Shown here in pieces: positions 1 to 64,000 of a DNA stretch of 64,000 nt. The stretch lies in IMG/VR virus record IMGVR_UViG_3300017716_001697, positions 192,001-256,000 of that record. One strand, 5' to 3'. Origin of the DNA: a virus. Lineage: Duplodnaviria; Caudoviricetes. Both the position numbers and the translations under genes were made by a program. A model generated the notes under the pieces. The model worked only from the letters and a program-made list of their open reading frames with translations. It did no database searches and was not told the DNA's origin. Positions within the stretch are counted from its first letter, which is position 1, and every line of letters starts with the position of its first letter.

Positions 1-1
1 C

Positions 2-376
2 TTCGCTAAGGCAATCAACATTGCAGCAAAGGAACTGGGTGTAACTGTAAATGATTTCCTACACACAGACGCAGGTAAACTTACCGCTGCGCTGATTGTA
101 TGGAAAGTGGCCGGTGCTGCAATTTCACATATGTTGTACGGATTTATATTCCTTACAGTCGGTCTTACGTGCATTCGTGTATTGTATGTACGTCTATTCA
201 CTAATGAATATAAGGAAGTACCTTTTAGTCATCTGTTCGGGCTCTGGTCCGGGGTGAAACTGGTTCGTATTCCTAAAACAATTGGCCAGTTTCGGACAGA
301 CGGTGAATGGTTTGCATTCTGGGTTCTTATGCTTGCTACGATTGGCGTATTATGGATAGGTGGAGCATTCTTCTAA
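2..376 (+). CDS. Membrane protein, 5'-truncated by the window edge
   Basis: Frame open from base 2 (FAKAINIAAKELGV...) into track ORF 107..376; several hydrophobic segments. Confidence 0.7.
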   Translation, partial: FAKAINIAAKELGVTVNDFLHTDAGKLTAALIVWKVAGAAISHMLYGFIFLTVGLTCIRVLYVRLFTNEYKEVPFSHLFGLWSGVKLVRIPKTIGQFRTDGEWFAFWVLMLATIGVLWIGGAFF

Positions 377-380
377 TCAG

Positions 381-408
381 TTGACAATTACTGTAGTAAT
401 AGTATAAT
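381..408 (+). promoter_or_regulatory. sigma70-type early promoter
   Basis: TTGACA-N16-TATAAT. Confidence 0.75.
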
Positions 409-430
409 TAGGGTAACAGAGTTTGCCCTA

Positions 431-799
431 ATGCCATTTAAGGAGTTTATAATGGGTTCAGTAAAATATGAAAAATATCTGCAGACAGATATTGGACGCA
501 GCCTTATCAGTAAGCATACATGTGATGAAATAAGTCTGTGGAGAATTAGAAGTGAAGGTGACGTCGATTTTGGTGGCGTCGATTTAGGGATTGTTAATGG
601 TAAGCTAGACGATGTAATTGAATATGCTGTAAATCTGCCCGAATTTTGGTCCTGGGGTAGCGGTGGCTCAATAGACCCTTACGGCCCTATACCGACAATT
701 ACGGCCGCCAACAATGAAGCAAAAATTGCAAAGCAACGTGAGGTTGTAGAGCTAGAAAAACGGTTACTGATTGCAAAGGCAGAATTGGAGAACATGTGA
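431..799 (+). CDS. Hypothetical protein with C-terminal coiled coil
   Basis: 122-aa ORF directly after a promoter; start could be 452. Confidence 0.7.
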   Translation: MPFKEFIMGSVKYEKYLQTDIGRSLISKHTCDEISLWRIRSEGDVDFGGVDLGIVNGKLDDVIEYAVNLPEFWSWGSGGSIDPYGPIPTITAANNEAKIAKQREVVELEKRLLIAKAELENM

Positions 800-972
800 T
801 AATTCGTGTACCCAATGATAACTGTGGACCGGAAATTGATACATGGCTGGTTGCAAATGCAGGGTACGGTGGCTACAAAGAATGGCTCAATCCATTCGTT
901 AGACAGCCATACAGATGCTTCGAAATTTTTGATGAAGAACTTGCAATCATATTCAAACTTATGTGGTTATGA
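796..972 (+). CDS. Family A small protein (58 aa, absent from ORF track)
   Basis: GTG start overlapping the upstream TGA; ends FEIFDEELAIIFKLMWL. Confidence 0.8.
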   Translation: MIIRVPNDNCGPEIDTWLVANAGYGGYKEWLNPFVRQPYRCFEIFDEELAIIFKLMWL

Positions 973-1169
973 ATACAAGAGCCTACTATGCATTATACAA
1001 ATATCATGTACCGTATAAACGGACTAATGATTGGTATCCCACAGTATGGAGAGAATTGAGTGGGTGGTGTGATACTGCATTTGGAACCGGGCATTGGGAA
1101 TATTTTAATGAAAATTTTATGTTCGAAACCGAAGAACAGAAACTCTTATTTAAACTAAGGTGGTTGTAA
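969..1169 (+). CDS. Family A small protein
   Basis: Ends FETEEQKLLFKLRWL; ATGA overlap. Confidence 0.8.
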   Translation: MNTRAYYALYKYHVPYKRTNDWYPTVWRELSGWCDTAFGTGHWEYFNENFMFETEEQKLLFKLRWL

Positions 1170-1498
1170 TGGCACAAGAATTCGGATTCATTGGTTGGTG
1201 TAAAGAAGATAATCACGATAAGGTCTGGGGATACTTTTATCGCCCTACACCAGATGCAAGCACCTGGGCCCGTAAGAGTAGCGGCTGGAATTGCTGTGTT
1301 TTTTGGGCAAAGCGCGGTGCCGCTATGCGATTTAAAGCTGATGTTACCGGCTGGGAACTCGATAAGTTAGTTAATTCTAAACTTAAGAAAGGATACAGCA
1401 GAATTTATGAACCAAGGCTTTTCGAAATTTGGCCAACCTTTGTCGAAGAGGCAGAAGCTAAATTAATGTGGGACGTTCTTGCAGGAAAGATAAAATGA
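1169..1498 (+). CDS. WGR-like domain protein
   Basis: DKVW...FWAKRG...KLKKGY pattern resembles WGR domains. Confidence 0.5.
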   Translation: MAQEFGFIGWCKEDNHDKVWGYFYRPTPDASTWARKSSGWNCCVFWAKRGAAMRFKADVTGWELDKLVNSKLKKGYSRIYEPRLFEIWPTFVEEAEAKLMWDVLAGKIK

Positions 1499-1872
1499 AT
1501 GAGTTACAACTGTTTGGTAAGAAAGTGTTTGCTAGGATGAAAATGCGCCGCGGCAAAGAAAGTCTACGCACACGGCTTTGGTGGAGATTTATGCCCGGTA
1601 CCTACATACATATGAATTGGCCTACAGGCCCTGTAAATGTTAAAAATCCATGCGGAGAAATTTTCCTACACATGCCCGGTCCAGACTCAGCTGACCCAAA
1701 TGATCACTGGCGTGCATGGTTAGAACGAGAAGTAGGTAAACAGGGCATGGCGTGGGACTGGGAGGTTGGTTCAATAGGCGGGCCACAAACACATGGTCAG
1801 GATACCGTAGTGATTAAGTTTAGATTCGATAAAGGGAGTGTTGCAACAGCATTCAAACTAATATATGGATGA
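1495..1872 (+). CDS. Family A protein
   Basis: Ends FRFDKGSVATAFKLIYG. Confidence 0.7.
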   Translation: MNELQLFGKKVFARMKMRRGKESLRTRLWWRFMPGTYIHMNWPTGPVNVKNPCGEIFLHMPGPDSADPNDHWRAWLEREVGKQGMAWDWEVGSIGGPQTHGQDTVVIKFRFDKGSVATAFKLIYG

Positions 1873-2227
1873 AGAATTTAGAAAAATAATGCTCCCTATG
1901 ATTCGGAGGATAGCGCCTGCCCTAATTGCGCAAGATATGCTCGGTGTGCAGCCAATGGCGTATCCGACTAAATTATCGTATACTACTGGTGCAGATTATT
2001 CAATTGAAAATCCATTTGAAATAGAGTGGCACTGGGTCCAAACAAGATCGCCATTTATTTTCAGTCTAAAGTTTGGAAAGAAGCCACCACTCACCGATAT
2101 GGAAGACTGGTGTAACGAAGCGTTTGGCGCGGACCAGACAACATGGAAAACGCATCTGTCAAAATACTATTTTAAAGAAGAAGAAATGCGCACCATGTTT
2201 ATTCTAAGGTGGTCAAATGAGTTATAA
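1865..2227 (+). CDS. Family A protein with N-terminal gp23 (major capsid)-like peptide
   Basis: N-term IRRIAPALIAQDMLGVQPM; C-term YFKEEEMRTMFILRW. Confidence 0.75.
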   Translation: MDEEFRKIMLPMIRRIAPALIAQDMLGVQPMAYPTKLSYTTGADYSIENPFEIEWHWVQTRSPFIFSLKFGKKPPLTDMEDWCNEAFGADQTTWKTHLSKYYFKEEEMRTMFILRWSNEL

Positions 2228-2453
2228 ATTCGAATTAGAACATTCGTGGTCACATTGTCCAGTCTCGTGGAAAAACTTCATAAGTTCTTTGGATCATCAA
2301 CCAGGCGAAAATGGCGTAAGTATAGAAACCATAAATGGTGCATTGCAACCCTATGATGCTAATTACGTAAAGATGGGAGATATCAATGGTCCATATGTCG
2401 AGTTCAGAGACGAAGCTGACTTACTGATGTTTATACTGAAATATACTACTTAA
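2217..2453 (+). CDS. Family A small protein
   Basis: Ends VEFRDEADLLMFILKY. Confidence 0.8.
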   Translation: MSYKFELEHSWSHCPVSWKNFISSLDHQPGENGVSIETINGALQPYDANYVKMGDINGPYVEFRDEADLLMFILKYTT

Positions 2454-2470
2454 CAAATTACAGGATTTAT

Positions 2471-3118
2471 ATGCCACAAATTATCGCATGGCAATGTGCT
2501 AACACAAAAAAGGTGTTTGTTGAAAAAGATGATTACACTAAACATCTTCGTAAACTTGCTAATGAGCGTAGAAAAGACAAACGGTATGCAGACCTAAAGA
2601 CCAATTTTTATAATTGGCTTACAGCAGAAAAAGAGAATATTCATTCTGTTACTGAAATTGCATCCTGGGTGTTGCTAAATCAGAAGAAGTTGATGGACGC
2701 ATCTAATGCTCTTAAAATCGGAACATTCACCAATGACAAATATTTTGACGATGATGAATTTATAAAATTCATGTTAGTTGATATGCGTTACTCGCAATCT
2801 GTAAGTAACACTCATTCATGCCCACACAACGGTGTGCAGAACTGGCGTGGTGACACTAAATTAAAAGATGGGACACCTGCACCAAATGGTTATCCCGGAT
2901 GGGCCGGAAACATTAAAGGCGCATTGAGCCGCAACAAGAACAGAATGGGGTCTTATCCATATGACAACATACTAAAATTGATTAGACTACACACCGGCAC
3001 CGGTGGCGGCGGAAATGAAAGTTGGGGATACGATTGCAAGATTTTTCTTGCCGATTGGCCAGGACTCTCAAATCAAGTGTTATTTGACAAATTAAAGGGC
3101 GTAAAAATAACCAATTGA
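2471..3118 (+). CDS. Hypothetical phage protein
   Basis: 215-aa ORF in operon context. Confidence 0.75.
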   Translation: MPQIIAWQCANTKKVFVEKDDYTKHLRKLANERRKDKRYADLKTNFYNWLTAEKENIHSVTEIASWVLLNQKKLMDASNALKIGTFTNDKYFDDDEFIKFMLVDMRYSQSVSNTHSCPHNGVQNWRGDTKLKDGTPAPNGYPGWAGNIKGALSRNKNRMGSYPYDNILKLIRLHTGTGGGGNESWGYDCKIFLADWPGLSNQVLFDKLKGVKITN

Positions 3119-3183
3119 CGTTACCCTGGTATTAACATACAATACATACATAGCAACTTTTTAACAACTGGAGAAAACACACA

Positions 3184-4278
3184 ATGGCTACACTTGATAC
3201 TTCCCGCGTTGAACGTCCCCGTGATGTACGCACACTTTTGACACGCTGCATGAAGGTGGGTCGTCCTGCAATGATCTGGGGTCCTCCCGGCATTGGCAAG
3301 TCTGAACTGATTGCAGAAATTGGTTTGGAAACCGGGCGCCCTGTTATCGACATGCGTTTGCTGTTGTTGGAACCAACTGACATTAAGGGCATCCCATACT
3401 TCGACGTTGACACAAAGACAATGAAGTGGGCTCAACCTGCAGATTTGCCAACAGATACGCATCTGGCTGACGCAATCCTGTTCCTGGACGAAATTAACGC
3501 TGCCGCTCCTAGCGTGCAGGCTGCTGCGTATCAGTTGATTCTGAATCGCCGAGTTGGTGAATATCACCTGCCTAAGGGTGTTAGCATGGTGTGTGCAGGT
3601 AACCGTGACAGCGACAAGGGTGTTACATATCGTATGCCAAGCCCGCTGGCAAATCGTTTGGTGCACATCGAAATGACTGCTAACTTCGAAGACTGGCAGA
3701 AATGGGCGATCGGTGCAAAGATTCACGCAGACGTGGTTGGCTTCTTGTCGCACCACAAGCAAAAGCTGTTTAACTTCGACAGCAAGAGCCCAGACAAGGC
3801 ATTTGCTACACCGCGTAGCTGGGTGTTCGTTTCGCAACTGATTAGCGACGACATGCCAGAATCGATGAATACATCGCTGGTCGCTGGTACAGTTGGTGAT
3901 GGTCTGGCTACTGAGTTTGCATCGCACCGCAAGGTTGCATCTAAGATGCCTAAGTCGGAAGACGTGCTGTTGGGCAAGGAAAAGACGCTCAATGTCAAGG
4001 ACCTGAGTGCTATGTACTCGCTGACGATCTCTATGTGCTACACACTCCAAGAGTGGGTTGCAAAGGCTAAAGCCAAGGAAGATGGCTTCGACGTTAAGGC
4101 GTGGCACGAATGTGTCGACCGGTTCTTTGAATTCATGATGGACAACTTCCAGACTGAAATGATTGTGCTGGGTGCTAAGACTGCGCTGCGTGACTATCAG
4201 CTGCCAATCAACCATCGTGAACTGAAGAAGTTTAAGGCCTTCCACGACAAGTTCGGTAAGTACATCCTGGAAGATTAA
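3184..4278 (+). CDS. MoxR-like AAA+ ATPase
   Basis: Walker A GPPGIGKS, Walker B ILFLDEIN, AGNR sensor, PLANRL; RBS GGAGA. Confidence 0.93.
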   Translation: MATLDTSRVERPRDVRTLLTRCMKVGRPAMIWGPPGIGKSELIAEIGLETGRPVIDMRLLLLEPTDIKGIPYFDVDTKTMKWAQPADLPTDTHLADAILFLDEINAAAPSVQAAAYQLILNRRVGEYHLPKGVSMVCAGNRDSDKGVTYRMPSPLANRLVHIEMTANFEDWQKWAIGAKIHADVVGFLSHHKQKLFNFDSKSPDKAFATPRSWVFVSQLISDDMPESMNTSLVAGTVGDGLATEFASHRKVASKMPKSEDVLLGKEKTLNVKDLSAMYSLTISMCYTLQEWVAKAKAKEDGFDVKAWHECVDRFFEFMMDNFQTEMIVLGAKTALRDYQLPINHRELKKFKAFHDKFGKYILED

Positions 4279-4290
4279 TAACAGGCAACA

Positions 4291-4320
4291 ATAAAACCCG
4301 CCTGGTGCGGGTTTTATTTT
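4291..4320 (+). terminator. Intrinsic terminator
   Basis: ATAAAACCCGC/GCGGGTTTTAT stem plus T tract after the ATPase gene. Confidence 0.85.
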
Positions 4321-4339
4321 GGTTTAAATTAAGGTAGAT

Positions 4340-4603
4340 ATGAGTTTTGATTTTGGATCGATGCCAACAAAATTCCTTAACCTAACAGGTAGAACGTGGA
4401 ATTATAGTGGCAATAACGATATAAACGGACTGGCTAGACTGACTACTGAAGTAGTTGTCAATATACCGATAGCGGACGTAGCATTTCTCTCAATAAGAGA
4501 TTGGTGCCAGGATAATTTTGGTGACGACTGGATTTATAATTGGAATGAATTCTACTTTAAGCATAAAGAAGATGCACTACTGTTTAGGCTAAGATATCCA
4601 TGA
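4340..4603 (+). CDS. Family A small protein
   Basis: Ends FYFKHKEDALLFRLRYP. Confidence 0.8.
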   Translation: MSFDFGSMPTKFLNLTGRTWNYSGNNDINGLARLTTEVVVNIPIADVAFLSIRDWCQDNFGDDWIYNWNEFYFKHKEDALLFRLRYP

Positions 4604-4830
4604 AATATATAATCACAACAGGTGATGTCGAAGGAAGAGCACACCATTGGTTTGCTGTGTTCCTGGCATACGCATATGATCATACTATAGATGGTGATTA
4701 CAATCTTCAACATCTTCTCGATCGTCATATTTCTAATGCAACATTATCTGTTGACTATTTTAAGATCGGCGACTCGATTGAATTTAAGTCCGAAGCTGAC
4801 TTCTTGGTATTTAAACTAAAATGGTCATAA
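4600..4830 (+). CDS. Family A small protein
   Basis: Ends IEFKSEADFLVFKLKWS. Confidence 0.85.
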   Translation: MKYIITTGDVEGRAHHWFAVFLAYAYDHTIDGDYNLQHLLDRHISNATLSVDYFKIGDSIEFKSEADFLVFKLKWS

Positions 4831-5042
4831 AGTTTGATCAGGCTGTGACTGATTTGCAGAACAAGTTCTGGATGCAGCCAGTTGATGCATATATATGGGC
4901 AGAGATTAAAAGATTATTGCAAGAAGATTATCCAGGTGAATATGACGTTAACTTGGGATATGATCAGCATGATTATCTACACATTAGTATTGACTTCGGA
5001 AGCCCAGAATATGAAACATACTTTAGGTTAAAATACTCATGA
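4821..5042 (+). CDS. Family A small protein
   Basis: Ends IDFGSPEYETYFRLKYS. Confidence 0.8.
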   Translation: MVIKFDQAVTDLQNKFWMQPVDAYIWAEIKRLLQEDYPGEYDVNLGYDQHDYLHISIDFGSPEYETYFRLKYS

Positions 5043-5242
5043 TATCATTCAAATACCCTAATGGCCCGTACACACTTCTGTGGCAAGCATATGTTGATGC
5101 TGGCTGGGCAAAAGACGGATTTAAGGGGTTTACTTCTAGACTAATCCCATACGCTACAGTAGAGGGCACAACACAAAAGGGTCTGATCCTGCATTTCGAC
5201 AATGAAGAAGATTTCATTGCATTTAAATTGGGGTGGCTATGA
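5039..5242 (+). CDS. Family A small protein
   Basis: Ends LHFDNEEDFIAFKLGWL. Confidence 0.85.
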   Translation: MISFKYPNGPYTLLWQAYVDAGWAKDGFKGFTSRLIPYATVEGTTQKGLILHFDNEEDFIAFKLGWL

Positions 5243-5511
5243 GACCAGATTATGTTGTCATGTTAGATTTCAGGTCCAGGGCCGATGATGAAGAAAAAAG
5301 CAAATGGTGCATGAAAAATGTAGGGAAACCATTTACTGTAGTCGATCATCCGTACGAGGGTGTGCCATACGGATTTAATTATGAAAACGATGACGGTAAA
5401 TGGTGTGCATATGTTAATAACACATATGTCTATGGACCCGAGCGGCCAGTTAATACATGGTGTTTTGTTGATAGCATCGATGCAGATGCCTTTAAACTGA
5501 GGTGGATATGA
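5239..5511 (+). CDS. Family A small protein
   Basis: Ends WCFVDSIDADAFKLRWI. Confidence 0.8.
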   Translation: MRPDYVVMLDFRSRADDEEKSKWCMKNVGKPFTVVDHPYEGVPYGFNYENDDGKWCAYVNNTYVYGPERPVNTWCFVDSIDADAFKLRWI

Positions 5512-5732
5512 GATCTCACGAAAAGGTGCAATGTGTATACCTAGACGAGGTATTCTACGCAATAGAAGATCTAGGGTGGCAAGGTGTATTTCTTAAATAC
5601 ATGGATTATAAATTTAACAAATTGGTTGCATGGCTGAATGACAACTGTGTCGACCGTGTAGTATTTCATGCCGCAGGATTTGCATTCGAAAACAAAGAGG
5701 ATGCGATATTCTTTAAACTAAAGTGGGCTTGA
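5508..5732 (+). CDS. Family A small protein
   Basis: Ends FAFENKEDAIFFKLKWA. Confidence 0.85.
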   Translation: MRSHEKVQCVYLDEVFYAIEDLGWQGVFLKYMDYKFNKLVAWLNDNCVDRVVFHAAGFAFENKEDAIFFKLKWA

Positions 5733-5757
5733 CACCTGACATCGATTAGTATATAAT
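5729..5757 (+). promoter_or_regulatory. sigma70-type early promoter
   Basis: TTGACA-N17-TATAAT. Confidence 0.8.
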
Positions 5758-5763
5758 ATAAGA

Positions 5764-6003
5764 ATGTCAAGATATACACTAAAAACTTTTTGCAATGATA
5801 AGGTGCTAGAGGTGTTCGAACATCGCAACCCGTCTAAACTCCGGGTAATCTTATCACACGATAGATTCCATCATGCAGGTAAAACAGGCCCATTTGGGGA
5901 ACCATCGGCCCATCCAGACAAATTTATTATTGTTGATTCTCAACGATACAGGCTATTCGAAGGCAGCATTGTCGACGCAATAGCATTCTTAAAGAAATTG
6001 TAA
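5764..6003 (+). CDS. Hypothetical protein
   Basis: 79-aa ORF just after a promoter (near-leaderless). Confidence 0.65.
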   Translation: MSRYTLKTFCNDKVLEVFEHRNPSKLRVILSHDRFHHAGKTGPFGEPSAHPDKFIIVDSQRYRLFEGSIVDAIAFLKKL

Positions 6004-6015
6004 ATAAGGTAAACT

Positions 6016-6192
6016 ATGGAAGATATTGACAAGACACATGCTATCTTGGTACACGGATTATGTGAAAGATGTAATATAGAACCGGGGACAGATGTGCATA
6101 CATGCCCGTACTCCGAAGAAATAAATGGTGACTACCTCTCTGAGTGCAATTGTTGTAATGATTGCTGTGGGCAATGTTCAGACGACATTTGA
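6016..6192 (+). CDS. Small Cys-rich metal-binding protein (58 aa, absent from ORF track)
   Basis: CERC...HTCPY...CNCCNDCCGQC; RBS AAGG. Confidence 0.7.
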   Translation: MEDIDKTHAILVHGLCERCNIEPGTDVHTCPYSEEINGDYLSECNCCNDCCGQCSDDI

Positions 6193-6201
6193 ATTTAGTA
6201 G

Positions 6202-6230
6202 TTGACTAACCATCAGCATTGTATTATAAT
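6202..6230 (+). promoter_or_regulatory. sigma70-type early promoter
   Basis: TTGACT-N17-TATAAT. Confidence 0.75.
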
Positions 6231-6253
6231 TACTGTAACACATAGGAGTTTAC

Positions 6254-7453
6254 ATGGCAGACAACAGTCCAGAAGCAGTACTAGAACAACTTACACGAGC
6301 ACGAATTTCGTTGTTGCTCCAACAACCATTTTGGGGCACATTGGCCACACGTCTTATTCTGCGTGACAAGACCGACGACGAATGGTGCAAGACCGCAGCA
6401 ACTGATGGTCGCTATTTTTACTACAATCGCGATTTCATTTCTAAGCTGAACAAGCAGGAATGTATTTTCTTGATGGCACACGAAGTTGAGCATTGCGTGT
6501 ATGATCACATGGATCGTCGTGGTAGCCGCAAGCCTAAATTGTGGAATGCAGCCGCAGACTATGTTATCAACTGGGAGTTGCACGAACATAACATCGGCAA
6601 ATTGCCAGACGCAAAGACATCCGGTGTGCAGGCATGTTTTGATCCAAAGTACAAAGGCATGTTTGCTGAAGAAGTGTACGAATTGTTGATGCAAGACCCG
6701 GACAAACAATATCCGGAATTTGATATTCACCTCGAACCAGGTGATGGCAAGGGCGAACCTATGTCGTCCGAAGAACAACGTGTACTCAGCGACGAAATTC
6801 GTAATGCTGTTATGCAAGCCGCTAAAGGCGCATCCGGTGGTAATGTACCGGCTGGTGTAAAGCGCATGTTGAAGGACTTAACTGATCCACAGATGGATTG
6901 GCGCGAAATCTTGAACATGAAATTGCAGTCCATGGTTAAGTCTGATTTTACATGGGAGCGTTGCTCGCGTAAAATGCAAGCAAGCGGTATCTATCTGCCA
7001 GCAACCAAGAATGATTTCAAGGTTAAAGCAGCAGTGGCAATCGATTGTTCCGGGTCAATGGGCGACGATATGTTGCGTGATTTGCTGTCTGAAACCAAAG
7101 GCATTATGCAACAGTTTATGGACTTTGAACTCGAAGTGTGGTGCTTTGATACAAAGGTGTATAGTTACGAAAAATATACACCAGACAACCTCGATGACAT
7201 TGACAGTTACGAAATCAAGGGTGGTGGCGGCACTGACTTTGTGTGTAACTTCGACTTCATGAAAGAGAAGGGTATCGAACCAGAACGCTTCATTATGATG
7301 ACAGACGGTTATCCATGTGGTAGCTGGGGTGATGAAAATTACTGCGATACGTTGTTCCTGATTCACGGTGATCCTGGTCGCAGGTTAGTAGCACCGTTTG
7401 GTATGACAGCATGGTACGAGCCAGATAGTCATTCTCCTGGTAAGAAAAAATAA
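6254..7453 (+). CDS. VWA-like domain metallopeptidase (DUF2201-type), MoxR partner
   Basis: AHEVEH zinc motif; C-terminal MIDAS DCSGSM, GGGGTDF, MTDGY; RBS AGGAG. Confidence 0.9.
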   Translation: MADNSPEAVLEQLTRARISLLLQQPFWGTLATRLILRDKTDDEWCKTAATDGRYFYYNRDFISKLNKQECIFLMAHEVEHCVYDHMDRRGSRKPKLWNAAADYVINWELHEHNIGKLPDAKTSGVQACFDPKYKGMFAEEVYELLMQDPDKQYPEFDIHLEPGDGKGEPMSSEEQRVLSDEIRNAVMQAAKGASGGNVPAGVKRMLKDLTDPQMDWREILNMKLQSMVKSDFTWERCSRKMQASGIYLPATKNDFKVKAAVAIDCSGSMGDDMLRDLLSETKGIMQQFMDFELEVWCFDTKVYSYEKYTPDNLDDIDSYEIKGGGGTDFVCNFDFMKEKGIEPERFIMMTDGYPCGSWGDENYCDTLFLIHGDPGRRLVAPFGMTAWYEPDSHSPGKKK

Positions 7454-7461
7454 GGACTAAT

Positions 7462-7704
7462 ATGAAGAAAGTATTATTGGCACTAGTTGCCGTGGCAATG
7501 TTAGCTGGATGTACACAGCGCACCGAACACGGTGCATGCATTGGTGTCACTGAAGATAAAGATCCTGCACTTACATACAAGGTAAGTGCGTGGAATGTAT
7601 TCTTAGGTATTATCTTTGTCGAGACAATTATTGTGCCGTTGGTTGTGGTATTTGATAATATTCAATGCCCATCCGGCAAGAAAATGTCTGCACCGAAGGA
7701 GTAA
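7462..7704 (+). CDS. Lipoprotein
   Basis: Lipobox LAGC after signal peptide, plus a second hydrophobic helix. Confidence 0.75.
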   Translation: MKKVLLALVAVAMLAGCTQRTEHGACIGVTEDKDPALTYKVSAWNVFLGIIFVETIIVPLVVVFDNIQCPSGKKMSAPKE

Positions 7705-7705
7705 G

Positions 7706-7984
7706 ATGAATATATTGTTACCAGTTGACGATCAATTTATTGAGCATGTAGCCAAGGCTGTAGGAAAAGATCGTTTGCACAGGGAGGCAGCGGAAATTCT
7801 ACAGGAGGCTGCTGGGCTCGATATTAATGCCACACCGGCACTTGATGCTAAATTTGATCGTGAATTTGACCGTCTGTGGAAGAGTGACGAAGAAGAGTGC
7901 GTGTGGAATAGAGAACATTACAGGGCCGATGCACGTGCCGCTGTCAACCACATTAATTTTCTTTTACTGACAATGATGACTTGA
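7706..7984 (+). CDS. Hypothetical protein
   Basis: ATG 2 nt after the upstream stop; RBS AAGGAG. Confidence 0.7.
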   Translation: MNILLPVDDQFIEHVAKAVGKDRLHREAAEILQEAAGLDINATPALDAKFDREFDRLWKSDEEECVWNREHYRADARAAVNHINFLLLTMMT

Positions 7985-8009
7985 GGATAAATACATTAAG
8001 GGCAACTTA

Positions 8010-8279
8010 ATGTATCAAACATCACTCTTCTTTAAATTAAAAGATTCGGTTACTTTAGAAAAACATCGGATACTCGAGATATTTTTTAAATCTTGGGTAG
8101 ACGATGTTTGCAACAATGATGTAGATTACACATTAGTGGATGTTTCAGAGGCGCCGCCTGGATCTTTTCAGTGGGAAGAAACATACCGGGTAGACTTCGA
8201 ATATCTAGAAGATGCTTTAGCATTAAAACTCAGAGATGTTCCTTTAGAATTCAAAAGTTATATAGAAATGGTCCATTAG
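8010..8279 (+). CDS. Family A-like small protein
   Basis: VDFEYLEDALALKLR; late-type GATAAATA box upstream. Confidence 0.7.
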   Translation: MYQTSLFFKLKDSVTLEKHRILEIFFKSWVDDVCNNDVDYTLVDVSEAPPGSFQWEETYRVDFEYLEDALALKLRDVPLEFKSYIEMVH

Positions 8280-8285
8280 GACTGC

Positions 8286-8314
8286 TTGACATACCTTGTT
8301 ATACAGTATATAAT
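8286..8314 (+). promoter_or_regulatory. sigma70-type early promoter
   Basis: TTGACA-N17-TATAAT. Confidence 0.8.
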
Positions 8315-8358
8315 GTAGGTACGGATTATAAATCCAAAACAAATAAACATAAATTATC

Positions 8359-8967
8359 ATGGCTGATTGCTTATTACTCAACGCTGACGGAATGCCGTTA
8401 TCCCTTGTCCCACTATCTGTGGTAGACTGGACTGTAGCCATGCGTCTGTTGTTTACAGACAAGGTTAAGGTACTTAAAAGCTACGATGATTGGATTGTAA
8501 GATCACAGCATCTGGAAATGCCGGTACCGTCAATCATCATTATGAGTGAACAAGTCAAGTGGACAAAGACGCTGAAGTACAGCAGAACAAACGTCTATTT
8601 ACGTGATGATTTCACCTGTCAGTTGCAGATCACTAGCAGATGCCGTGACAGGCACGGCAAGTCACATATCGACGAATTAACACTCGATCACGTGGTACCG
8701 AGATCGCACGGTGGTAAGACCGTGTGGAATAACGTCACTACATGCTGCAAGGCATGCAATGGTGAAAAAGGTGACGATAAGACTATTGTGCCAAAGAAGG
8801 TACCAGTCAAACCGACCTATTACCAGATTCTTGCAAAGCGTAAGACTTTACCTATTCATATTAAAGATGAAGATTGGAAATTTTACATACAGTGGCCGGA
8901 ACATTTGGTTAAGGTTGTGCCGCACATGCAGGGCACAAAACCAAAACCATTAACTGATGATGAATAA
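8359..8967 (+). CDS. HNH endonuclease (McrA/HNH_5-like)
   Basis: RDDFTCQ...C...LTLDHVVPRSHGG...WNNVTTCCKACNGEKG. Confidence 0.9.
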   Translation: MADCLLLNADGMPLSLVPLSVVDWTVAMRLLFTDKVKVLKSYDDWIVRSQHLEMPVPSIIIMSEQVKWTKTLKYSRTNVYLRDDFTCQLQITSRCRDRHGKSHIDELTLDHVVPRSHGGKTVWNNVTTCCKACNGEKGDDKTIVPKKVPVKPTYYQILAKRKTLPIHIKDEDWKFYIQWPEHLVKVVPHMQGTKPKPLTDDE

Positions 8968-8995
8968 ACAAAAGGGCTATATGCCCTTTTGTTTT
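8967..8995 (+). terminator. Intrinsic terminator
   Basis: AACAAAAGGGC/GCCCTTTTGTT stem. Confidence 0.75.
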
Positions 8996-9116
8996 GGCCG
9001 TTTTCTGCATACTTAATGGTTAAAATGTCCAATAAAAGGCCGTATTTTTGTGTACGATGGTAAATAATATTAGCATTTAAACATGTTAACAAACCATTTT
9101 TATACGGAGAATTACA

Positions 9117-9416
9117 ATGGCAAAACCAAACAAGAAACAAGTATCGGCACCAGTTGCAGCACCAGTGACAGAGGCCACAGAGGCACCAACTACTACGCTA
9201 GAACCAGTGCAATTAACAATTGCTGATCTACAGTTGTTGGCTCGCATCATTGACCTAGCTTCGCGTCGTGGCGCATTCCAGGCCGGCGAATTGTCGCAAG
9301 TCGGTGATACATACAACAAGCTGTCTAGCTTCCTTACTTATGTTGAAAGCACACAGGCTAAAGATGCAGCTACTGAAGAAGCTGAATCACCAGCGGTTAC
9401 CGAAACAGCAGCATAA
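9117..9416 (+). CDS. Hypothetical phage protein (acidic, helical)
   Basis: RBS GGAGA; LTIADL...ASRRGAFQAGEL core. Confidence 0.8.
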   Translation: MAKPNKKQVSAPVAAPVTEATEAPTTTLEPVQLTIADLQLLARIIDLASRRGAFQAGELSQVGDTYNKLSSFLTYVESTQAKDAATEEAESPAVTETAA

Positions 9417-9421
9417 ACATC

Positions 9422-9445
9422 GGGGGTATTATCCCCCTTTGTTTT
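9422..9445 (+). terminator. Intrinsic terminator
   Basis: GGGGGT/ATCCCCC stem plus T tract. Confidence 0.7.
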
Positions 9446-9460
9446 CTTAAGGAAAATATC

Positions 9461-10219
9461 ATGGCTTTAGAAAATCTAAAGAAGCACCAAGGGCTTCTTA
9501 AAAATACAGGAGTGCGTGTTGCTGTCGTCTTTAGAAAATTACCTAATGATGATAAGACATGTTTGATTGTCGAAACTGAGAGGCTACCCGATAGCTATCA
9601 TGACTATGTTATGCAAGTCCTTAGTTCACGCGAAGCTTCTGAAACAAACGAATTTTACGAAATTCTTAATCGCAGAACATTCCCAGATGGAACTAACTGC
9701 CTTACATCTTTGCACCAACGCGGATTCTTACGTAGGGAACCTGTTACGAATGTAACAATGGTACCACTACCAGGCCAATCGGTCCCACTAGAACTCATTA
9801 ATGCAACTATTGATAAGAAAGTTGACGAATATGTAGCCCGTCAGAAGGCAGAGAGCGAAGCAGCTAATCCAGTAGCCGATCTTATTGCTAGCACGGTAGC
9901 TAGTGCATCGCCATCTGCCAATGCAGAGTCTATTGCTAAGGGATTAATTGTCCAGGCTGAAATGTTAGAAGCAGATGCTGCTGCAAAGCGTGAAGAAGCA
10001 TACACACTGTATCCTGATTCACGCCCGGGAAGAGGCCGCCCAGCATTGCCAGAAGACACGAAAGCTGTCAAGCTTGAAGAACGTAAGGCAAAGCGTAGAG
10101 AGCGTGATCAACGCAAGGCTGCTGAAGCTAAAGTCGAAAAGAAGGACTCAGCAATCGACGCCAAGGTAAAAGCAAAACTAGTTAGAGATGCATCTCCTAC
10201 TCGTAAGACTGCTATCTAA
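9461..10219 (+). CDS. Hypothetical phage protein with AT-hook-like motif and basic coiled-coil tail
   Basis: 252 aa; RPGRGRP motif; RBS AAGGA. Confidence 0.8.
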   Translation: MALENLKKHQGLLKNTGVRVAVVFRKLPNDDKTCLIVETERLPDSYHDYVMQVLSSREASETNEFYEILNRRTFPDGTNCLTSLHQRGFLRREPVTNVTMVPLPGQSVPLELINATIDKKVDEYVARQKAESEAANPVADLIASTVASASPSANAESIAKGLIVQAEMLEADAAAKREEAYTLYPDSRPGRGRPALPEDTKAVKLEERKAKRRERDQRKAAEAKVEKKDSAIDAKVKAKLVRDASPTRKTAI

Positions 10220-10286
10220 CCGTGTTAAGTTAGCCGGTATCATTCCGGCTAACTTACATAAATACTTGTAACTGGGAGATACAAGT

Positions 10287-10619
10287 ATGGCAAAAAAAGT
10301 AACAAGTTTCAGTTTCGATAAAGCTATTAATCGAATAGCACGCCCCTCGGTATTCGATCGCATCGTGAAGGAAATAGATGCAAAAGAAATACCAGCGAAG
10401 TATGTAGAACAGATACTTGTTCAGTATTACGACGGTAATGTTGTTGAGCTAAGTGGTAACGAAATAACACATCCTATCCCAATGAACAGAAATGCGCAAT
10501 GGGCAAAGATGGAAGAATCGTTTAAGCGTATGCGCGATGTGAAAGTCTTTATCAACACAGATGTGTTAGAAGAAGACATAAATGAGTTAGTAGAGAAATA
10601 TCTAGGATCATATTGCTAA
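10287..10619 (+). CDS. Hypothetical phage protein
   Basis: RBS GGGAG; late-type CATAAATA at 10257..10264. Confidence 0.8.
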   Translation: MAKKVTSFSFDKAINRIARPSVFDRIVKEIDAKEIPAKYVEQILVQYYDGNVVELSGNEITHPIPMNRNAQWAKMEESFKRMRDVKVFINTDVLEEDINELVEKYLGSYC

Positions 10620-11677
10620 TCAGCAAATTTAGACTCCAACCAGGCATAGTTATTAATCAACCCGAGCATATCGGGTTGATTCTTATGTGATGTACCAAAC
10701 ATAACGCCAGCCTTTGCACCAGCGATTGCGAAATCACCAAATTCGCGATCATGCCCTTTTTCACACCATATTGCTAAACGTTCTTCTGTTTCGACATCAA
10801 CGCCGTTAGATATTAGTTTAGCAGACAGTTTAGTGCATTCTCTAAACCCGCTTCTCCAAGCAGAGAATGGGTCAACGTTAAACTTAGTGACATTACTTAC
10901 TTCCGGCATAACTTTGAAATGTGGTGATACCGTTGTAGTGAAATCTATTGGTGCACCAGAATATTCCAGCACCATCTGTCTAGGGAACAGCTTGACACCA
11001 CCATATCCGTAAATAAGATCGTTTACTGGATTTCTGGAATACCATACGTGTGTAGAATCTTCATTATATCCGTTGGGCTTATAATCGAAATTAAACGAAG
11101 GTTCGATTTCTGCGTCTGCATCAACAACAAAGAACATATGTGATTCGGCTTTTCTTGCTGCGGCCTTGTGTGCTTCAAGAATACCCTTAACACCGTGAGA
11201 CCGTTTTGCTAAAGGAAATCTATCCTTTAATTTAGCATAGCTATCATCTGCATTGCTTTCATCAAAACTTATGAATACAATGTCTAGTGGCATGTACTCA
11301 AATATCTTACCATACATTACCTTGATAGGCACATTACCTAATTTCATTTGACTGTCGGTATATTTTTCTGCATCGGCCAACACCAAATCTTTATTAAATA
11401 ATCTAACGTTAGAATTGTTATTCCATAGGTGAACCAATTTACTATCCCAGGCCGGTGGCTTGAATGAGAAATCGAACATAGGGAATTTTATTTCTATGTC
11501 ACTGTTTATGACATAGAAGAATTCAGTAGTACTTAATAACGCCATACGATACAGTTCAGCGGCCGATATTTCATCTGACTCTAACTGTATTTTGGCATTA
11601 AAGAATGTGTGACTACCTATTGCATCTGCTACTCGTTTTAATAGATTGGTATATGTTATGAATACGTGTTGTGACAT
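10616..11677 (-). CDS. GT-A fold glycosyltransferase-like protein
   Basis: DIVFISFDE, FFVVDAD (DxD motif), YGYGGVKLFP; degenerate N-terminal copy of the domain. Confidence 0.7.
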   Translation of the reverse strand: MSQHVFITYTNLLKRVADAIGSHTFFNAKIQLESDEISAAELYRMALLSTTEFFYVINSDIEIKFPMFDFSFKPPAWDSKLVHLWNNNSNVRLFNKDLVLADAEKYTDSQMKLGNVPIKVMYGKIFEYMPLDIVFISFDESNADDSYAKLKDRFPLAKRSHGVKGILEAHKAAARKAESHMFFVVDADAEIEPSFNFDYKPNGYNEDSTHVWYSRNPVNDLIYGYGGVKLFPRQMVLEYSGAPIDFTTTVSPHFKVMPEVSNVTKFNVDPFSAWRSGFRECTKLSAKLISNGVDVETEERLAIWCEKGHDREFGDFAIAGAKAGVMFGTSHKNQPDMLGLINNYAWLESKFAD

Positions 11678-11714
11678 GATGTTATTATAATGCATTTATT
11701 TATAGTATATCAAG

Positions 11715-11743
11715 TTGACAAGGATCAAAAGTGACATTATAAT
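11715..11743 (+). promoter_or_regulatory. sigma70-type early promoter
   Basis: TTGACA-N17-TATAAT. Confidence 0.8.
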
Positions 11744-11750
11744 TTAATGT

Positions 11751-12239
11751 ATGAATATACTTCTTGCCCTTGTCATTGCATTATCGTGTACCACAACATT
11801 TGCTGCCGATAACTGGAAGCTTACTGCGGTATTGGGTAACGATAAACCCGTAGGATATGTGTATCACACATCGTCTATGGGTACGCAGACAAATCCAGTA
11901 AACAAGTCATACAGTGGCCTAAGATTAATATGTTCGTTAAAGGGTGGTGAACCAGTTGTTGCATTATATTGGAACAACGGAATGAACATCCGTGAAGAAA
12001 TTCTGGTCACTGTTATAGCAGATAATAAGGCAACAGTACATCCTACACTCTGGGGCTCAGAGGGGGATCTATTGTTTAGAAATGTTGCTGAATCAAAGGA
12101 ACTGTTAGCATTGATTAAAACCAGTAAGGTTGTAAAATTTCAATGGATGGCAGGTGCTGCATCCCAGTACACAACTGCATTCAATGTGGCAGGTATAAAT
12201 CTTAGTGATTTTAACGCAAAATGTAAGACAGAGTTATAA
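11751..12239 (+). CDS. Exported protein
   Basis: Signal peptide ending TFA-A. Confidence 0.7.
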   Translation: MNILLALVIALSCTTTFAADNWKLTAVLGNDKPVGYVYHTSSMGTQTNPVNKSYSGLRLICSLKGGEPVVALYWNNGMNIREEILVTVIADNKATVHPTLWGSEGDLLFRNVAESKELLALIKTSKVVKFQWMAGAASQYTTAFNVAGINLSDFNAKCKTEL

Positions 12240-12242
12240 ATA
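12235..12242 (+). promoter_or_regulatory. T4-type late promoter box
   Basis: TATAAATA upstream of gene 12268. Confidence 0.5.
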
Positions 12243-12267
12243 GGGGTATAATATATTGGAGCTCTCT

Positions 12268-12609
12268 ATGAGGCATGGTCTAGTGACAGTTGGCATTTCT
12301 TTGGCAGTTGCAGCAGTTGGCGCAGTGTTGGTACTCAATTGGTTAGTTAACGACGACATCGCTAAGTCGTTTTTAATTCATGCTACTGTCGAGCATAGGC
12401 AGAGTGGCATTGGCGAGATGAATGTTGCATTTGAGGACAACGACATCCTGTTAAATGTCAATCTGACTAGACCAATGTCGTGCTACGATGTTATAGACTT
12501 GTTAGGAGTAGAAGATCTCCCTTTGCGTGGAAGAATCTATGTGCCAACATGCAAGATTGTTAAACCGGAATATGTGGTTATTACATATAAGAAACAGGAT
12601 TTGATGTGA
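12268..12609 (+). CDS. Membrane-anchored hypothetical protein
   Basis: N-terminal TM helix. Confidence 0.65.
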   Translation: MRHGLVTVGISLAVAAVGAVLVLNWLVNDDIAKSFLIHATVEHRQSGIGEMNVAFEDNDILLNVNLTRPMSCYDVIDLLGVEDLPLRGRIYVPTCKIVKPEYVVITYKKQDLM

Positions 12610-12869
12610 ATGAATTTGTATTGGCAGAATTCACATTTACACGCGACGGATTAATTGATGGATATAAACTGTTAGGTGAACTAGGTGATGATTTTGTTCT
12701 TATAGGGTCAGCAATAGACATCGAGGCGTACCCGTCATCTACCTTAATCGTATCTGGTAAGTTAAGTTCCTCTATGGCGACTGTGATTAAATTAGGTAAT
12801 ACGGTGCTGGCCGATGCAATGCATGTCTCGTATATCTCAGACGATTTAAAGAATAAGTATCGGCGATGA
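12606..12869 (+). CDS. Small hypothetical protein (loose family A)
   Basis: GTGA overlap; SSSMATVIKLG. Confidence 0.6.
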   Translation: MNEFVLAEFTFTRDGLIDGYKLLGELGDDFVLIGSAIDIEAYPSSTLIVSGKLSSSMATVIKLGNTVLADAMHVSYISDDLKNKYRR

Positions 12870-13168
12870 AACATTATTGGTCGTGTTGGTTCACTAAAGA
12901 TGAACTGAAAGCTGCTGGAGCATTTGATATTCATCCTGCATCTTTTTGCGGGTCAGGCCTGGTACCATATCAGCCGTCTGGGTATGAACATAATTGGGTG
13001 TTTAAGGCAGATACAGAGTTCGCCACTTTTGTAAAATTAATGAAAGATAAATCTGTAGCAGAAATATCGAACAAACAATTCATGCTATTATATCGAAACG
13101 AATGTGCTACCATTGGGCGTAGATCAAAAACATTCGATGCATTAAACAGTTGCCACCTAGATTTTTAA
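12866..13168 (+). CDS. Small hypothetical protein (loose family A)
   Basis: FKADTEFATFVKLM. Confidence 0.6.
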   Translation: MKHYWSCWFTKDELKAAGAFDIHPASFCGSGLVPYQPSGYEHNWVFKADTEFATFVKLMKDKSVAEISNKQFMLLYRNECATIGRRSKTFDALNSCHLDF

Positions 13169-13169
13169 A

Positions 13170-13484
13170 ATGCTATTCTACACTGATGCTGTATACTACA
13201 ACCTATTAGAAAGTATGGGGTGCCTATTTCTGGAACAGGTGAATGTAAAACTCCACGGGTGCTCTACACTAAAGTTATCACGCTGGCCCACAGGGTTTAT
13301 CGTCGAGTCAGATGATCAATTTGACGTATATTGCACTATGATGAAAGGCTTTGCTCCTGCTAAAGTCATGGAGGAGGAATATTACGAACTCGTGGAAAAT
13401 GGCATCGTGTTCCTTAGTAAACCACGCAGTAAAGAATTAAGAGAAGGTGTGCTCAAACTTAGGAACCGGCTAAATAATAGATGA
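13170..13484 (+). CDS. Hypothetical protein
   Basis: Operon-coupled ORF. Confidence 0.6.
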   Translation: MLFYTDAVYYNLLESMGCLFLEQVNVKLHGCSTLKLSRWPTGFIVESDDQFDVYCTMMKGFAPAKVMEEEYYELVENGIVFLSKPRSKELREGVLKLRNRLNNR

Positions 13485-13867
13485 CTATATCTATTACTGG
13501 CATTATTGCTCTCCCTACAAGCCCTTTTCAGGGCACTGGCATAAACGGAATTGTTATTACACCGGGTGTCCCAAGCTACTTCAAAGTTGAGGGCGCTGAA
13601 TTAGATAAGATAGTTGATGTGAATTGGTACCCTATAGATCCTGCGTCAGTTGAGTTTGAAACACGTAAACTGATATTAATGGGTACCACAGTAGGAACAT
13701 TCATGATTAAGGTAACTAACAATTTCTTATCGACCGCCGATCGTGGTGGGAAGATAAGTTTCCGGTTAGACACAGGGGAAACACTAGCATTTCCTGTTAG
13801 GACATATGGCCCTGTATCCTATCAGCCATTGTGGCAGAGTCCGTACGAAGGCCTAAACACCGGTTGA
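13481..13867 (+). CDS. Beta-rich, possibly Ig-like or virion protein
   Basis: Alternating beta-strand pattern, Gly/Thr/Pro-rich. Confidence 0.5.
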   Translation: MTISITGIIALPTSPFQGTGINGIVITPGVPSYFKVEGAELDKIVDVNWYPIDPASVEFETRKLILMGTTVGTFMIKVTNNFLSTADRGGKISFRLDTGETLAFPVRTYGPVSYQPLWQSPYEGLNTG

Positions 13868-13908
13868 GCATGTTAGCATAACTGTGTATAATTACACAAA
13901 GGATTAAT

Positions 13909-14109
13909 ATGCACTTCGATTTTAAATCATTCTGGGATTCGAGCACTGTAGTTGATCAACAACGCCGTGCAGAAGCAATGGCCAACGGCCTTGTGGCAAT
14001 TGGCTATAGCCCTGCTGAGGCAAAAGCCACAGTAGAAATATTTCAGCAGACTGCGTTCTATGATGGGGAGATGGAAGAGTCGTTCAACAATTGTGGCGAA
14101 GACGCATGA
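13909..14109 (+). CDS. Hypothetical protein
   Basis: RBS AAGGA; -10 TATAAT upstream. Confidence 0.65.
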   Translation: MHFDFKSFWDSSTVVDQQRRAEAMANGLVAIGYSPAEAKATVEIFQQTAFYDGEMEESFNNCGEDA

Positions 14110-14891
14110 ATAGGTTGATTCTTACCTTACTCTGCATGTCAGTTGCTACCAGTGTATATGCACGACAACCAGTAAAGAAGAAAATTAGGGCTGTTGTGGC
14201 AGTGTCGGCATTTACTACAGAAAGTTATCTTATAGCTGATAACCAAGGTCTAATACTTCAGGAACGCGACAGCGACCTGCAACGACCAATCGCGTCAATA
14301 TCAAAATTAATGGTAGGGTTACTAGCATCTGAGCAAGATCTCGATGAACAGTTATTGATACCGAAAAAGCGTACAGTTCAAAGCGGCATTCCTTACCGGC
14401 ATGTTAGCATGTCTCGAAAAGAATTGCTAACACTTGCATTAGTGAAGTCTGATAATTTCGCAGCGCAGATACTCTGTGAAAATTTAGATAACTGTGTTGA
14501 ATTAATGAATTCAAAGGCAACCGAACTAGGCATGACACATACTCGCTATGTTGAGCCTACGGGGCTCAGTAAAGAGAATGTAAGCACAGCATCTGACCTG
14601 CTGAAACTAATGCTCAACGTTGCGTCAAACCAAACAATAACATCATTGTCAAGTCTTGCTAGCGCGGAAATTCTGGTGGGTAAGACTACTATGAGAATTA
14701 GGAATACAAACCCGTTGACCGCAAAATTAGACGTATTTTTGTCTAAGACAGGTTTCACCAACCCTGCTGGCGGGTGTTTAGTTATGGCTGTAAATTCGCC
14801 GATTGGGCAACGATTTTTAGTGTTACTAGGCAGTCGCAATGCACATACTCGTATCCCGTCTATGGAAAAATTGTACAAAGAGATGATCTAA
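14106..14891 (+). CDS. D-Ala-D-Ala carboxy/endopeptidase (peptidase S11, PBP7/PbpG-like)
   Basis: SxxK (ASISK), SxN (SDN) and KTG motifs; signal peptide. Confidence 0.92.
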   Translation: MNRLILTLLCMSVATSVYARQPVKKKIRAVVAVSAFTTESYLIADNQGLILQERDSDLQRPIASISKLMVGLLASEQDLDEQLLIPKKRTVQSGIPYRHVSMSRKELLTLALVKSDNFAAQILCENLDNCVELMNSKATELGMTHTRYVEPTGLSKENVSTASDLLKLMLNVASNQTITSLSSLASAEILVGKTTMRIRNTNPLTAKLDVFLSKTGFTNPAGGCLVMAVNSPIGQRFLVLLGSRNAHTRIPSMEKLYKEMI

Positions 14892-14897
14892 ACTCGG

Positions 14898-14926
14898 TTG
14901 ATATAATTACGATTATAGTGTATAAT
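14898..14926 (+). promoter_or_regulatory. sigma70-type early promoter
   Basis: TTGATA-N17-TATAAT. Confidence 0.7.
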
Positions 14927-14931
14927 ATATT

Positions 14932-15150
14932 ATGATTACGCTAATATACATGGTAGAGCCAGAGAAAGAATTAGCTGAGCGAGCTTGGCTGAAAGAACTG
15001 AAGATTTATCCTTCTACCCAAAAATATTATGATCCAACACACGACTACAAATTAATGACTAGATTTGCAGCCATTGTTTCGCCGGATGCTGCCGTAACAA
15101 TAAAGTTACGTCATCCACTGCAATTCCAGGGCGAGTACAAGCCGCGATGA
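14932..15150 (+). CDS. Small protein (loose family A)
   Basis: VSPDAAVTIKLRHP. Confidence 0.65.
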   Translation: MITLIYMVEPEKELAERAWLKELKIYPSTQKYYDPTHDYKLMTRFAAIVSPDAAVTIKLRHPLQFQGEYKPR

Positions 15151-15371
15151 TAGCACTTACATTATATGTAGATGAATATGAAGATCAACAACCATACATA
15201 GATTATGTGAAAGGGCTGGCAGGGGTAACATTCAGGCCATTCAGTCCTGTGTATGTATACGGCGAAGATGAGCCGTTAGGGTTCACGATGATAATTTTTG
15301 CGATAGATGATGAAGTAGCAACAATGCTATCATTGAGATACGGTGACAAGATTGAAACAAGGTCAGCATAA
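15147..15371 (+). CDS. Small protein (loose family A)
   Basis: FAIDDEVATMLSLRYG. Confidence 0.7.
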   Translation: MIALTLYVDEYEDQQPYIDYVKGLAGVTFRPFSPVYVYGEDEPLGFTMIIFAIDDEVATMLSLRYGDKIETRSA

Positions 15372-15384
15372 ACAAAATAACAAA

Positions 15385-15630
15385 ATGGTAAAGAACTATT
15401 ATATCAGAGTTGATCGAGAGATATTACCTGCATTCTTTGATTTCTGTGCTAGGACAAAATTAGAAGAGCATCACCACTCGACAGGGTTTGTTACAAAGCA
15501 TGCAGGCACTACTTTATTCAGATTGACAATGACTGAATCAGATAGAACAGCAATGGCACTGGCGGTTCCGGTAAGTATAATGCTTGATCCGAACAGCGAC
15601 CGAAATATTAAACAACCCGTAGGAGCATAA
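15385..15630 (+). CDS. Small protein (loose family A)
   Basis: LTMTESDRTAMALA. Confidence 0.6.
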   Translation: MVKNYYIRVDREILPAFFDFCARTKLEEHHHSTGFVTKHAGTTLFRLTMTESDRTAMALAVPVSIMLDPNSDRNIKQPVGA

Positions 15631-15631
15631 G

Positions 15632-15973
15632 ATGGAAGAAGATCGTACACAGTATACATTCACATTCAACCCGAATGATGAAAAATCATTCAATCGAATT
15701 AAAAGTAGATTGGATCCAGAAGAATATACAGTTGACGAAGAAATTCGCAAGGTTGATGAAGAGCAAGGCAAATATAGCGACCTAACTACCAAAATGACTA
15801 TGGTGCCGGAAGCAGCATCAACATTCCGCTTTGGGATGAAGGAAGTTAAGATCCGTCGGTATCGCACAGAAGCAGAAGAAGCCGAAATTAAGGCCCAGGA
15901 AGAAAAGAACAAGATCTCAATCACCATTAAGGTCGACGGGTGGGATGGTACAGGGCCACTACCTAAGATTTAA
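15632..15973 (+). CDS. Acidic hypothetical protein
   Basis: RBS AGGAG. Confidence 0.7.
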   Translation: MEEDRTQYTFTFNPNDEKSFNRIKSRLDPEEYTVDEEIRKVDEEQGKYSDLTTKMTMVPEAASTFRFGMKEVKIRRYRTEAEEAEIKAQEEKNKISITIKVDGWDGTGPLPKI

Positions 15974-16476
15974 TGGGCTTAACTGAAGAGCAAATCTGCG
16001 AACTTATAGCGTGTAAGGATTTGGATACATTCTGTGCTAAAATAGGGCATCATCCTCTTAAGATGGTGTTCGATCTTAAACAGATTATGTATCCAACCAG
16101 AGCGGACATAATTGTCTATATGCTGTGGTCAGTGATATACAATTTCGATAAAACGTATTTCATTATAGAAAATTCTATAACACAATGCAGAGAGACAATG
16201 CGGCAATTTTATCAGCTAGCTGCTAGACTGCCTATGTGGATGCAACCCGAACCTTGGAAAATGCAAAGTGCATGCATTGATTTTGCAAACGGGTGTAAAT
16301 TAAGGACAATCAGTAATAGCACAAATTTAAGAGGATGGACAATATCCGGTGCTATGATATCCACTGACATTGTTGGTGAGAAGTCACAGAAACTTTGTCA
16401 CGATCTAATACCTGCTATAATATCTAACCGACCTATAATAGAATTCAACAATGGAGCAGAAATATGGGACACATAA
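15973..16476 (+). CDS. Truncated, degenerate terminase-large-subunit (gp17) ATPase-like protein
   Basis: LPMWMQP...IDFANGCKL...STNLRG resembles gp17 LP.(F/W)LQP...IELxNGS...xxRG; no Walker A and no DE Walker B. Confidence 0.55.
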   Translation: MGLTEEQICELIACKDLDTFCAKIGHHPLKMVFDLKQIMYPTRADIIVYMLWSVIYNFDKTYFIIENSITQCRETMRQFYQLAARLPMWMQPEPWKMQSACIDFANGCKLRTISNSTNLRGWTISGAMISTDIVGEKSQKLCHDLIPAIISNRPIIEFNNGAEIWDT

Positions 16477-16745
16477 TGAATAACCGACTTAAAACACTTG
16501 CCGCTGAAGCACATGTTATTGTATATGCAGACAGCCCGGGTAAAGGTCCCGTGGATGTTGCACTCAATCTAAAAGCTTTGGAAAAATTTGCTGAACTGAT
16601 TATCGCAGATTGTTCTAATGCAATAGGTAAGAATATTGTCGGTAGTGTACACAGTGCAGCAGGACCGTGGAATAGTGCGGTTGCAAAATGTCAACAGGTA
16701 TTGCGCGATCATTATACCGGGCACGGAGGTGTAGAGAATGAATAA
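16476..16745 (+). CDS. Family D small protein
   Basis: MNNRLKTLAAEA...EKFAELIIADC. Confidence 0.75.
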   Translation: MNNRLKTLAAEAHVIVYADSPGKGPVDVALNLKALEKFAELIIADCSNAIGKNIVGSVHSAAGPWNSAVAKCQQVLRDHYTGHGGVENE

Positions 16746-16880
16746 ACCTAGGGAGCGAATTGGCTACTATATAGGAAGTTTTTTCCTATTGCCGTTAGCA
16801 CTGGTACTAAACATTCTTCGATATATAGAACATGCTAACTATAAACGCAACGAAGCAAGAGAGAATAAGAAGAGACTAAA

Positions 16881-17144
16881 ATGAGTAATCTACACAACAA
16901 TATTAAGAACCCGATAATTAGACAGATAGCAGATGAATGTACGCATCGTAGCGTAGGTGACTTTGGATTAATAATTGTTGGTGGCGTTAAGATTGAAGAG
17001 TTTGCACAAGCAATTATCAAGGAATGTGTTAAACGTATCCTAGATGATTGTAATGCACAGCTTAATTCTGGTGCTACAATTAACCTTGGTGGAATAACGC
17101 AGGCAAAGAAATCAATCAAGAATCATTTTGGTGTAGATGTATGA
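16881..17144 (+). CDS. Family D small protein
   Basis: EEFAQAIIKEC...IKNHFGV. Confidence 0.75.
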   Translation: MSNLHNNIKNPIIRQIADECTHRSVGDFGLIIVGGVKIEEFAQAIIKECVKRILDDCNAQLNSGATINLGGITQAKKSIKNHFGVDV

Positions 17145-17335
17145 ACACGCGAATTAACGAACTGCTGGTAAAGTGTACTCAACCATCCATTGATGGTATA
17201 GGCAACTGGGTTGATCAGGATAAACTTATCAAACTGATTATTGCTGAATGTGCAGATACAATTGATACATGGGGAGATTCTGGGCGGTTTAAAACTTTCG
17301 GCCAAAGGTTGAAAGCACACTTTGACGAAAATTGA
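17141..17335 (+). CDS. Family D small protein
   Basis: MNTRINEL...LIIAEC...LKAHF. Confidence 0.75.
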   Translation: MNTRINELLVKCTQPSIDGIGNWVDQDKLIKLIIAECADTIDTWGDSGRFKTFGQRLKAHFDEN

Positions 17336-17354
17336 CACTATTGGTAAATATAGT

Positions 17355-17804
17355 ATGCTTAAATTATTTGTTAAATTACTGTTACTTGTATCTTGCGTAG
17401 CCTATGCACAGCAACCTATAAGAGAAATACAATGGGTTAAGATACACGATCTTACGCATCCAGAATTTACTACATACTTCGATGCTAAGACATTAAATCG
17501 TACAGTTGATAAGGACGGTGATTTTGGTGTAGGTGTTATTGCATATCACAGAGCTGAACCTATTACTGTGGATTTTGGGTTAGGTAAGAAAACTGTTACT
17601 ACGTTTGCTAGACACTATATGGTCGATTGTAAACATGCAAGAATAACTCCGATGGAAGATTTCTATTTCAACAATGCTAATAGATTACCTACAGCACTGG
17701 ACCGCCCAGTGGGTGCAGTTAATTACGAAAGTGCTACCGCTGAGCCAACAAAGATATCAAGAGACAATCCGGTATTTAAAACCTTGTGTCCGACATACAT
17801 CTGA
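17355..17804 (+). CDS. Exported protein
   Basis: Signal peptide ending AYA-Q; two Cys, one near the C-terminus. Confidence 0.7.
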   Translation: MLKLFVKLLLLVSCVAYAQQPIREIQWVKIHDLTHPEFTTYFDAKTLNRTVDKDGDFGVGVIAYHRAEPITVDFGLGKKTVTTFARHYMVDCKHARITPMEDFYFNNANRLPTALDRPVGAVNYESATAEPTKISRDNPVFKTLCPTYI

Positions 17805-17810
17805 TTTACA

Positions 17811-17897
17811 ATCTCAGTTTTCGATCTCAGATTTGTATCTCAGATTTGGATTTTAAAATAGGAAAGTTGCACGGGAATCGTGCACGAAAATCGCACG
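17811..17897. repeat. Three 13-bp-period tandem repeats (ATCTCAGWTTT) followed by three GCACG repeats
   Basis: Units start at 17811, 17824 and 17837; intergenic. Confidence 0.75.
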
Positions 17898-17915
17898 TAT
17901 AGACACACCCGCTAT

Positions 17916-17944
17916 TTGACTTGTGTACGCATATCGTGTATTAT
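17916..17944 (+). promoter_or_regulatory. sigma70-type early promoter
   Basis: TTGACT-N17-TATTAT. Confidence 0.65.
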
Positions 17945-17950
17945 ACGTGT

Positions 17951-18478
17951 ATGAATAATAAAGAAGACAACGGCGAACAACTGTTCGAAGAGCTGGCGAA
18001 GTCATACCCAGAATTGATGCAGAAATCGACTATAGGTGAGCACTTAGGTGTCGACGATGGTTGGTTTAATATCATCAATGCATTATGTTCCTGTATCTAC
18101 AGTAAATTGTACCAAGCAAAAAGTAGACTGGCGGGTGCTACAGAATACCCGCGTGATGATGGCGGTGCCTATTTGCAAGAGACTACCGCAGCAGTAGAAG
18201 CCGAGTTAGAAGCATTGCCAGAGATTGTGCAGATAAAAGAAAAATACGGAACGCTGAGATTCTATGTACATAATGGATCAGATCGGGTATATGACTTAAT
18301 CGACTTTGCTGAGACAATGTCCGAAACCACATGCGAGGTTTGTGGTAAGCCCGGTGAAGCAGACCACGGAAGTGGATGGGTTAAGACGCATTGCATCGAT
18401 CATAGGCATCCAGAAAAAAACAGTAAAATGCAGGCTGACGGAAAGGTTTTCGCGGCTATCGACGACGAAAATGCTTAA
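17951..18478 (+). CDS. Hypothetical phage protein with C-terminal Zn ribbon
   Basis: GWFNII...QIKEKYGTLRFY...CEVCG...HC. Confidence 0.8.
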   Translation: MNNKEDNGEQLFEELAKSYPELMQKSTIGEHLGVDDGWFNIINALCSCIYSKLYQAKSRLAGATEYPRDDGGAYLQETTAAVEAELEALPEIVQIKEKYGTLRFYVHNGSDRVYDLIDFAETMSETTCEVCGKPGEADHGSGWVKTHCIDHRHPEKNSKMQADGKVFAAIDDENA

Positions 18479-18602
18479 AGAATTTCGCGTGTTGCGAATA
18501 CCTGATTCCAATCCTTACAATTGTTGGGTTTAGACAACACCGATCAACTTGACATTGGTCATTTCAAAAAGTTTAATTATTACATCTTGTTACAACTATC
18601 AG

Positions 18603-18631
18603 TTGACAAGTTTCAAGTTTTACTATATAAT
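18603..18631 (+). promoter_or_regulatory. sigma70-type early promoter
   Basis: TTGACA-N17-TATAAT. Confidence 0.8.
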
Positions 18632-18651
18632 AAAGGCTTACGGGAGATACT

Positions 18652-18807
18652 ATGCTAGAAGACGAAAACGAAGACTGGTACGACGCTGACGGAAACTGTG
18701 ATGAAAACGGTTGCTTCGACGCTGGTGGCCACTTCTATAGTGAGCGTGGTGCGGCAGCAGGTGATGATTACAAAGATCGCATGCAAGACAGGGATATGGG
18801 GCTCTAA
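18652..18807 (+). CDS. Very acidic 51-aa protein (absent from ORF track)
   Basis: Own promoter and RBS GGGAG; MLEDENEDWYDADGNCDENG... Confidence 0.7.
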   Translation: MLEDENEDWYDADGNCDENGCFDAGGHFYSERGAAAGDDYKDRMQDRDMGL

Positions 18808-18912
18808 TGATTGAGCTTCTGCTGATTGTCTGTGTGACAATTGTCATTCTACCATTAGCGCATGCTAAAGCAGAAGAAATTCACGAACGTGCAAGAAAAA
18901 TGGAAATAGAAA

Positions 18913-19209
18913 ATGACCGTGCCGAACTCGAATAGTATGAAAGAACAGATTGCACGATTTGCCGATATGGCCGGGTGGTATGTGTCAGACGAAGGTGTGA
19001 TATTCTCGAACAATCGTAGCGGCATTGTTAACAATGAGCTAGAAAAGTTTGCCAATCTCATTATCTTGCAGTGTATATCGTCTTGCCGTACTGTAGGTAA
19101 CGTGGCCGAGATTACTAACGACGGCGAAATGGCACGCAAGACTAAGGCTACCGCTAACAGTTGTGAAATGTTAATCAAGCAATATTTTGGAATTACAAAT
19201 GAAGACTGA
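18913..19209 (+). CDS. Family D small protein
   Basis: EKFANLIILQC...IKQYFGI. Confidence 0.75.
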   Translation: MTVPNSNSMKEQIARFADMAGWYVSDEGVIFSNNRSGIVNNELEKFANLIILQCISSCRTVGNVAEITNDGEMARKTKATANSCEMLIKQYFGITNED

Positions 19210-19579
19210 ACAATTCATCGACCCTGTCGAAGCACTAGACCGTTTAAAAGTGCTCACCGAAGGGGACAACACCATTGAGGTCTATAAAACCGATGATGGG
19301 TTATATCAGTTGTCGTGGGTGGAAAACGTAAAATACACGGCATTCGATGGTACAGAATACACTGATGAGGTGTGGACTAAAGAAGATGGCACTATGATGC
19401 CCGTCCAAACTATCGAATTAGCCCATGCTCATAACATCATTCGTATGATGCTCAGGAACGAGCGGCTACAGAATATGGATGATTCACTCGTAATCGACCA
19501 ATTAGAGGCACTACTAGACAGCGCAGAGGATGTGATATCTACTGTGCTGACAACTGACTCTAATCGGGTGCTTCATTAA
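19199..19579 (+). CDS. Acidic hypothetical protein
   Basis: EVWTKEDG...HAHNIIRMMLR. Confidence 0.7.
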   Translation: MKTEQFIDPVEALDRLKVLTEGDNTIEVYKTDDGLYQLSWVENVKYTAFDGTEYTDEVWTKEDGTMMPVQTIELAHAHNIIRMMLRNERLQNMDDSLVIDQLEALLDSAEDVISTVLTTDSNRVLH

Positions 19580-19603
19580 TTTGATAAATAAATAATATAA
19601 CAG

Positions 19604-19632
19604 TTGACAGCATTGTCAAACACTGTTACAAT
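19604..19632 (+). promoter_or_regulatory. sigma70-type early promoter of the tRNA-Arg/rtcB unit
   Basis: TTGACA-N17-TACAAT. Confidence 0.75.
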
Positions 19633-19658
19633 ACATACATCGCAACAAGGAGTCTATT

Positions 19659-19739
19659 ATGCTTAATCAAATTGCAATGTATGTTAACTGGGAATTCATG
19701 GCTTCAGTCGTCATCCCGGTTCTGACTCGACTGTTTTAA
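19659..19739 (+). CDS. 26-aa hydrophobic peptide
   Basis: RBS AAGGAG; MLNQIAMYVNWEFMASVVIPVLTRLF. Confidence 0.55.
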   Translation: MLNQIAMYVNWEFMASVVIPVLTRLF

Positions 19740-19745
19740 ACACTT

Positions 19746-19820
19746 CTGGCGTTAGTACAATGGATAGTACAGGGGATTTCTACTCCCTAGATAGGGGTTC
19801 GATTCCTCTACGCCGGACCA
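19746..19820 (+). tRNA. trnR: tRNA-Arg(UCU)
   Basis: Full cloverleaf: acceptor CTGGCGT/ACGCCGG, anticodon loop TT-TCT-AC, T-loop TTCGATT, encoded CCA. Confidence 0.95.
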
Positions 19821-19837
19821 CCTAATTGAGAATACAA

Positions 19838-20095
19838 ATGACTATTTTACAAGAAACCAAACGTGTTGATTTCGACCCCGCTATTACCGAGCATCGTCAT
19901 GCTGTGGTAGCGTTCATGAAGCGTACAGCGTGGATGGACTCGCCTTTGCGATTCAATTACGACCCTGACTACGGCAGCGTTGCCGACCAAGTTCGCATTA
20001 AGATGCTGGACTGGTACATCGAGCAAGACACAGGCTTCAAGCCAGCGCCACACAAGAATCTCCCGGTGTTCGAACGCAGGCACGAAGATGTTTAG
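19838..20095 (+). CDS. Hypothetical protein
   Basis: ORF directly after the tRNA. Confidence 0.7.
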   Translation: MTILQETKRVDFDPAITEHRHAVVAFMKRTAWMDSPLRFNYDPDYGSVADQVRIKMLDWYIEQDTGFKPAPHKNLPVFERRHEDV

Positions 20096-20372
20096 TCCAC
20101 GTAACAAAATTGAAACTGTGACAATGATGGCATCCGAAGTTGAGACAGTGGACACACTGTACGAACTTTGCGATGCTGAATTCAACAGCAGAAGTGATGT
20201 GCATAACAGCTTCCAATCCGCACGTGGTGCAGCGAGCTGGGCACGATACTTCCTATTGCACGAAGTGCGTAAGGTAGCGGCTCGTGAAGATATCTTCTGT
20301 AGCTATCACATGGCATTTGTGGTTGCATCTAAGCTGTCAGAAGTCTGGTTTGAACAGAAAGAAACAGCGTGA
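20088..20372 (+). CDS. Hypothetical protein
   Basis: Overlap-coupled ORF. Confidence 0.65.
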   Translation: MFSPRNKIETVTMMASEVETVDTLYELCDAEFNSRSDVHNSFQSARGAASWARYFLLHEVRKVAAREDIFCSYHMAFVVASKLSEVWFEQKETA

Positions 20373-20566
20373 CATACGAAAGCAGAAAAGAGCAAGCAGA
20401 ACAAATTCTTGCGCTAACTCTGCTGGATATATCAGTACTCCGGCATGCCGCAGCACGCCAACAATCCATTACACACGAAAAGCATATTGATCATCATTAT
20501 CGCGACGCAATTGATGTGTTAGAAAAGAAAGCTGTGAGCGACAGAGCATATCTTGCTAGGTTTTAG
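20369..20566 (+). CDS. Hypothetical protein
   Basis: GTGA overlap. Confidence 0.6.
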   Translation: MTYESRKEQAEQILALTLLDISVLRHAAARQQSITHEKHIDHHYRDAIDVLEKKAVSDRAYLARF

Positions 20567-20574
20567 GATACGGT

Positions 20575-20745
20575 ATGATTTGTCCGAAATGTGATACACT
20601 GATGGGTGCAATGGGGTATGGTGATGAACGGTGTCCTGCTTGTGGACACACATCATATTCTGAATCTGATGAAGAATTTAATCTTCGCATATACGGTACA
20701 ACATTCCGTGAAGGCGAAGATATTGACACTGAACAAAGAGAATAA
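20575..20745 (+). CDS. Small Zn-ribbon protein (56 aa, absent from ORF track)
   Basis: MICPKC...RCPACG; stop 1 nt before the rtcB ATG. Confidence 0.7.
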   Translation: MICPKCDTLMGAMGYGDERCPACGHTSYSESDEEFNLRIYGTTFREGEDIDTEQRE

Positions 20746-20746
20746 T

Positions 20747-21940
20747 ATGGAAATCGAAAATGTAAAAATGTGGGTAGGTGATATGGAAGTAGAGCAAGCA
20801 GCTCTATCCCAAATCCTAAACATTTCCCAACTACCTATCCTTGCTGGACACATGGCTATCATGCCAGACGTACACATGGGTAAAGGTGCCACTGTGGGTT
20901 CTGTTATCCCTACACGTTCTGCAATTATTCCTGCGGCTGTGGGTGTGGATATCGGCTGTGGTATGATTGCAGCAATGACCAACCTTACTGCCGATGATCT
21001 TCCTGACTCATTGTTTTCGTTGCGTAATGCAATTGAAAAGGTAGTACCTGTAGGATTCAACGAACACGCAAAGGGCATCCCTTCTGTATCGGGACCTTAC
21101 GCAGATATCCTGCGCAAGAATTTGCACAAGACAATGGATCAATGGGATCACTTGGCAATGAAGCAGCACCTTGGTCGTGCTGACGAAAAGCGCATTGCTC
21201 GCCAAATCGGTACGCTAGGTGGTGGTAACCACTTTATCGAAATCTGTCTCGATACATCTAACCGTGTGTGGATTATGTTACACAGTGGTTCACGCGGTAT
21301 CGGCAATCAAATCGGCACTGTTGCAATCGAAATGGCTAAAGAACAGGCTGCTAAACGTGCATGGGGTCTCCCTGATGCTGATCTTGCATGGCTGGACGAA
21401 GGCACAACCGAATTCGATGCATACATTGAGGCAATGCATTGGGCACAGGACTATGCAAAATTCAACCGCGATACAATGCTGAATTTGGTTATTTCTGCAA
21501 TGAAGGTAAAGTTTCCTACAATGAAGATTGTTGGCGAAGTTGTAAACTGCCACCATAATTTTACAAGCGTGGAAGAGCACTTCAATGAAAAGATCTGGGT
21601 GACACGTAAGGGTGCAGTTTCTGCGCAGTATGGGCAAATGGGTATTATTCCCGGCTCAATGGGTGCAAAGTCATTCATTGTTCGCGGTAAAGGTAATCCT
21701 GATTCCTACTGCTCGTGTTCGCATGGTGCTGGTCGTAAGATGAGCCGCAACCAAGCTAAGAAGTTGTTCACATCACTTGATCTAGAACAACAAACAGCCG
21801 GTGTTGAGTGCCGTAAGGATGCAGACGTAGTTGATGAAATTCCGGGTGCATATAAGGATATTGATCAGGTAATGGCAGCGCAGGCTGATTTGGTTGATAT
21901 TGTACACACGTTGAAGCAAGTTCTTTGTATTAAGGGGTAA
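20747..21940 (+). CDS. rtcB: RtcB RNA ligase (joins 3'-P or 2',3'-cyclic-P to 5'-OH)
   Basis: PDVHMGKG, VGVDIGCG, GTLGGGNHFIE, HSGSRG, HHNF, RKGA, PGSMG, SHGAGR, YKDI motifs. Confidence 0.97.
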   Translation: MEIENVKMWVGDMEVEQAALSQILNISQLPILAGHMAIMPDVHMGKGATVGSVIPTRSAIIPAAVGVDIGCGMIAAMTNLTADDLPDSLFSLRNAIEKVVPVGFNEHAKGIPSVSGPYADILRKNLHKTMDQWDHLAMKQHLGRADEKRIARQIGTLGGGNHFIEICLDTSNRVWIMLHSGSRGIGNQIGTVAIEMAKEQAAKRAWGLPDADLAWLDEGTTEFDAYIEAMHWAQDYAKFNRDTMLNLVISAMKVKFPTMKIVGEVVNCHHNFTSVEEHFNEKIWVTRKGAVSAQYGQMGIIPGSMGAKSFIVRGKGNPDSYCSCSHGAGRKMSRNQAKKLFTSLDLEQQTAGVECRKDADVVDEIPGAYKDIDQVMAAQADLVDIVHTLKQVLCIKG

Positions 21941-21942
21941 TC

Positions 21943-22995
21943 ATGGGATCATGGAACGGAACATGTGCAGTATCTAACCTGCACGTACGAAGCGGGCAAG
22001 AGGTAGCAGTATTCATGCTGCTCGAAAACAAAAGATCAAAATCCTTCTGTTATGGTAATGCATTGTACGATGTATGCCCGTTACCATTCTATGGCAAGTA
22101 TAATGATTACGGTGCAGTAGAAGACTGCCAAGGCCCGGTGTTGCCCATTGTGGTTGACGAAATCAAGCGCCAGCTGTACGAATTTGGCCAAGGCCCGAAC
22201 AGTAGCCACGACATGGTAGTACGCAGGGCCGATTTTGACATTGATCTGTTATTTGAAGCCGACCACGAAGATCGTCTCGGTATTCAATATACACCCTTCT
22301 TCGACGAAGATGATTATGATCTTCGCGAATTGCGTAAAGACGGTGAAAAAGATCAACTTACACCAGATCAGCAATTCGAGCTTGACAGACTAGCCAACAA
22401 ACTCAAACAGGTAGATACATTTAGACGTGTTACACACGTAATTATTCATGGTGATATTTTCCGTGATATCATGAATAAATATTACATCGATGAATATGTT
22501 GGTGACAGCAAAGGTACAACAGGTTATGGAAATAACTATAACCGTGTATTCTTTAAGGATATTCTTGCATCTATTCCTGCATACATCGATGCCTGCAAGT
22601 CTGAAGCGGCAAGAATTAATGCTATGACTGACCCGCATGAACAATGGGCAGAACGAAACATTCCTAAGGATGAATGGAAGAATCCTAATCTTGCAGCAAG
22701 ATGGCTAAACAGCTTCAGTAATAGCAGCGAAGGATTCGGGCTTCTTCGTGTCGACGAATACATTCGCGAATATAAGAATGACGGCCGGTGGGACGAGCTG
22801 ACAGACTTTGTTACAGAAGCGTTAAAGGGTGCATGGGTAAATAGATATATGTCATCCATCCGTAAGCTGTGGTCGAAGCAGACAGGTGCCGGCTCTCAGA
22901 ATGATGAACATGATGGATACAATATCCTGATCCAATCAATGACAGACGTATTGGCGGCCGAGAAGAAGGCGTGGGATGACGAGAACGGGGAGTAG
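21943..22995 (+). CDS. Hypothetical phage protein
   Basis: 350 aa, MGSWNGTCAVSNL..., coupled to rtcB. Confidence 0.8.
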   Translation: MGSWNGTCAVSNLHVRSGQEVAVFMLLENKRSKSFCYGNALYDVCPLPFYGKYNDYGAVEDCQGPVLPIVVDEIKRQLYEFGQGPNSSHDMVVRRADFDIDLLFEADHEDRLGIQYTPFFDEDDYDLRELRKDGEKDQLTPDQQFELDRLANKLKQVDTFRRVTHVIIHGDIFRDIMNKYYIDEYVGDSKGTTGYGNNYNRVFFKDILASIPAYIDACKSEAARINAMTDPHEQWAERNIPKDEWKNPNLAARWLNSFSNSSEGFGLLRVDEYIREYKNDGRWDELTDFVTEALKGAWVNRYMSSIRKLWSKQTGAGSQNDEHDGYNILIQSMTDVLAAEKKAWDDENGE

Positions 22996-23006
22996 TTGGT
23001 AATCAG

Positions 23007-23035
23007 TTGACATTGTTGCTGTGATAGTATATAAT
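23007..23035 (+). promoter_or_regulatory. sigma70-type early promoter
   Basis: TTGACA-N17-TATAAT. Confidence 0.8.
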
Positions 23036-23054
23036 TTGTTAACAGGAGAAATTT

Positions 23055-23297
23055 ATGATTTTTACCGAAGACGAGCTTGCTCAAATAGATAAGTTGTTGC
23101 GCTGCAATGCGCCAGATTTGCCAGAGACTGTTGCAGCGGCCAGTAAGTTGGGAGCCGAGTTGAAAGCAAAATACGGGAATGATTTGCGAATACAAGGTAT
23201 GAATGAAGCTAGTGCTTTCTTCAAGGAAGCTCATGCTGCTGCCCGTCCGCAAGAAGAGGCAATAAAGTGGATTAAGAAGAATTCGAAGATTCACTAA
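23055..23297 (+). CDS. Hypothetical protein
   Basis: RBS AGGAG after a promoter. Confidence 0.75.
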   Translation: MIFTEDELAQIDKLLRCNAPDLPETVAAASKLGAELKAKYGNDLRIQGMNEASAFFKEAHAAARPQEEAIKWIKKNSKIH

Positions 23298-23317
23298 ATA
23301 GTTTGTAAGAATATCGT

Positions 23318-23395
23318 GCGATGGTAGCTTAGATGGCCTAAAGCCCTCGACTCATAATCGAGATATCGTGGGTTCGACTCCCACCCGTCGCACCA
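23318..23395 (+). tRNA. tRNA with CAU anticodon (elongator Met or Ile2)
   Basis: Acceptor GCGATGG/CCGTCGC, anticodon arm CTCGA-CTCATAA-TCGAG, T-arm GTGGG-TTCGACT-CCCAC, ACCA end. Confidence 0.95.
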
Positions 23396-23399
23396 TTTA

Positions 23400-23720
23400 A
23401 TAAGGTAATAACAATGTTGTTCATTACGGACAATGGAAATATATAGAGACTCCTGATCACAGTAGCTTGCTATATTTCGCGATTGTTGAATCCTCGACGC
23501 GGATTCGTCTGTGGGTCAATGAGGACTGGTTGCGTGTGACCGGCGCAACAGGTAATAGATATATTTGTGTACGAGACGCTTCAATAATCGTGATTACCAA
23601 CCTTTAAGGTGTATAGCGGTCGTTCCGTTATGTACTGGTAGTGGAAGTATCTCTGCCTACAATCGTTGAGAGACGCCCTAGGCACATCTCTACATCGCGA
23701 CTGCCAACTATTATAAAATA
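23400..23720 (+). ncRNA. Candidate structured non-coding RNA downstream of the CAU tRNA
   Basis: No ORF of 60 aa or more; stems GAAATATA/TATATTTC, GAATCC/GGATTC, GTTGCG/CGCAAC, GGTAAT/ATTACC. Confidence 0.4.
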
Positions 23721-23724
23721 GTGC

Positions 23725-23753
23725 TTGCCCTGATTCCTGTTATATTGTATAAT
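23725..23753 (+). promoter_or_regulatory. sigma70-type promoter
   Basis: TTGCCC-N17-TATAAT. Confidence 0.6.
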
Positions 23754-23759
23754 AGGGTT

Positions 23760-24272
23760 ATGAAGCACATACTATTACTACTGGCATTAATCCCTACCAC
23801 TGTAGAATTAGGTAAAGACATCATCTGCCGACGTGACCCACCTAAGATTGATGCTGCACAAGCAAAATGTTTGGCCACTACCATTTACGGCGAAGCTCGC
23901 GGGGAGAGCGAGAAGGGTCAGGTAGCAGTAGCATATACTGTCATGAATCGTGCTGTAAACCGCACATTATGCCAGGTTGCACTAGCACCTAAGCAGTACA
24001 GCATCTTTAACAATAACCCTGAATTACGAGCTGCGGCTACAAGCATGCATATCGAGCCAAAGCAGAAAAATGTCATCGATCAGAAAAGTTGGGATCGTGC
24101 TGTTAAGGTTGCTAACATGGTAATCCAACGTGCAGTCAAGGACCCAACTAACGGTGCAACACATTATCTTGCACCAATCGTAATGAAGGCTAAAAACTAT
24201 CGTTATCCGCGCTGGTCTAGGGAATACAAATTGGTCGCAGTGATTGACGGGCACAAATTCTTCAAAGCATAA
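23760..24272 (+). CDS. SleB-like cell wall hydrolase (Hydrolase_2)
   Basis: CLATTIYGEARGES...QVAVAYTVMNR, QYS, GATHY, IDGHKFF; signal peptide. Confidence 0.92.
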   Translation: MKHILLLLALIPTTVELGKDIICRRDPPKIDAAQAKCLATTIYGEARGESEKGQVAVAYTVMNRAVNRTLCQVALAPKQYSIFNNNPELRAAATSMHIEPKQKNVIDQKSWDRAVKVANMVIQRAVKDPTNGATHYLAPIVMKAKNYRYPRWSREYKLVAVIDGHKFFKA

Positions 24273-24273
24273 C

Positions 24274-24546
24274 ATGGCTATTAAACCAACTGACTATGTT
24301 GTCAACGTGAGTAAACTGCCAAATATACCTATGGATATGTGGCCCGCGTTCTGGATGAATTTCCAGAGACATATTGAGAAGAATATAAACTGGTCTGTCC
24401 GATATAACGGCGATCGTGTCGGGGACGAAATTAACAAATATCTTAGAAATATCGACGCCGAAATGAAACATAATAAGAAGAATGAAATCATTGTGAAATT
24501 TAAATCCGAAGCTGATTTCTTAATCTTCAAAATGAGATGGCTATGA
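24274..24546 (+). CDS. Family A small protein
   Basis: PxxWxNF...VKFKSEADFLIFKMRWL. Confidence 0.85.
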   Translation: MAIKPTDYVVNVSKLPNIPMDMWPAFWMNFQRHIEKNINWSVRYNGDRVGDEINKYLRNIDAEMKHNKKNEIIVKFKSEADFLIFKMRWL

Positions 24547-24794
24547 GTGGATATAGGGTTAACTTCGAAACACTCGAGCCCGATTTACCTACCTATCCTA
24601 CATGTTGGATTAATTTCTGCGACAAAGTACGAGAAGATGATGATTTTGTATCTAGGAGCGGCGGAATGCATTGCGCACTTACTGAGCGTCTCAAATCAAT
24701 TGGTATCAAACGCATAAAAGACCCCGCGCAGTGGGTTATACTTGAGTTCGAATCAGAGGCAGATTTTCTTGTCTTTAAACTAAGGTGGGGTTGA
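24543..24794 (+). CDS. Family A small protein
   Basis: PTCWINF...LEFESEADFLVFKLRWG. Confidence 0.85.
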   Translation: MSGYRVNFETLEPDLPTYPTCWINFCDKVREDDDFVSRSGGMHCALTERLKSIGIKRIKDPAQWVILEFESEADFLVFKLRWG

Positions 24795-24795
24795 T

Positions 24796-25080
24796 ATGTA
24801 TCGCGTAAACATACAGGAGGTATCCGAAATTGTTGATCACGGTGATGCGTATATTCCTCCGCAGTGGTGGATTAATTTTGAAAAATATGCGAATACGCTT
24901 GTTGACTGGACCGAAGCATGGCGTCGCGATCCTCATGCATTTAATGAATGCTCGCCAGGATTTTATGCAATGAAGGGGTTACTTAGGGGATTAGGTGCAG
25001 ACATTATCGCAGATGGCAGCTATACTCTCTTGTTCGCAGATGAGGCTGACTTCTTGGTATTTAAACTAAAGTGGGGCTAA
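24796..25080 (+). CDS. Family A small protein
   Basis: PQWWINF...LLFADEADFLVFKLKWG. Confidence 0.85.
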   Translation: MYRVNIQEVSEIVDHGDAYIPPQWWINFEKYANTLVDWTEAWRRDPHAFNECSPGFYAMKGLLRGLGADIIADGSYTLLFADEADFLVFKLKWG

Positions 25081-25092
25081 TTCATAAACCTG

Positions 25093-25120
25093 TTGACATT
25101 ACTGTGTAAGACTGTATAAT
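25093..25120 (+). promoter_or_regulatory. sigma70-type early promoter
   Basis: TTGACA-N16-TATAAT. Confidence 0.75.
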
Positions 25121-25176
25121 TAACTTCTTAGCAAGTAAAAACGTTTAATTTTATTAACACACATAGGAATTAACAA

Positions 25177-25506
25177 ATGACACAACTGAACGCAAAATCC
25201 AATCCTATCGAGTACATGCATTTCCGACCGATCTTCCGTGATGTGTCCGGTGGCGCAACTGTTGCCATCATGCCACGTGCAAGTTTGGGCACTGCATTGA
25301 TCTCTGTTGCTCGCTGCGGCCCAATGGACAACTTCAACAAGAAGATTGGCCGCGATGTTGCTACTGGTCGTCTGAGTGCATACCTGGCAGGTCGCCAATC
25401 TGTTGCAGGCCACGTGCGCGAAATTGCTGTGCCAGACATGCTCAAACTCAAAGAGACTGTTGCGATGGCCCTTGAAAACGAAATGGCTGACAACGATCTG
25501 GCGTAA
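25177..25506 (+). CDS. Hypothetical phage protein
   Basis: SVARC..DNFNKKIGRDVATGRL; biased codon usage. Confidence 0.8.
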   Translation: MTQLNAKSNPIEYMHFRPIFRDVSGGATVAIMPRASLGTALISVARCGPMDNFNKKIGRDVATGRLSAYLAGRQSVAGHVREIAVPDMLKLKETVAMALENEMADNDLA

Positions 25507-25570
25507 GGCAGTTGACATTGTACGCAAAATAGCGTACAATTAATAGGCAGTGTGAGTGCAGACCCAGAGG

Positions 25571-25603
25571 GGGCGGTGTTTAATTACATCGCCCTTTCTT
25601 TTT
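25571..25603 (+). terminator. Intrinsic terminator
   Basis: GGGCGGTGT/ACATCGCCC stem plus T tract. Confidence 0.8.
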
Positions 25604-25663
25604 GGCTCTGTTTTAAGTTAAAAATTGCGTATACCAGATAAATAAGTGTAGGAGACTACACTT

Positions 25664-26290
25664 ATGATATGCGAATACGGATGTAATGGGGAGGCCAATC
25701 ATCAATTACTAAACGGTAAATGGTGTTGCAGTAAACGGCCCGCTGGTTGCAAGGTGCTAAAGGCAGTTAACTCGGCAGGTCTGAAGAAAGCGCATAGTGA
25801 GGGTAGGGGCGGATATATTTACAAAGATCTATCTGACGAAACCAAAGCCCGAATGAATTGGGCTAAGGGTAAGACTATTACACCCGATAGCGAAATATTT
25901 ACAGAAAATAGCACATACTCTAACGAGATGGTTAAACATAGAATTGTTAAAGGTGATCTATTAGAATACAAATGCTCTAATCCGAAATGTGGAATAACCG
26001 AATGGTGCGACGAATCTATTGTGTTAGATTTGGATCATATAAATGGTAACAACACAGATAACAGATTATCTAATTTACGATACTTATGCCCAAATTGCCA
26101 TTCTCAGACAGACACATACAAGGGCAGAAATAAGAATACAGGTAAGTTGAAAGTAACCGACACTGAATTGTTGGCAGCATATAAGGAATGCAATAATATT
26201 AGGCAAGCATTAATCAGCGTAGGAATTGCTGCAAAGGGTGGCAATTATGAAAGATTAAAAAAATTAATTAGCAAAACGCTTGCCCTATAG
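25664..26290 (+). CDS. Free-standing HNH homing endonuclease
   Basis: LDLDHINGNNTDNRLSNLRYLCPNCHSQT; N-terminal CEYGC..WCC Zn motif; C-terminal HTH-like tail; late box GATAAATA and RBS AGGAG. Confidence 0.9.
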   Translation: MICEYGCNGEANHQLLNGKWCCSKRPAGCKVLKAVNSAGLKKAHSEGRGGYIYKDLSDETKARMNWAKGKTITPDSEIFTENSTYSNEMVKHRIVKGDLLEYKCSNPKCGITEWCDESIVLDLDHINGNNTDNRLSNLRYLCPNCHSQTDTYKGRNKNTGKLKVTDTELLAAYKECNNIRQALISVGIAAKGGNYERLKKLISKTLAL

Positions 26291-26308
26291 CTAAATATGT
26301 TGTATAAT
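26280..26308 (+). promoter_or_regulatory. Promoter for the tRNA/ncRNA array
   Basis: TTGCCC-N17-TATAAT with an internal TAAATA. Confidence 0.6.
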
Positions 26309-26358
26309 TAATGCATAGCAGCTGATTACAGTAGCTTGTAGAGATCATTAATAAATTA

Positions 26359-26648
26359 GCGGGTATGGAGAAATTGGTAAACTCACCAGACTTAGAGAAA
26401 TAAAATTTGAGTGCCCGGTCGGAAACGATCGGAGTAGAACCTGTCAAATTCGGCGAACACTTTAACATGTCAACGCCGAGCGAAGCCCGAAAGGGAACGT
26501 GTAGAGACTTGACGGCAGGTACCTAACGCAGAAATGCTACGGTAAAGACAAAGTCCAGACTATCAAACCGAGAGGGTAGCGAAAGCTATAGTAGTAAGAA
26601 AATCTGGCGCCGCAAGGCTTGACGGTTCAAGTCCGTCTACCCGCACCA
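26359..26648 (+). tRNA. trnL: tRNA-Leu(UAA) interrupted by a group I intron
   Basis: Exons 26359..26393 and 26599..26648 join into GCGGGTA/TACCCGC acceptor, CCAGA-CTTAAAA-TCTGG anticodon arm, long variable arm and ACCA. Confidence 0.93.
26394..26598 (+). mobile_element. Group I intron (IC3-like, 205 nt, no ORF)
   Basis: P1 ACTT/GAGT with U-G at the splice site; P AAATTCGGCGAA, Q AACGCCGAGCGAAG, R GTGTAGAGACT, S AAGACAAAGTCC; terminal G. Confidence 0.92.
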
Positions 26649-26746
26649 TATTAGGATACATTGTGCAGACGCGGTAGCTAGCCCAAAAGGGACTTTACTA
26701 GCGACAATGGTGAATGCAGGTACAACAGTGTATCCCAATATGGTGC
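26643..26746 (+). ncRNA. Array element E1 (long closing stem, branched interior)
   Basis: GCACCATATT-A-GGATACATTGT / ACAGTGTATCC-C-AATATGGTGC. Confidence 0.75.
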
Positions 26747-26927
26747 CATATTAAAACGCATAAATGCATTAGTTGCATTGGTAATCTGAATGACGTGGAT
26801 AGCTGCATCTTACCCACTGTCAAACAGAGGACATTGCAGGTGATAGCAAATGTAATGGTTTACAGCTAGGCGATTAGAGTCTGGTAGGTGGGTTCAACTC
26901 CTGCTAATGCGGTTTAACATGGCACCA
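26744..26927 (+). ncRNA. Array element E2 (long stem enclosing a tRNA-like domain, ends in CCA)
   Basis: TGCCATATTAAAACGCAT / ATGCGGTTTAACATGGCA; internal T-arm GTGGG-TTCAACT-CCTGC. Confidence 0.7.
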
Positions 26928-27017
26928 TATCGAAGTACATTAACTGAGTACAAGGCTCAGCGTGCGAATTTTAGTAACTAAGCCTCAAGAGGAAGCTATA
27001 GTGTACTTCGATATGGT
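26924..27017 (+). ncRNA. Array element E3
   Basis: Perfect 16-bp stem ACCATATCGAAGTACA/TGTACTTCGATATGGT with three small internal hairpins. Confidence 0.8.
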
Positions 27018-27065
27018 ATAATGTAGACGTATATTGTAACATACACGGAAGGTAATTGGTCCGTG

Positions 27066-27189
27066 AAACTCGACTGTGGTGTAATGGTAGCACTCAAAAG
27101 TTCCTGGTTCGAATCCAGGCCCGCAATAACCAAAGGGGGTTCGGCACAACGAGTAGGAGAGATGGTTCGATTCCGTCCGAATAGAGTTT
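27066..27189 (+). ncRNA. Element E4: D-arm plus two T-arms, no anticodon arm
   Basis: GTGT-AATGGTA-GCAC; CCTGG-TTCGAAT-CCAGG; GATGG-TTCGATT-CCGTC; closed by AAACTC/GAGTTT. Confidence 0.6.
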
Positions 27190-27190
27190 G

Positions 27191-27269
27191 CATATTAGAG
27201 GGCATTATGCTTCTATTTAAAAAGGGAGCCTGTGCTGGCACATTGGCACATCTAATGTCCTCTAATATG
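27191..27269 (+). ncRNA. Array element E5
   Basis: 17-bp stem CATATTAGAGGGCATTA/TAATGTCCTCTAATATG. Confidence 0.8.
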
Positions 27270-27423
27270 ATGCAGGTAGGCAAATGTGGTAAAGCCGCCG
27301 GTTCGGTCCGGTGAGAGATATGTTGAAGTCTTACATGATGACGGGTAGCTGGGTCGACACAGTCCGTACAGTGGCAGGAGCGATATATTTCGTTTATGGG
27401 TTCGATTCCCATCTTGTATCCCA
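27269..27423 (+). ncRNA. tRNA-His-like RNA with 84-nt variable region and 6-nt anticodon loop
   Basis: G-1:C73 pair, acceptor ATGCAGG/CTTGTAT, D-arm GGC/GCC, T-arm ATGGG-TTCGATT-CCCAT, CCA end. Confidence 0.7.
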
Positions 27424-27428
27424 GAATA

Positions 27429-27628
27429 GCCAGGGTAGCTCAGTCAGGCACGAAACTTAAAGGGAAGATGTTGCAACATTCAACGGAGAGAAGTAATGAC
27501 TTAGGAAGGTTAAGTAGTAAGCATCTTATGATACGCGGTGTAAGGTGTGTAGGTGATAGCCAACTATTAAGTAGAGCAACCAGTATCTAACTGGAAGGTC
27601 GTTGGTTCAATTCCATCCGCTGGCACCA
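27429..27628 (+). ncRNA. tRNA-like RNA with a ~120-nt structured D-loop insertion
   Basis: Acceptor GCCAGGG/CGCTGGC, D-stem GCTC/GAGC enclosing 132 nt, anticodon arm CCAG-TATCTAA-CTGG, T-loop TTCAATT, ACCA. Confidence 0.75.
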
Positions 27629-27634
27629 AATTAT

Positions 27635-27749
27635 GCGATGATAGCTTCAGGTTGGTAGAGCGCGTCATTGAATGCCCTATTTATTCTACGTTATGGTATA
27701 TAGGCGAGTGGTCAGGACGAGGTCGCAGGTTCAACGCCTGCTCATTGTA
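27635..27749 (+). ncRNA. tRNA-Phe(GAA)-like RNA with ~40 extra nt in the anticodon loop
   Basis: Acceptor GCGATGA/TCATTGT, D-arm GCTT/GAGC, CGTCA-TT-GAA...GGACG, T-arm GCAGG-TTCAACG-CCTGC. Confidence 0.72.
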
Positions 27750-27753
27750 TAAG

Positions 27754-27861
27754 CCATATGAGAATACACTGTGGAGAGCACTGCGTATGACTGGGAAGGT
27801 TTGAACCCGACTCACATCGTCACTCGGTATCCTGCGGCCGCAACAGTGTATTCCCATATGG
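27754..27861 (+). ncRNA. Array element E7 (paralog of E1)
   Basis: CCATATG-A-GAATACACTGT / ACAGTGTATTC-C-CATATGG; compensatory changes relative to E1. Confidence 0.8.
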
Positions 27862-28185
27862 TACGAAGGGTAGAAGATGATATCAAAGGCTATTTCCTTT
27901 TTTGATAGACGAAACGCTGTGGCCACGGTGTTAGACTACTTATTGGTTAACCATTGTACCGCCAGATTCCGAAGCCTGTAATCAGGCCTGCCAAACAGTA
28001 AATTGGAGTGTGGGAGGACGCACTTAAAACCATCTCCCGCAGGGTCACCATGTGTTATGAGCGGTGATAGTTTAGCGAACCGGAGTCCTAAAAACCGGAA
28101 GGGTAAAGCAAACTTACCTACAAGTAGCGAAAGGTCTGCTATAGCAGTCAAGCCATCCTAGTCTGGAAAACTAGGGTGCATTTAT
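27862..28185 (+). ncRNA. Unassigned multi-hairpin RNA ending in a terminator-like stem
   Basis: Stems TATCAAA/TTTGATA, GCCTG/CAGGC, GAGTGTG/CGCACTT, TCACC/GGTGA, GGGTAA/TTACCT, CATCCTAG/CTAGGGTG. Confidence 0.45.
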
Positions 28186-28348
28186 TTTAGAAAGATATCC
28201 ATATGTACACTTATGCATGGACCATATTTGGTTATTACGGTGGACCTACTATGACAACAAATTATCAACAACACTGTTCGTGGTACACTGTTGACGATTT
28301 TGGTGATCTCGTACCTGCCACATACAAAATGGATTATTTGGAGACAAC

Positions 28349-28558
28349 ATGACACAGAAAATTTACGGATTAATTGCTGACGGCGGTGACGGAAGTTCTA
28401 GCATGCGTTGGTTTCGATCTTTTGATAAGGTTAACGAATTGCTCGACGAAGAGAATGGGCACGAGGAATATTGGGCGAACGAAGGCGGACCTGCCGAAAG
28501 ACTTACCTTCCCCGATGATCTTAATCTTGAGGAGTGCGGATTCTACTTTAGTGACTGA
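28349..28558 (+). CDS. Acidic hypothetical protein
   Basis: RBS GGAG; DGGDGSSS...WF. Confidence 0.7.
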   Translation: MTQKIYGLIADGGDGSSSMRWFRSFDKVNELLDEENGHEEYWANEGGPAERLTFPDDLNLEECGFYFSD

Positions 28559-28563
28559 AACGT

Positions 28564-28797
28564 ATGACGTACAAATACGTGATTACTGTAGACTATCCTG
28601 AGCGAAGGCATATCTGGGATTGGTGTGTAGAACACATAGGTAAGTCAGCGCATGATACATTTTACTATGATCCGGGACAAGGGCAGTGGCCCAATATTCC
28701 GAAATTCATAATTTATAATCCAGAACATGCTACATTGTTTAAATTAGTATGGGGTGAATATATAAAGGGCAACGTGAAGGCCCCGTGCAGTATATAG
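28564..28797 (+). CDS. Family A small protein
   Basis: IWDWCVEHIG...FIIYNPEHATLFKLVWG. Confidence 0.8.
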   Translation: MTYKYVITVDYPERRHIWDWCVEHIGKSAHDTFYYDPGQGQWPNIPKFIIYNPEHATLFKLVWGEYIKGNVKAPCSI

Positions 28798-28874
28798 CGG
28801 CATACCCGTATCTACTGCATAAAGGTATAGACTAGTAATACCACGGCTCTTGGTTGTTATCGGACTAAACAACC

Positions 28875-29011
28875 ACCATATCAAATCATATTGCCCTACC
28901 CATTGGGTAGCAGACAGTGGTTGGAAGGATCTGCTCGTTACTCGCCGCGTTGGATGCACTCGGGTTGCACCGATGCCAACAGACAGTGATTGCAGTATGA
29001 TTTGATATGGT
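28875..29011 (+). ncRNA. Array element E8
   Basis: 20-bp stem ACCATATCAAATCATATTGC/GCAGTATGATTTGATATGGT with a branched interior. Confidence 0.8.
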
Positions 29012-29119
29012 CATTATATAGAAACAGAATTCTATGTTACAGGCGTGGGGGGTACGAACCACATTAAATAAATAAGTAACTGAAAATCCTGTGCCCCTCG
29101 AGTATGTTTCTATATGGTG
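29012..29119 (+). ncRNA. Array element E9
   Basis: 15-bp stem CATTATATAGAAACA/TGTTTCTATATGGTG abutting E8. Confidence 0.7.
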
Positions 29120-29242
29120 ATGTAGTGTCCTCGAAAGGGACTGTGGCGGGGCGGAACGGATCGTTATACGGTGATGCCCATGAGAATTCAATCCACACGG
29201 AGCAAGAGTAAGTGAACGTGAGTAGCCGACTACCAATCACCA
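29115..29242 (+). ncRNA. Array element E10
   Basis: TGGTGAT-GTAGT / ACTAC-CA-ATCACCA; overlaps the 3' end of E9. Confidence 0.55.
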
Positions 29243-29275
29243 TAACCATTAGACAGCGGCGGCGCCGGGTGTTAT

Positions 29276-29333
29276 AATATGCTGAGCCTAGTACAAAGGG
29301 TCGACACGCAAGATACATAATTCGCAGCATATT
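29276..29333 (+). ncRNA. Array element E11
   Basis: AATATGCTG/CAGCATATT stem abutting E12. Confidence 0.5.
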
Positions 29334-29463
29334 TCTTATTGAAGTACATTTTTGTCCACATTTCTCCAGGGAGCGACTGTGGGTGCGTTGTCACTAAACT
29401 ATACGACGCCAACCATCCCTAGACTGTACGTAAGACACACAGTTGGAATGTGCTTCAATAAGA
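29334..29463 (+). ncRNA. Array element E12 (paralog of E3)
   Basis: 17-bp stem TCTTATTGAAGTACATT/AATGTGCTTCAATAAGA. Confidence 0.78.
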
Positions 29464-29480
29464 TTTAACACATAAATTAT

Positions 29481-29750
29481 ATGTCACACTCAATGCAACT
29501 TAACATACCAGACCGAGTTTTCGGTAATTGTCATTACCTTGTGGCTCCTCGCATCAGAGAATGGATGGATGAATATAAGTTGCATATCTCGTACTGTGGA
29601 TCTAATTTATCGGGTACAGGATACAACAAGAACGGGGAATCTAATAAAGAATGGTCCTACATGGTGTACAATATCAAAGAAGAAGATGCATCCATGTTTA
29701 AAATCCGATTCCCGGATTGCAAAGTGTATCTTAGTGAACAGGTTGCATAA
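29481..29750 (+). CDS. Family A small protein
   Basis: YNIKEEDASMFKIRFP. Confidence 0.75.
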   Translation: MSHSMQLNIPDRVFGNCHYLVAPRIREWMDEYKLHISYCGSNLSGTGYNKNGESNKEWSYMVYNIKEEDASMFKIRFPDCKVYLSEQVA

Positions 29751-29965
29751 TGGTAACATTTGAGCGTGGTACACACTATTGGCGTCAGATACGTAGGGAA
29801 TTCATTATGACACCAATGAATGCAAGAGCATACAAAGATGGATATGCAACGTATGGAGACTGGCTATTTAAACTAGGTGCAATGGAAGATAAGGCAACTA
29901 ATATAATTTTCGTTAACGACGAAGATGCCACATTAATCAAGCTACAGCATGGTTGGTGTGGATAA
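29750..29965 (+). CDS. Family A small protein
   Basis: IIFVNDEDATLIKLQHG. Confidence 0.75.
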   Translation: MVTFERGTHYWRQIRREFIMTPMNARAYKDGYATYGDWLFKLGAMEDKATNIIFVNDEDATLIKLQHGWCG

Positions 29966-30061
29966 GCTGTGAGGGTCGGCCACCGGGAACCGTAAATACC
30001 AAAGCAGAGGCAATGGAAGTATGTTCGACAAAATAACTATCTACAATCGCGATTGCCAACC

Positions 30062-30310
30062 ATGACTGAAGACGATACATTTCGTAAGTTAACTCAACGC
30101 CCATTTAAGGAAGTTCAGAGACGGATAATAAATGAACAGTTTGGGCGCATTGGCGGCGTTCGTGGATGGTCTGTTAGCAAGGATGGCACTACCCAGGCGG
30201 TAATACTAAAAGAATGCGGATGGACACGCGAAGAATATAACAAAGCTGAAGAACTATCAAATCCGTTATTGTACAAATATTTGAAAATGATTAAAGCTAT
30301 TCAAGTATAA
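30062..30310 (+). CDS. Family B small protein
   Basis: MTEDDTFRKL...GWTREEY. Confidence 0.8.
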   Translation: MTEDDTFRKLTQRPFKEVQRRIINEQFGRIGGVRGWSVSKDGTTQAVILKECGWTREEYNKAEELSNPLLYKYLKMIKAIQV

Positions 30311-30312
30311 TT

Positions 30313-30555
30313 ATGACTGAAGACGATACATTCCGTTTACTAAAGCGAACACCATATAGTGAAGTCCGTAGACTTATATACAAAGCAGAATATAATGTGT
30401 TGATGGGCATTGGCCGCACGTCTGTTACAAAGTCATCTCATATCTTAGCAGCCAATGGTTGGACAAGGGACGAGTACGACAATACAACACGGGACGAAAA
30501 CCCGTTGTTACATGCTTATCTCGATTCCATTAAAGATCTCAAACGGCTTGACTAA
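30313..30555 (+). CDS. Family B small protein
   Basis: MTEDDTFRLL...GWTRDEY. Confidence 0.8.
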   Translation: MTEDDTFRLLKRTPYSEVRRLIYKAEYNVLMGIGRTSVTKSSHILAANGWTRDEYDNTTRDENPLLHAYLDSIKDLKRLD

Positions 30556-30576
30556 TGTTGTTGCTCGCGTTATAAT
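30548..30576 (+). promoter_or_regulatory. sigma70-type early promoter
   Basis: TTGACT-N17-TATAAT. Confidence 0.75.
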
Positions 30577-30582
30577 ATACAC

Positions 30583-31029
30583 ATGGCAAAACCTAAACTA
30601 ACCACAGAAGAACGCGCAATGCGTAAGGCATTGAAACTTGCAGAAGAAGCTAATGCTCGCATGACCTATGAAGCAGAGAAAGCTGCGGCCGATGCAGTAT
30701 ATAAAGCTGGTCTACCAAAACGCTTAATGGATGCACAAGCATTGGCAGGTAGTTGTGGTGTCGCAACACATGTCGAACTTACTGCCACAGGCCCATCAGT
30801 TCGATTCGAATATGAGGATCATTCTCATAAATCATACATCGACGAGACACTAACGTACAAAAGCGAAGAATGGGAAGTTGAGTTCCTCGAGGGTAAGCTT
30901 CGTGACCTAAAGGCTCTACGTGATGCTGCTGCTGCACGATTACTCCTTGCCAAAACAGTCTTCGCCAAGTTAACTGATGATGAGAAGATTGCACTAAAAG
31001 AAAACATCATGTGGCTGCGGCTAACATAA
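30583..31029 (+). CDS. Hypothetical coiled-coil protein (near-leaderless)
   Basis: ATG 6 nt after the -10 box. Confidence 0.75.
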   Translation: MAKPKLTTEERAMRKALKLAEEANARMTYEAEKAAADAVYKAGLPKRLMDAQALAGSCGVATHVELTATGPSVRFEYEDHSHKSYIDETLTYKSEEWEVEFLEGKLRDLKALRDAAAARLLLAKTVFAKLTDDEKIALKENIMWLRLT

Positions 31030-31032
31030 ATG

Positions 31033-31061
31033 TTGACCTAGATTGATATCTGTCGTATAAT
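31033..31061 (+). promoter_or_regulatory. sigma70-type early promoter
   Basis: TTGACC-N17-TATAAT. Confidence 0.75.
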
Positions 31062-31091
31062 ACATTTAACGTAACAAAGAAGGATACTAAA

Positions 31092-31265
31092 ATGGCTGGT
31101 AAAGCAAAATCAATCTACCTTACAGTTTGCCCAAAAGGCAATCACAAAAGCGTATTGAAGAAGGTGTTCTTCGAAGCCAAGGCTTACAACGAGTTTGTGG
31201 GCACCGAAGAATTCAAAGCCCAATATCCTAAAGAAGAATTTGACATCATCAAAGAGACATACTGA
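31092..31265 (+). CDS. 57-aa protein (absent from ORF track)
   Basis: RBS AAGGA; MAGKAKSIYLTV...KETY. Confidence 0.75.
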   Translation: MAGKAKSIYLTVCPKGNHKSVLKKVFFEAKAYNEFVGTEEFKAQYPKEEFDIIKETY

Positions 31266-31266
31266 A

Positions 31267-31545
31267 ATGGACAACTGTGAAATCTGCAAGGGTGCCAGCG
31301 GTGGGGTTCTCGGCAACGAGAACATCATTGAAGGTGTTGTGATGTGTGATTATTGCAGTGCAGATTTCAAAGGTCCATATCTGATTGGTGGAACTACTAA
31401 ACCATCACCCGGCAAATACAACGTGGTTGTTGAGGGTGTACATACTTTCCTCCCAATATTTGCAACATATGACGGAGAGAATTGGAGTAAGATTCCTTTC
31501 TACGGCACGGGAAAGAAGGCATACTGGTATCCTAACAAGGAATGA
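31267..31545 (+). CDS. Small Zn-binding protein
   Basis: CEICKG...GNEN...MCDYC. Confidence 0.7.
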   Translation: MDNCEICKGASGGVLGNENIIEGVVMCDYCSADFKGPYLIGGTTKPSPGKYNVVVEGVHTFLPIFATYDGENWSKIPFYGTGKKAYWYPNKE

Positions 31546-31546
31546 G

Positions 31547-31813
31547 ATGAAAGATATTGTATTTGAAATAAATTCACCCGAATATATTACACGGCACCGT
31601 GATGATGACCGTGTAAATGTTGGGAGAATAGGCCCCGGTGGCAATCTGCAAATTGATTACTGGAATACAAAAAAGAAATGGTATATTTCTGCATACCATG
31701 CATATGACAATTGGTCAGCATATGTGGAAATCCCGGGCTCCCCATCAATTGATGAGTTTATTGAAAAATACAAAGTGGGCGATACGGTAGAATCAACAGT
31801 TATTCGGAACTAA
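31547..31813 (+). CDS. Hypothetical protein
   Basis: RBS AAGGA, coupled ORF. Confidence 0.65.
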   Translation: MKDIVFEINSPEYITRHRDDDRVNVGRIGPGGNLQIDYWNTKKKWYISAYHAYDNWSAYVEIPGSPSIDEFIEKYKVGDTVESTVIRN

Positions 31814-31819
31814 TACAAG

Positions 31820-33202
31820 ATGTCACATAAACTACTCGCAGAAATCGCAGCCGACAATGGTAAGCTGTACAAGATTGCTGTTATCAACCGCGAAGCCATT
31901 AAGGGCAACAATGAATTCTTTGCTGGTCTGCGTTATGCATTGGACAATATTGATACCTTTGGTGTAAAGAAGATTCCGGTTCGCGCTGGCTACGATGGTG
32001 CTGGTTTGCCGTTTCCTGCATTCGCTACATTTGCTAATGAACTGATCGCTCGCAACCTAACGGGCGGTGCTGCGATTACTGCAATCGAGCAGCTCATGGC
32101 TATCGCAACCAATGACGAGTGGAATGGCTGGTATCGTCCGATTCTTATTAAGGACTTAGGCTCTGGATTCAGTGAGTCCACTGTTAACAAGGCGGTTAAG
32201 GGCGTTAATCCGGCATACATTATCCCTGTTACTCCTTACATGCGGTGTAGTCTGCCACCTAAGTCCAACATGGACACATGGGACTACTCTGAAGGTGTGT
32301 ATTCACAAATCAAAGCAGACGGAATGTTTGCTTATGTGAATGTAAGCAAGGATGGTTTCGTGCAGATTACTTCACGTGGCGGTACAGTGATGCCACAGGG
32401 CGTACTCGGTATCGAGGATGCTGCGTCAAAGACTTTCCGACACGGTACAAGCACACACGGCGAGCTGACAGTGTATCGTAACGGTGTGATGCTGGAACGT
32501 CAGGTCGGTAATGGTATTCTGAATTCTGTATCCAAGGGCGGTGAGTTTGGCCCTGGTGAAGTTGTTGTATTTGATTGCTGGGATCAGATCCCACTGGAAC
32601 ACTTTGTTTCTAAAGGCAAGTACAAGGTTACATACCATAATCGTTTCGTCGATCTGGAAGCACAACTAGCTGCCAGTGCATCCGATCAAATCAAAATGAT
32701 CGAAACAAAGATTGTGTACAGTCCAGATGAATTGCTGGCACACTATCGTGATGCTCGTAAGCGTAAGCTGGAAGGCACTGTAGGCAAATGGCGTCACGGT
32801 GAATGGAAGGACGGCACAAGTAAGGACCAAGTAAAGCAGAAGGAAGTGATCGATGTTGAGCTTGAAATCAAAGGTTTTACCGTTGGTAAAAACAAGTTTG
32901 CACACTTGTTTGGCTCGCTCATCTGCCGTAGTAGCTGCGACCTGCTAGAAGTCAACGCTTCGGGTATCCCGGATGATTTACGAATTGAAATTAGCAACAA
33001 CCGCGACAAGTACATGAATAGTATTGCTACCATTCGCTCGAACGGTATCATGTATTCCACTAAGGAAGGTAAGTTGCATTCGCTGTTCCTGCCACGCCTA
33101 ATTGAACTGCGTGATGACAAAACGGTTGCTGACTCGTTCGAATACATTGAAGAGCAATTTGCTGCTGCAATGGGCACTGAAGAAGTAGAGGTCGAAGAAT
33201 GA
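31820..33202 (+). CDS. lig: ATP-dependent DNA ligase (T4 gp30-like)
   Basis: Motif I KADG, HGEL, FDCW, EGTVGK, motif V KQKE, OB fold ending LFLPRLIELRDDK. Confidence 0.93.
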   Translation: MSHKLLAEIAADNGKLYKIAVINREAIKGNNEFFAGLRYALDNIDTFGVKKIPVRAGYDGAGLPFPAFATFANELIARNLTGGAAITAIEQLMAIATNDEWNGWYRPILIKDLGSGFSESTVNKAVKGVNPAYIIPVTPYMRCSLPPKSNMDTWDYSEGVYSQIKADGMFAYVNVSKDGFVQITSRGGTVMPQGVLGIEDAASKTFRHGTSTHGELTVYRNGVMLERQVGNGILNSVSKGGEFGPGEVVVFDCWDQIPLEHFVSKGKYKVTYHNRFVDLEAQLAASASDQIKMIETKIVYSPDELLAHYRDARKRKLEGTVGKWRHGEWKDGTSKDQVKQKEVIDVELEIKGFTVGKNKFAHLFGSLICRSSCDLLEVNASGIPDDLRIEISNNRDKYMNSIATIRSNGIMYSTKEGKLHSLFLPRLIELRDDKTVADSFEYIEEQFAAAMGTEEVEVEE

Positions 33203-33357
33203 GCTTTACAGAACAGACACCATATCGCAGAGGATATGAGGATGCGCAGAACGGTAAGGAGTTCTATGAGAATCCATTCTTCCCCGGTACACCGGATCAC
33301 AACCAATATCGTGACGGTTGGGAAGATGTTGCAGGCGAAATAGGGGAAGAAGAATGA
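33199..33357 (+). CDS. Rmf/CrpP-fold-like 52-aa protein (absent from ORF track)
   Basis: YRRGYEDAQNG...NPF...QYRDGWED; ATGA overlaps at both ends. Confidence 0.55.
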   Translation: MSFTEQTPYRRGYEDAQNGKEFYENPFFPGTPDHNQYRDGWEDVAGEIGEEE

Positions 33358-33740
33358 AATCGCATGAATTAGCTGCTTTATTGTTGTCTCAACCTGACGT
33401 AGAGGTGGTAGCAAAAGGCGAGTGGGGATCAGAAATCATCACAGGGACAGTAATGGTAAAGCCTGCAGATGGTAATGCGGTGTATACCGATGCTGAATTG
33501 CAATCAATACGTGATGCTGTTGTTGAGTTCGATACAAAAGACTTTGCCGGCGAATACAATACAATGATTGAAGACATTAACGCAACGGCTGATCCGAAAC
33601 ATATCAAAGAACAGTTAGAGTATTGGGGTTCTCTGGAAAAATATACAGAAGTGTTTGCACGTGGCAGGGTGTACAATATGGAAATTCTAAATGCGTGTGA
33701 CACCGCTGAATATCAACTATTGCTGGTAGTGGAGACATGA
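33354..33740 (+). CDS. Hypothetical protein
   Basis: MKSHELAALLLSQPDVEV. Confidence 0.7.
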   Translation: MKSHELAALLLSQPDVEVVAKGEWGSEIITGTVMVKPADGNAVYTDAELQSIRDAVVEFDTKDFAGEYNTMIEDINATADPKHIKEQLEYWGSLEKYTEVFARGRVYNMEILNACDTAEYQLLLVVET

Positions 33741-34063
33741 AACAAGAAACTGCTATAACCCGTGTGTGGGCTCTTATCAGCACACGAAAGTATGTTGAAG
33801 CTGATGCGCTGATGCGTAAGTATAGACGCAAGTTTGGTAATCGCAAATTCGATTATTGGATGCGTCTTAACATCTTAAATGGACTTTGGGAACTGGAGTG
33901 CGAAATGATACAAAAATATCCATCAGCGTATTACTGCCACATAGGCACTGAACACTACATGATGTGCGAAGGAATTCGTAGCAGACATGTGACAAAGGAA
34001 GAAGTGATTGGATTGTGCAAGAAATACAATGCAGAACATAATCTGCCGAATGTAACATTATGA
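33737..34063 (+). CDS. Hypothetical protein
   Basis: Overlap-coupled ORF. Confidence 0.65.
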   Translation: MKQETAITRVWALISTRKYVEADALMRKYRRKFGNRKFDYWMRLNILNGLWELECEMIQKYPSAYYCHIGTEHYMMCEGIRSRHVTKEEVIGLCKKYNAEHNLPNVTL

Positions 34064-34371
34064 ACTTCGTATTTGTTAGACTGTGTGATAACGACTTTCA
34101 GAGTCTTGCTGAAGCAACAGAATACGTCTGGAAGAACAAAGAGCATCCGCTTACTGAAGCAGAGTTTAAGCACTTTGTGGTAAACTATGTTGTGTTCCAG
34201 AATAGCGTAAGAAGAATTGGTAAAAACTTCATGAACAAGGACCATGAACACACACGCAAATATTTAGAAGGTCGCATCAAGGTCGAATACGTTGATATCA
34301 AACCAAACGTCGATCACGATGGTGGTAGCGTTATTCTGGATGTAAATACAGGATATACCTGGAGAACATAA
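34060..34371 (+). CDS. Hypothetical protein
   Basis: Overlap-coupled ORF. Confidence 0.65.
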   Translation: MNFVFVRLCDNDFQSLAEATEYVWKNKEHPLTEAEFKHFVVNYVVFQNSVRRIGKNFMNKDHEHTRKYLEGRIKVEYVDIKPNVDHDGGSVILDVNTGYTWRT

Positions 34372-35189
34372 TGGCGCAGCACGCACACTACTGGTCGTGT
34401 TCCACATTTGCAGATTGGCTGCGTGGTACACCAAAATTGAAGTCAGGAACAAGCAAACAGTGGTCTGAGTGGAAAAAGGCTGCACGTAAGGCGCATCCGC
34501 ATCGGTATTGGATGGCCGAAGAAGCATTGGGTAAGATTCAGGATGCAGTAACTTGGCCTGTGCGATCACTCTACGACATCAAATATTATTGCGTTAATAG
34601 ATGGGTTACCAAATCACATGCTCTTACTGCTCATTCAACAGACATTAAACCCGGCGCGTGGTGCGATCTGAGCAACAGATTCCTGTTCTGCATGTTCAAC
34701 GAGTTGGTTGACTTTGTAGAAATCGAGACTGCATGGAGTCACATTGCATGGGGCGACAAAGAGCTACGTGAAAAATATGACGCACCGTGGAATGCAACAG
34801 GATGGTTCCGCACACGTAAATGGCGTAGTGCCGAAGCTGGATTAGACCATCTCAAATGGGCAAGTGAACTAACGTGGCCAGAGGACAACACAGGCGAACC
34901 CACGTCCCAAGCACTCACTGCTATTAAAATTCGAATGCTGTATGATTGGTGGAAAAATGTTCGACCTGCCAGGCCTGATCCTTACGATGCAAGTGGATGG
35001 AGTGAAATTTGCGATGCACGCCGTGAGCGTGACGGTGATAGCATCTTCGGCGAAGATCGTTCAGACGAAGAGCGTGCCCAAAGTAAGGTAGCATTAGACA
35101 AGCTGCACGAAATCGAAGAGCGGTACGAAGACGAAGACGAAACTATGATGATCCAGCTTATTAAGATAAGAAAAGGATTGTGGACATAA
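34371..35189 (+). CDS. Trp-rich hypothetical phage protein
   Basis: 272 aa, HYWSCSTFADWLRG...LIKIRKGLWT. Confidence 0.8.
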   Translation: MAQHAHYWSCSTFADWLRGTPKLKSGTSKQWSEWKKAARKAHPHRYWMAEEALGKIQDAVTWPVRSLYDIKYYCVNRWVTKSHALTAHSTDIKPGAWCDLSNRFLFCMFNELVDFVEIETAWSHIAWGDKELREKYDAPWNATGWFRTRKWRSAEAGLDHLKWASELTWPEDNTGEPTSQALTAIKIRMLYDWWKNVRPARPDPYDASGWSEICDARRERDGDSIFGEDRSDEERAQSKVALDKLHEIEERYEDEDETMMIQLIKIRKGLWT

Positions 35190-35308
35190 TTAATTTCTGA
35201 AATGGGGATGCGCTGGATGTAATATGTCATCGGGCCCTACAAGTATGCCTTCGTGACCATTCAGTGGCTGGTTCAAGACCAGCGCAGGAATTTTAAAGGA
35301 TAAAATAT

Positions 35309-35509
35309 ATGGAAGATACAGTTCAAATAACTATTACCTCGTGTGATAAATGTCCACAGGTAGCAATTAGACGCCACTACACTGCTGATTCGTTTGAGCA
35401 TGTTATGGCATGGGAGTGTAGGAAAAGCGACATGAAGCACATCACATTCAACGAGTGGAATGATCCAAAACCGCCTATACCGAAGTGGTGTTTGCTTCGT
35501 AAGGGTTAA
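35309..35509 (+). CDS. Small Cys-containing protein
   Basis: SCDKCP...WEC...IPKWCLL. Confidence 0.65.
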   Translation: MEDTVQITITSCDKCPQVAIRRHYTADSFEHVMAWECRKSDMKHITFNEWNDPKPPIPKWCLLRKG

Positions 35510-35511
35510 GA

Positions 35512-35850
35512 ATGGGAGTATCTACAAATTTTTACACAATATACGGAGTACGCACTGAGTGGGACAGCGATTTCTCAGAGGCGTATGACGAAGTATACAA
35601 AGATCCCGATGTACCATTTGTGTTGATGGATAGCATGGGTGGCGAATATTTTATATTTGGTATTGTGTTATTCAACTCTGGCGATATGCGCTGGGGATTC
35701 GAAAATGGTGATGCATTCAAAGAAATTGATTTAGGCGCGCTATCGGGATTAGAAACAGAATATCGTCAGAAATTTATTCCTAAATTTCCGCAATTTGCAT
35801 CATTGATTGACCAACCATTTAAACTAATGACTCTTGCCCATTACGGATGA
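35512..35850 (+). CDS. Hypothetical protein
   Basis: MGVSTNFYTIYG...LAHYG. Confidence 0.7.
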   Translation: MGVSTNFYTIYGVRTEWDSDFSEAYDEVYKDPDVPFVLMDSMGGEYFIFGIVLFNSGDMRWGFENGDAFKEIDLGALSGLETEYRQKFIPKFPQFASLIDQPFKLMTLAHYG

Positions 35851-35860
35851 ATTCATCCGA

Positions 35861-35889
35861 TTTACAAGCTGTATAAATAGCATTATAAT
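35861..35889 (+). promoter_or_regulatory. Composite promoter: sigma70 with an embedded T4-late box
   Basis: TTTACA-N17-TATAAT with TATAAATA at 35872..35879. Confidence 0.65.
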
Positions 35890-35894
35890 TAGAT

Positions 35895-36068
35895 ATGAAC
35901 AAAAGAGGACGGCGAGAAGCATTGATGGAAAGGCGGCGAGGCCCTAAGCCACTAAAGACTCGCGAACAATGGATAGCAGAAATGCAAGAACAGTGGAATC
36001 AGATAAAGGAATATAAAGAAATAAATCCCGAAAGTGTAAGGATTGCTAAAGAATTAGGTTTGAAGTAA
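35895..36068 (+). CDS. 57-aa basic protein directly upstream of the ribozyme (absent from ORF track)
   Basis: MNKRGRREALMERRRGPKP...; stop 2 nt before hammerhead stem I. Confidence 0.55.
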   Translation: MNKRGRREALMERRRGPKPLKTREQWIAEMQEQWNQIKEYKEINPESVRIAKELGLK

Positions 36069-36070
36069 AT

Positions 36071-36228
36071 CACAACTGATGAGCCTGTAAGGGCGAAATC
36101 ACAGAACTTGTAGAACTGTTTGGGAACCTTTTAACTCGGTGTATACAACATCCGAAAGGATGCCCGTAAGGAAACGAAGGGAACTGCCTGAGACTAGGAT
36201 ATAGGACTTCTCGTTCTGTGATATTGTG
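36071..36228 (+). ncRNA. Type I hammerhead ribozyme with ~105-nt insertion in loop III
   Basis: Stem I CACAA/TTGTG, core CTGATGA, stem II GCC-TGTAAG-GGC, GAAA, 10-bp stem III ATCACAGAAC/GTTCTGTGAT, cleavage triplet AUA (cut 36223/36224). Confidence 0.88.
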
Positions 36229-36510
36229 TTAGAAAGGTTGATCCACTGGCTTTCACTGCCCACTGGCTTGCTGCTTAAAATTGGCCGCCATGGATTTGTA
36301 CTAAGGATCAAAGGTAACTTGCGCTCATCCAAACGCAGAAGGAGATATATCCAAAGGATCTTTAACCAACTCTAATAGACGATGATAGTAGGGCAAAATA
36401 TTAACGCCCGAGCCACTTACTCGTACCGATAGCCGGGGTGTAATGCATATAGATTATAAATGTAGTATAGATAGAGTTAGGAAGGTAGTAATACTGAAAC
36501 TAACAGGAGT
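36229..36510 (+). ncRNA. Structured RNA downstream of the hammerhead
   Basis: No plausible ORF; stems GGTT-GATCC/GGATC-AACC, AACTCTA/TAGAGTT, GGGC/GCCC, CGAG/CTCG; repeat CCACTGGCTT x2. Confidence 0.55.
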
Positions 36511-36538
36511 AAGCCCATGTAACAGTGGGCTTTCTTTT
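36511..36538 (+). terminator. Intrinsic terminator
   Basis: AAGCCCA/TGGGCTT stem plus T tract. Confidence 0.8.
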
Positions 36539-36553
36539 GACTTAAAATAGCAG

Positions 36554-36582
36554 TTGACAAGATTGACAAACTACGTTACAAT
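36554..36582 (+). promoter_or_regulatory. sigma70-type early promoter
   Basis: TTGACA-N17-TACAAT. Confidence 0.75.
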
Positions 36583-36604
36583 ATAAGCATACAAAGGAGA
36601 TAGT

Positions 36605-36940
36605 ATGAACAATTCTGTAAAAGGCTGGTTGGGTGGTGTGGGTTTTATCGCAACAGGTATTGCCGTTGTGTTCGGTATGGCGTATGGCAGTTTCGCACTG
36701 TATTCATACTTCAATCCAAAGTACACCGCCGTGAATAACCAAACATTCAAGGAATCGCAACAGTACAACGACGGTATGGTTCGTGATCTGGAAAACCTGC
36801 AGATGGAATACATCAATGGCGACCAGGGTAAGAAAGACGCTATACGTGCCATTGTGTTGCATCGCTTCTCCGTCTACCCAATGGACAAGATGCCTATCAA
36901 TCTCCGCAATTTTTACAACTCTCTTAAGTCTGGAAACTAA
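36605..36940 (+). CDS. Single-pass membrane protein
   Basis: RBS AAGGAG, TM helix, ESQQYNDG. Confidence 0.8.
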   Translation: MNNSVKGWLGGVGFIATGIAVVFGMAYGSFALYSYFNPKYTAVNNQTFKESQQYNDGMVRDLENLQMEYINGDQGKKDAIRAIVLHRFSVYPMDKMPINLRNFYNSLKSGN

Positions 36941-36942
36941 AA

Positions 36943-37407
36943 ATGAAATACACACTAATCCTTGCTATTCTCTCTGTTGCAGCATTGTCTGCTTGCAATG
37001 AAACGAGCACTGAAATTCAGCAGCGACAACAAGAACAAGTCAGTCTGCAAGGAGCTCAATCGGTTGGCATGCCGGCTATCACAAATTTTGCTGAAAAGCG
37101 GATGATGAAGGACATCATCGAGATGCGTGACCAGAGCGTTGCTACCATTACTTATATCGTTGGCATGAACAATGAATATAAGAAACTGTGCAACAGTGTT
37201 GGTTTTGGTCTTCCGTATGCTACGCAATACACGAACCCAATGCGGTCACAGCAATACGGACCGATTCCACAGGCTGATCCAAATGGTTTGTTTAGCCCAT
37301 CTTCGGCTGAAGGTACATGGATTCTGTGTGTGAATCCGGAGACAAAGAAAGCGGTCCCAATCTATGTGGAACCACGTGTCATCATTAGTCAATTCGAACT
37401 GAAGTGA
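36943..37407 (+). CDS. Lipoprotein
   Basis: Lipobox LSAC; SVGFGLPYATQYTNP, PQADPNGLF, VEP motifs. Confidence 0.8.
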   Translation: MKYTLILAILSVAALSACNETSTEIQQRQQEQVSLQGAQSVGMPAITNFAEKRMMKDIIEMRDQSVATITYIVGMNNEYKKLCNSVGFGLPYATQYTNPMRSQQYGPIPQADPNGLFSPSSAEGTWILCVNPETKKAVPIYVEPRVIISQFELK

Positions 37408-37414
37408 GTTTAGC

Positions 37415-37870
37415 ATGAAAAAGGGCGAAGAACTTTCCACAATGATCTTGTTGGCCGTAAATGGTCACTCGGGTCAATTTGATAGGGGCGGTAATCCATA
37501 CATCTTGCATACACTGAAAGTGATGCATTATCTGAAATCAGACGACGAAGCATTGCAGGCAATGGCTGTAGGGCATGACCTTATCGAAGATACAAAAACG
37601 ACATACAAAGATCTCCGTGACGCAGGAATTAGCGAGCGTGTAATCGACGGTATCCGTGCACTGACTAAAGTGCCTGGTCAGACTCTGGAAGAATACAAGG
37701 AAGCTGTATTCGCTAATGTTGATGCGATGCGTGTGAAACTAGCTGACCTGCGTCACAACAGTGACATTAGACGCCTCAAAGGTGTCACTGAAAAAGACAT
37801 CGCAAGGATTGCAAAATATATGCAATTCTATACTGAAATTCAGGCAAGGCTTGACCAACCGAAAGGCTAA
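37415..37870 (+). CDS. HD-domain (p)ppGpp hydrolase-like protein (small alarmone hydrolase/Mesh1-like)
   Basis: H.GQFDRGG.PYILH, GHDLIEDT, VKLADLRHNSD. Confidence 0.85.
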   Translation: MKKGEELSTMILLAVNGHSGQFDRGGNPYILHTLKVMHYLKSDDEALQAMAVGHDLIEDTKTTYKDLRDAGISERVIDGIRALTKVPGQTLEEYKEAVFANVDAMRVKLADLRHNSDIRRLKGVTEKDIARIAKYMQFYTEIQARLDQPKG

Positions 37871-37871
37871 C

Positions 37872-38303
37872 ATGAAAGTGCATATTGAAGCTAACACAAA
37901 CGGTAAAGGTGCGCATTCAGAAGAAGCCCGCAAAGTCCTAATCACAGAAGTTAAGATCGGATATTCAAACCAAGAGTATTATCCGGAATCTGACTTTGCT
38001 GGCGAATTGCGTGCGTATTTTGACCCCACAGGATTGTCGCCCGGTGCGTGGAATGTGGATGCATATGGGTTCATCTGCACCGACAAGCAATGGTTGAGAG
38101 AATTCAAGGGTGGATTGCGAGCACTGGGAATCAGTATCAAGGGTGCGCAAAATATCAAATACGGCGAACAGAGCCTCCAGCGCCACAATTATGTGTCAAT
38201 GGATATCGGGCCTGTGTTTTATGCATCGTGGAAACGGGTTAACAGGGAAAAGGCAAAAGAAGATGAAATCAACTCTGCTCTATCTTCTATCACTGCCGGG
38301 TAG
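37872..38303 (+). CDS. Hypothetical protein
   Basis: GELRAYF...GFICTDKQW...YGEQSLQ...YVSMD. Confidence 0.7.
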   Translation: MKVHIEANTNGKGAHSEEARKVLITEVKIGYSNQEYYPESDFAGELRAYFDPTGLSPGAWNVDAYGFICTDKQWLREFKGGLRALGISIKGAQNIKYGEQSLQRHNYVSMDIGPVFYASWKRVNREKAKEDEINSALSSITAG

Positions 38304-38481
38304 GCTTATTGGCCTTGCGGTAGTGTTATGTATCATGTGTTATTATATGGTTAAGCACATGAGACACAACAAACGAACCATAGGAGTATATTGGAATGAT
38401 ATCGACTAAAGTAGTGTTATTAGTATGCCTTGTGGTGTTCGTTGGACTGATCCTGGTTTACGCATATCACCACATCAATAA

Positions 38482-38772
38482 ATGAATAATTTAAAATTGG
38501 TGCAGCAGGTAAACGAAGCGGTATACGGGACACATAACTATCGCTTCTTTACAGACGAAACTGGCAGCACATATGTGAAACGTACACCAAATAACGATGG
38601 CCCTATTCTGTGGAATCATGGTGTCATTGTCGAATCAATTAGCGTCGAGGAAGACGACTTCGACTGTATGATTCGGTGCGGAATGTTGCGCAAATGGTCT
38701 ACGTTGCAAGAGGCAATTACTTTCGTTGAGGGCAGGTTCTATGCCAGTTACGAATGTAAAGACGGCCTGTAA
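38482..38772 (+). CDS. Hypothetical protein
   Basis: 96-aa ORF. Confidence 0.6.
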   Translation: MNNLKLVQQVNEAVYGTHNYRFFTDETGSTYVKRTPNNDGPILWNHGVIVESISVEEDDFDCMIRCGMLRKWSTLQEAITFVEGRFYASYECKDGL

Positions 38773-38784
38773 TTCACAAAGTTG

Positions 38785-38830
38785 TTGACATATAGTGCAT
38801 CCTGCGTTATAATAAACACATGGCAACAAA
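38785..38830 (+). promoter_or_regulatory. Repeated promoter cassette, copy 1
   Basis: TTGACA-TATAGTGCATCCTGCGT-TATAAT-AAACACATGGCAA. Confidence 0.85.
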
Positions 38831-38838
38831 GGATCATC

Positions 38839-39147
38839 ATGAAGACATCAGAAATATTCCGTAAGGCAAAGAAACTTGTGACATATAAACCCGATAATGT
38901 CCATCGCAGATACATCTGCTTCGGCATTGAGGATTCGGATATTTCGTACAAAGATTCAGATAGGGCAAGGAAAATTATTAATCAGCGGCTTGGCCGTGGT
39001 TGCAACTCGCTGGAAGAGTGGCTGAATAAGAAAGGGTATGCACCCAGGCATTTTGGATTAACTAGGGCACATCGTATCAAAATGCAGAAGACACGGCATG
39101 CATGGTTGGATTCATTAATCAAAGAATTCGAAGCAAAAGGGGATTGA
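38839..39147 (+). CDS. Hypothetical protein
   Basis: MKTSEIFRKAK...YIC...RHAWLDSLIKEF. Confidence 0.75.
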   Translation: MKTSEIFRKAKKLVTYKPDNVHRRYICFGIEDSDISYKDSDRARKIINQRLGRGCNSLEEWLNKKGYAPRHFGLTRAHRIKMQKTRHAWLDSLIKEFEAKGD

Positions 39148-39148
39148 T

Positions 39149-39562
39149 ATGCATCCACTATTTCAAGAATGGAAAGACGCAGTCAACATACTATCGCTTG
39201 TTGAAATTGATCTTGAGAATGCAATCAGGGCACAATTTGCAGTAGAGAAGATGGCGTTCTTTGAAGTGTTCGGTAAAGACACTACACGTCGTGGCGCAGA
39301 ACTGTACGACGATCGACATATCAATTATTACGATATTGATGATGACGGTTGTCTGGAAGCGTGGATTTACGGATCGTATGGTGGCGAAAACTATATGAAG
39401 TGGGAGCGCAGCTTAATTGACAAGACAGGTGATGAACTGTATTACCACTTTATCAGCGTGTTCACAACGCTCAAAGAACATGAAGAAAACGAAGCTCGTA
39501 AATCAAAAGATGCTAAACGGGCACAACTGATAGCAGAACTTGCTGAACTCGATAAAGTATAA
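39149..39562 (+). CDS. Hypothetical protein
   Basis: Coupled ORF with a coiled-coil tail. Confidence 0.7.
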   Translation: MHPLFQEWKDAVNILSLVEIDLENAIRAQFAVEKMAFFEVFGKDTTRRGAELYDDRHINYYDIDDDGCLEAWIYGSYGGENYMKWERSLIDKTGDELYYHFISVFTTLKEHEENEARKSKDAKRAQLIAELAELDKV

Positions 39563-39712
39563 CATGACGAACAACGAATTACTGGCAGTCACATCTAAAC
39601 TCGCGTACGAGTGGGTGAAAACTGGTCATTGGAATTATGTGCAGTTTAGGCTATGGCTCGACGCAAAAATGGAAGAATGCGCTGAGCAAGCCTGGGCGCA
39701 AAGGGAATAATC

Positions 39713-40090
39713 ATGAAACCAATAAACGTATTCCCGCGTCGTATCTATGCTCGACAAATGCCGGGTTGGGTAGATTCCCCAAATCTTGCAAAGACAGTTT
39801 GGCTACGGATAAAAACAGGTTTAATCTGGTATGCTGTTGACTACGAAATCCTTTCACCAACATCTATCAGACTGTTTGTTTATGACATGGCTGATAGCTG
39901 CCACGGTGGCATTGGTAAGCAAATTTACACAACGGTGGTTACTGACCTGGAACCTGCTGAACAGGCTATGCTCGATGCTGTTGTGTTGCAAATTTATCAC
40001 GATGCTGCAGAACGAGTGATAAATGAACGCGCAGCGGCAAAATACGAAAAAGAAATTAGCAAAGTTCGAAAAGAACTATTTGGGGTATAA
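39713..40090 (+). CDS. Hypothetical protein
   Basis: 125-aa ORF. Confidence 0.7.
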   Translation: MKPINVFPRRIYARQMPGWVDSPNLAKTVWLRIKTGLIWYAVDYEILSPTSIRLFVYDMADSCHGGIGKQIYTTVVTDLEPAEQAMLDAVVLQIYHDAAERVINERAAAKYEKEISKVRKELFGV

Positions 40091-40243
40091 ACATGAATTT
40101 TAGTTTTCGTGGTCGTCTAATCTTTATATCTTGTTTCACATCATTATTTTTCGGCCTATGGATGTCTAGCATATGGGCAGGATTCTTTATGATGGAACTA
40201 CTGTTGTTTGTTGCCGCCTGTTTAGATTACATGAAAGCCACGA

Positions 40244-40498
40244 ATGATTAAAGTGTCAATGATCAAGGTCATTCAAATCCGCCATACTTACATATATGAT
40301 GGTAAGGAACAAGGCTACAATAATAAATTTCAGAGACCTGGTGCCGCTGCCAAAGATTGGGCAACGTGGAAACGGGTTGAATGGGATCGTAGGTTCTTCG
40401 AGATAACATCCCGGAATCCTACTTCTGCCGAATCAAGGAGACAAGAAGCCCGCTATTACAACAAATCACTACCAATTTTTAAAAGGATGCTAGCATGA
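40244..40498 (+). CDS. Hypothetical protein
   Basis: Basic 84-aa ORF. Confidence 0.6.
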   Translation: MIKVSMIKVIQIRHTYIYDGKEQGYNNKFQRPGAAAKDWATWKRVEWDRRFFEITSRNPTSAESRRQEARYYNKSLPIFKRMLA

Positions 40499-40761
40499 GT
40501 ACGTCGAAGACAAAATATATCATTGTGGACAGCTTCGGTGTACAGCTACCGGTTGTATTTCCTGAATTAATGGTCCACCAGGAGGTTGCCCAGGCGCTGG
40601 GTTTCGGCGACCGGGTGGTGGGCGCTGGCTTCTGTGAAGTAGGTGCAAATCACGATGGTACCGCCGATTACAACTGCTTCGGCGAAAGCATATCACTCCG
40701 CGTAATGAGCAGGCGCAGGCAGGATGCAGAGATTCTAAATAAATGGTGCAGAGGCTATTAA
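40495..40761 (+). CDS. Hypothetical phage protein
   Basis: YII...LPVVFP...H...VVGAGF. Confidence 0.7.
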   Translation: MSTSKTKYIIVDSFGVQLPVVFPELMVHQEVAQALGFGDRVVGAGFCEVGANHDGTADYNCFGESISLRVMSRRRQDAEILNKWCRGY

Positions 40762-40765
40762 GTTG

Positions 40766-40820
40766 TTGACATAGGACCCAACCTGCGCTATAATTAACAC
40801 ATAGCAAGCAACAAGGAGCA
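40766..40820 (+). promoter_or_regulatory. Repeated promoter cassette, copy 2
   Basis: TTGACA-N17(..CCTGCGC)-TATAAT-TAACACATAGCAA..CAAGGAG. Confidence 0.85.
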
Positions 40821-40824
40821 TACA

Positions 40825-41142
40825 ATGTCTTATGTAATCGTAAATGTTGATACAAATAAAGCGTTTAGTCTGAGATCATATCCTAAGAATGTGTATCCGA
40901 CCGAGCGTGGTGCCAAGGGTATGTGTACACGTCTGAATACAACAGTGTCAATGGATCATGCCACTGGTGAAAAACTCAGGATGTATACCGAGCAATGGAA
41001 AGTAATGCCATTGGCAGAATATAACGCAATACCTGTCAAGATGGTTGAACGCATTAACATGATGTCTGGCTTGCCGTATATGGAAGCGGAAGACACTCCG
41101 AACTACTGCTCGCCTGCTTCCGAAACGTACTGGAGCACATGA
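40825..41142 (+). CDS. Hypothetical phage protein
   Basis: Ends VERINMMSG..YME..DTPNYCSPASETYWST. Confidence 0.8.
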   Translation: MSYVIVNVDTNKAFSLRSYPKNVYPTERGAKGMCTRLNTTVSMDHATGEKLRMYTEQWKVMPLAEYNAIPVKMVERINMMSGLPYMEAEDTPNYCSPASETYWST

Positions 41143-41360
41143 TGGCTACAAAGTATTTCTGGAAAAAAGCAAAAGGCCTGAATGCCGACCTTGAACGGCA
41201 CCGTGCTGAAGAGTTCAAGTTAACCACGAAGATTGCAGAACTTGAGGCAGGAGAGCAAACCGAGTGGACTGATGGGTATCTACGAACCTATCGTAACTTT
41301 CTCTACCAGCTTGAGCTAAGTAAGGTAGGAGTTGTAACATTGATTGGAAAGAAGAAATGA
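41139..41360 (+). CDS. Hypothetical protein
   Basis: Coupled ORF. Confidence 0.65.
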   Translation: MMATKYFWKKAKGLNADLERHRAEEFKLTTKIAELEAGEQTEWTDGYLRTYRNFLYQLELSKVGVVTLIGKKK

Positions 41361-41545
41361 ATACTGCGGTAATTGTATGGATCATGATGGTGCAGACAAG
41401 CGGTGGGGCGTGGATCCCTACACTGGAATTTAAGACTGATGCGAAGTGTAATGCCGCCGTTAAAGTCATTTCTGATTTTGGCGACACACATAAATTGTTA
41501 GGTCGCAAGCCGTCTGTTCCTGTTTGCATCAAAATCGAAAAGTAA
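41357..41545 (+). CDS. Family E small exported/membrane protein
   Basis: Hydrophobic N-term, GG, FxT.xKC..A, C-terminal C. Confidence 0.7.
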   Translation: MNTAVIVWIMMVQTSGGAWIPTLEFKTDAKCNAAVKVISDFGDTHKLLGRKPSVPVCIKIEK

Positions 41546-41551
41546 ATCACA

Positions 41552-41962
41552 ATGGATACAGCATTGCAATCGAAGGTAGCGGCTATTGCTAAACGAGTGC
41601 GAATTTGGACAACGGATCGCGCTAAGAAAGCAAACTATAACCCACGCGACTTAACCGGTTGGTGCGCTATCTCTGCTGCATACTTGTTTCGTGAATTGCA
41701 GAAGGAAGGAATTAAGTCTGCAATTCACGTAAAGGATTACTACAACTGCCACTGTTTCGTTGTAGTGGATGATCATGTAGTGGATGTTACCGCAACTCAG
41801 TTTGCTGAATTTAGAAACAAGCCTATTGTGATTATGCACATCAAGGAAGCCGAAGCGTATAGTTTCTACACAACTGAAAAAGTATTTAAGTTACCTGATG
41901 AGCTTCGTGCACATCAGCTTCGTACCAAATGGCCTAAACGCCAAATTGCTGACACAAGGTGA
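41552..41962 (+). CDS. Transglutaminase/papain-like Cys-His-Asp protein
   Basis: GWCAISA...HCFVVVDDHVVDVTATQF. Confidence 0.55.
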   Translation: MDTALQSKVAAIAKRVRIWTTDRAKKANYNPRDLTGWCAISAAYLFRELQKEGIKSAIHVKDYYNCHCFVVVDDHVVDVTATQFAEFRNKPIVIMHIKEAEAYSFYTTEKVFKLPDELRAHQLRTKWPKRQIADTR

Positions 41963-41963
41963 T

Positions 41964-42191
41964 ATGCCGGGCACATATATGGTGGATATGAGCAGCGACG
42001 ATGGGCTGCTATGTGGTGACATCGAGTGTGTGGCGACATCTATATCCATAAGTTATATAGTCCGGTTGTATAAGACTAGACCACAGTGGAACACTATCGA
42101 TATTAAGGTATTCGGTAATGGTGTAGACGCGGAGGACTTTCTGATAGCCAAACTGGAATGCCCTTTATTTACTTTGTTAGGACGAATATGA
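41964..42191 (+). CDS. Small protein (CPLFTLL pair)
   Basis: Ends LECPLFTLL. Confidence 0.65.
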   Translation: MPGTYMVDMSSDDGLLCGDIECVATSISISYIVRLYKTRPQWNTIDIKVFGNGVDAEDFLIAKLECPLFTLLGRI

Positions 42192-42350
42192 TATTCTGGA
42201 TTTTGCTTTACCTGGTATATGCTGTTGTGCAGGCTGCGTGGGTCGCTGCGCATAGCGACGAATTCACGTTTGAAGCATCGCTGACTACAGTTGTGATCGC
42301 AGCACCGCTATACACAGTCCTGATCATCATTAGATACTTCAAAAAATAAT

Positions 42351-42593
42351 ATGTCTTACAAATCAAGACCAGATCCCATTCTATATCACTTCTCAAAAGA
42401 TAAGAGGATTCGTGGCAGAATAGTTAACACCACCACGGCTGTTGTGGTGTACATCATTGACAACAAGAAAGAGTCCATATTAATAAAGCAAGTATTTAAG
42501 CTCAAAGAAGTACGCGAAGCCAATGTATGGATGTATGAGCACTTGGACTGCCCGCTCTTCACATTGTTGCAATCTTTACCTAAACAAGCATAA
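42351..42593 (+). CDS. Small protein (CPLFTLL pair)
   Basis: Ends LDCPLFTLL. Confidence 0.65.
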   Translation: MSYKSRPDPILYHFSKDKRIRGRIVNTTTAVVVYIIDNKKESILIKQVFKLKEVREANVWMYEHLDCPLFTLLQSLPKQA

Positions 42594-42599
42594 TAAGTG

Positions 42600-42660
42600 T
42601 TGACAGATAGTGCTTCCTGCGTTATAATAAACACATAGCAAGTAAACAACCAAGGAGCCT
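42600..42660 (+). promoter_or_regulatory. Repeated promoter cassette, copy 3
   Basis: TTGACA-GATAGTGCTTCCTGCGT-TATAAT-AAACACATAGCAA..CAAGGAG. Confidence 0.85.
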
Positions 42661-42663
42661 ATT

Positions 42664-42912
42664 ATGGCAAGTCTTAAGAAATGCGTAGAATTAAAGTGCA
42701 AGGACTGCACCTATGATCAATACGTCCCGGGTTCCTGGCGCCAACAGGTCGAAGAATGCCGCGTGAAGTCTTGCGCACTGTGGGAAGTGCGTCCGGTCAC
42801 AATGGAGACCGTGCTGCTGCGCCGCAAGGACAAAGGTGTGGCTGGTGTAGATATTGACTCACTAGTTGACGGGCTGGAAGACGACGAAGATGAGCCTGTG
42901 GTGGCAGTATGA
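42664..42912 (+). CDS. Small Cys-rich protein with acidic tail
   Basis: KCKDCTYD...C...CALWEVRP. Confidence 0.75.
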   Translation: MASLKKCVELKCKDCTYDQYVPGSWRQQVEECRVKSCALWEVRPVTMETVLLRRKDKGVAGVDIDSLVDGLEDDEDEPVVAV

Positions 42913-43106
42913 ATTTTCTTACGTTAGAGCTCAAGCATGCAGAGCAAACAGTTATCCAGGTAGAACATATTGTACGCATGTCGCCGGCAATTGCTACAGG
43001 CACCAGAATTCGGTTTGTAGATGGCAGCGAAATAGATGTAGTTGAATCTATTGCCTGGATACTGAAATGTATTAACGCACCGAAAGATAATCATGCGAGT
43101 AACTAA
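42909..43106 (+). CDS. Small hypothetical protein
   Basis: FLTL...I.VEHIVRM...GTRI.F.DG..I.V.ES pattern. Confidence 0.6.
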   Translation: MNFLTLELKHAEQTVIQVEHIVRMSPAIATGTRIRFVDGSEIDVVESIAWILKCINAPKDNHASN

Positions 43107-43467
43107 AGACAGACTGAGAAGCCGTATTGGTGGGTTGAACATGATGCTGGAACGACCGATGGCGCTGTTTACGCCCGGCGAGACCAAACCTAACACTGGT
43201 CATCTATCACTTGATATCAACTCGACGGGTTTCCGTCTTGTCGAACAGTTGGACACCGGTGGCGAACGCGACTGGTCGCAACGGATGACTGGCAAAGAAA
43301 TGGACAATTTTATTGACGGCATTGTGCGCGGACTTGCACTGCGCAATGAGCACATAGGTGCCATTCTGGTCAAAAATAAGTTGGAAAAGGCTGGATTAAC
43401 CGCCGCTGCATTGCTTTACAGCGACGACAATGTACTCAAATTAACTGCACAGACAGAGACTGTATGA
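43093..43467 (+). CDS. Hypothetical protein
   Basis: 124-aa coupled ORF. Confidence 0.7.
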   Translation: MRVTKDRLRSRIGGLNMMLERPMALFTPGETKPNTGHLSLDINSTGFRLVEQLDTGGERDWSQRMTGKEMDNFIDGIVRGLALRNEHIGAILVKNKLEKAGLTAAALLYSDDNVLKLTAQTETV

Positions 43468-43715
43468 CATTCCTAGGTAAAAACATTCGGTTGAAGGGTA
43501 AGACACAAAAGGGCAAGAACCGCATCAGGGAACACGGTGAGTTCTGGTTTGTGTTTGCTGAGACCGATCATGTATTGTTTGCAAAGGACAAGGCTGGACC
43601 GTGGCTATTTGTTGCGCCAGCCGAAAAGAATCAGAACGACAAATCATCACGCTGGATTCACAGCACAAATGATTTGGATTTTGATGTATTTATTCAGGTT
43701 GACATTATCCCTTAA
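43464..43715 (+). CDS. Hypothetical protein
   Basis: LKGKTQKGKNRIREHG. Confidence 0.7.
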   Translation: MTFLGKNIRLKGKTQKGKNRIREHGEFWFVFAETDHVLFAKDKAGPWLFVAPAEKNQNDKSSRWIHSTNDLDFDVFIQVDIIP

Positions 43716-43727
43716 AGCCTGCATAAT
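43699..43727 (+). promoter_or_regulatory. sigma70-type early promoter
   Basis: TTGACA-N17-CATAAT. Confidence 0.7.
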
Positions 43728-43791
43728 ACATACAAGTTGATAGGGATTATCCTACTAACTTTAAATTTAACACACACAAAGGAAATTTAAA

Positions 43792-44277
43792 ATGACCACT
43801 ATCGATACCACTGTTACTACTCCTGCTGACACCACTGTTGCTGTTGCTGTTGCAACTGTTAAGGCCCCAAAGGCACCTAAGGCTGTCAAGCCCGTGGTTG
43901 TGAAGGCTCCATCCAAGACATCTTTGGCTGCTGTGATTTTTGCTGCTGCAATGGCTGATCGCACTGCTGGCGTGTACGCTACCAACAAGGCATTCCGTGC
44001 CGCTGTGTTGGGTAAGATCGAAACCGACTTGGGCGTGTCCACTGCATCTGCTGCTACCATGTTCAATGCATGCAAGATCAAGGCCGAAGCTGCTGCTACT
44101 GCTGCCGGTACTACCGTCGGTCTGGGCCGTGATCCTAAGACTGTGAAAGTCAAGGTCGAAGGTGCCAAGCGCGGGCGCCCAGCTAAGGCAAAGACTGAAG
44201 TCGCCACAGTGATTGTGGTTACCGAGCCAGTCGCTGAAGCTGTCGAAGCTGCTCCTGCAGAAGCTGTTGCTGCTTAA
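43792..44277 (+). CDS. Ala/Lys/Thr-rich DNA-binding-like protein with AT-hook
   Basis: KRGRPAK AT-hook; strong high-expression codon bias; own promoter and terminator. Confidence 0.8.
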   Translation: MTTIDTTVTTPADTTVAVAVATVKAPKAPKAVKPVVVKAPSKTSLAAVIFAAAMADRTAGVYATNKAFRAAVLGKIETDLGVSTASAATMFNACKIKAEAAATAAGTTVGLGRDPKTVKVKVEGAKRGRPAKAKTEVATVIVVTEPVAEAVEAAPAEAVAA

Positions 44278-44304
44278 TCAACCAACTAACTTGGTTTAAG
44301 GATC

Positions 44305-44330
44305 GGGCCCTAGTGGCCCTATTCTTTCTT
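44305..44330 (+). terminator. Intrinsic terminator
   Basis: GGGCC/GGCCC stem plus T tract. Confidence 0.6.
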
Positions 44331-44336
44331 AAAAAT

Positions 44337-44846
44337 ATGATCAAATATCCAAAACAACTCTATGTGGTTGCTAAGAGCCAAGGGAAAGGTGTTGCACCAC
44401 TCGGCTTCTTCCATGTGTACGAGCCCGGTAAGGCTGCGTTTGAAAAGAAGCGCGAAACTCAAATCAAGTGGGCGTACAACAACTACAGCAATATCTACGA
44501 TTTCGAATTTGTAGAGCGGCACGGACAATGGTGTGCCAAAGGATTTAGGTCGGAACGAGACCCTAATTCCCAATGGGGTACAATTAAGGTAGCAGTCTGT
44601 GAACCAGTTGAATATCAACCTGTTGTGTGGGACAATGAACCACTGGCAGGATTTAAGATTGAGAAATCTGTTAGCCGCTATTCTACATCCAACAAGCTGT
44701 GGCGCATCTTGGATCCACACGGCGTTGAGTTCGAAGTGTCGACTGATGTCATGGAAGATATCATTGATACCGCAACCATTACCAAAGGTCTCATCGAGAA
44801 CCGCTGCGTCTGGACTAAGGCAAAGGTACTCGAAGTTTTTGATTGA
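44337..44846 (+). CDS. Hypothetical phage protein
   Basis: DNEPLAGFKI..SVSRYSTSNKLWRILDP. Confidence 0.75.
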   Translation: MIKYPKQLYVVAKSQGKGVAPLGFFHVYEPGKAAFEKKRETQIKWAYNNYSNIYDFEFVERHGQWCAKGFRSERDPNSQWGTIKVAVCEPVEYQPVVWDNEPLAGFKIEKSVSRYSTSNKLWRILDPHGVEFEVSTDVMEDIIDTATITKGLIENRCVWTKAKVLEVFD

Positions 44847-44871
44847 CACCCGATGCTCTAAGTGCTATAAT
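44843..44871 (+). promoter_or_regulatory. sigma70-type early promoter
   Basis: TTGACA-N17-TATAAT. Confidence 0.8.
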
Positions 44872-44893
44872 GAATACTTTACAAGGAGTCATT

Positions 44894-45352
44894 ATGGACT
44901 TAGAGCAAATGGTAAAGGATGCTAAGGCTGCTGTCAGGAAGACAATTAATGCTTCAGCAAAGAAACATGTCAAGGCAATGGCAGCAGAATACAAATCTGC
45001 CCGTGAACGGCTTAAAGTTGATGAACCCTTATATGAAGAGTTCAAAGTTATTCGCGAAAGAATGGGAATTCCGGTAGCAGACCCTGTTGCTAATCCGTAC
45101 GGGTCTCAATCCAGAATCACAAAAATCAAATTAGATCAAGGTGTAATCACACACGTCGAATTAGATGGAATTAGATTAGTGAGCAAAGAAGAAGCAGTGA
45201 CCATTATTAAGAGTGGTGGTCGCATATTCACAGTATCACCAGATACAGGCGAACAATTAGTAGTGGTCGCAAATAGGCTGAGTGGTGAATACATAAGAGC
45301 AAGTCGCGATAAAGAGTCAAACGATAATTTACTAAGTCTGCCAAGATTGTAA
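44894..45352 (+). CDS. Coiled coil fused to a DUF3892-like domain
   Basis: RBS AAGGAG; C-term KEEAVTIIKSG...YIRASRDKESNDNLLSLP. Confidence 0.7.
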   Translation: MDLEQMVKDAKAAVRKTINASAKKHVKAMAAEYKSARERLKVDEPLYEEFKVIRERMGIPVADPVANPYGSQSRITKIKLDQGVITHVELDGIRLVSKEEAVTIIKSGGRIFTVSPDTGEQLVVVANRLSGEYIRASRDKESNDNLLSLPRL

Positions 45353-45366
45353 ATTTCAAATAGTTG

Positions 45367-45395
45367 TTGACTTCGTCCGTGTTGTGTTATATAAT
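45367..45395 (+). promoter_or_regulatory. sigma70-type early promoter
   Basis: TTGACT-N17-TATAAT. Confidence 0.75.
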
Positions 45396-45422
45396 ACATA
45401 CATACATAAACAGGAGTAGATC

Positions 45423-45953
45423 ATGAGCAACATCAAAGAACGAGCATTGGAAATTTACAATCAACATATCGCGTTGGCAGCAACCGATGGTCGGTTGTTT
45501 CGCAAGACAGTGCTCGATCAACTCCGGGCAGAAACCGGCTGTACGCTAGCTGGTGCAGCAACTCACTACAACAATTCCAAGAAAGCATCCGCACCAGTCG
45601 AAGGCCTGGGTCGTGCTCCTGTTTCAAAGAATGTACGCCGCCCCGGTGCCAACAAAGGTAAGCCGGAAGAACTGCAAGACGAAGACGAATGCTTCACAGT
45701 TATTGAATTGTTGAAGCACAATGATGGTGTCACCGTAGGCCGTTGCCGCTCACACTTGTTACAAGGTGATGCAAGCGAAGAATTCGACGATCGTGTGCAG
45801 TACAAACCGCGTAATGAATGGGTGATGATTAAAGGCATTGGTCCCAACCACGGCGACACCTTCAAGCTCAGCTCATCCGAAGTTGAAATCAAACGCTATA
45901 CGCCTGCGGTAGTAGCGGTTGTGGAACACGAAGAACCACTGTTGGTTGATTAA
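45423..45953 (+). CDS. Helical DNA-binding-like protein, paralog of 43792..44277
   Basis: FRKTVL...GCTLAGAATHYN..K...GLGR. Confidence 0.75.
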   Translation: MSNIKERALEIYNQHIALAATDGRLFRKTVLDQLRAETGCTLAGAATHYNNSKKASAPVEGLGRAPVSKNVRRPGANKGKPEELQDEDECFTVIELLKHNDGVTVGRCRSHLLQGDASEEFDDRVQYKPRNEWVMIKGIGPNHGDTFKLSSSEVEIKRYTPAVVAVVEHEEPLLVD

Positions 45954-45954
45954 T

Positions 45955-46143
45955 ATGATTGCCACATACATTTTGGTTGTGCTTCAGCAGGTGGCCAGTG
46001 GTGGGGCAACATGGCACACAATTGGCGAATTTACATCCTTCGAAACCTGTCAGAAGGCAAGTGTGCAGATATCGGCTTCTACATCTGCACACTTTAATGG
46101 CAGTTATTCGTATGTCAAGAAATTTGAATGTCTGAAGAAGTAA
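45955..46143 (+). CDS. Family E small protein
   Basis: Hydrophobic N-term, SGG, FTSFETC..A, C-terminal C. Confidence 0.7.
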   Translation: MIATYILVVLQQVASGGATWHTIGEFTSFETCQKASVQISASTSAHFNGSYSYVKKFECLKK

Positions 46144-46144
46144 C

Positions 46145-46402
46145 ATGCCTAAGTCAACAATCATCGATGGTGAAATGTATCGCACACGTCGCGGTAAACT
46201 TGTAAAAATCCCCGATGAATGGGTGGGTAACTTTACAACACGGCAAACCATCCGCAAGCGTGATAGTAAGTTAACGAATAAGCTGGCACGCGATACGAAA
46301 TGGAACAGGAACAGGGCAGGATCAACCGGCCCTCTATACATTAAGTACAGGGACGCAAAGGAACTCGGCAATCAATACATTGAGGATGTTTATGGCGAAT
46401 AA
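46145..46402 (+). CDS. Basic hypothetical protein
   Basis: RRGKLVKIPDEWVG..T..QTIRKR. Confidence 0.7.
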   Translation: MPKSTIIDGEMYRTRRGKLVKIPDEWVGNFTTRQTIRKRDSKLTNKLARDTKWNRNRAGSTGPLYIKYRDAKELGNQYIEDVYGE

Positions 46403-46522
46403 GAAACAGGGCAACCTAACACCAAGTCCGCAATGGTGGAAGCACTTGCAGGATTGGAAGCGCGTGTTCTGGAAGAGTGAGCGTCAAGCACAGAACAAAG
46501 ACATCAAGGAACGGAGCAAAGA

Positions 46523-46792
46523 ATGAACGAACAATTCAAAGAACTTGCGAAACAGTCCGGACTAAACATTGATGGGTTTGGCGACCCGATCTGGGGTTGT
46601 CTGGATAGTGCTGATGCTAAGACACAGTTTCTGGAAAAATTCGCTGAATCGATTGTTGCTGAGTGTGTGAAATCATATGAGACGGAAGTAGATACCTGGA
46701 TAGAAATGGCCTCGAAGCGAGGTGCAATTAAACGAGTGGGTGTCAGGGCAATTAAACGACCTTTTGGAATCGATGAACGGAGCAAAGAATGA
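46523..46792 (+). CDS. Family D small protein
   Basis: MNEQFKELAKQSG...EKFAESIVAEC...FGI. Confidence 0.8.
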   Translation: MNEQFKELAKQSGLNIDGFGDPIWGCLDSADAKTQFLEKFAESIVAECVKSYETEVDTWIEMASKRGAIKRVGVRAIKRPFGIDERSKE

Positions 46793-47052
46793 ACAAACGG
46801 ATTGAGGAACTCATTGAGAAGGCAGGTTTGGACTGCGATGAATGTGCAAACCTAGACCCAAACCTGCAAGAATTTGCCGCACTGGTCATTAAAGAAACAC
46901 TCGGTGTCATATTTGATGGTCGCCAACATGCAATTGCTGAATTTGAAATATCTAGCCGTGCTAATATCCAAAAATTCATTCTGGATACAAGTTGCGCAGC
47001 AATGGGTGATACAGTTAAAGAACATTTCGGGATCAAAGAATGGTCCTGCTAG
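46789..47052 (+). CDS. Family D small protein
   Basis: MNKRIEELIEKAG...EFAALVIKE...KEHFGI. Confidence 0.8.
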   Translation: MNKRIEELIEKAGLDCDECANLDPNLQEFAALVIKETLGVIFDGRQHAIAEFEISSRANIQKFILDTSCAAMGDTVKEHFGIKEWSC

Positions 47053-47199
47053 ATAAAACATACTATGGTGAAAACATTCACGAAGCCGAACAAGACATAA
47101 GTGAAATGTTCGATACCAATCAGGTGCCGCAGGATGAACACGGGTTTCATCTTGGCACATTTAAAGTTACAGTAGAGTGGATTCCACAGGAGAATTAAT

Positions 47200-47568
47200 A
47201 TGCCATGTAGAGATTATTACGACGACCATCCTGACCAGTTCTTTAAGGATCATACTGAGCCTGCACTGAAAAAGCAAATCAGCTTTGCTGAGTCAGCCCT
47301 GTGTCAGACGCTTGCTGCATTTGAGAAGGTGTTAGCAAGTGTTAAACACGACTACGATGACACAGTAGATACCGATGTAAATCATTACATTGATTTTAAA
47401 GCTGCGGGCATTACGATGAAAGAGCTTAACACGTGGTGGAAAGAACACAAAGCAATTGATGAAAAGCTTCGTGCAGAAGAAGCTGCCAAGAAGAATGCCA
47501 AACAGCTACGCAAGTCAGCATTAGCGAAACTGACAGACGAAGAAAAACTTGTTTTAGGAATCAAATGA
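47200..47568 (+). CDS. Hypothetical phage protein
   Basis: RBS AGGAG; MPCRD...WWKEHK..D...ALAKLTDEEKLVLG. Confidence 0.8.
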   Translation: MPCRDYYDDHPDQFFKDHTEPALKKQISFAESALCQTLAAFEKVLASVKHDYDDTVDTDVNHYIDFKAAGITMKELNTWWKEHKAIDEKLRAEEAAKKNAKQLRKSALAKLTDEEKLVLGIK

Positions 47569-48080
47569 ATAGTGCTATCTTTAATCCTTCTGTGCTCACA
47601 TTTCGTGTAGCAAAGAAAACAAAAGGCTTGCGAGCCAAACCGATGGTCAACCTGCTGGTTGATAAAACAGTGATGTCAAAGTTCCTTGTTGACACGCTGG
47701 AGGCAAAGGAACCAGTACATGCCGATGCAATGTTTTGCATTGGTGAAAGTAATGATGCGTGGCAGCAATCTGCAAAGAACCTGCTAAAGAAATATACAGT
47801 GGACGCAATTGATGCCGAAGGATGGTTGGTATGTAATCCTAAGGCAGAGAATAGCGTTGAGTTTGCAGAAATTACTGACGCTGGGTTGGACCTAGATACT
47901 TCATTCGGCACAGCCGGTTCTGGATGGATCGTTGGGCAATGGGGCGAAACAATTAACGGTGTGCAAAATCTACAACGATTCAAAATGGATGACTTCGTAG
48001 TGCGTAACCGCGAAGATCACAGCGATGTGTGGATTGTTGCACGTAAGATCTTCCTCAACACATATACGGAGTTGGCATAA
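47565..48080 (+). CDS. PGDYG-like hypothetical protein
   Basis: C-term DFVVRN..D..DVWIV...IF..TY pattern. Confidence 0.5.
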   Translation: MNSAIFNPSVLTFRVAKKTKGLRAKPMVNLLVDKTVMSKFLVDTLEAKEPVHADAMFCIGESNDAWQQSAKNLLKKYTVDAIDAEGWLVCNPKAENSVEFAEITDAGLDLDTSFGTAGSGWIVGQWGETINGVQNLQRFKMDDFVVRNREDHSDVWIVARKIFLNTYTELA

Positions 48081-48373
48081 TGAAATATCTATTACCATTG
48101 TTTGTAATTGCGTTAGTCGGGTGTTCGCCTACACCTCTAGAGAAAGAGGCTGCTAAAGTCGAAGCTGAAAAGGAAAAGCCGGCTGTAACAACAATTCTGG
48201 GTAAGCACGAAGATTGTACAATCTATCAAACCCACAAACCTTACACCGATAGAGTGAATTGGGTACGTTGCAAAAAAGAACCCAAGGTGACCGAAACTGA
48301 AACAACCGAGTATTGCGGCAAAAGCTGCACCAGAAAGGTTATCACAACAACAATTGACGAGGAAGCAAAATGA
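48080..48373 (+). CDS. Lipoprotein
   Basis: Lipobox LVGC. Confidence 0.75.
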   Translation: MKYLLPLFVIALVGCSPTPLEKEAAKVEAEKEKPAVTTILGKHEDCTIYQTHKPYTDRVNWVRCKKEPKVTETETTEYCGKSCTRKVITTTIDEEAK

Positions 48374-48549
48374 ATGTGACTACTGCTCTGGTATGGGTGT
48401 TAATGTCAGTGAATCCTTTGGGTAATGCGGCTGTGACCTATTCCCCACCTGCTGCCACCATGGAAGATTGCAAACGAATGCAAGAATTCACTATACGCAA
48501 TCGGGTGCCATCGCAATGTGTCCAAATCACCATGGTGGTGTCAAAATGA
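48370..48549 (+). CDS. Family E small protein (59 aa, absent from ORF track)
   Basis: LVWVLM...TMEDC...SQCVQI; ATGA overlaps. Confidence 0.65.
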   Translation: MNVTTALVWVLMSVNPLGNAAVTYSPPAATMEDCKRMQEFTIRNRVPSQCVQITMVVSK

Positions 48550-48737
48550 ATGGTGTGCAATATTACAGTCACTTCCTTATGAAAAATTCTACAGCGTATG
48601 AGCTGTATGAAGCAATGAAGAAGGATCCGTCAATCAAGACCAAACTTGATGCACATCTTAAGGAAGTGAATAAGAGTTATATTCCATTACCTGCTCATCT
48701 TGTTAACTTTAAAATTGGTAATGTCGTTGACACATAA
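48546..48737 (+). CDS. Hypothetical protein
   Basis: ATGA overlap. Confidence 0.6.
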   Translation: MNGVQYYSHFLMKNSTAYELYEAMKKDPSIKTKLDAHLKEVNKSYIPLPAHLVNFKIGNVVDT

Positions 48738-48755
48738 CCCGTAACCTGCTATAAT
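48727..48755 (+). promoter_or_regulatory. sigma70-type early promoter
   Basis: TTGACA-N17-TATAAT. Confidence 0.8.
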
Positions 48756-48813
48756 ACATTAAGCAGTTAGTGGCATACTGCATCTTATGCCACAGAGAAG
48801 AAAGAGTTAATTT

Positions 48814-49074
48814 ATGGAATCACGTGCATTTATTGTCGAAGCTCAAGCATTGATTGGCGACATCAAAACATTCCAGGTTGCATACCTGTCACCCGAAGAC
48901 GAAATGGCTCAAGGAACTGCATTGCAGCGCCGTCTGAATCAATCGTTTGCTGGATTGCAAAATCCTACCTTGCCATCGGCTTACAAACTGCGTGATGCAG
49001 CAATGGGTGCCGGTTTCAGTATCGACCCAAAGCGCCTGCATTGGTTGTCACAATTCGAAACCATTAGGGGTTAA
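48814..49074 (+). CDS. Hypothetical protein
   Basis: First ORF after a promoter. Confidence 0.7.
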   Translation: MESRAFIVEAQALIGDIKTFQVAYLSPEDEMAQGTALQRRLNQSFAGLQNPTLPSAYKLRDAAMGAGFSIDPKRLHWLSQFETIRG

Positions 49075-49076
49075 TC

Positions 49077-49322
49077 ATGCCACCCGGATTATTCACAGCC
49101 CTTGTCATCTGGGCAATCTTCCTTGGACTAATCTACATAGGGATCTTTGGATCAACATGGAAGATCGGTAAGCGGCTTCGCAATGCTACTAGTCCGTGGG
49201 AGAAGTTTTGGTTGTGGATAGTCCGGATCCTGTATATTATTGCGTTGCCTATCATCTTAGTGATGTGTGTGCTTGGTGCAAAGTTTATGTGGGATGATTT
49301 CGTTAATTTGTTTAAAGGCTAG
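49077..49322 (+). CDS. Two-TM membrane protein
   Basis: Two hydrophobic helices. Confidence 0.7.
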   Translation: MPPGLFTALVIWAIFLGLIYIGIFGSTWKIGKRLRNATSPWEKFWLWIVRILYIIALPIILVMCVLGAKFMWDDFVNLFKG

Positions 49323-49373
49323 ACAATAGGTTCTTTCTGTAGTATAATCAATGTATTGCAACAAGGAGATATA

Positions 49374-49853
49374 ATGCTCACTAAAGAATCTATTGTTACC
49401 CTGTTACAGAATGACAAACGTGCAGTGGCAAGGGCGCTTGTTGTGCTCACTGCACGTCAAACCGCAGATGAGCAGGCCACTGAGCACACTCGTCATTTGA
49501 ACGGTCGCGGCTTCCGGCCATGTCATGCGCGTATGGGTACAAACATGGCACAATTCTTCCAGCGGCAGGGCTATCTCACTGACAAGCAGATTGCATACTG
49601 GCGCATGAAGGACAAATCCGGCGCGATGCGTATTGGTATCTACGCAGGCCAATTGCTTGAAGAAGCAGAACTCAAACAAAAACAGGCAGAGGCATATGCA
49701 CTCCAAGGTCTTACACTGTTAGGTGAGATTGCCACGCAAAGAATGCTCGAGAATGAACTCGGCATGGTGTTGGATAGCGAAGATCCAACATTAATCAAAC
49801 CAGCCAAAGATGCGCTGGATAACTTTATGGCTCAGTGCCGAAACAAAACTTAA
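49374..49853 (+). CDS. Hypothetical phage protein
   Basis: RBS AAGGAG; RALVVL.ARQTADEQ...NGRGF...LTDKQ. Confidence 0.8.
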   Translation: MLTKESIVTLLQNDKRAVARALVVLTARQTADEQATEHTRHLNGRGFRPCHARMGTNMAQFFQRQGYLTDKQIAYWRMKDKSGAMRIGIYAGQLLEEAELKQKQAEAYALQGLTLLGEIATQRMLENELGMVLDSEDPTLIKPAKDALDNFMAQCRNKT

Positions 49854-49863
49854 GGAAATAGAA

Positions 49864-50070
49864 ATGAGTACAATCTTGCAATTGGCTGTCGTATTGGTGG
49901 TAATCGCTGTCATTCTGGCCATTGGGCCATGGTGCTTCATCTGGGCTATCAACACATTGGTTGCCGCTGGCGGAGTTACAACATTCGTTATCCCATTCAC
50001 GTTCTGGACTTGGCTGGCTGCTGCTATCATCGGTGGTATGGCTATCATCCCTAGCATGCGTCGCGGTTGA
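49864..50070 (+). CDS. Small membrane protein
   Basis: Two to three hydrophobic helices; RBS AAGGA. Confidence 0.75.
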   Translation: MSTILQLAVVLVVIAVILAIGPWCFIWAINTLVAAGGVTTFVIPFTFWTWLAAAIIGGMAIIPSMRRG

Positions 50071-50095
50071 CAATAATGTTGGGTGGTGTTATAAT
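50067..50095 (+). promoter_or_regulatory. sigma70-type early promoter
   Basis: TTGACA-N17-TATAAT. Confidence 0.8.
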
Positions 50096-50127
50096 AAGAC
50101 ATCACCCAACATGTTACAAAGAAATAA

Positions 50128-50508
50128 ATGACTACCTTAGCTGCAATTCCCGAAATAGTTGTCGTGTCTATCCCCGGTGGATACAGTCCTGGTCAGAATA
50201 AAATCGAGGTGATTAAGGCTCTCCGAAATCTCTCATATATGGGATTGAAGGAGGCAAAGGATTTGTCCGAGACGGCTGGCCAGCACACACTTCCCGTCAA
50301 CATGCGACTGACAGTAGATGCCGGCCGCGCCTTCGAGGATTACTGCCGCATATTGCGAAATAACGGGTGCGAAGTAGGCCCATCTATTCACAAGGTGCTT
50401 CAATCATTGCGCGAGCTCGGTGCAGAAGCATTGAGGTTGGGCGAAGACGATATCGCAAACGAAATCTTGCAAATGGTGTTAGCCGAGAAACTTAGAAAGG
50501 GGTTCTAG
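50128..50508 (+). CDS. Ribosomal protein L7/L12 C-terminal-domain-like protein
   Basis: NKIEVIKALRNLSYMGLKEAKDLSE...L..NGC matches the bL12 CTD motif KI.VIK.VR..TG.GLKEAK.LVE. Confidence 0.75.
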   Translation: MTTLAAIPEIVVVSIPGGYSPGQNKIEVIKALRNLSYMGLKEAKDLSETAGQHTLPVNMRLTVDAGRAFEDYCRILRNNGCEVGPSIHKVLQSLRELGAEALRLGEDDIANEILQMVLAEKLRKGF

Positions 50509-50661
50509 TATGAACGACAAACAACCACTCTATACCATTGTGTATCAAACACAGGCTTGGCCCGAATGGGAAAAGCAACGAGAATCATTTGAAGAAGTGT
50601 TGCTGGAACACAGCGAACTTACAGAAGCCAATGAAGTGCTTCGCAAAATCATGGATATGAA

Positions 50662-50802
50662 ATGACTGACGAAGAGTTGACTGCTATCTACAAAGATGCA
50701 AACAACATTCCTGAAGGGAAGAATCCTTCGATCAGCACAAAATTCATCTTCGCGGCAATGCGAAAGTGCTACGAACTTGGCAAAGCCGAAAAGGAAAAGT
50801 AG
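50662..50802 (+). CDS. 46-aa protein (absent from ORF track)
   Basis: MTDEELTAIY...YELGKAEKEK. Confidence 0.55.
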   Translation: MTDEELTAIYKDANNIPEGKNPSISTKFIFAAMRKCYELGKAEKEK

Positions 50803-50993
50803 AATGAAGAAGTCTGACAGAGAGCTATTGCTGCGTGCAAAATTCGAATCGGCTGTCCGATCTTCGTGGGGCTGGACAATATTAGAGCGTGATGGTGAAA
50901 GTTATGTTGCAACTATTGTCGCGACAGCATGGAAAGCATTTAAATACGGTTACGAACTTGGCAAAGCCGAAAAGGAAACACAGAATGAAGAAG
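50770..50993 (+). repeat. 43-bp direct repeat pair at gene junctions
   Basis: TACGAACTTGGCAAAGCCGAAAAGGAAA-NNN-AGAATGAAGAAG at 50770..50812 and 50951..50993. Confidence 0.9.
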
Positions 50994-51004
50994 ATCACAG
51001 TTAA
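50804..51004 (+). CDS. Small protein flanked by direct repeats
   Basis: MKKSDRELLLRAKFE...YV...AWKAF. Confidence 0.7.
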   Translation: MKKSDRELLLRAKFESAVRSSWGWTILERDGESYVATIVATAWKAFKYGYELGKAEKETQNEEDHS

Positions 51005-51458
51005 CAGTGGACGCGAAGATGCCTTCTGCGATATCGCTAAGGTAGAAGAAAAATACAACGCAAAGTTTGTCGGTCAGTTCTGCCTGAAGACCAGGGACGG
51101 CCAGTGGGCTAACAGTCCTGCTGATGTGTACTGGCAAGCCACGCCACCTGTAGCTGGTTATTCCAACTATTTTGGACTCATTATCCAAGGCGGCACACTG
51201 TACATTACGAGCGGTGCAGCTGGTGTCGAGCCAATCATCACTGCCGCTGTAGCAAAGGATGGCGAGATTATCTATAGTCGTTACAGGCACGATTATCGCA
51301 CATCCAAAGATGGATCAGTGTTCATCGACGGCGGTCGCGATTACACCAAGGGTGGTAACGGCAAGTACATCAATATCAAAGTCGTTGACGGCGAGTTCTA
51401 CGAAGTGGAAGATAGCGACTTAGCTGTTGCTACTGAAAAAGGTTGGATTGAGCCGTGA
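50985..51458 (+). CDS. Hypothetical phage protein
   Basis: IYSRYRHDYRTS..GSVFIDGGRDY. Confidence 0.8.
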   Translation: MKKITVNSGREDAFCDIAKVEEKYNAKFVGQFCLKTRDGQWANSPADVYWQATPPVAGYSNYFGLIIQGGTLYITSGAAGVEPIITAAVAKDGEIIYSRYRHDYRTSKDGSVFIDGGRDYTKGGNGKYINIKVVDGEFYEVEDSDLAVATEKGWIEP

Positions 51459-51739
51459 GAGACTATGCACAGGCAATTGAAGAAGTCGTGAGTGGCAGGA
51501 CTGCTGCTAGTTACAATGACTATCGATCTATGTATGACAGCATCTCAGCACATATGATTGCATATATTTTCAAGATCGACATTAGCATTGTATTCAGCGA
51601 TATAAGAACTGCTAAGGAAGAAATTGAAATTGCTAAGAAAGCTGCTCGTAAGGCAGCATCACAGGTAGGAAACGAGGAGCGCCGATTGGCAAATTTAGCC
51701 AGGCGCCGTAACGATGATGCAAATAGATCCACAGATTAA
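51455..51739 (+). CDS. Hypothetical protein
   Basis: GTGA overlap; basic coiled-coil tail. Confidence 0.6.
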   Translation: MRDYAQAIEEVVSGRTAASYNDYRSMYDSISAHMIAYIFKIDISIVFSDIRTAKEEIEIAKKAARKAASQVGNEERRLANLARRRNDDANRSTD

Positions 51740-51871
51740 AGAAGACCTCATTAAGATATCTAAGTTCGATATGAAGACTAAGATTAGTTTGTTGTGGATG
51801 GTTCCGTGGCTTGTCAGCGTCATTGCATTTGAAACATTTATAGCGTGGGCAACCACAAAGAAAGATACAAA

Positions 51872-52045
51872 ATGATTACCTGGACATTAGTATTCTATAT
51901 CAGCCATGGATTCGGCCTTGGCGCGACCGGTGGGCCTGCTGTCATCGACGGGTTTACTTCTGAGGAGAAATGCTTGGCGGCAAAGGCACAGGTGGAGAAA
52001 TTAAAAGGTTTTGATTATGCATATTGTTTAAGGATTGAAAAATGA
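51872..52045 (+). CDS. Family E small protein
   Basis: WTLVF...GG...FTSEEKCLAA...YCLRIEK. Confidence 0.7.
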   Translation: MITWTLVFYISHGFGLGATGGPAVIDGFTSEEKCLAAKAQVEKLKGFDYAYCLRIEK

Positions 52046-52251
52046 AAAAGATAGAAGGACTTATTATTCCAATGGAAGTTGGTGATATGATTGTTGTTGC
52101 TAGCCTTAAGGAACAGATTGGTTACCTTAAGAAGGATAACAAGAAGATTCGAAAGCTTGATGACATTCCTGACTTCAAGATGCAAGATCTGATAGCAAAC
52201 GAACAATTTATTAAGCATGCCGAATATGTAATTCAATACTACGGCGGTTGA
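52042..52251 (+). CDS. Hypothetical protein
   Basis: ATGA overlap. Confidence 0.6.
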   Translation: MKKIEGLIIPMEVGDMIVVASLKEQIGYLKKDNKKIRKLDDIPDFKMQDLIANEQFIKHAEYVIQYYGG

Positions 52252-52252
52252 T

Positions 52253-52852
52253 ATGAATGCATTCGAAATTTTAGCAGACGCGGCCATACGTTACTATCAA
52301 TTCAATCAACATGGCAGGCCTTACCACAATTATGCACATGCCATGCATGTACTGAATCATGTCGGTCAGGATGCAAGTCTTTCAGTAAGGATTGCTGCCG
52401 TGTGGCACGATGCAGTCTATATTCCACGTGGCCATGTTAACGAGCAGGCTTCGTCTGACGCGCTGACGTACGAATGGATTGAGAATAAAATCGCTGAGAA
52501 CATTCCTGTGCTTCATGCTGCCAACAAATTGATCGAAGGTACAGTGGTTGCTAATCATCTGCGTACTACCGCACTGGATGCTGATTCCGATATGGCATTG
52601 CTGTTGGATGCCGACCTTGCTAGTCTCGGTGCACCATACGATGTGTTTGTAGGTAATCAAGCCAACATCATTCTGGAAAATGGTGGAGATCCGGATAAGA
52701 AAGAATCCCGTATCCTATGCGGTAACTTCCTGAATGCATTTCTTACATGCAGGCCGTATATCTATCACACTGCGGCGTTTCGTGAAAAATATGAATCTGC
52801 CGCAAAAGATAATATTCGAAAATACGTTAAGTCACATGGTAGTGCAGAGTAA
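52253..52852 (+). CDS. HD-superfamily metal-dependent phosphohydrolase
   Basis: YHNYAHA, VWHDAVY, LLDADL motifs. Confidence 0.85.
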   Translation: MNAFEILADAAIRYYQFNQHGRPYHNYAHAMHVLNHVGQDASLSVRIAAVWHDAVYIPRGHVNEQASSDALTYEWIENKIAENIPVLHAANKLIEGTVVANHLRTTALDADSDMALLLDADLASLGAPYDVFVGNQANIILENGGDPDKKESRILCGNFLNAFLTCRPYIYHTAAFREKYESAAKDNIRKYVKSHGSAE

Positions 52853-52894
52853 AATCTGTGCTATAATACACAGTAACACAGCACAAGGTATATC

Positions 52895-53080
52895 ATGAAG
52901 ATTAACGATTCTGCACTGAAAGATTTGTTGGAGAAGATGGTTAAAGATATTAAGACCGGCTTCCACGATAGCGAAACTGCATGCATTGCTAACTTCAACG
53001 GTGTGCAGATTCATGTGAAAGTGACTGTTGATGCTGAAGAATTCATTGACAGCACCGCAGACAAGATCATCACAGGCTAA
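52895..53080 (+). CDS. Hypothetical protein
   Basis: RBS AAGG, -10 box upstream. Confidence 0.65.
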   Translation: MKINDSALKDLLEKMVKDIKTGFHDSETACIANFNGVQIHVKVTVDAEEFIDSTADKIITG

Positions 53081-53081
53081 T

Positions 53082-53840
53082 ATGAAAACAGTAACTCAAA
53101 AGGTAGCATTCGCACGTGGTCTACCAAAGTGGCCACAATTGCTCATCACAGGGAAGAATGTAACGGCCACGCAGGCCAAAGACATTATCTTCCATACCGA
53201 TTCGTTCATGAGTGCAAATCACTATGGTGGTAACAACCACGAGTGGAACGAATGGGTTAATGCTGCGTTAGGTAGAGCAGAATTGGAGAACATAAAGGAC
53301 TTTAACCGCAGTTGGCGTATTAAAGACAAACTCAACGAAGAATTAAAGTTTGTAAGTACAGAATACTTACACAATGACTGGATGTCTAGCTCATATATCT
53401 ATGGCCCACACGGCTGGTGCTCGCCGGATGGCATCATCTCTCATGTTGACAACGTAGGTAAATGGCCGGGTGTTGAAGAAGTGTATAACGACTTGGTCAC
53501 CATTGCTGCGGCATTTCCGTATCTCGTCATGACTGCCACTCTGTATGATCAGGAACACTGCGAAGACGAGGTCGAGAAGAAACCGGTAATCACGTTTGTC
53601 GTTAAGAAAGGCAAGGTGAAACTTACTGACGAACACACCGAACATCACTTCGATGTACCAAAGCCTGATCGAAGCGACGGTGCTATGCTTCGCAGATTTA
53701 GTTTGGCCAGCACCGAACAAGGTGTACCAGATAGCTGGATTCTAGACTGGGAGGGCGAATATAGTGCCGCGGTGAAACGTGCGCTTGCTCGCCAGGACGA
53801 AGAAGACCGTACAACACCAGCAGAAGAAGAGACTATGTAA
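53082..53840 (+). CDS. Hypothetical phage protein
   Basis: LPKWPQLLITG...SSYIYGPHGWCSPDG...VGKWP. Confidence 0.8.
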   Translation: MKTVTQKVAFARGLPKWPQLLITGKNVTATQAKDIIFHTDSFMSANHYGGNNHEWNEWVNAALGRAELENIKDFNRSWRIKDKLNEELKFVSTEYLHNDWMSSSYIYGPHGWCSPDGIISHVDNVGKWPGVEEVYNDLVTIAAAFPYLVMTATLYDQEHCEDEVEKKPVITFVVKKGKVKLTDEHTEHHFDVPKPDRSDGAMLRRFSLASTEQGVPDSWILDWEGEYSAAVKRALARQDEEDRTTPAEEETM

Positions 53841-53847
53841 ATAGTCG

Positions 53848-53876
53848 TTGACCTTATTGTCCACCTGTTGTATAAT
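53848..53876 (+). promoter_or_regulatory. sigma70-type early promoter
   Basis: TTGACC-N17-TATAAT. Confidence 0.75.
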
Positions 53877-53882
53877 ATGTGT

Positions 53883-54152
53883 ATGCAAAAGACAAAATAC
53901 ACAGTTTACTGGACATATGGTGGACAACATCCACATTCATTGTCCACGTTTAATATGGGCGAAGCAATGGCCCACATGGAATCGTTGCGAAAGAATGCAA
54001 AAGAAGTCGGCAATTCCGCAATCGTATTAGCATGTGAGAACGCTGACCGGGTGGGCGAGGACGGTGTTGATGAAGTGAAGGACGGAAAGACACCAGACGG
54101 TGTGGACTACACCTGGAACAAGAGTTCACGCATTGGAGCAACACGCAAATGA
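53883..54152 (+). CDS. Hypothetical phage protein (near-leaderless)
   Basis: VGEDGVDEVKDGKTPDG.DY.W.K. Confidence 0.75.
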   Translation: MQKTKYTVYWTYGGQHPHSLSTFNMGEAMAHMESLRKNAKEVGNSAIVLACENADRVGEDGVDEVKDGKTPDGVDYTWNKSSRIGATRK

Positions 54153-54367
54153 CCACCCCAATTTCAGCTAACGGTGTGAACGGTATGTTGATACAGGTAG
54201 GTTTTGGCGTACTAATGTTCCGCGTCTACAACGCAGATCACACATTCACTGACTACGATATTCATCACGCTGACTTGTCAGTAACTATCAACGATACGGA
54301 TGCATTCTTCTATCGTGATGGCACAAATCGTATCGACCATTCTCCTGCAACCTTAGGATTAAAATGA
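54149..54367 (+). CDS. Hypothetical phage protein
   Basis: FRVY...FTDYDI.H.DL.V.I.D...IDHSP.TLG. Confidence 0.75.
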   Translation: MTTPISANGVNGMLIQVGFGVLMFRVYNADHTFTDYDIHHADLSVTINDTDAFFYRDGTNRIDHSPATLGLK

Positions 54368-54527
54368 GCCAACTTGCCGATCTTACACATATTGTGAAAA
54401 TGCATACCGAGACCGATGACAAGGCTGGTGCATTGTTTTGGGATATCCTAAACGCACTAGGATGGGATATCGAAGGTGTATGCAGTGCAGAAGATGCTGC
54501 CGTATATTTAACACTGGTCAGATAATC

Positions 54528-54698
54528 ATGCATCACTTTATTACATTTCTAATGCTTGTTATTGGATTGCTTGCAGGTCATGCTGTAGGAAACTACATGC
54601 GGAATGCACCACAGCGTGAAGCTATCGAAAAGTGCGAACAACCATTGCCGCGAGAGCAACATTGTAAATTGATATTTACGGCAGAAGTGGTGAAATAA
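54528..54698 (+). CDS. Family F single-TM protein
   Basis: AIEKCEQPLPREQHC. Confidence 0.75.
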   Translation: MHHFITFLMLVIGLLAGHAVGNYMRNAPQREAIEKCEQPLPREQHCKLIFTAEVVK

Positions 54699-54699
54699 G

Positions 54700-54876
54700 A
54701 TGGAACAGTTTTTAACAGGAATACTAGCTGGTTGGGCCATAGCTGCTGTATTAGTTATACTGGTGCCAGGTTCGTATAACGAACTAGCACGGAATGCTAT
54801 TGCCGAATGCGAAAAGAACTTACCACGTGATCAACATTGCACTGTCATCGGTGTAAAGAAGGAAGACTCGAAGTGA
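54700..54876 (+). CDS. Family F single-TM protein (58 aa, absent from ORF track)
   Basis: AIAECEKNLPRDQHC. Confidence 0.75.
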   Translation: MEQFLTGILAGWAIAAVLVILVPGSYNELARNAIAECEKNLPRDQHCTVIGVKKEDSK

Positions 54877-55109
54877 GTAACATCAACACACGTACATATG
54901 TTGAAAATTTTGTCAGGACGCCCACGAAAGGATTACGTACTAAACTACGAACCGAGCTTCGCGCACGTGGGGTAACTGGTAAATTTGGCACTGATGAAAT
55001 GCGTGACGGAAGATTGCGCGTTAAGGGCAATGTTAGCGATACCTCATTGACGATGTTTGATGGGCATCCAGTTTATTATGTTTTGGAGAAAAAGAATGAC
55101 ATTATTTGA
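54873..55109 (+). CDS. Hypothetical protein
   Basis: GTGA overlap. Confidence 0.55.
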   Translation: MSNINTRTYVENFVRTPTKGLRTKLRTELRARGVTGKFGTDEMRDGRLRVKGNVSDTSLTMFDGHPVYYVLEKKNDII

Positions 55110-55524
55110 ACGAATTAAGGCAGACCAATTGGCTTCACGTAAGGCACACAATGCACTGGCATCATCCCTGTTGACTACGTTAATTGGTGAAGCAGCAGCC
55201 ATTGGCAAGAACGCGGGCAATCGAGATGTCACGGATGCCGAAGTGGTTGCACTAGTGAAGAAGTTCACTAAGGGTATGGACGACACGCTAGGCTTCTTGG
55301 GTGGCACCAATCCAGAGGCTACTGCGGTAGTAGTGGCAGAAAAGGGTATTTTGGCTAAGTATCTGCCACTACAGTTGACAGAACTTGCATTGCGCCATGC
55401 TGTTACGAGCATTATTGCAACAGAAGGCAACAACATGGGTAAGGTGATGGCTGCATTGAAATCTCGTTACGACGGTCAGTACGATGGGAAGATGGCATCA
55501 GCCATTGTTAAGGAATTGATTTAA
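55096..55524 (+). CDS. yqeY: GatB/YqeY domain protein
   Basis: LFERIKADQL.ARK...L..LIGE...D.EV...VKKF...YLP.QL...NMGKVM..LK...G.YDGK..S..VK.L. Confidence 0.88.
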   Translation: MTLFERIKADQLASRKAHNALASSLLTTLIGEAAAIGKNAGNRDVTDAEVVALVKKFTKGMDDTLGFLGGTNPEATAVVVAEKGILAKYLPLQLTELALRHAVTSIIATEGNNMGKVMAALKSRYDGQYDGKMASAIVKELI

Positions 55525-55525
55525 C

Positions 55526-55741
55526 ATGTTAACAATCTATATCGTATCAGTCTTGTTTAGCTGGAGTGTATCGGGACTCCTGTTTTATTTACAAGGTGAT
55601 GTCACGGTGTCCGATATAATCTGCTCAGTTGTTGTGGGCCTGGTCCCTGTTATAAATGTAGGCATTGCAACTTCTATGATAGTGTTTATTTTTGAGCAAA
55701 CCGACATAATGAATAAGGTAGTATTCAGGAGAAAGAAATGA
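55526..55741 (+). CDS. Small membrane protein
   Basis: Hydrophobic; VPVIN motif. Confidence 0.65.
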   Translation: MLTIYIVSVLFSWSVSGLLFYLQGDVTVSDIICSVVVGLVPVINVGIATSMIVFIFEQTDIMNKVVFRRKK

Positions 55742-56214
55742 AACAAATGTATGTAATTACCGCGGCTGGTGGCCGCTACGACAGTGCATGGGAACGTGCA
55801 GAATTTGTCACAGACGACGAAACAAAGGGCGAAGAATTTGTTGCCGCACGGAATAAACTTTCACAAGAAGTTATTGCTGCCAACGAGCAGACAGAAATGG
55901 CCATGCAACATTGGCGCAAAGTAAATCCGTGTCCACCACAGTTACCATATACAGAATTGGCTGTGCCTAGTTTCGAAGGTATTAAACAGAAAAACATTAC
56001 TAAGGAAATGCGCGACGAACGCGATACTATCCGTGCTCACAACAATACGATGTTGTCTGTTTCAATTAAACCAGTAGGCGACTGGTATCGTAAACAAGAC
56101 GAAGCGTTGGTAGCATATAGAGCGGCAACATTCAAACCCGAAGTAGTCAAGGGTATTGAACACGGTTATCACGATACCAGCTGGACTATCGACCCTATTG
56201 CGTGGCTAGAATGA
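55738..56214 (+). CDS. Hypothetical protein
   Basis: 158-aa coupled ORF. Confidence 0.7.
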   Translation: MKQMYVITAAGGRYDSAWERAEFVTDDETKGEEFVAARNKLSQEVIAANEQTEMAMQHWRKVNPCPPQLPYTELAVPSFEGIKQKNITKEMRDERDTIRAHNNTMLSVSIKPVGDWYRKQDEALVAYRAATFKPEVVKGIEHGYHDTSWTIDPIAWLE

Positions 56215-56423
56215 ACGAACGAATCGAAGAATTCCGCAAACAATGTGATATGTACGACCGCGAATTCGGTACTTCATGGTTTGACCATAAAAAGTTTGCG
56301 GAATTGCTAATTAACGAATGCATCAAGGTCGCGAAGCAGCAACACGACCCGCACATTCTAAACTACAAACCAAGCGAACGGTTTGTAGAAGATTTACGAC
56401 AGCATTTTGGAGTCGCAGAATGA
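56211..56423 (+). CDS. Family D small protein
   Basis: MNERIEEF...KKFAELLINEC...RQHFGV. Confidence 0.8.
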   Translation: MNERIEEFRKQCDMYDREFGTSWFDHKKFAELLINECIKVAKQQHDPHILNYKPSERFVEDLRQHFGVAE

Positions 56424-56683
56424 ATGAACGAATTGAAGAAATTAGGAGCATATGCTACATACCGAATAGCCAGGATCGGTATGACATGGACAAGTTTGCA
56501 GAGTTGCTCATCGAAGAATCTCTTAAGGTAATGCAACAAGAGTGGTACGACCTGAACAACGCGCCTGCAGTTGAAAACGAATCTTCCCGCGACGTTGGTC
56601 TCAGGGTAGGACAGAAAAGCGAAGTTATTATGCTGATGGCAAAAATTCGCAATCACTTTGATTTTGGAGTAAAGAATGACTGA
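56420..56683 (+). CDS. Family D small protein
   Basis: MNERIEEI...DKFAELLIEE...RNHFDFGV. Confidence 0.8.
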   Translation: MNERIEEIRSICYIPNSQDRYDMDKFAELLIEESLKVMQQEWYDLNNAPAVENESSRDVGLRVGQKSEVIMLMAKIRNHFDFGVKND

Positions 56684-56915
56684 TGTAGTATATCTAACTG
56701 AACGTAATTTGCGTACATTGCTTTCTAAGCTAGAACGTAAAGCCAAGGGTGATACAACTATGTGTACCCTGATTAAGTACAAGCAAAAGACACCGGAATA
56801 CGCACAATCTATGGACGAATTAATGGTGGTTGCTGTAGCAGATGACATCTACTATGCTGCACAGAATCGCGTGGCGGGCGATGTTCATCCTCTCGATGCC
56901 CCAAACACAAAATGA
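56676..56915 (+). CDS. Hypothetical protein
   Basis: VYLTERNLRTLLSKL...V.AV.D..YY...AG.VHP. Confidence 0.7.
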   Translation: MTDVVYLTERNLRTLLSKLERKAKGDTTMCTLIKYKQKTPEYAQSMDELMVVAVADDIYYAAQNRVAGDVHPLDAPNTK

Positions 56916-57217
56916 CTATACTGGATGTCTTACGATACCCAGTCACGGATATCTATAACCTAGGAGAGATAGATGCGCTGCCTGCGAATCTGTTCATTGA
57001 TTGGGCAACAGAATGTTCCGGACAGCCACGAGAACGTATTGCAAAAGCAGAAGCATCGGCTGGCCTCACTCGCAAATCAATCACCCATGCAATGGTGTTA
57101 GCAAAAGTGCAGACTGAAACACGTAGACAGCACCGAAACTCTGGTTGGACAGATCTATACAAAGCACAGTTTCTGAAACGGTTAAAAGAAATGATAGCAG
57201 AGTATGAGCCTATTTGA
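56912..57217 (+). CDS. Family C small protein
   Basis: MTILDVLRYPVTDIY...W...LKEMIAEY. Confidence 0.75.
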   Translation: MTILDVLRYPVTDIYNLGEIDALPANLFIDWATECSGQPRERIAKAEASAGLTRKSITHAMVLAKVQTETRRQHRNSGWTDLYKAQFLKRLKEMIAEYEPI

Positions 57218-57458
57218 TGTACTTAGATACCAAATCAGCGTGCCACCTACTGAAGCAGAGTTAGAAGCACTTCCTAAGGGTATACTTAAAAAGTGGCTCG
57301 TAGAGATAGGAGCACTCGGCTGGCATTCTTACGACGACGCATCCCATTTGCCGGGGGTTATAGCCGAATACTATCAACGAAATAATCGAAGGGATGACCT
57401 TTTCGATATACCTACATTAAAAAGAATAATCAAGGAGCACGACAATGAGTCTCTTTGA
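57204..57458 (+). CDS. Family C small protein
   Basis: MSLFDVLRYQIS...LKRIIKEH. Confidence 0.75.
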   Translation: MSLFDVLRYQISVPPTEAELEALPKGILKKWLVEIGALGWHSYDDASHLPGVIAEYYQRNNRRDDLFDIPTLKRIIKEHDNESL

Positions 57459-57786
57459 CTTAATCCGATATCCGATTACCGATATATACGATCAGAGACA
57501 ACTAGATCATGTTCCACAATTTATAATTGACACATGGGTAGAGTTGTGTGCTGTTGATGCACGACTCGACTTAAAGGAATTTTTATCATTTAATGCGATA
57601 ACATCGTTGACTGGGTTGAATACCACAGTAAACATTATCAAGGTGTGTGTGAAGCAAAAGATACTTGCCCACAATCTGCGATCAATGCAGACGTCTGATA
57701 TGCTAACCGGGTTTGAAATAAAAGCACAATATACAAGGATGCTTCGAGAGCTTGTATATGAGAATGAGTACTACGGTGAGGTATGA
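57445..57786 (+). CDS. Family C small protein
   Basis: MSLFDLIRYPITDIY...LRELVYEN. Confidence 0.75.
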   Translation: MSLFDLIRYPITDIYDQRQLDHVPQFIIDTWVELCAVDARLDLKEFLSFNAITSLTGLNTTVNIIKVCVKQKILAHNLRSMQTSDMLTGFEIKAQYTRMLRELVYENEYYGEV

Positions 57787-59114
57787 GAGCTCGTGAATTT
57801 ATCGTAGAAATACAATGGTTCCATATCCTACGGGAAGCACATAAGAATATCACTATATTACCGTACACAAAAGATTTCTCCGGGGCAGTGTATATATCCA
57901 TACCAGACATAACAAACGAAGATCTATTATACATGAAGTTAATGCATCCTAATTTTAAATATAGAGAAGTATGACTGTAACATCGCATCAACCGAAATAT
58001 AAGTTCCAGTATGTAACAATCCTGTATAGCGATCTTCAAGAGCTACATAATTACATGAATGCATTGCCGAAGAGTTATGTTGTGTGCAGTCCAAAAGTGG
58101 TACCATCCGAGTTTACAACAGTCAAGACTCCGTGTAAACTACTGTTAGATATCACAGACGAAGAACTCTTATTCCTTAAACTAAAATTTAAAACATACGA
58201 TGTCGACGAACATAAAAGTAGCAAATGAACAGATACGATCATTGTTTGATACAGTGAAAATGTCTTGCGGCGAACCATTAGTGAAATACCTGCAATACAG
58301 AAATTCAAAGGATGGCGTATCCACATTTGCATTTACTAATGCAGCTGATAAGGAATCAGTAAACTTCATTACATTAAAATTCGATCAACCGGCAAACAAC
58401 CATGGCAATTCATAAGATATCAATCAGGGCAAGTGATTACACAAGGCTGGAAGATCTCATTCTAACCATGCCCGGGCGTGATGTAACGATAATGAGAGCC
58501 GACGAATACCCTGACGGCGATGCTCCATATACTGTAGTATATCTACGTCTAGAACAGACAGAAGATCTTTCATATATCTTGTTAATGGTGGGTGGTACAC
58601 AACTGCGACATCCATGACAAACATATATTCGGTACGTTTCGATCCCGAAACATCTGCCAACGAATATAGAGAAATAAGAATCTTCTTACGTCAAATCGAT
58701 GTTCCATTCAAACGGTATCTGCAACATGCACCGGATAATGCACAGATACGAATTACCTACGATCTGTATACAACTCCAGACAACATAAGTTTTCTATCAC
58801 TAAAATATAACAAATTTGAAGTGTTATCGACTATCAAAGGGTTCAATGGATAAATATCCTAAACGGGTATTATCATGGTCAATCATTACGAAGTTACAGT
58901 AAGCACAAAAGACAAAGATAAATTTCTGAATGACTTCTACGAAATAATTGATGCATATATCTTGTATCATACCATGGTTAGTATAGACACGGATAAGATT
59001 ACAATATCAATCAACGATGAGGATCTTGCATTCCTTGCGTTGCGTTATAAAATCGCCCCTTGTAGAATTAATAATGCTCTAACCTTGTTGACAGACTTCA
59101 ACATACTGCACTAA
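57783..59114 (+). CDS. Six tandem loose family A genes (57783..57974, 57971..58228, 58200..58415, 58402..58617, 58614..58853, 58875..59114)
   Basis: C-terminal motifs ITNEDLLYMKLMHP, ITDEELLFLKLKF, DKESVNFITLKF, QTEDLSYILLMV, TPDNISFLSLKY, INDEDLAFLALRY; overlapping starts and stops. Confidence 0.7.
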
Positions 59115-59152
59115 CCAATTTACACGGCCAGACCCGCATGTTATAATGTAAC

Positions 59153-59718
59153 ATGACTGAAGACGACACATTCAACAAGCTACGCAAACCCACATTCGAC
59201 GCAATGTATAACAATTATATCGGGTGGTTGAATAATGAATTTTCATTCAATGGGCTAACATTAACCCTCTGGCTCGATAAAAACAATTGGGACTATGTTG
59301 AATTTGCCAATGCATGCATAAAACAAGCAGAAGATCATTAAAATGACTGAAGATGATACATTCGGTGCCTTGCAGAGGGAAGACTTCCATAGTGTATATT
59401 CTCGATATCTACGAGCTAGTGATTACACACCCATATCGGACGAAGATCTAAAAGGCACGGGCTGGACATTGGTAGAATTTCAGATTGCATTTAATAAATG
59501 GTTGATATCAAATGCCAGCCAAGATGAATAAACAATACACAGAAGAAGATACATTCAATGCTCTTAGGCAAACAAAACTCGAACGAGTGCAAATAGCTGT
59601 CGCTGAAGCACAAGGTAGTAATTACCGATTAGAACATGCTGATCTGATTAAGGTATTAAAGGAACATAATTGGAAAGTATCCGAATACTGGAAACAAGTC
59701 AAGGCAGCATCAAAGTGA
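59153..59718 (+). CDS. Three tandem family B genes (59153..59341, 59343..59531, 59524..59718)
   Basis: TEDDTFNKLR, TEDDTFGALQR, TEEDTFNALRQ, each with a later (N/G)W..xEF/Y. Confidence 0.8.
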
Positions 59719-60175
59719 GAACATATCTCCTTCGTGTGAGTGACATAGATAAGAGTAAGTTAAATACCATTCTTTCTCTAGATCAGCGTATGAACATAAA
59801 CTCGGATTTGGACGAGTATGGATTTCAATTTAAACAATTTAATTTAACAGACGAAGAGCTTCTTGTGATTAAACTTATATTTCCATGGTGCATCCCGATG
59901 CTGCTAAAATGAAAACATTTCTACTCGAATTCAATGTTCACGCACCATTCTACAGTTACAGTCAAGATATTAAACGTATCGAGAAAGTAATAGGGACTAA
60001 GCTAATTCAGGTCGGTACATCCTATTCGCGGTTGCGCAGATTCGAATTGGACGACACCAGTGCCATTATTATACTCAAATTTGCATGCGATGATATTATC
60101 TTAAGCCTCAAACAAGTTGAAAAAATGGATAGTATGTTCGTCGATGATTACCGTGTGGTAGCAAATATATGTTAA
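59715..60175 (+). CDS. Two loose family A genes (59715..59912, 59909..60175)
   Basis: LTDEELLVIKLIFP; LDDTSAIIILKF. Confidence 0.7.
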
Positions 60176-60762
60176 CAGAAGAAGATACATTCAATGCACT
60201 TCGCAGAATACCGCTGCGGAAGATGCATATACTATTGAAACCGCTTTTGATGCATGACGCACCAGGCGAAGTAATAGATAACCTATTGCACGCCAATGGA
60301 TGGACACTCGACGAGTATTACACAGAAAGGGATGCCACAGCAATGGCACGTATCAATGCATACTGCTGAAGATACGTTCAACACGTTAAGACGCATACCA
60401 TTTGACATGGTAAGACAGACACTTATTACTATCGCTATCGGAACCAATGTAAAGACCTTCCTGGAAAGTAATGGCTGGACAGAAAAAGAATACAGTGATA
60501 TGTGGCATCACAAATACAATAATGGCGTGCTCTTGGTTGGGCGCACCAGATAACAATAATGACTGAAGACGACACATTTAACACCCTACGGAGGCCATCT
60601 GTTACGGAGATGTATGCTATTCTGCATAATCATTCATATAGCATAACCTTAAATAATCCTGTACTAGAACAGCACGGCTGGACACGAGAAGAATATGATA
60701 AAGCAAAGTCCGGGATAGATATGGGTATATTCAAAGAGATACGACGTAGGTTGAACAAATGA
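60169..60762 (+). CDS. Three tandem family B genes (60169..60369, 60356..60553, 60559..60762)
   Basis: TEEDTFNALRRIP, TAEDTFNTLRRIP, TEDDTFNTLRRP, each with GWT..EY. Confidence 0.8.
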
Positions 60763-62721
60763 AAAGCTATAAGATAGCAGTGCATGAGGATGAAGTAGTC
60801 GCGTTTATCAAAGAAACTGGTGCAACCTGCGACACAGCATGGGATGAACAAACCAGAACAACGAAACGATTCTTCGTGTTTGGTACTAATGGCATCCCAT
60901 ACTTCCTACACCACTTGACAACAGAAGAAGAACATGTAACAATGATACTAATGAAATACAAATCCATCCGTTATAGCAGACCTATGCACGGGATGCTGTA
61001 TTGGTGTAACGCGGGTGAGGAAATATGAAAGATCACTACCGTGTCTGGATTAATTTACACGATAAAAAGAAGTTTGAAGCACTGCTGCGTATCAACGGTA
61101 TCTACATTACATGCAGCCCTGATGCATACTTTAGATCTGAGTACGTACCAGTTTGTTATGATACACTAATGAGTGGAGAAGATGAACTAATGCTCCAACT
61201 CTCAATCGATTGTGTAATACTAAACAGGAAAGACGATGCTACAGATCTTCGAACTAAGGCATTAGAAAAAGTAAGAGCAATGGTATGAAAACTTATATCA
61301 TAGACTTTGGCGACCACACACTAGATCAATTCAATAGTATTGTGGAGCCATCACGCAGACTTAAGGATGAGAATACAGGCTGGGTAAGACGCTGGCGTGC
61401 AGTAAAGCTAACAGACGAAGAAGCCACAGTAGTGTGTCTCATCTTCAAACATATCAGAGTAAATGAAGGAGAAGGCGTCCAACTTCTCACCAAGCACTTT
61501 AGCGATCCAAAATGAACAATACACGCGAAATAGAAATAACAGTACAAACCGAAAGGTGTAACGAGCTTGCCGATGTATTGTCAACCCTGAGGCTGACATA
61601 CTATGCCTCAGATCAAGCAACCGGTACAATCACATCCACATTCAGTATCAGAGCAACCCCAGAAGACCTAGTATTGCTGAAACTTAGTATTAGCGATATA
61701 GTATTAACTGATGTATCACTTAGTATTAATGATGCAGGATATAAGGCAAGGATGACAGGCGAAGTGATAGCTCTCCGCCACAAGTATGTAGGTAAATGGC
61801 TGGGATTGAAACTGTGATAGATTGTCTTATATACTTAGATGAAACAACTGTGTCTCGCTTTAATGAACTTGTCGCACCATGTCACAGACATAAAACTTCG
61901 ATAAGCGATGTTCCACAATGGTATAGAGTTGTGCTGTATGACGAAGAAGCTACCGCAGTGTTTCTAGTATTCAAACACTTAGCAGCACAAAGAATGCCTC
62001 CATATTTCCGGGAAATGTTAGGGGATATCCATGAGTATTAAAATGCATAAGATATTTCTTGACCATAATTCCGCACAAGGATTCAATAATGTAGTGTGCG
62101 AAGAGCATCAAGTACACCACAACTTAATAGATTACTTCCCACACGGTGCCTGGTTTAATGTACTACTATCAGACGAGGAATTGACCATAATTACGCTAAA
62201 ATTCGAACCTAATCTCATTAATACATATAGACCCACCCAATAGCTCATCAATCATATTTGTGCTATAGTATTGTTATGAGTAAACTCCACTATTTGGCAT
62301 TCCTTAGTAATGATGAAATCCCCGAGTTCAACAAGATAGTATCCAACGAATCACAACTCACAATGTGCAGCCACGGCCTATCAGCTCAGTGGTTTTATAT
62401 CACACTATCACCCGAAGAATCGACCATAATTAAGCTAAAATTCAGATATGTAGAGCGAGACACACATCAACGCAATGTCACCGCTTATTCTGAATAAAGA
62501 GAACGAAAATGAATGATATTACAAAGAACTATAGTGTATTCATACATAGGAAAGATGTAGATAGATTCTATACTATAGTGAGTAACTTCGATCACAACAG
62601 CGGCCTAATGGAAACACTCTTCAATAAGCTACATGCAGGCTATCGCTTAAAAATGCATGATCATGAAACAATTATACTAAGACTTAGTATAGAAGACATA
62701 TCGATCACAGAATCCCACTAA
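60759..62721 (+). CDS. Eight tandem loose family A genes (60759..61028, 61025..61288, 61285..61515, 61512..61817, 61814..62041, 62031..62243, 62276..62497, 62509..62721)
   Basis: TTEEEHVTMILMKY, MSGEDELMLQLS, LTDEEATVVCLIF, ATPEDLVLLKLS, LYDEEATAVFLVF, LSDEELTIITLKF, LSPEESTIIKLKF, MHDHETIILRLS. Confidence 0.72.
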
Positions 62722-62793
62722 GGAAAAATACACTGTGTACGAAACATGTACAGTAAAGAACCTTAGCATAATATTGCTTGAATAGTGAGAATG

Positions 62794-62810
62794 ATAGCAT
62801 AGTATGCTAT
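62794..62810. promoter_or_regulatory. Palindromic operator-like site, copy 1
   Basis: ATAGCATA-G-TATGCTAT. Confidence 0.5.
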
Positions 62811-62899
62811 AGAAAAAGACTTAATTGGACGTAGCGGTTTAAAGGTTATTTGCAGAGGCCTCTCTCCAGGAAATAGAATGAAAAAGGGAAAGCCCCCAT

Positions 62900-63650
62900 A
62901 GGTCTAAGATAGGAATCCTGTGTGAATTTCACGGTCAGATTTGGAAATCAGATTTGGAATCCTAGGTGCCCTTTTCAAATAGGAATCCTACGGGAGGTTT
63001 TGGCGGCAGATTCCTGCCTATGCGCCTAAAGGGCGGTCTAGGTGCCAATATGCGGCGCAATGCCCACATCAGTGCGCCGTGGCGTATGCGTATATGTGAA
63101 ATCCTTTCCACTTTAATTCACTTTGGCTTATGGTTATCGATTCGATGCCCTATAGCTTTTCACTGTGGAATCCTTATGTGCGCAATATTATGCTAAGATT
63201 TCCACGATTCGAAGCATAGAATCAAGATCTTGCACTGTGTGAATCTAAACTTTTCACTACGATCAAAGCTTTTCTTAGCATACTATGCTATGCATACCAC
63301 ATTGGAAACCTTAGTTAAACCACTAGACTGTGCTTATGCCAACAGTTATAATGGTAGGGCACGCTAGCGGGAGCAGAACAGTCACTGTAAAAGATTACAT
63401 ACAGTAAGGCCTGTACACCGGTCCGTCTCTGTTCGCCGCTAGCAACTTTATACTATAGTAGAGATCATGAACTTCTTTACTATACGTTTCTTTACTACAT
63501 AGAGTTTCTATGAATTTCACACTGTGGTTTTCTGTGAATTTCGATAAAGAGTTTCGGATTTCATAAGAATTTCACAGTGCGGATTTCGATCGGTTAGTAA
63601 GTGCTTACCAACATAGTGTGGTTTTCTTGCTACTGTGAGTTTCATGCAAC
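62900..63650. repeat. Non-coding region with strand-biased short repeats (GGAATCCT x4, TCAGATTTGG x2 at 13-bp period, many GAATTTC/TTTCAC)
   Basis: GGAATCCT at 62912, 62956, 62982 and 63167; TCAGATTTGG at 62935 and 62948. Confidence 0.65.
63276..63290. promoter_or_regulatory. Palindromic operator-like site, copy 2
   Basis: TAGCATA-C-TATGCTA. Confidence 0.5.
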
Positions 63651-64000
63651 GAAACGTGGAATCGGTTCCGCTTCGGTGTGGCGTATGGCCAACAGCGTTT
63701 GATCTGGTGGTTGGTGGCTTTCAACCTCGGAGGGCTGGTCTTGTGATCGTAGTACGGCCACGTGGGTTAATGCGAGGATTGTGCCCTAAGGTGTCTAAGG
63801 TATCGTTTAGCCTCGGCAGTAAAATCTTAGGTATCGTGCTCTTATCCGAGGTGGGCCGTAAGAGCATTGATTCTTATAGTGATTCTGTCTAACCTAAGCA
63901 CTAAGCCTCGCAAACGGTTCTTAAGACTCTGCAGACAGATTGCGAGGCTGTAGATATCGCTTTACTTTGAGTGTGTGCTATGCTATAATAAGGTATCAAC

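Follow-up and report, generated by a model that had tools for sequence, protein, structure and literature searches.

A compact group I intron splits the tRNA-Leu(UAA) gene of a jumbo phage and lies beside a free-standing HNH endonuclease gene

The window, meaning the whole stretch of 64,000 nucleotides that was analysed, corresponds to bases 192001-256000 of a 364,576-bp IMG/VR virus record, which carries direct terminal repeats and is rated complete. Its genes are phage-like: besides RtcB and an ATP-dependent DNA ligase it encodes HNH endonucleases, and many small ORFs lie on the same strand. Contamination or a bacterial origin was considered and ruled out, since the virus record is complete, with direct terminal repeats, and its relatives are syntenic. 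Besides the split gene described here, the genome encodes 45 tRNAs and a tmRNA. UUA is the top leucine codon in the long ORFs of this phage (32%; UUA and UUG together 53%), so tRNA-Leu(UAA) is in demand. The only other tRNA with the UAA anticodon is 77 nt long and class-I-shaped and lies in the main tRNA cluster, and because of this second tRNA the split gene may not be essential.

ARAGORN with introns allowed placed a tRNA-Leu(taa) gene at 26359-26648 and set its 205-nt intron between gactt and aaaat. The gene was called neither by ARAGORN in default mode nor by the Rfam tRNA model. The features of the locus are as follows, and those inside the intron refer to the helix model described below.

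25664-26290, plus strand: free-standing HNH endonuclease gene of 208 aa, candidate trans-acting homing enzyme, ending 68 nt upstream of the tRNA
26280-26308, plus strand: promoter-like sequence TTGCCC-17-TATAAT between HNH stop codon and tRNA (consensus scan 10/12), a consensus match that does not in itself indicate function
26359-26393, plus strand: tRNA-Leu(UAA) exon 1, with the acceptor 5' strand, D arm, anticodon-stem 5' strand and C32 U33 U34 (ARAGORN and sequence)
26390-26412, plus strand: P1 hairpin, exon ACUU (26390-26393) with the internal guide GAGU (26409-26412), from the minimum-energy fold
26394-26598, plus strand: group I intron, ORF-less, 205 nt, IC3-like, at the 'Leu.3Ug' site, with terminal G26598 (Rfam Intron_gpI, ARAGORN bounds, covariation)
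26415-26432, plus strand: P2, 7 bp with a GAAA loop, 7 of 7 pairs with changes on both sides
26439-26520, plus strand: P3 (26439-26445 with 26514-26520), 5 of 7 pairs with compensatory changes, P4 to P6a enclosed
26450-26455 with 26474-26479, plus strand: P4, within P3 (P4-P6 conserved or covarying)
26458-26460 with 26469-26471, plus strand: P5, within P3 (conserved or covarying, as P4)
26481-26482 with 26498-26499, plus strand: P6, within P3, covarying
26486-26495, plus strand: P6a with a GAAA loop, within P3
26506-26555, plus strand: P7 (26506-26510 with 26551-26555), the guanosine-binding helix, 100% paired, enclosing P8
26521-26543, plus strand: P8 with a GAAA loop, within P7, pairs covarying
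26559-26595, plus strand: 3' domain, composed of P9.0, a GAGA-loop hairpin and P9b
26559-26563 with 26591-26595, plus strand: P9.0, 98.5% paired, with C-G/U-A covariation
26568-26575, plus strand: 2-bp hairpin with a GAGA loop, in the 3' domain
26576-26589, plus strand: P9b with a GAAA loop, 5 of 5 pairs covarying
26599-26648, plus strand: tRNA-Leu(UAA) exon 2, with A35 A36, anticodon-stem 3' strand, long variable arm, T arm, acceptor 3' strand, A73 and encoded CCA (ARAGORN)

When the exons are joined, they give a class-II tRNA-Leu(UAA) cloverleaf of 85 nt without any flaw, as the preliminary description of this DNA had proposed. The ARAGORN structure has a fully paired acceptor stem of 7 bp, anticodon and T stems of 5 bp and a long variable arm, and the joined molecule shows the UAA anticodon, the G18 G19 and T-loop motifs, the discriminator A73 and an encoded CCA. 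The whole 290-nt gene was also found in a wastewater contig with just 4 differences. The contigs of four wastewater runs, which are probably DNA, showed no joint across 26394-26598, and this says nothing on splicing either way. No terminator was predicted at the locus. A minus-strand ORF at 26268-26468 (66 aa), which overlaps exon 1 and the intron, was taken as spurious.

What interrupts this phage tRNA-Leu(UAA) gene at U34/A35 is a group I intron. The Rfam model Intron_gpI (RF00028) matched 26339-26574 with 53 bits (E = 1.2e-10), only 3 bits above the gathering score of 50 bits, and no other group I match was found anywhere in the genome of 364,576 bp. The R element GTAGAGACTTGACGG at 26501-26515 and the S element AAGACAAAGTCC at 26545-26556 could be read from the sequence. 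In P1, C32, U33 and U34 pair with GAG at 26409-26411, and A31, the last base of the anticodon stem, pairs with U26412; the wobble at the 5' splice site is U26393·G26409. A P10 is possible between UUU at 26406-26408 and the complementary AAA of exon 2 (26599-26601). Five loops of GNRA type are present in the intron, namely L2, L6a, L8 and those of the two 3' hairpins. The precursor tRNA folds with z = -4.2 relative to shuffled sequences. There is one C·C mismatch in P5, and the putative tetraloop receptor for P8 is non-canonical by our reading of the sequence.

The helix model, from P1 to P9.0 with the two 3' hairpins, was tested on an alignment of 27 non-redundant phage homologues. Over the 54 pairs of the model 93.5% of the cells were paired, against 26-42% when the pairing partners were shifted by 1-3 columns. 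Changes on both sides were found in 32 of the 54 pairs, and none of 500 shuffles reached any of the measures. Compensatory changes were seen in P2, P3, P6, P7, P8, P9.0 and P9b, and the fifth pair of P7 is switched between U-A and A-U (9 versus 18 sequences). The U·G at the 5' splice site, the three core pairs of P1 (27 of 27 sequences in both cases) and the terminal G are invariant. In total 78 columns do not vary among the homologues, and the intron of the window keeps every one of them. The preliminary description had listed a complete 205-nt intron with a U-G pair in P1, the conserved core elements and a terminal G; all of these lie where it placed them, and the covariance search it suggested has now passed the cut-off of the family. 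From sequence and covariation, the intron is very probably active in splicing.

The junction in the window, CUU/…g/AAAA between U34 and A35 in the ARAGORN call, is that of the 'Leu.3Ug' site, which the group I intron database assigns to subgroup IC3 and which is one of four bacterial tRNA intron types marked IC3 (Williams 2020, bioRxiv 10.1101/2020.01.27.920355). The split is thus identical with the classical one, and the earlier assignment of the insertion to the IC3 tRNA-Leu(UAA) site holds. The intron is assigned to the IC3 subgroup, a label resting on the literature and on our own reading. It shares with the bacterial Leu.3Ug introns, including those of Nostoc and Anabaena, the same insertion site and junction, and with the bacterial type also the U·G at the 5' splice site, the terminal G, a P1 made from bases of the anticodon loop and an intact anticodon stem. 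It differs in its jumbo-phage host, in its shorter length of 205 nt and in an additional 2-bp GNRA hairpin in the 3' domain. The Anabaena tRNA-Leu intron has about 249 nt. The group I intron in the pre-tRNA-Ile(CAU) of Azoarcus sp. BH72 (IC3, 'Ile2.5Ug') is close in size, with about 205 nt, and has a likewise very compact core with stabilising GAAA tetraloops in L2 and L9. However, the Azoarcus intron is inserted after position 36/37 of a tRNA-Ile(CAU) and the present one after position 34, the P5 of the window intron lacks the canonical 11-nt tetraloop receptor by sequence reading, and the 3' domain is laid out differently.

A core pattern derived from the window intron matched at least 120 bacterial contigs, and at least 71 of them have a tRNA-Leu(UAA) split at U34/A35. 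The window intron has the core strings in common with, and can be aligned to, 59 bacterial Leu(UAA) introns, mostly of Proteobacteria and Acidobacteriota, with no cyanobacterial or plastid reference among the matches listed. Other bacterial tRNAs were also split, including Met/Ile(CAU), Arg(CCU) and more (among the matches listed), and bacterial tRNA(CAU) introns ending in …CACAAACCGG/AATCC were matched by the same pattern. The median length, among the matches listed, was 202 nt for phage introns and 234 nt for bacterial introns. In a tree of these introns, of the kind the preliminary description had proposed, the phage copies fall mostly in clades apart from the bacterial ones, and the window copy sits on a long branch near the clade of the huge phage LR756501. 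The tree is indicative only, because its sample was chosen by the core pattern from among the matches listed; its bacterial side is mostly Proteobacteria and Acidobacteriota, with no cyanobacterial sequence among those matches.

In IMG/VR the core pattern was found in at least 119 contigs, at least 100 of which contain a split tRNA and at least 82 of these a split tRNA-Leu(UAA). The 735-kb huge phage LR756501 has a tRNA-Leu(UAA) with an intron of exactly 205 nt (Intron_gpI, 56.6 bits), and the 595-kb huge phage LR756511 has a tRNA-Leu(UAA) intron with an HNH ORF inside; introns are not mentioned in the paper that released the two genomes. A cultured carrier also exists. The 490-kb genome of Agrobacterium phage Atu_ph07 contains, at about 112.9-113.25 kb of MF403008.1, a tRNA-Leu(UAA) gene that the record leaves unannotated; its intron measures 278 nt (48.9 bits), and an annotated 'hypothetical protein' (AUZ94936.1) overlaps with exon 2 and the last part of the intron. 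The genome paper of this phage reports 33 tRNAs and no intron.

A review of bacterial group I introns from 2014 stated that phage introns had until then all been found in protein genes (PMC3984707), yet one short core pattern yields the contigs with split tRNAs counted above. In the Lak megaphage preprint 'enigmatic' introns of tRNA genes were described and stated to be the first in phage tRNAs (Devoto et al., bioRxiv 10.1101/356790). As in the window, those phage tRNA genes are broken in the anticodon loop, but the Lak inserts were not classified as group I, whereas the present insert is a clear group I ribozyme. Our search of the open-access literature turned up neither a description of group I introns in the tRNA genes of phages nor a later correction of the 2014 review; a paper under subscription may exist. 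The intron type has long been known from bacteria, and its setting in phage tRNAs is little described and common in sequence data. The mechanism is ordinary. Because standard tools miss the split gene here, and the Atu_ph07 copy is unannotated, phage tRNA repertoires and analyses of codon supply are incomplete.

The same intron core was seen in other phage tRNAs of IMG/VR, including Arg(UCU) at two positions of the loop, Lys(UUU), Thr, Ser, Asn and Met/Ile(CAU) (loci L039, L053, L063, L067, L038, L096, L061, L083, L115 and others). Parts of the core also occur inside protein genes of cultured phages, namely the capsid gene of Pelagibacter phage HTVC120P, the terminase gene of Vibrio phage VEN and the DNA polymerase region of Erwinia phage VL73 (records MH598807.1, NC_047903.1 and PP556867.1). 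Because of these matches, the ribozyme family is not restricted to tRNA genes.

The preliminary description mentioned neither the HNH gene upstream of the split tRNA nor the frequency of the arrangement in phages. This HNH gene is intact: the motif DH…N…CPNCH is complete and the ORF has full length compared with its homologues. The protein matched PHROG HNH families with E = 7e-33 and Pfam HNH_3 weakly. Searches of solved structures and NCBIfam turned up no homing enzyme with a name; the weak matches were to generic HNH cores (McrA, IscB, ZorE). For the small ORF further upstream (25177-25506) only one weak relative was found.

Relatives of this HNH protein are found around the same target in several arrangements. 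Identities of 36-45% (E = 1e-12 to 5e-40) link it to the ORFs carried by long tRNA-Leu(UAA) introns of about 680-850 nt from both phages and bacteria, where the HNH ORF lies mostly in the P6a loop and in either orientation; one full-length homologue lies in the P1 loop. All the long introns among the matches listed contain an HNH ORF (7 of 7 viral and 7 of 7 bacterial). In other phage contigs, tRNA-Leu genes with the intron have full-length homologues (43-67% identity) directly at their 5' end, and shorter ones lie about 220 nt downstream of such genes in still other contigs. For ORF-less introns with enough flank, an HNH homologue was present within 1 kb at 10 of 37 viral loci and at 1 of 36 bacterial loci, among the matches listed. 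The partnership is therefore not obligatory, as the remaining 27 viral loci among these matches have no HNH homologue within that distance. The window resembles the loci that have the HNH gene upstream only over about 25610-26660, that is, over a module of HNH gene plus tRNA, and this module was found again in phage neighbourhoods that are otherwise unrelated.

Homologues also occur beside uninterrupted tRNA genes. In T4-like coliphages, 6 nt separate such an HNH gene from the uninterrupted tRNA-Leu(UAA) downstream of it. The example of Escherichia phage ACG-C40 (NC_019399.1, 68.9-69.6 kb) is 43% identical over residues 73-201 of the window protein and stands at the head of the T4-type tRNA cluster. 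The window HNH has matches in about 80 Escherichia phage records, the T4-type records being listed at the same 43% identity, and such a patchy spread among Escherichia phages is typical of homing endonuclease genes. Since the HNH gene is kept beside an uninterrupted tRNA-Leu in T4-like phages, the intron is not needed there for self-immunity. In LR756508.1 (about 2.4-3.1 kb; 484-kb huge phage, locus L244) a full-length homologue with 46% identity is followed directly by a 75-nt tRNA with the anticodon UAG, so that the HNH family is again paired with a tRNA of leucine anticodon.

Free-standing homing endonucleases of phage tRNA gene clusters are known, T4 SegB being one. The ACG-C40 record notes a similarity of its HNH protein to T5 'TflIV'. 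In those systems the nuclease gene also lies directly beside a phage tRNA gene, but the neighbouring tRNAs have no intron.

Related jumbo phages were reached through a 350-aa protein encoded in the neighbourhood. The closest complete relative found, G001, has a genome of 369 kb and an RtcB with 80% identity, and its tRNA locus was located with a pattern search for the joined anticodon loop. G001 has an uninterrupted tRNA-Leu(UAA) of 85 nt at the syntenic place. The gene order common to both phages is tRNA-Arg(UCU), tRNA-Met(CAU), a homologue of ORF 23721-24272 (ORF183), tRNA-Leu(UAA) and a homologue of ORF 28349-28558 (ORF69). No group I intron was found in the entire G001 genome, and no HNH homologue at its tRNA-Leu locus. 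In the 8-kb flanks of the relatives, the module of HNH gene plus tRNA was absent beside the 350-aa gene.

Because the same gene stands at the syntenic G001 locus, the tRNA-Leu gene is resident in this lineage. The presence or absence of an intron at a resident gene therefore favours invasion in the window phage, or else a loss in the relative. The preliminary description had left it open whether the intron was acquired with the tRNA or invaded it, and the G001 allele narrows this choice toward invasion, with loss in G001 as the other reading. The presence of intron and HNH gene in the window and the lack of both in G001 is the hallmark of a mobile element. Exon 1 is 71-74% identical to exon 1 of the modules with an upstream HNH gene, against 60% to that of G001, and exon 2 is closest to that of G001 (80% identical). 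With exons of only 35 and 50 nt, this is a hint of co-conversion and not evidence for it.

Based on these results and on what is known for the intron family, we propose the following course of events. The gene would be transcribed as a precursor, in which the intron folds into P1-P9 and C32 U33 U34 form P1 with the internal guide, setting the U·G pair at the splice site. A free guanosine bound in P7 would attack after U34; then the terminal G26598 would enter the same site, P10 would align exon 2 and the exons would be joined. The product would be an 85-nt tRNA with the loop CUUAAAA, reading UUA and UUG, and in principle no protein would be necessary for the splicing. We consider it highly likely that this locus is a working class-II tRNA-Leu(UAA) gene of the 364-kb jumbo phage, split by a compact ORF-less 205-nt IC3 'Leu.3Ug' group I intron.

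The intron itself is probably a selfish mobile element. It is too short, with 205 nt, for a homing-endonuclease gene, and the arrangement found here is an ORF-less intron with an intact free-standing nuclease gene of homing type beside the split gene. Such arrangements of HNH gene and intron are predicted by the 'collaborative homing' route to mobile introns, according to review text. The upstream HNH protein would cut the intron-less tRNA-Leu(UAA) of co-infecting phages, and the repair would copy intron and HNH gene across. The nuclease relatives inside other copies of the intron would be the end state predicted by this model. Different from the model, the presumed target is a tRNA and not a protein gene, cleavage by the HNH protein is a candidate activity only, and the same HNH family stands beside uninterrupted tRNA-Leu genes. 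Since most loci have no HNH gene, we rate spread by collaborative homing with the upstream HNH at a little below even chance.

Somewhat more tentatively, a wider reading can be suggested: this single HNH family and the tRNA-Leu(UAA) intron would be partners in a homing system that is still evolving, moves from phage to phage and is exchanged with bacteria, with all predicted stages present. The HNH gene beside an uninterrupted tRNA-Leu in T4-like phages would represent one stage. Another would be an HNH gene beside an ORF-less intron, either upstream as in the window phage and its module relatives or downstream, and a further one an HNH gene that the intron carries within its P6a or P1 loop, whichever way the gene is oriented. 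The HNH protein would cut the intron-less genes of competitors and the intron would give immunity to its owner. In this intron family, free-standing, adjacent and intron-encoded versions of one nuclease thus surround one small and well-understood target. The syntenic intron-less allele, the homology of the HNH protein to intron-encoded nucleases and the recurrence of the module are new here. The natural intron-less allele of G001 and the cultured carrier Atu_ph07 put bench tests within reach.

The main competitor of homing is that intron and HNH gene are neighbours with no link between them, the nuclease having a target of its own and the intron being an immobile passenger spread vertically or by general recombination. 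We give this roughly one chance in three. Phage tRNA regions often contain free-standing HNH genes, as the T5 'TflIV' note of the ACG-C40 record recalls, the homologues beside an uninterrupted tRNA-Leu(UAA) in T4-like phages and beside the UAG-anticodon tRNA of LR756508 can do without the intron, and so can the intron without the nuclease at the majority of the viral ORF-less loci listed. Mere neighbourhood, however, does not account well for the same HNH family inside the same intron family in both phages and bacteria and in both orientations, nor for the enrichment of adjacency in phages among the matches listed; the HNH gene and the intron-bearing tRNA also behave as one block across unrelated neighbourhoods, and both are missing together from the syntenic G001 locus.

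It is rather improbable that the intron is kept for a benefit of the phage instead of being purely selfish, for example by delaying or gating the supply of tRNA-Leu(UAA) or by shielding it from anticodon-loop nucleases. The anticodon is split, so that no intact anticodon loop exists in the DNA or the precursor; RtcB (20606-21940), which the phage encodes, is a ligase for RNA repair often tied to tRNA damage; UUA is its top leucine codon; and the phage introns of the family are shorter and highly conserved. Yet the distribution is sporadic even in close relatives, G001 having the same gene without the intron, the association with a nuclease of homing type is typical of selfish elements, and the conservation of the core is explained by catalysis alone, no regulatory feature having been found. 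The earlier statement that the intron hides the anticodon until splicing is therefore right in a trivial sense, and nothing found here extends it to a regulatory role. Least probable, and in our opinion very unlikely, is a catalytically dead intron in a tRNA pseudogene, or else an intron that needs a protein to splice. The Rfam score barely above the cut-off, the C·C mismatch in P5 and the second UAA-anticodon tRNA point in this direction, but every column invariant in the 27 homologues is kept, all helices pair, the exons give a flawless cloverleaf with A73 and CCA, and the whole 290-nt gene recurs nearly unchanged in the wastewater contig.

Some further observations were made around the locus. 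Between tRNA-Leu and the next shared gene there are only 54 nt in G001 against 1.7 kb in the window (26649-28350), so this stretch is extra in the window phage. Its first 277 nt (26649-26925) contain no convincing ORF and fold with z = -4.2 against shuffles, and a T-arm-like GGTTCAACTCC is found near 26889. Rfam finds nothing in this part, and ARAGORN with introns gives a poor 'tRNA-Ile(aat) with 52-nt intron' at 26765-26912. At 27270-27423 the same program calls a CUA (amber-reading) tRNA split by a 62-nt insert; the call is weak, with a G·G in the anticodon stem, and could be spurious or represent a further interrupted tRNA. A tRNA with CUA anticodon is also present in the phage genome.

In the window, tRNA-Arg(UCU) and tRNA-Met(CAU) flank the RtcB RNA ligase gene (Pfam E = 1e-127), and the RtcB gene of G001 is about 30 kb distant from the tRNA locus. 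RtcB is not required for group I splicing, and tRNA repair is its more likely role. Outside the window, three tRNAs of 77 nt carry the leucine anticodons UAG, CAA and UAA (genome C1:8754-8830, 10631-10707 and 15366-15442), and their short variable loops give them a class-I shape, which is unusual for tRNA-Leu of bacterial type.

What the first reader, a model, noticed from the sequence alone, without database searches (positions are those of the whole stretch)
27269..27423. tRNA-His-like RNA with a destroyed anticodon and an 84-nt branched variable arm
Seen: intact acceptor, D and T arms and CCA. G at -1 pairs with discriminator C. The anticodon loop is 6 nt (TTCGGT), and the variable region is 84 nt with internal hairpins (ACGG/CCGT, AGCGA/TCGTT). 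Established: G-1:C73 is the main HisRS identity element. Inference: it may still be histidylated but cannot decode, so it could act as a synthetase sponge, nuclease decoy or tmRNA-like scaffold. Its G-1 is also the last base of E5.
Basis: partly seen in the sequence, partly recalled or inferred. Interest (0 to 1): 0.75.

Follow-up and report, generated by a model that had tools for sequence, protein, structure and literature searches.

The report
Non-decoding tRNA-shaped phage RNA
A 365-kb freshwater phage carries a well-kept gene for an RNA shaped like a histidine tRNA that cannot read codons and has a long extra arm ending in an unchanging loop. It is a real, selected RNA of unknown role, not a dead tRNA gene.

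Summary
Window 27269-27423 (+) has a 7-bp acceptor stem, G-1:C73, an encoded CCA, canonical D and T arms, and every universal tertiary-contact base. The anticodon arm is cut down to a hairpin with a 6-nt loop, and 83 nt lie in the variable region. My strict tRNA-frame scan found this element and 25 tRNA genes in the genome, and nothing in 10 random genomes.

One detail is wrong: the insert is not branched. It is a single rod of about 26 bp.

A second lineage (ENA contigs L134/L135, also seen in run X4) keeps the element. The frame is 76/78 identical. The arm interior is only 22/50 identical, yet every predicted pair is kept: 4 double and 4 single compensatory changes, none broken. The apical 12 nt, including an 8-nt loop with the palindrome GUCGAC, are invariant. 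This refutes "simple pseudogene".

The element lies in a promoter-to-terminator array of non-coding RNAs. Its neighbours are other tRNA-shaped RNAs with inserts at other permissive sites. The phage has a normal tRNA-His elsewhere, and no HisRS, EndA or Ro60.

Best reading: a selected, non-decoding tRNA mimic with a His-type acceptor end. Histidylation is plausible but untested. The scan had already noted this stretch on the same DNA.

The parts
27269..27269 (+). G-1. Pairs with C73 (27420), or alternatively with C27191 as the last pair of module E5.
   Evidence: Conserved in L134. Also kept in the run X3 contig, whose sequence upstream of 27266 is unrelated.
27270..27276 (+). Acceptor stem, 5' strand (ATGCAGG).
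   Evidence: Identical in L134.
27277..27296 (+). U8, A9 and the D arm (GGC/GCC stem; loop with A14, A15, G18, G19, A21).
   Evidence: Identical in L134.
27297..27312 (+). Short hairpin in the anticodon-arm position: 5 bp (or 4 bp plus a G.U at 26/44) with the 6-nt loop TTCGGT. There is no 7-nt anticodon loop.
   Evidence: Invariant in L134.
27315..27391 (+). Long unbranched arm in the variable region. Basal helix 27315-27325 with 27381-27391, then three short helices; about 26 bp in all.
   Evidence: Independent MFE folds of both lineages give the same architecture. RNAalifold and pair counts show 4 double and 4 one-sided compensatory changes and 0 broken pairs. The interior is 22/50 identical.
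27350..27361 (+). Invariant apical 12 nt (TGGGTCGACACA). The 8-nt loop GGTCGACA is 27352-27359 and contains the 6-nt palindrome GTCGAC.
   Evidence: 12/12 identical, while the flanking stems are about 44% identical. The 8-mer occurs only twice in the genome.
27392..27395 (+). GTTT linker. U27395 sits at position 48 and could form the Levitt pair with A15.
   Evidence: The pairing role is inferred from canonical tRNA geometry.
27396..27412 (+). T arm (ATGGG TTCGATT CCCAT).
   Evidence: The only change in L134 is G57 to A, purine kept.
27413..27423 (+). Acceptor 3' strand (CTTGTAT), discriminator C73 (27420) and encoded CCA (27421-27423).
   Evidence: In L134, A71 to G turns U2-A71 into U2.G71, so the pair is kept.
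27191..27269 (+). Module E5: a 17-bp closing stem plus cargo, directly abutting the element. Its last base is the G-1.
   Evidence: In run X4, G27202 to A turns a G.U into A-U.
26280..26308 (+). Promoter-like site in front of the ncRNA array (TTGCCC-17-TATAAT).
   Evidence: This is a consensus match only.
28154..28188 (+). Intrinsic-terminator-like hairpin plus T run that ends the array. Conserved in related phages.
27429..27628 (+). Neighbouring tRNA-shaped RNA with a ~123-nt insert in the D loop (position 20) and a non-canonical anticodon loop (A33).
   Evidence: The same architecture occurs in G004 and L091, with unrelated inserts and a covarying acceptor stem.
27634..27750 (+). Neighbouring tRNA-Phe-like RNA with a ~40-nt insert just 3' of GAA in the anticodon loop.
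   Evidence: The T stem shows two double compensatory changes between the window and L134.

Best explanation
Window 27269-27423 is a genuine, selectively maintained gene for a non-decoding tRNA mimic of a 365-kb jumbo phage.

Shown:
- It has a complete tRNA core: acceptor, D arm, T arm and all universal tertiary-contact bases.
- It has a tRNA-His-type 8-bp acceptor end (G-1:C73) and an encoded CCA.
- Its anticodon arm is truncated, with a 6-nt loop.
- A rod-like arm of 77 nt and about 26 bp sits at the variable-region site, where class II tRNAs carry their extra arm.
- The frame and the apical 8-nt loop are conserved between two lineages. The arm's stems have changed heavily but stay paired.
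- It lies on the + strand inside a gene-free array bounded by a promoter-like site and a conserved terminator. Its neighbours are tRNA-shaped RNAs with inserts at two other structurally permissive sites: D-loop position 20 and just 3' of the anticodon.

Inferred:
- The array is transcribed as one precursor.
- The tRNA core recruits host RNase P, which would cut at -1 because of G-1:C73, as it does for bacterial tRNA-His. It also recruits 3'-end enzymes, giving a stable L-shaped RNA of about 155 nt.
- This RNA cannot enter decoding. It presents the invariant, self-complementary GGUCGACA loop at a fixed distance from the tRNA body, either to bind a partner or to pair with a second copy.
- The acceptor end could be charged by host HisRS. 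My reading does not require this.

The cellular role is not known. It could be manipulation of host tRNA-handling machinery or service as an RNA scaffold.
For: 1. The frame is real and beyond chance: strict scanner, 26 hits in the genome against 0 in 10 random genomes; ARAGORN intron mode at default thresholds.
2. A second lineage exists: L134 and L135 from two ENA samples, and a 2,167-nt contig in run X4.
3. Regional identity: frame 76/78, apical 12/12, arm interior 22/50.
4. Both sequences fold on their own into the same cloverleaf plus an unbranched arm.
5. Of 41 consensus pairs, 100% are paired, with 4 double and 4 one-sided compensatory changes. Slid-partner controls give 36-48% paired and 0 compensatory changes.
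6. The fold belongs to the + strand: -48/-51 kcal/mol against -27/-29 on the - strand.
7. The overlapping ORFs have no protein homologues beyond these same contigs.
8. The phage has a full canonical tRNA set elsewhere, including tRNA-His, so this copy is not needed for decoding.
9. Neighbouring tRNA-shaped RNAs show the same pattern of conserved frame and variable insert.
10. Promoter-like and terminator-like sites bracket the array, and the terminator is conserved in G004 and L091.
11. C73 always comes with G-1 in related phage tRNA frames (5 of 187).
Against: - No expression or processing data exist. All informative holders are DNA or ambiguous libraries.
- Only two diverged lineages were found, so covariation rests on one pairwise comparison. 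In the shuffle control, 37 of 500 shuffles reach the observed values.
- No arm-bearing homologue was found in about 0.9 Mb of related phage loci or in IMG/VR pattern scans.
- The whole-molecule MFE z-score is weak at -1.2.
- G-1 also belongs to the conserved ATATG end of module E5, so it could be there for that reason.
- The very high divergence of the arm stems beside near-identical flanks could reflect recombination rather than stepwise compensation.
- Nothing identifies a partner for the conserved loop.
Confidence: 0.6

Rival explanations
1. Acceptor-end-centred mimic. The RNA is charged with histidine by host HisRS and works through that end. It could be a HisRS or His-tRNA sponge, a non-ribosomal aminoacyl donor, or a decoy for host toxins that attack tRNA acceptor ends. 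On this view the long arm only blocks entry into the ribosome or adds stability.
For: G-1:C73 and CCA are conserved in both lineages, and G-1 persists in a third upstream context. C73 is rare and always comes with G-1 in related phage tRNAs. HisRS charges minihelices and microhelices that carry G-1:C73, and plant-virus tRNA-like structures with an N-1:N73 pair are HisRS substrates that do not decode (PMC9976931). RtcB and tRNAs lie nearby, which fits a conflict over tRNA.
Against: There are no charging data. The phage has no HisRS and already carries a normal tRNA-His. An invariant apical loop at the end of an arm of conserved length is not explained if the arm is only a steric block. Anticodon nucleases need the anticodon loop, which this RNA lacks.
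Confidence: 0.2
2. Processing punctuation only. The tRNA shape exists just to recruit RNase P and 3' enzymes, so that neighbouring modules such as E5 are cut out of the polycistronic precursor. The tRNA-like RNA itself would be a by-product.
For: The packing is tight and spacer-free. E5 ends at G-1, and modules begin inside the ACCA of the preceding tRNA. tRNA punctuation is an established principle in organelles and in T4 tRNA precursors (my own knowledge).
Against: A punctuation signal needs neither a 77-nt arm of conserved length, an invariant apical loop, a His-type acceptor end nor a conserved 6-nt-loop hairpin.
Confidence: 0.08
3. Intron-containing pre-tRNA. The insert is excised by an endonuclease and the halves are joined by the phage RtcB, giving a decoding tRNA (for example ARAGORN's CUA-anticodon model).
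For: ARAGORN intron mode proposes a tRNA(cta) with a 62-nt intron. RtcB lies 5.3 kb upstream. The adjacent tRNA-Leu has a true group I intron.
Against: ARAGORN's model needs a cut inside the anticodon, a G.G mismatch and C37. No excision of the arm restores a 5-bp stem and a 7-nt loop, and the 6-nt-loop hairpin is itself conserved. The phage has no tRNA-splicing endonuclease family. Rfam shows no ribozyme or intron in the element. At 77 nt the arm is far below group I intron size.
Confidence: 0.04
4. Decaying tRNA pseudogene disrupted by an insertion. What remains tRNA-like is residual.
For: No close homologue was found in most related phages. Partial tRNA-like fragments lie nearby at 27066-27190.
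Against: All tertiary-contact bases, the CCA and the acceptor pairing are intact. The frame is 97% identical between lineages whose neighbouring sequence differs by 10-20%. Changes in the arm and acceptor are compensatory and no pair is broken.
Confidence: 0.04
5. A DNA-level element. This could be a promoter-like site at 27243-27271, or a protein-binding palindrome at GTCGAC, with the RNA fold being incidental.
For: A sigma-70-like match (10 of 12) overlaps 27243-27271. The region 27243-27322 is invariant. GTCGAC is a perfect DNA palindrome.
Against: Promoter-like matches in the region are near chance: 15 found against 9.2 +/- 2.9 expected. The strong strand asymmetry of folding and the use of G.U pairs point to RNA. 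Compensatory changes across 60-nt distances are not expected for a protein-binding site.
Confidence: 0.03

Closest known systems
Bacterial tRNA-His (G-1:C73 acceptor end)
   Same: An 8-bp acceptor helix formed with a genome-encoded G-1 opposite C73, an encoded CCA, a canonical D/T elbow, and a 7/5 acceptor/T stack plus the extra pair.
   Different: There is no GUG anticodon and no 7-nt loop. A 77-nt arm replaces the 4-5-nt variable loop. It does not resemble the phage's own tRNA-His and is below the Rfam tRNA threshold.
Plant-virus 3' tRNA-like structures (TLS), e.g. the histidine-accepting tobamovirus type
   Same: A virus-encoded, non-decoding tRNA mimic with an N-1:N73 pair and CCA that HisRS can charge (PMC9976931). 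This is the nearest match for how it may work.
   Different: TLSs are 3' ends of RNA genomes with pseudoknotted acceptor arms in eukaryotic hosts. This element is a free-standing gene in a dsDNA phage, with a true cloverleaf core. No homology was tested or is expected.
Phage T4 small stable RNAs, species 1 (rnaC) and species 2 (rnaD)
   Same: Non-tRNA stable RNAs encoded inside a phage tRNA cluster. rnaC (139 nt) has a canonical T arm, 5'/3' end pairing and long hairpins in place of the other arms. Their function is still unknown (my own knowledge).
   Different: My covariance model does not match rnaC or rnaD. rnaC lacks the D arm, the G-1:C73 end and an encoded CCA.
Class II tRNAs (Leu, Ser, Tyr, Sec) with long variable arms
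   Same: The extra arm leaves the core at the same site. The covariance model's best non-self hits are class II tRNAs.
   Different: To my knowledge, natural variable arms reach about 20 nt. This one is 77 nt with a conserved apical loop, and the anticodon arm is defective.
tmRNA tRNA-like domain; bacterial Y RNA (YrlA) tRNA-like domain
   Same: tRNA mimicry joined to a large non-tRNA domain. Y RNAs are linked to RtcB operons (PMC7824862; PMC7790460 title and abstract).
   Different: There is no tag reading frame or pseudoknots and no ARAGORN tmRNA call here; the phage has a separate tmRNA. There is no Ro60/TROVE gene, no permuted topology and no Rfam match.

Membership tests
tRNA-His (bacterial) | G-1 paired with C73, followed by CCA | tested here: met
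   Sequence and fold. Conserved in L134. C73 comes with G-1 in 5 of 5 related frames that have C73.
tRNA-His (bacterial) | GUG anticodon in a 7-nt loop on a 5-bp stem | tested here: not met
   The loop is TTCGGT (6 nt) and contains no GTG. ARAGORN standard mode does not call it.
tRNA (Rfam RF00005 / clan CL00001) | Score at or above the family gathering threshold | tested here: not met
   No tRNA hit at the gathering threshold or at E<=10. There is only a partial tRNA-Sec alignment at 18 bits against a threshold of 47.
tRNA (structural definition) | L-shape core bases: U8, A14, R15-Y48, G18, G19, U54, U55, C56, A58, G53-C61 | tested here: met
   All are present at the expected places and invariant in L134. 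The 3D fold itself is not testable here.
Protein-spliced intron-containing tRNA (archaeal/eukaryal type) | A splicing endonuclease is available, and excision yields a canonical anticodon stem-loop | tested here: not met
   PF01974 is absent from the complete phage genome, with working controls. No excision restores a 5-bp stem and 7-nt loop. A host enzyme is not testable.
Group I intron-containing tRNA | Group I catalytic core in the insert | tested here: not met
   Rfam finds the group I intron in the neighbouring tRNA-Leu but nothing in 27269-27423. The insert is only 77-83 nt.
tmRNA | tRNA-like domain plus a tag-peptide reading frame and pseudoknots | tested here: not met
   ARAGORN calls a tmRNA elsewhere in the genome but not here. 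The only ATG run in the arm is lost in L134.
Bacterial Y RNA (YrlA-like) | Ro60/TROVE partner, and termini at the end of a Ro-binding stem | tested here: not met
   No TROVE domain in the phage. The termini are at the acceptor stem. No Rfam match.
T4 rnaC/rnaD-type phage stable RNAs | Sequence or structure homology to rnaC or rnaD | tested here: not met
   Model R1 hits T4 tRNA-Leu, tRNA-Ser and tRNA-Pro but not rnaC or rnaD. Only the architecture and the genomic setting are alike.
Viral tRNA-like structure chargeable by HisRS | Aminoacylation by HisRS | not testable with these tools
   This needs an in vitro or in vivo charging assay. Only the sequence determinants are present.

The most novel reading that the evidence does not exclude
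This phage lineage may encode a family of 'armed' tRNA mimics. These are L-shaped tRNA cores that carry accessory arms at the three solvent-exposed permissive sites: the variable region, D-loop position 20 and the anticodon loop 3' of position 37. The His-type member would be matured at -1 by RNase P and charged by host HisRS. It would dimerise, or dock to a partner RNA, through its invariant self-complementary GGUCGACA loop. The resulting RNA device would hijack or disarm host tRNA-handling or tRNA-targeting defence machinery.
Probability: 0.15. Interest if true: 0.85.

Novelty: new variant of a known kind. Interest (0 to 1): 0.62.

Why it matters
Phage tRNA clusters have been known since T4 to hold stable RNAs of unknown function, and none has been explained. 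This case is unusually clear. It has a perfect tRNA core with a histidine-type acceptor end, deliberately unable to decode, and it carries a long arm whose length and tip are conserved while its stems evolve quickly. It sits beside siblings that carry inserts at other permissive sites of the tRNA fold.

If expressed, these would be natural counterparts of the engineered 'tRNA scaffold'. They would also be a bacterial-virus parallel to the plant-virus tRNA-like structures. That makes several questions testable:
- whether phages use tRNA mimics against host tRNA enzymes or defences;
- whether HisRS charges such a mimic;
- whether RNA-RNA kissing builds higher-order assemblies from them.

Tried and rejected
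1. Sequence searches for homologues found nothing beyond generic T-arm matches. I used blastn and nhmmer against 80 RtcB-anchored loci, 26 ligase-anchored viral loci and 22 metagenome loci. Exact-pattern scans of IMG/VR also failed. A gapped pattern gave one chance hit, L136, which model R1 rejects. The INPHARED phage collection gave no hit over the element.
2. Model R1 over 916 kb of related loci returned only the two training sequences plus ordinary tRNAs with the arm skipped.
3. The overlapping spurious ORF 26996-27412 (-) matched only itself. phmmer of P0002 against 1.84 billion representatives found no further relatives, and neither did a repeat word search.
4. I asked whether the arm is a copy of the neighbouring stem-closed 'E' modules. 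Local alignment against 10 modules gave z <= 2.1, which is not significant.
5. I asked whether an internal second tRNA 5' half lies at 27337. This rests on an Rfam tRNA-Sec partial hit (E=3.9) and a low-threshold ARAGORN call; the pairing is poor and the sequence is not conserved in L134.
6. The Y-RNA/Ro, archaeal-splicing and phage-HisRS ideas fail because the partner genes are absent.
7. Expression: no listed holder of 27243-27423 is on record as RNA. Run X4 is labelled RNA-Seq cDNA but is probably DNA.
8. The cultured relative XaC1 has no long tRNA-like frame in the 40 kb around its tRNA-Leu.
9. PHROGs and Pfam scans of neighbouring small ORFs, and of the 350-aa ORF after RtcB, were uninformative.
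10. Literature searches found no description of such phage RNAs.

Full report
**Setting.** The window is bases 192001-256000 of a complete 364,576-bp virus record with direct terminal repeats, 41.6% G+C. The phage has 44 standard tRNA genes and a tmRNA at genome positions 3.8-56 kb. These include a normal tRNA-His(GTG) and a CUA suppressor. A second, separate RNA region lies in the window:
- tRNA-Arg at 19746;
- RtcB at 20606-21940 (Pfam E = 1e-127);
- tRNA-Met at 23318;
- an HNH endonuclease gene;
- a tRNA-Leu(UAA) split by a 205-nt group I intron, 26359-26648;
- about 1.7 kb without credible genes, 26640-28350.

A promoter-like site (26280-26308) precedes this stretch. An intrinsic-terminator-like hairpin (28154-28188) ends it, and that hairpin is conserved in related phages. 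The stretch holds stem-closed modules (CCATAT...ATATGG) interleaved with tRNA-shaped elements. Six T arms lie on the + strand within 850 nt.

**The observation.** Window 27269-27423 reads, in order:
- G-1;
- a 7-bp acceptor stem (two G.U pairs);
- U8 and A9;
- a D arm with A14, A15, G18, G19 and A21;
- a hairpin of 5 bp with the 6-nt loop TTCGGT;
- GA;
- 77 nt of arm;
- GTTT;
- a consensus T arm;
- the acceptor 3' strand;
- C73 and CCA.

ARAGORN in standard mode and Rfam do not call it a tRNA. ARAGORN intron mode does, at default thresholds.

I wrote a strict frame scanner. It requires a T arm, a 7-bp acceptor, U8 and a D arm with A14 and GG, and it allows any length up to 330 nt. It returns 26 hits in the genome: 24 ordinary tRNAs, the intron-bearing tRNA-Leu and this element. 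It returns none in ten Markov-1 random genomes of equal size. So the tRNA frame is real.

The minimum-energy fold is a single irregular rod of about 26 bp with an 8-nt loop.

**Homologues.** Most searches failed (see Tried and rejected). Two routes worked.
1. Laying public contigs on the region showed a 2,167-nt contig in run X4 covering 26943-27964, with 99 substitutions and 54 gap letters. It had no difference anywhere in 27243-27322 and a burst of changes from 27323 on. A contig in run X3 was identical over 27266-27374 but unlike the window upstream of 27266.
2. A spurious ORF overlapping the element (27396-27590) found a 92%-identical 'protein' in ENA. Its contigs, L134 and L135, come from two samples. 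They carry the whole element and its neighbours.

**What the comparison shows.**
- The frame is 76/78 identical. The two changes are G57 to A in the T loop (purine kept) and A71 to G (U2-A71 becomes U2.G71).
- G-1, C73, CCA, the D arm and the 6-nt-loop hairpin are unchanged.
- The interior of the arm is only 22/50 identical.
- The apical 12 nt are 12/12 identical.
- Each sequence folds on its own into the same cloverleaf plus an unbranched arm of 26 bp, at -48.4 and -50.7 kcal/mol.
- On the alignment, RNAalifold predicts 41 pairs. All cells are paired, with 4 pairs changed on both sides, 4 on one side and none broken. Sliding the partners by 1-3 columns gives 36-48% pairing and no compensatory change.
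- The reverse strand folds about 21 kcal/mol worse.

With only two lineages the statistics are modest: 37 of 500 column shuffles reach the observed values. Even so, the pattern of conserved frame, conserved tip and rewritten but paired stems is what selection on an RNA structure produces.

**Identity of the acceptor end.** Among 187 distinct tRNA frames in the related loci, C73 occurs five times and each time G stands at -1. G at -1 is otherwise rare. The combination here is therefore unlikely to be an accident, although the G is also the last base of the conserved ATATG end of module E5. It persists in the X3 context, where E5 is replaced.

According to the review PMC9976931, HisRS charges 13-bp minihelices and 8-bp microhelices that carry G-1:C73. 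The same review states that plant-virus tRNA-like structures with an N-1:N73 pair are HisRS substrates that do not decode. Charging is thus plausible but wholly untested. The phage has no HisRS of its own, and the element does not resemble the phage's own tRNA-His.

**Why it cannot be a decoding tRNA or a precursor of one.**
- The anticodon-position hairpin has a 6-nt loop, and it is conserved as such.
- No excision of the arm produces a 5-bp stem with a 7-nt loop.
- ARAGORN's CUA model needs a cut inside the anticodon, a G.G mismatch and C37.
- The phage lacks the tRNA-splicing endonuclease family.
- Rfam finds no ribozyme or intron in the element.
- There is no conserved reading frame, so a tmRNA-like role is unsupported.
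- There is no Ro60 gene, and the topology is not that of a Y RNA.

**Context supports a class, not a one-off.**
- The next gene (27429-27628) is a tRNA frame with a ~123-nt insert at D-loop position 20. The same architecture occurs in two more distant phages (G004, L091). Their inserts are unrelated, their acceptor stems covary, and position 33 is A, U or G.
- The following gene (27634-27750) is tRNA-Phe-like with a ~40-nt insert just 3' of GAA. Its T stem shows two double compensatory changes between the window and L134.
- Other relatives carry long tRNA frames of 115, 141 and 191 nt at the same locus. The 191-nt one has a 126-nt version in which the middle is replaced.

The three insert sites are the variable region, D-loop position 20 and the anticodon loop 3' of the anticodon. 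From established tRNA structure, these are the places where extra nucleotides can project into solvent without disturbing the L shape. That fits a design of tRNA core plus accessory arm.

**Mechanism.**
- *Shown:* the architecture, its conservation, its strand, its place in a bounded non-coding array, and the absence of decoding capacity.
- *Inferred:* co-transcription with the array; 5' maturation by RNase P at -1 and 3' maturation to the encoded CCA; accumulation as a stable L-shaped RNA of about 155 nt; action through the invariant GGUCGACA loop held about 26 bp from the core.

That loop contains the self-complementary GUCGAC, so loop-loop pairing of two copies is possible. The 10-mer GGGTCGACAC occurs once more in the genome, at 29297-29306 in the second RNA array. 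The 8-mer GGTCGACA has just these two copies, against about 3.5 expected by my own estimate from base composition. I could not show that this second site is conserved.

It also remains open whether the short hairpin or the long arm occupies the anticodon-arm position in three dimensions.

**Comparison with known systems.** By mode of action, the nearest known system is the plant-virus histidine-accepting tRNA-like structure. By setting, it is T4 species 1 RNA (rnaC), a 139-nt stable RNA in the T4 tRNA cluster with a T arm and long hairpins. My model does not match rnaC. The element is not a member of tRNA-His, tmRNA, Y RNA or intron-bearing tRNA families, because defining features were tested and failed. 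I found no paper describing such phage RNAs.

**Verdict.** This is a real, selected, non-decoding tRNA mimic with a His-type acceptor end and a conserved-tip arm. It is a new variant of the known kind 'viral/phage tRNA-like RNA'. Its function is unknown, and the decoy or sponge ideas are neither supported nor excluded.

Noticed in passing
window 27973-28190: A structured RNA of about 220 nt just upstream of, and including, the array's terminator. It is conserved in L091 and G004, with 16 pairs changed on both sides. A 187-nt contig from a metatranscriptome library (run X9) differs from 27985-28171 by one letter. It has no Rfam match.
   Followed up: partly
window 27429-27628; L082:2657-2847; L091:4796-4981: A tRNA frame with a 100-125-nt insert at D-loop position 20, conserved in three phages. 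The inserts are unrelated, the acceptor stem covaries, and anticodon-loop position 33 is variable (A, U, G).
   Followed up: partly
window 27634-27750; L134:407-524: A tRNA-Phe-like frame (GAA) with a ~40-nt insert just 3' of the anticodon. The insert is almost identical in L134, while the T stem carries two double compensatory changes.
   Followed up: partly
window 26643-27017, 27191-27269, 27754-27861, 28876-29117; L082 (G004 179103-180512): Stem-closed modules that start CCATAT and end ATATGG. The start overlaps the ACCA of the preceding tRNA. Module E3 is 87% identical in G004 and nearly unchanged in run X4, whereas the interior of E7 is replaced in L134.
   Followed up: partly
window 27066-27190: Two partial tRNA-like pieces, each with a good T arm but no complete acceptor or anticodon arm. 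In run X4 the first T stem changes C-G to G.U on both sides.
   Followed up: no
window 29297-29306: The only other genomic copy of GGGTCGACAC, the motif of the element's invariant loop. It lies just after a strong promoter-like site (29250-29278) in the second RNA array, in weakly structured sequence.
   Followed up: partly
run X3 contig over window 27266-27374: Identical to the window across the 5' two-thirds of the element but unrelated upstream of 27266. Module E5 is therefore replaced in that population, so the array is mosaic.
   Followed up: no
L086:6068-6258; L087:5230-5355; L091:4613-4727 and 5073-5213: Related phages carry other long tRNA frames (191, 126, 115 and 141 nt) at the same locus, between tRNA-Leu(UAA) and the ligase gene. 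The 191-nt and 126-nt ones share their ends but differ in the middle (91 against about 21 nt).
   Followed up: partly
genome positions 9424-9501 (outside the window): The phage's canonical tRNA-His(GTG) has G-1:C73 but two mismatches in its acceptor stem.
   Followed up: no
whole genome: Several 6-bp palindromes are strongly avoided: AGCGCT 2 against 57 expected, CGCGCG 2 against 29, ACGCGT 5 against 57. This suggests restriction avoidance. GTCGAC is not avoided (60 against 57).
   Followed up: no

Follow-up and report, generated by a model that had tools for sequence, protein, structure and literature searches.

The tRNA fold has been reused in tmRNA, in the YrlA Y RNAs and in viral tRNA-like ends, and in the tRNA-like RNAs known to us the extra module either stands in for the anticodon arm or lengthens the molecule at its ends. 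The anticodon arm is also the part that is replaced in engineered tRNA scaffolds, and the tRNA cluster of phage T4 encodes, among its tRNA genes, two stable RNAs (species 1 and 2) that have no known function. The tRNA elbow is contacted by the ribosome, by RNase P and by T-box RNAs. Position 20 of the D-loop, a loop that normally measures about 7-11 nt, points outward at this elbow, and we know of no natural example in which a domain is carried there. Additional sequence also enters tRNA genes as introns. The group I intron is a ribozyme of at least 200 nt in the anticodon loop of bacterial and phage tRNA genes, and non-canonical bulge-helix-bulge introns, including some at D-loop positions, are found in archaeal (Thermoproteales) and some algal nuclear tRNAs, where they are usually 11-60 nt long and are cut by EndA. 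The eukaryote settings of tRNAscan seek introns beside the anticodon.

Two published systems lie nearest to the locus described here. The YrlA Y RNAs are recognised by RNase P, TruB, DusA and the CCA-adding enzyme; both termini fall within the Ro-binding stem, which takes the place of the anticodon arm, and the acceptor stem forms a closed hairpin (Chen et al. 2014, PMC4201824). In the tRNAs of Lak megaphages, 'enigmatic' introns were placed with tRNAscan eukaryote settings, and one of them may encode a tRNA (Devoto et al. 2019, PMC6784885).

We analysed a 200-nt tRNA look-alike at 27429-27628 (+) of the window, a 64,000-nt stretch that comprises bases 192001-256000 of a complete jumbo-phage genome (364,576 bp, with terminal repeats). 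Like YrlA, the element combines a tRNA-like module with a second module in a non-coding RNA, occurs in phages, has D and T arms of tRNA type plus an acceptor helix, and is found in genomes with RtcB and putatively Ro60-type genes. Unlike YrlA, it ends at a normal acceptor stem with CCA, retains a complete anticodon arm, bears its extra module in the D-loop, and has no same-strand Ro60 (TROVE) gene within ~4 kb; Rfam gave no Y-RNA match on the element. Its nearest working analogue is the YrlA Y RNA, with a different topology. The Lak introns are the nearest published observation. Both cases involve tRNA genes of huge phages whose short inserts fit no known class of intron and are nearly identical between samples. 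The element differs from them in the site of the insert, D-loop position 20, and in its aberrant tRNA body, and splicing is putative in Lak and in the element alike. The archaeal and algal introns also interrupt the D-arm, and their removal also restores a cloverleaf; the inserts described here, however, are 105-128 nt long, have no bulge-helix-bulge, and belong to a bacterial-type phage without EndA. With T4 species 1 and 2 and the tRNA scaffolds, the element shares the use of tRNA structure to carry or flank a foreign RNA for processing and stability. Our literature search yielded no paper on a phage tRNA with a D-loop insert, and the element is a tRNA-like non-coding RNA outside any curated family.

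Architecture of the element and its genomic setting

Direct reading of the plus strand shows a full cloverleaf of 200 nt with an encoded CCA. The 5′ strand of the acceptor stem, GCCAGGG (27429-27435), pairs with CGCTGGC (27618-27624) except at G6.G67, and this stem covaries across nine sequences. After a TA linker, the 5′ strand of the D stem, GCTC (27438-27441), pairs with GAGC (27574-27577), and a compensatory change to CCTC/GAGG is found in the related phage G003. The D-loop starts with AGTCAGG (27442-27448), in which G18 and G19 are present, and is then interrupted by an insert of about 124-125 nt (27449-27572, with the boundary placed to ±1-2 nt), before A21 (27573) and the 3′ strand of the D stem complete the arm (27573-27577). 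Because a normal AGTCAGG start precedes the insert and A21 and the D stem 3′ strand follow it, the insert sits at position 20, within the variable part of the D-loop. The anticodon arm, A-CCAG/TATCTAA/CTGG-A (27579-27595), has a 4-bp stem, an A27.A43 mismatch, A at position 33 and TCT as the anticodon. A variable loop, AGGTC, separates it from the T arm, GTTGG/TTCAATT/CCATC (27601-27617), which contains a U50.U64 mismatch and covaries across lineages. The discriminator A and CCA (ACCA) occupy 27625-27628.

An earlier sequence-only reading of this stretch had described a GCTC/GAGC D stem around 132 nt, TCT at the anticodon position, A at 33 and an ACCA end, all of which are borne out. Its view of the remainder as a near-normal tRNA needs a correction: the cloverleaf is there, and after in-silico deletion of the insert ARAGORN identifies tRNA-Arg(tct), but the body carries three mismatches, one each in the acceptor stem (G6.G67), the T stem (U50.U64) and the anticodon stem (A27.A43). 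A tRNA call after in-silico deletion of the insert was obtained for 5/5 sequences tested. With the insert in place, neither default ARAGORN nor Rfam made a call, and the best RF00005 score on the element was 14.5 bits against a gathering threshold of 29.

The predicted fold of the window's insert is a three-way junction closed by ACTTAA (27455-27460) and TTAAGT (27567-27572). Inside it are a long irregular hairpin, AAGATGTT ... AAGCATCTT (27465-27527), with an AAGT/ACTT tip at 27491-27502; a predicted hairpin with G.U pairs (27531-27550), in which changes at 27541 and 27545 lie in or beside the loop; and a small hairpin, GGT-GATA-GCC (27552-27561), also recovered in the folds. The helices ACTTAA/TTAAGT, AAGATG/CATCTT and AAGT/ACTT, named by the sequence-only reading, are all in the sequence and in both the minimum-energy and the alifold folds. 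The ATAG/CTAT sub-hairpin that it also proposed fared differently, as it shares T27567 with TTAAGT and is broken by the substitution G27559>A, carried by RNA runs X15 and X16. That change fits the rival hairpin GGT/GCC (27552-54/27559-61), where it converts a U.G pair to U-A. The fold as a whole is not more stable than shuffled sequence, with z-scores of -0.5 (entire element) and between -0.6 and -1.2 (insert). The closing helix ACTTAA/TTAAGT is invariant among the relatives compared and, because it never varies, is without covariation support. The 'folded domain' of the window consequently consists of helices seen by eye, with neither energy nor covariation behind it.

The element is situated in a gene-free RNA island of ~2 kb (26290-28340). 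About 1 kb upstream of it, the same island contains a tRNA-Leu(UAA) gene split by a group I intron (26359-26648; RF00028, 53 bits, match 26339-26574). This intron is likewise an insert in a phage tRNA gene, and it served as a positive control for RF00028, which in contrast gave no match at E<=10 in 27420-27640, in agreement with the earlier statement that the D-loop insert lacks group I motifs. The island also holds several hairpin modules with CCATAT...ATATGG closing stems and at least three aberrant tRNA-like genes, and many of its modules combine a conserved stem with variable cargo. In the phage genome ARAGORN finds 45 ordinary tRNA genes, and about 50 T-loop motifs, all on the plus strand, mark many further tRNA-like elements. 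The ordinary genes include a canonical tRNA-Arg(UCU) at 19746-19820 (+). An RtcB RNA ligase gene (20606-21940, +; Pfam PF01139, E 1e-127) lies 5.5 kb upstream of the element, and RNase P RNA (RF00010) has no match in the phage at E<=1. In a search of phage GenBank the matches were limited to the group I intron and parts of tRNA-Leu, and a freshwater metagenome, from which this DNA may have come, was the only sequencing run with the entire 2-kb stretch.

Distribution and conservation in jumbo phages

The same design occurs in at least eight jumbo-phage lineages, represented by the window, G003, G059, G070, L217, L219, L223 and L224. G059 was first found by a pattern scan, a covariance model (R1) searched against whole records of related phages yielded G003, G059 and G070, and degenerate patterns then added the other four. 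In the common layout, the strands of the D stem enclose AG(N)GG, which precedes the insert in all members, then the 105-128 nt of the insert and (U)A; the insertion site is the same throughout and is often flanked by TA at both ends. Total lengths are 189 nt in G003, 188 nt in G059 and 182 nt in G070. Across nine sequences, 167/189 stem cells are paired and 13/21 pairs have changed on both sides, which argues that the cloverleaf is under selection.

The members have several unusual features in common. The anticodon stem has four pairs, and N27.A43 is unpaired in 9/9 sequences, A43 having been fixed in one of the search patterns. The consensus of the loop is U-R/U-U-N-U-A-A, of which the patterns fixed the frame T.T.TAA and left positions 33 and 35 free. 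Position 33 is A in 5/8 lineages, G in 1/8 and U in 2/8, while U33 is found in 109/113 canonical tRNAs of G000 (the phage of the window), G003 and G059. The anticodon varies between lineages (UCU, UUU, UAU), and G003 and G059 have normal UUUCUAA anticodon loops. The window, G059 and L223 have flaws in the T stem or the acceptor stem; some members are missing a usable 3′ end (L223 and L224 are without CCA), and L219 is enclosed by a 14-bp helix made from its own flanks. Since a normal tRNA-Arg(UCU) is also present in all three tRNA sets listed (G000, G003 and G059), the insert-bearing copy is not needed for reading AGA.

Searches beyond these lineages were negative. No homologue of the element was found by blastn or nhmmer in 80 RtcB-anchored IMG/VR loci, and two exact-pattern scans over IMG/VR gave nothing; the only match of such a scan over JGI metagenomes (L081) was rejected as a chance match inside a coding region. 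With the gap set at 75-105 nt, only tandem tRNAs and chance matches were among the matches listed, and a gap of 135-165 nt likewise returned no members, only tandem tRNAs and chance matches. Bacterial and archaeal genomes contributed no true member among the at least 120 matches listed, and these matches were attributable to a chance upstream CTCAG or to duplicated 5′ tRNA fragments. An insert-free allele was not found, the 77-nt matches in ligase-anchored relatives being ordinary tRNAs.

The inserts themselves are lineage-specific. Those of different lineages could not be aligned (pairwise z 1.2-2.1, with an uninformative MAFFT alignment), so there is no shared fold or covariation behind a common domain, and exact k-mer sharing among them is at shuffle level. 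As a set, the inserts are more folded than shuffles, with z-scores of -7.4 for G070, -2.9 for L224, -2.8 for L219 and -2.7 for L223 and a mean near -2.1; those of the window, G059, L217 and G003 range from -1.2 to +1.2. In most well-folded inserts a long irregular hairpin comes after one on the 5′ side, and strong independent hairpins are found in four inserts. A motif, CGA(A)GUAG, is present in 4/8 inserts and resembles the GGUCCGA/GNCGAA strand contacted by Ro60 in Y RNAs, although it is to be read as a lead only because it was chosen post hoc and has P ~0.08, by our own estimate, after correction for the number of motifs. GNCGAAN0-1G, the motif that YrlA-type Y RNAs have near the 5′ end, occurs in exact form only in the inserts of G003 and L217 (by eye), at about chance frequency, and not in that of the window. 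A likeness to the GTPase-associated centre of 23S rRNA that had been noticed by eye was dropped, its score of 17 comparing with a shuffle mean of 18.5. No conserved cleavage motif or ribozyme is present, Rfam returning nothing at E<=10.

In the closest relatives no part is better conserved than the insert. Two ENA contigs (L082 and L083), reached via a spurious open frame over the element, a route that gave no more distant match, carry the same three-gene array at ~95% identity with an insert that is ~97% identical. In both the T stem is perfect (GTTGG/CCAAC), and every insert change falls in a predicted loop or junction. Their TATCTAA anticodon loop is unchanged, as it is in runs X16, X20 and X17. 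In X17, a DNA run, the element sits on a 699-nt contig that continues into neighbouring genes, and the changes number 1 per ~125 nt in the insert, 9 per 55 nt in the 3′ body and about 20 in the next gene. A27491>T in this run disrupts the first pair of the AAGT/ACTT tip.

By word-index search, pieces of the 200-nt element turned up in 24 runs from 19 studies, with 6 of the runs recorded as RNA, and the element is near-identical across samples of many studies, RNA libraries included. Metatranscriptome contigs of 164-181 nt cover 27436-27571 (X15), 27446-27615 (X16) and 27462-27615 (X20) and differ from the window at 2-7 positions each. The X16 and X20 contigs, which come from different studies, include at least 31 nt on either side of the junction between the insert and the 3′ exon, and contigs from two studies that run from insert to 3′ body reach 42 nt into the body. 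These contigs show presence and not RNA ends or abundance, an RNA library may contain DNA or precursors, and stretches of 26290-28340 that are uncovered in RNA runs were left out of the evidence. Splicing would be expected to produce an exon-exon joint in which ...AGTCAGG is followed directly by TAGAGC... (...GCTCAGTCAGG + TAGAGCAACCAG...), and an insert-skipping joint of this kind was not reported in the contigs of the four runs compared with the region. Its absence means little, because a spliced, modified tRNA of 77 nt would hardly assemble.

A probable stable tRNA-derived RNA and the competing explanations

The explanation that we favour, at somewhat better than even confidence, is that the element is the gene for a stable non-coding RNA of ~200 nt, derived from a tRNA, that retains a lineage-specific domain at its elbow. 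Such an RNA would be transcribed together with the neighbouring tRNA and tRNA-like genes of the 2-kb island and freed from the island transcript by ordinary tRNA end-processing. Since G18, G19 and the T loop are kept, the tRNA body would adopt the L shape, and a structured domain of ~125 nt would project from the elbow at D-loop position 20, where the outward orientation should make a large domain tolerable. There the domain should clash with the elbow contacts of the ribosome. The element probably does not decode, in view of the loss of U33, the drift of the anticodon, the placement of the elbow domain at a ribosome contact and the normal tRNA-Arg(UCU) in 3/3 tRNA sets. A tRNA-shaped adaptor or decoy would then be the most likely function, in which the tRNA half may be bound by a tRNA-binding factor and the lineage-specific domain may act as a second binding surface, with a Ro60-type protein as one candidate partner.

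The sequence-only reading had proposed either an intron removed by a nuclease together with the phage RtcB or a permanent added domain, and the evidence leans toward the permanent domain. A protein-spliced D-loop intron, excised by an endonuclease and joined by an RNA ligase (RtcB or another) to give a tRNA of ~77 nt, appears unlikely to us. It would account for the restoration of an ARAGORN-callable tRNA by insert deletion in all lineages tested and for the single, often TA-flanked insertion site of all members. In G003 the exons rebuild the D-loop AGUGGAUA; G003 and G059 have normal UUUCUAA loops, and either might function as a tRNA after removal of the insert. The RtcB gene 5.5 kb upstream in the window and the unexplained, highly conserved introns of Lak megaphage tRNAs (PMC6784885) point the same way. 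The co-occurrence with RtcB fails, however, as the complete member genomes G059 and G089 lack the ligase, and G001 and G002, complete genomes of the RtcB-anchored set, have no element-class member. Folding of the junctions, proposed earlier as a check, revealed no bulge-helix-bulge there: the window's two loose motifs lie inside the insert, at a frequency no higher than in shuffles, G059 has none at its junctions beyond shuffles, and those of G003, which are weak, would break up its D stem. EndA (PF01974) has no match in the complete phage genome, and the insert has no group I core. The spliced product would be without U33 in 6/8 lineages, would have a drifting anticodon and stem mismatches, and would be made redundant by the canonical tRNA-Arg(UCU); neither a spliced joint in the contigs of the four runs nor an insert-free allele was found. 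We consider it quite improbable that the inserts belong to a new class of D-loop intron in bacterial viruses, free of ribozyme and bulge-helix-bulge and processed by an endonuclease-ligase pair independent of the phage RtcB. If they did, the A33 loops would be deliberate changes through which the spliced tRNA escapes host anticodon nucleases.

Two further explanations were weighed. The tRNA body could be a cassette for processing and stability from which the insert is later released as a separate active small RNA, and such an arrangement would suit the strong conservation of the insert in the closest relatives, the abundance of modules with a conserved stem and variable cargo in the island, and the four inserts that form strong independent hairpins. 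We regard it as very unlikely, because the RNA-library contigs of two studies continue from the insert 42 nt into the 3′ body, because no conserved cleavage motif or ribozyme is present (Rfam, E<=10), and because compensatory change maintains the cloverleaf including the anticodon arm, which would be needless in a mere cassette. A decaying tRNA duplicate with an insertion, functionless and kept by chance, would explain the stem mismatches, A33, the redundancy with the normal tRNA-Arg(UCU), and an insert that in the window folds no better than shuffles. This seems highly improbable given that the same architecture recurs in at least eight divergent lineages with 13/21 stem pairs compensated, that the insert length is held at 105-128 nt with none found at 135-165 nt, and that G18, G19, the T loop and an encoded CCA are retained in an element near-identical in samples of many studies, RNA libraries among them.

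Candidate partners and significance

For the favoured reading, a stable tRNA-derived RNA, the distribution of Ro60-type proteins was compared between genomes with and without the element. TROVE proteins are encoded in G059 and G089, by genes 15 and 56 kb from the element. PF05731 (TROVE) has no match in the phage of the window, which encodes a DUF2828/DUF7788 protein ~167 kb from the element; this protein, also found in G003 and G001, corresponds to PHROG 850 ('RNA-binding protein'). Neither TROVE nor DUF2828/DUF7788 was found in the complete non-member genomes G002, G007, G008 and G058. A TROVE protein or the putatively Ro60-like DUF7788 is therefore present in 4/4 well-covered member genomes vs 1/5 complete non-member genomes (Fisher ~0.04-0.07, our own figure). 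Sequence matches of the DUF2828/DUF7788 protein in the PDB were only weak, to armadillo repeats, and its single-sequence AlphaFold model had a pLDDT of 36. The TROVE/DUF7788 genes are 15-170 kb from the element and not within 4 kb. The association is weak, the link to a Ro60-type partner is only suggestive, and the likeness of DUF7788 to Ro60 is putative.

Because standard tRNA finders miss genes of this kind, phage tRNA counts and lists of 'tRNA introns' need care. Were the insert spliced, no intron in a D-loop would have been known before it except in archaea and eukaryotes. If instead the RNA is a stable one, to which the RNA-library contigs point, the element would be a natural 'tRNA scaffold' at a new site, and a role as decoy or adaptor could be considered for it in the conflict of phages with host defences that target tRNA.

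The insert-bearing neighbour of the main element

The gene that follows the main element, the Arg(UCU)-like tRNA look-alike with the D-loop insert, is a Phe-like tRNA (GAA; window 27634-27750) that carries an insert of ~40 nt 3' of the anticodon. Its T stem reads GCAGG/CCTGC in the window and GTGGG/CCCAC in the close relatives L082 and L083, a double compensatory change. Because of this change, the Phe-like insert-bearing RNA, like the main element, is a selected structured RNA.

Other tRNA-like RNAs, look-alikes and accompanying genes

A distinct second family, of tRNA-like RNAs of ~139 nt, was found in related jumbo phages (minus strand, L090:1501-1640, L091:1501-1638 and G005:C1:97427-97565; plus strand, L097:1501-1639). 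Its D-loop lacks GG and holds a ~60-nt insert in which GGCGCCGCCGGC is conserved. The T loop, at 11 nt (TTTGA.GTGTT), is unusual, and the anticodon loops differ among members. Every member is flanked by two protein genes and lies downstream of a promoter-like TATAGT/TATACT. More tRNA-like genes adjoin or lie near counterparts of the main element at other loci (L197:1690-1769, L205:1501-1625 and L207:1501-1691), with a GC-rich hairpin (CCGGCGCGCCGG) or a domain of at least 46 nt in place of the anticodon arm.

Several bacterial genomes of Lactobacillales type (loci L420, L428, L436, L446 and L450) carry a complete Thr or Arg tRNA gene preceded, at a distance of ~120 nt, by a copy of its first ~20 nt. 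Such copies, probably integration-site remnants, imitate a D-loop insert in pattern scans.

ARAGORN reported a tRNA with the amber-reading anticodon CTA, labelled Pyl, in the complete genome that holds the window (G000:C1:33705-33780) and in a related jumbo phage (G059:C1:277432-277506). The 350-aa gene immediately 3' of rtcB (window 21943-22995) had no match in Pfam; over residues 1-120 its product matches PHROG 5960, whose function is unknown.

Stem modules and turnover in the RNA island

The gene-free RNA island around the main element contains CCATAT...ATATGG stem modules at window 26640-26746, 26920-27017 and 27750-27861, and such modules recur with different interiors in a related jumbo phage (G003:C1:179100-180510). 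The module start is the CCA end of the tRNA before it (for example ...GCACCATATTAGG), and therefore the tRNA 3' end and the 5' strand of the module overlap. At locus L219 the counterpart of the main element (~L219:2391-2610) has no CCA end and its flanks pair into an enclosing helix of 14 bp (AGGAGGGTTCTTTGT ... ACAAAGAATCCTCC), as though a stem module carried the entire tRNA-like RNA as cargo.

A 157-nt contig of the metatranscriptome run X15 covers window 27978-28093 with 7 differences, and thus a second island RNA appears in an RNA library. The close relative in the DNA run X17 has 186 extra letters at window 27427/27429, precisely at the border of the His-like tRNA-like gene with the main element. 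Modules of the array are gained and lost at gene borders.
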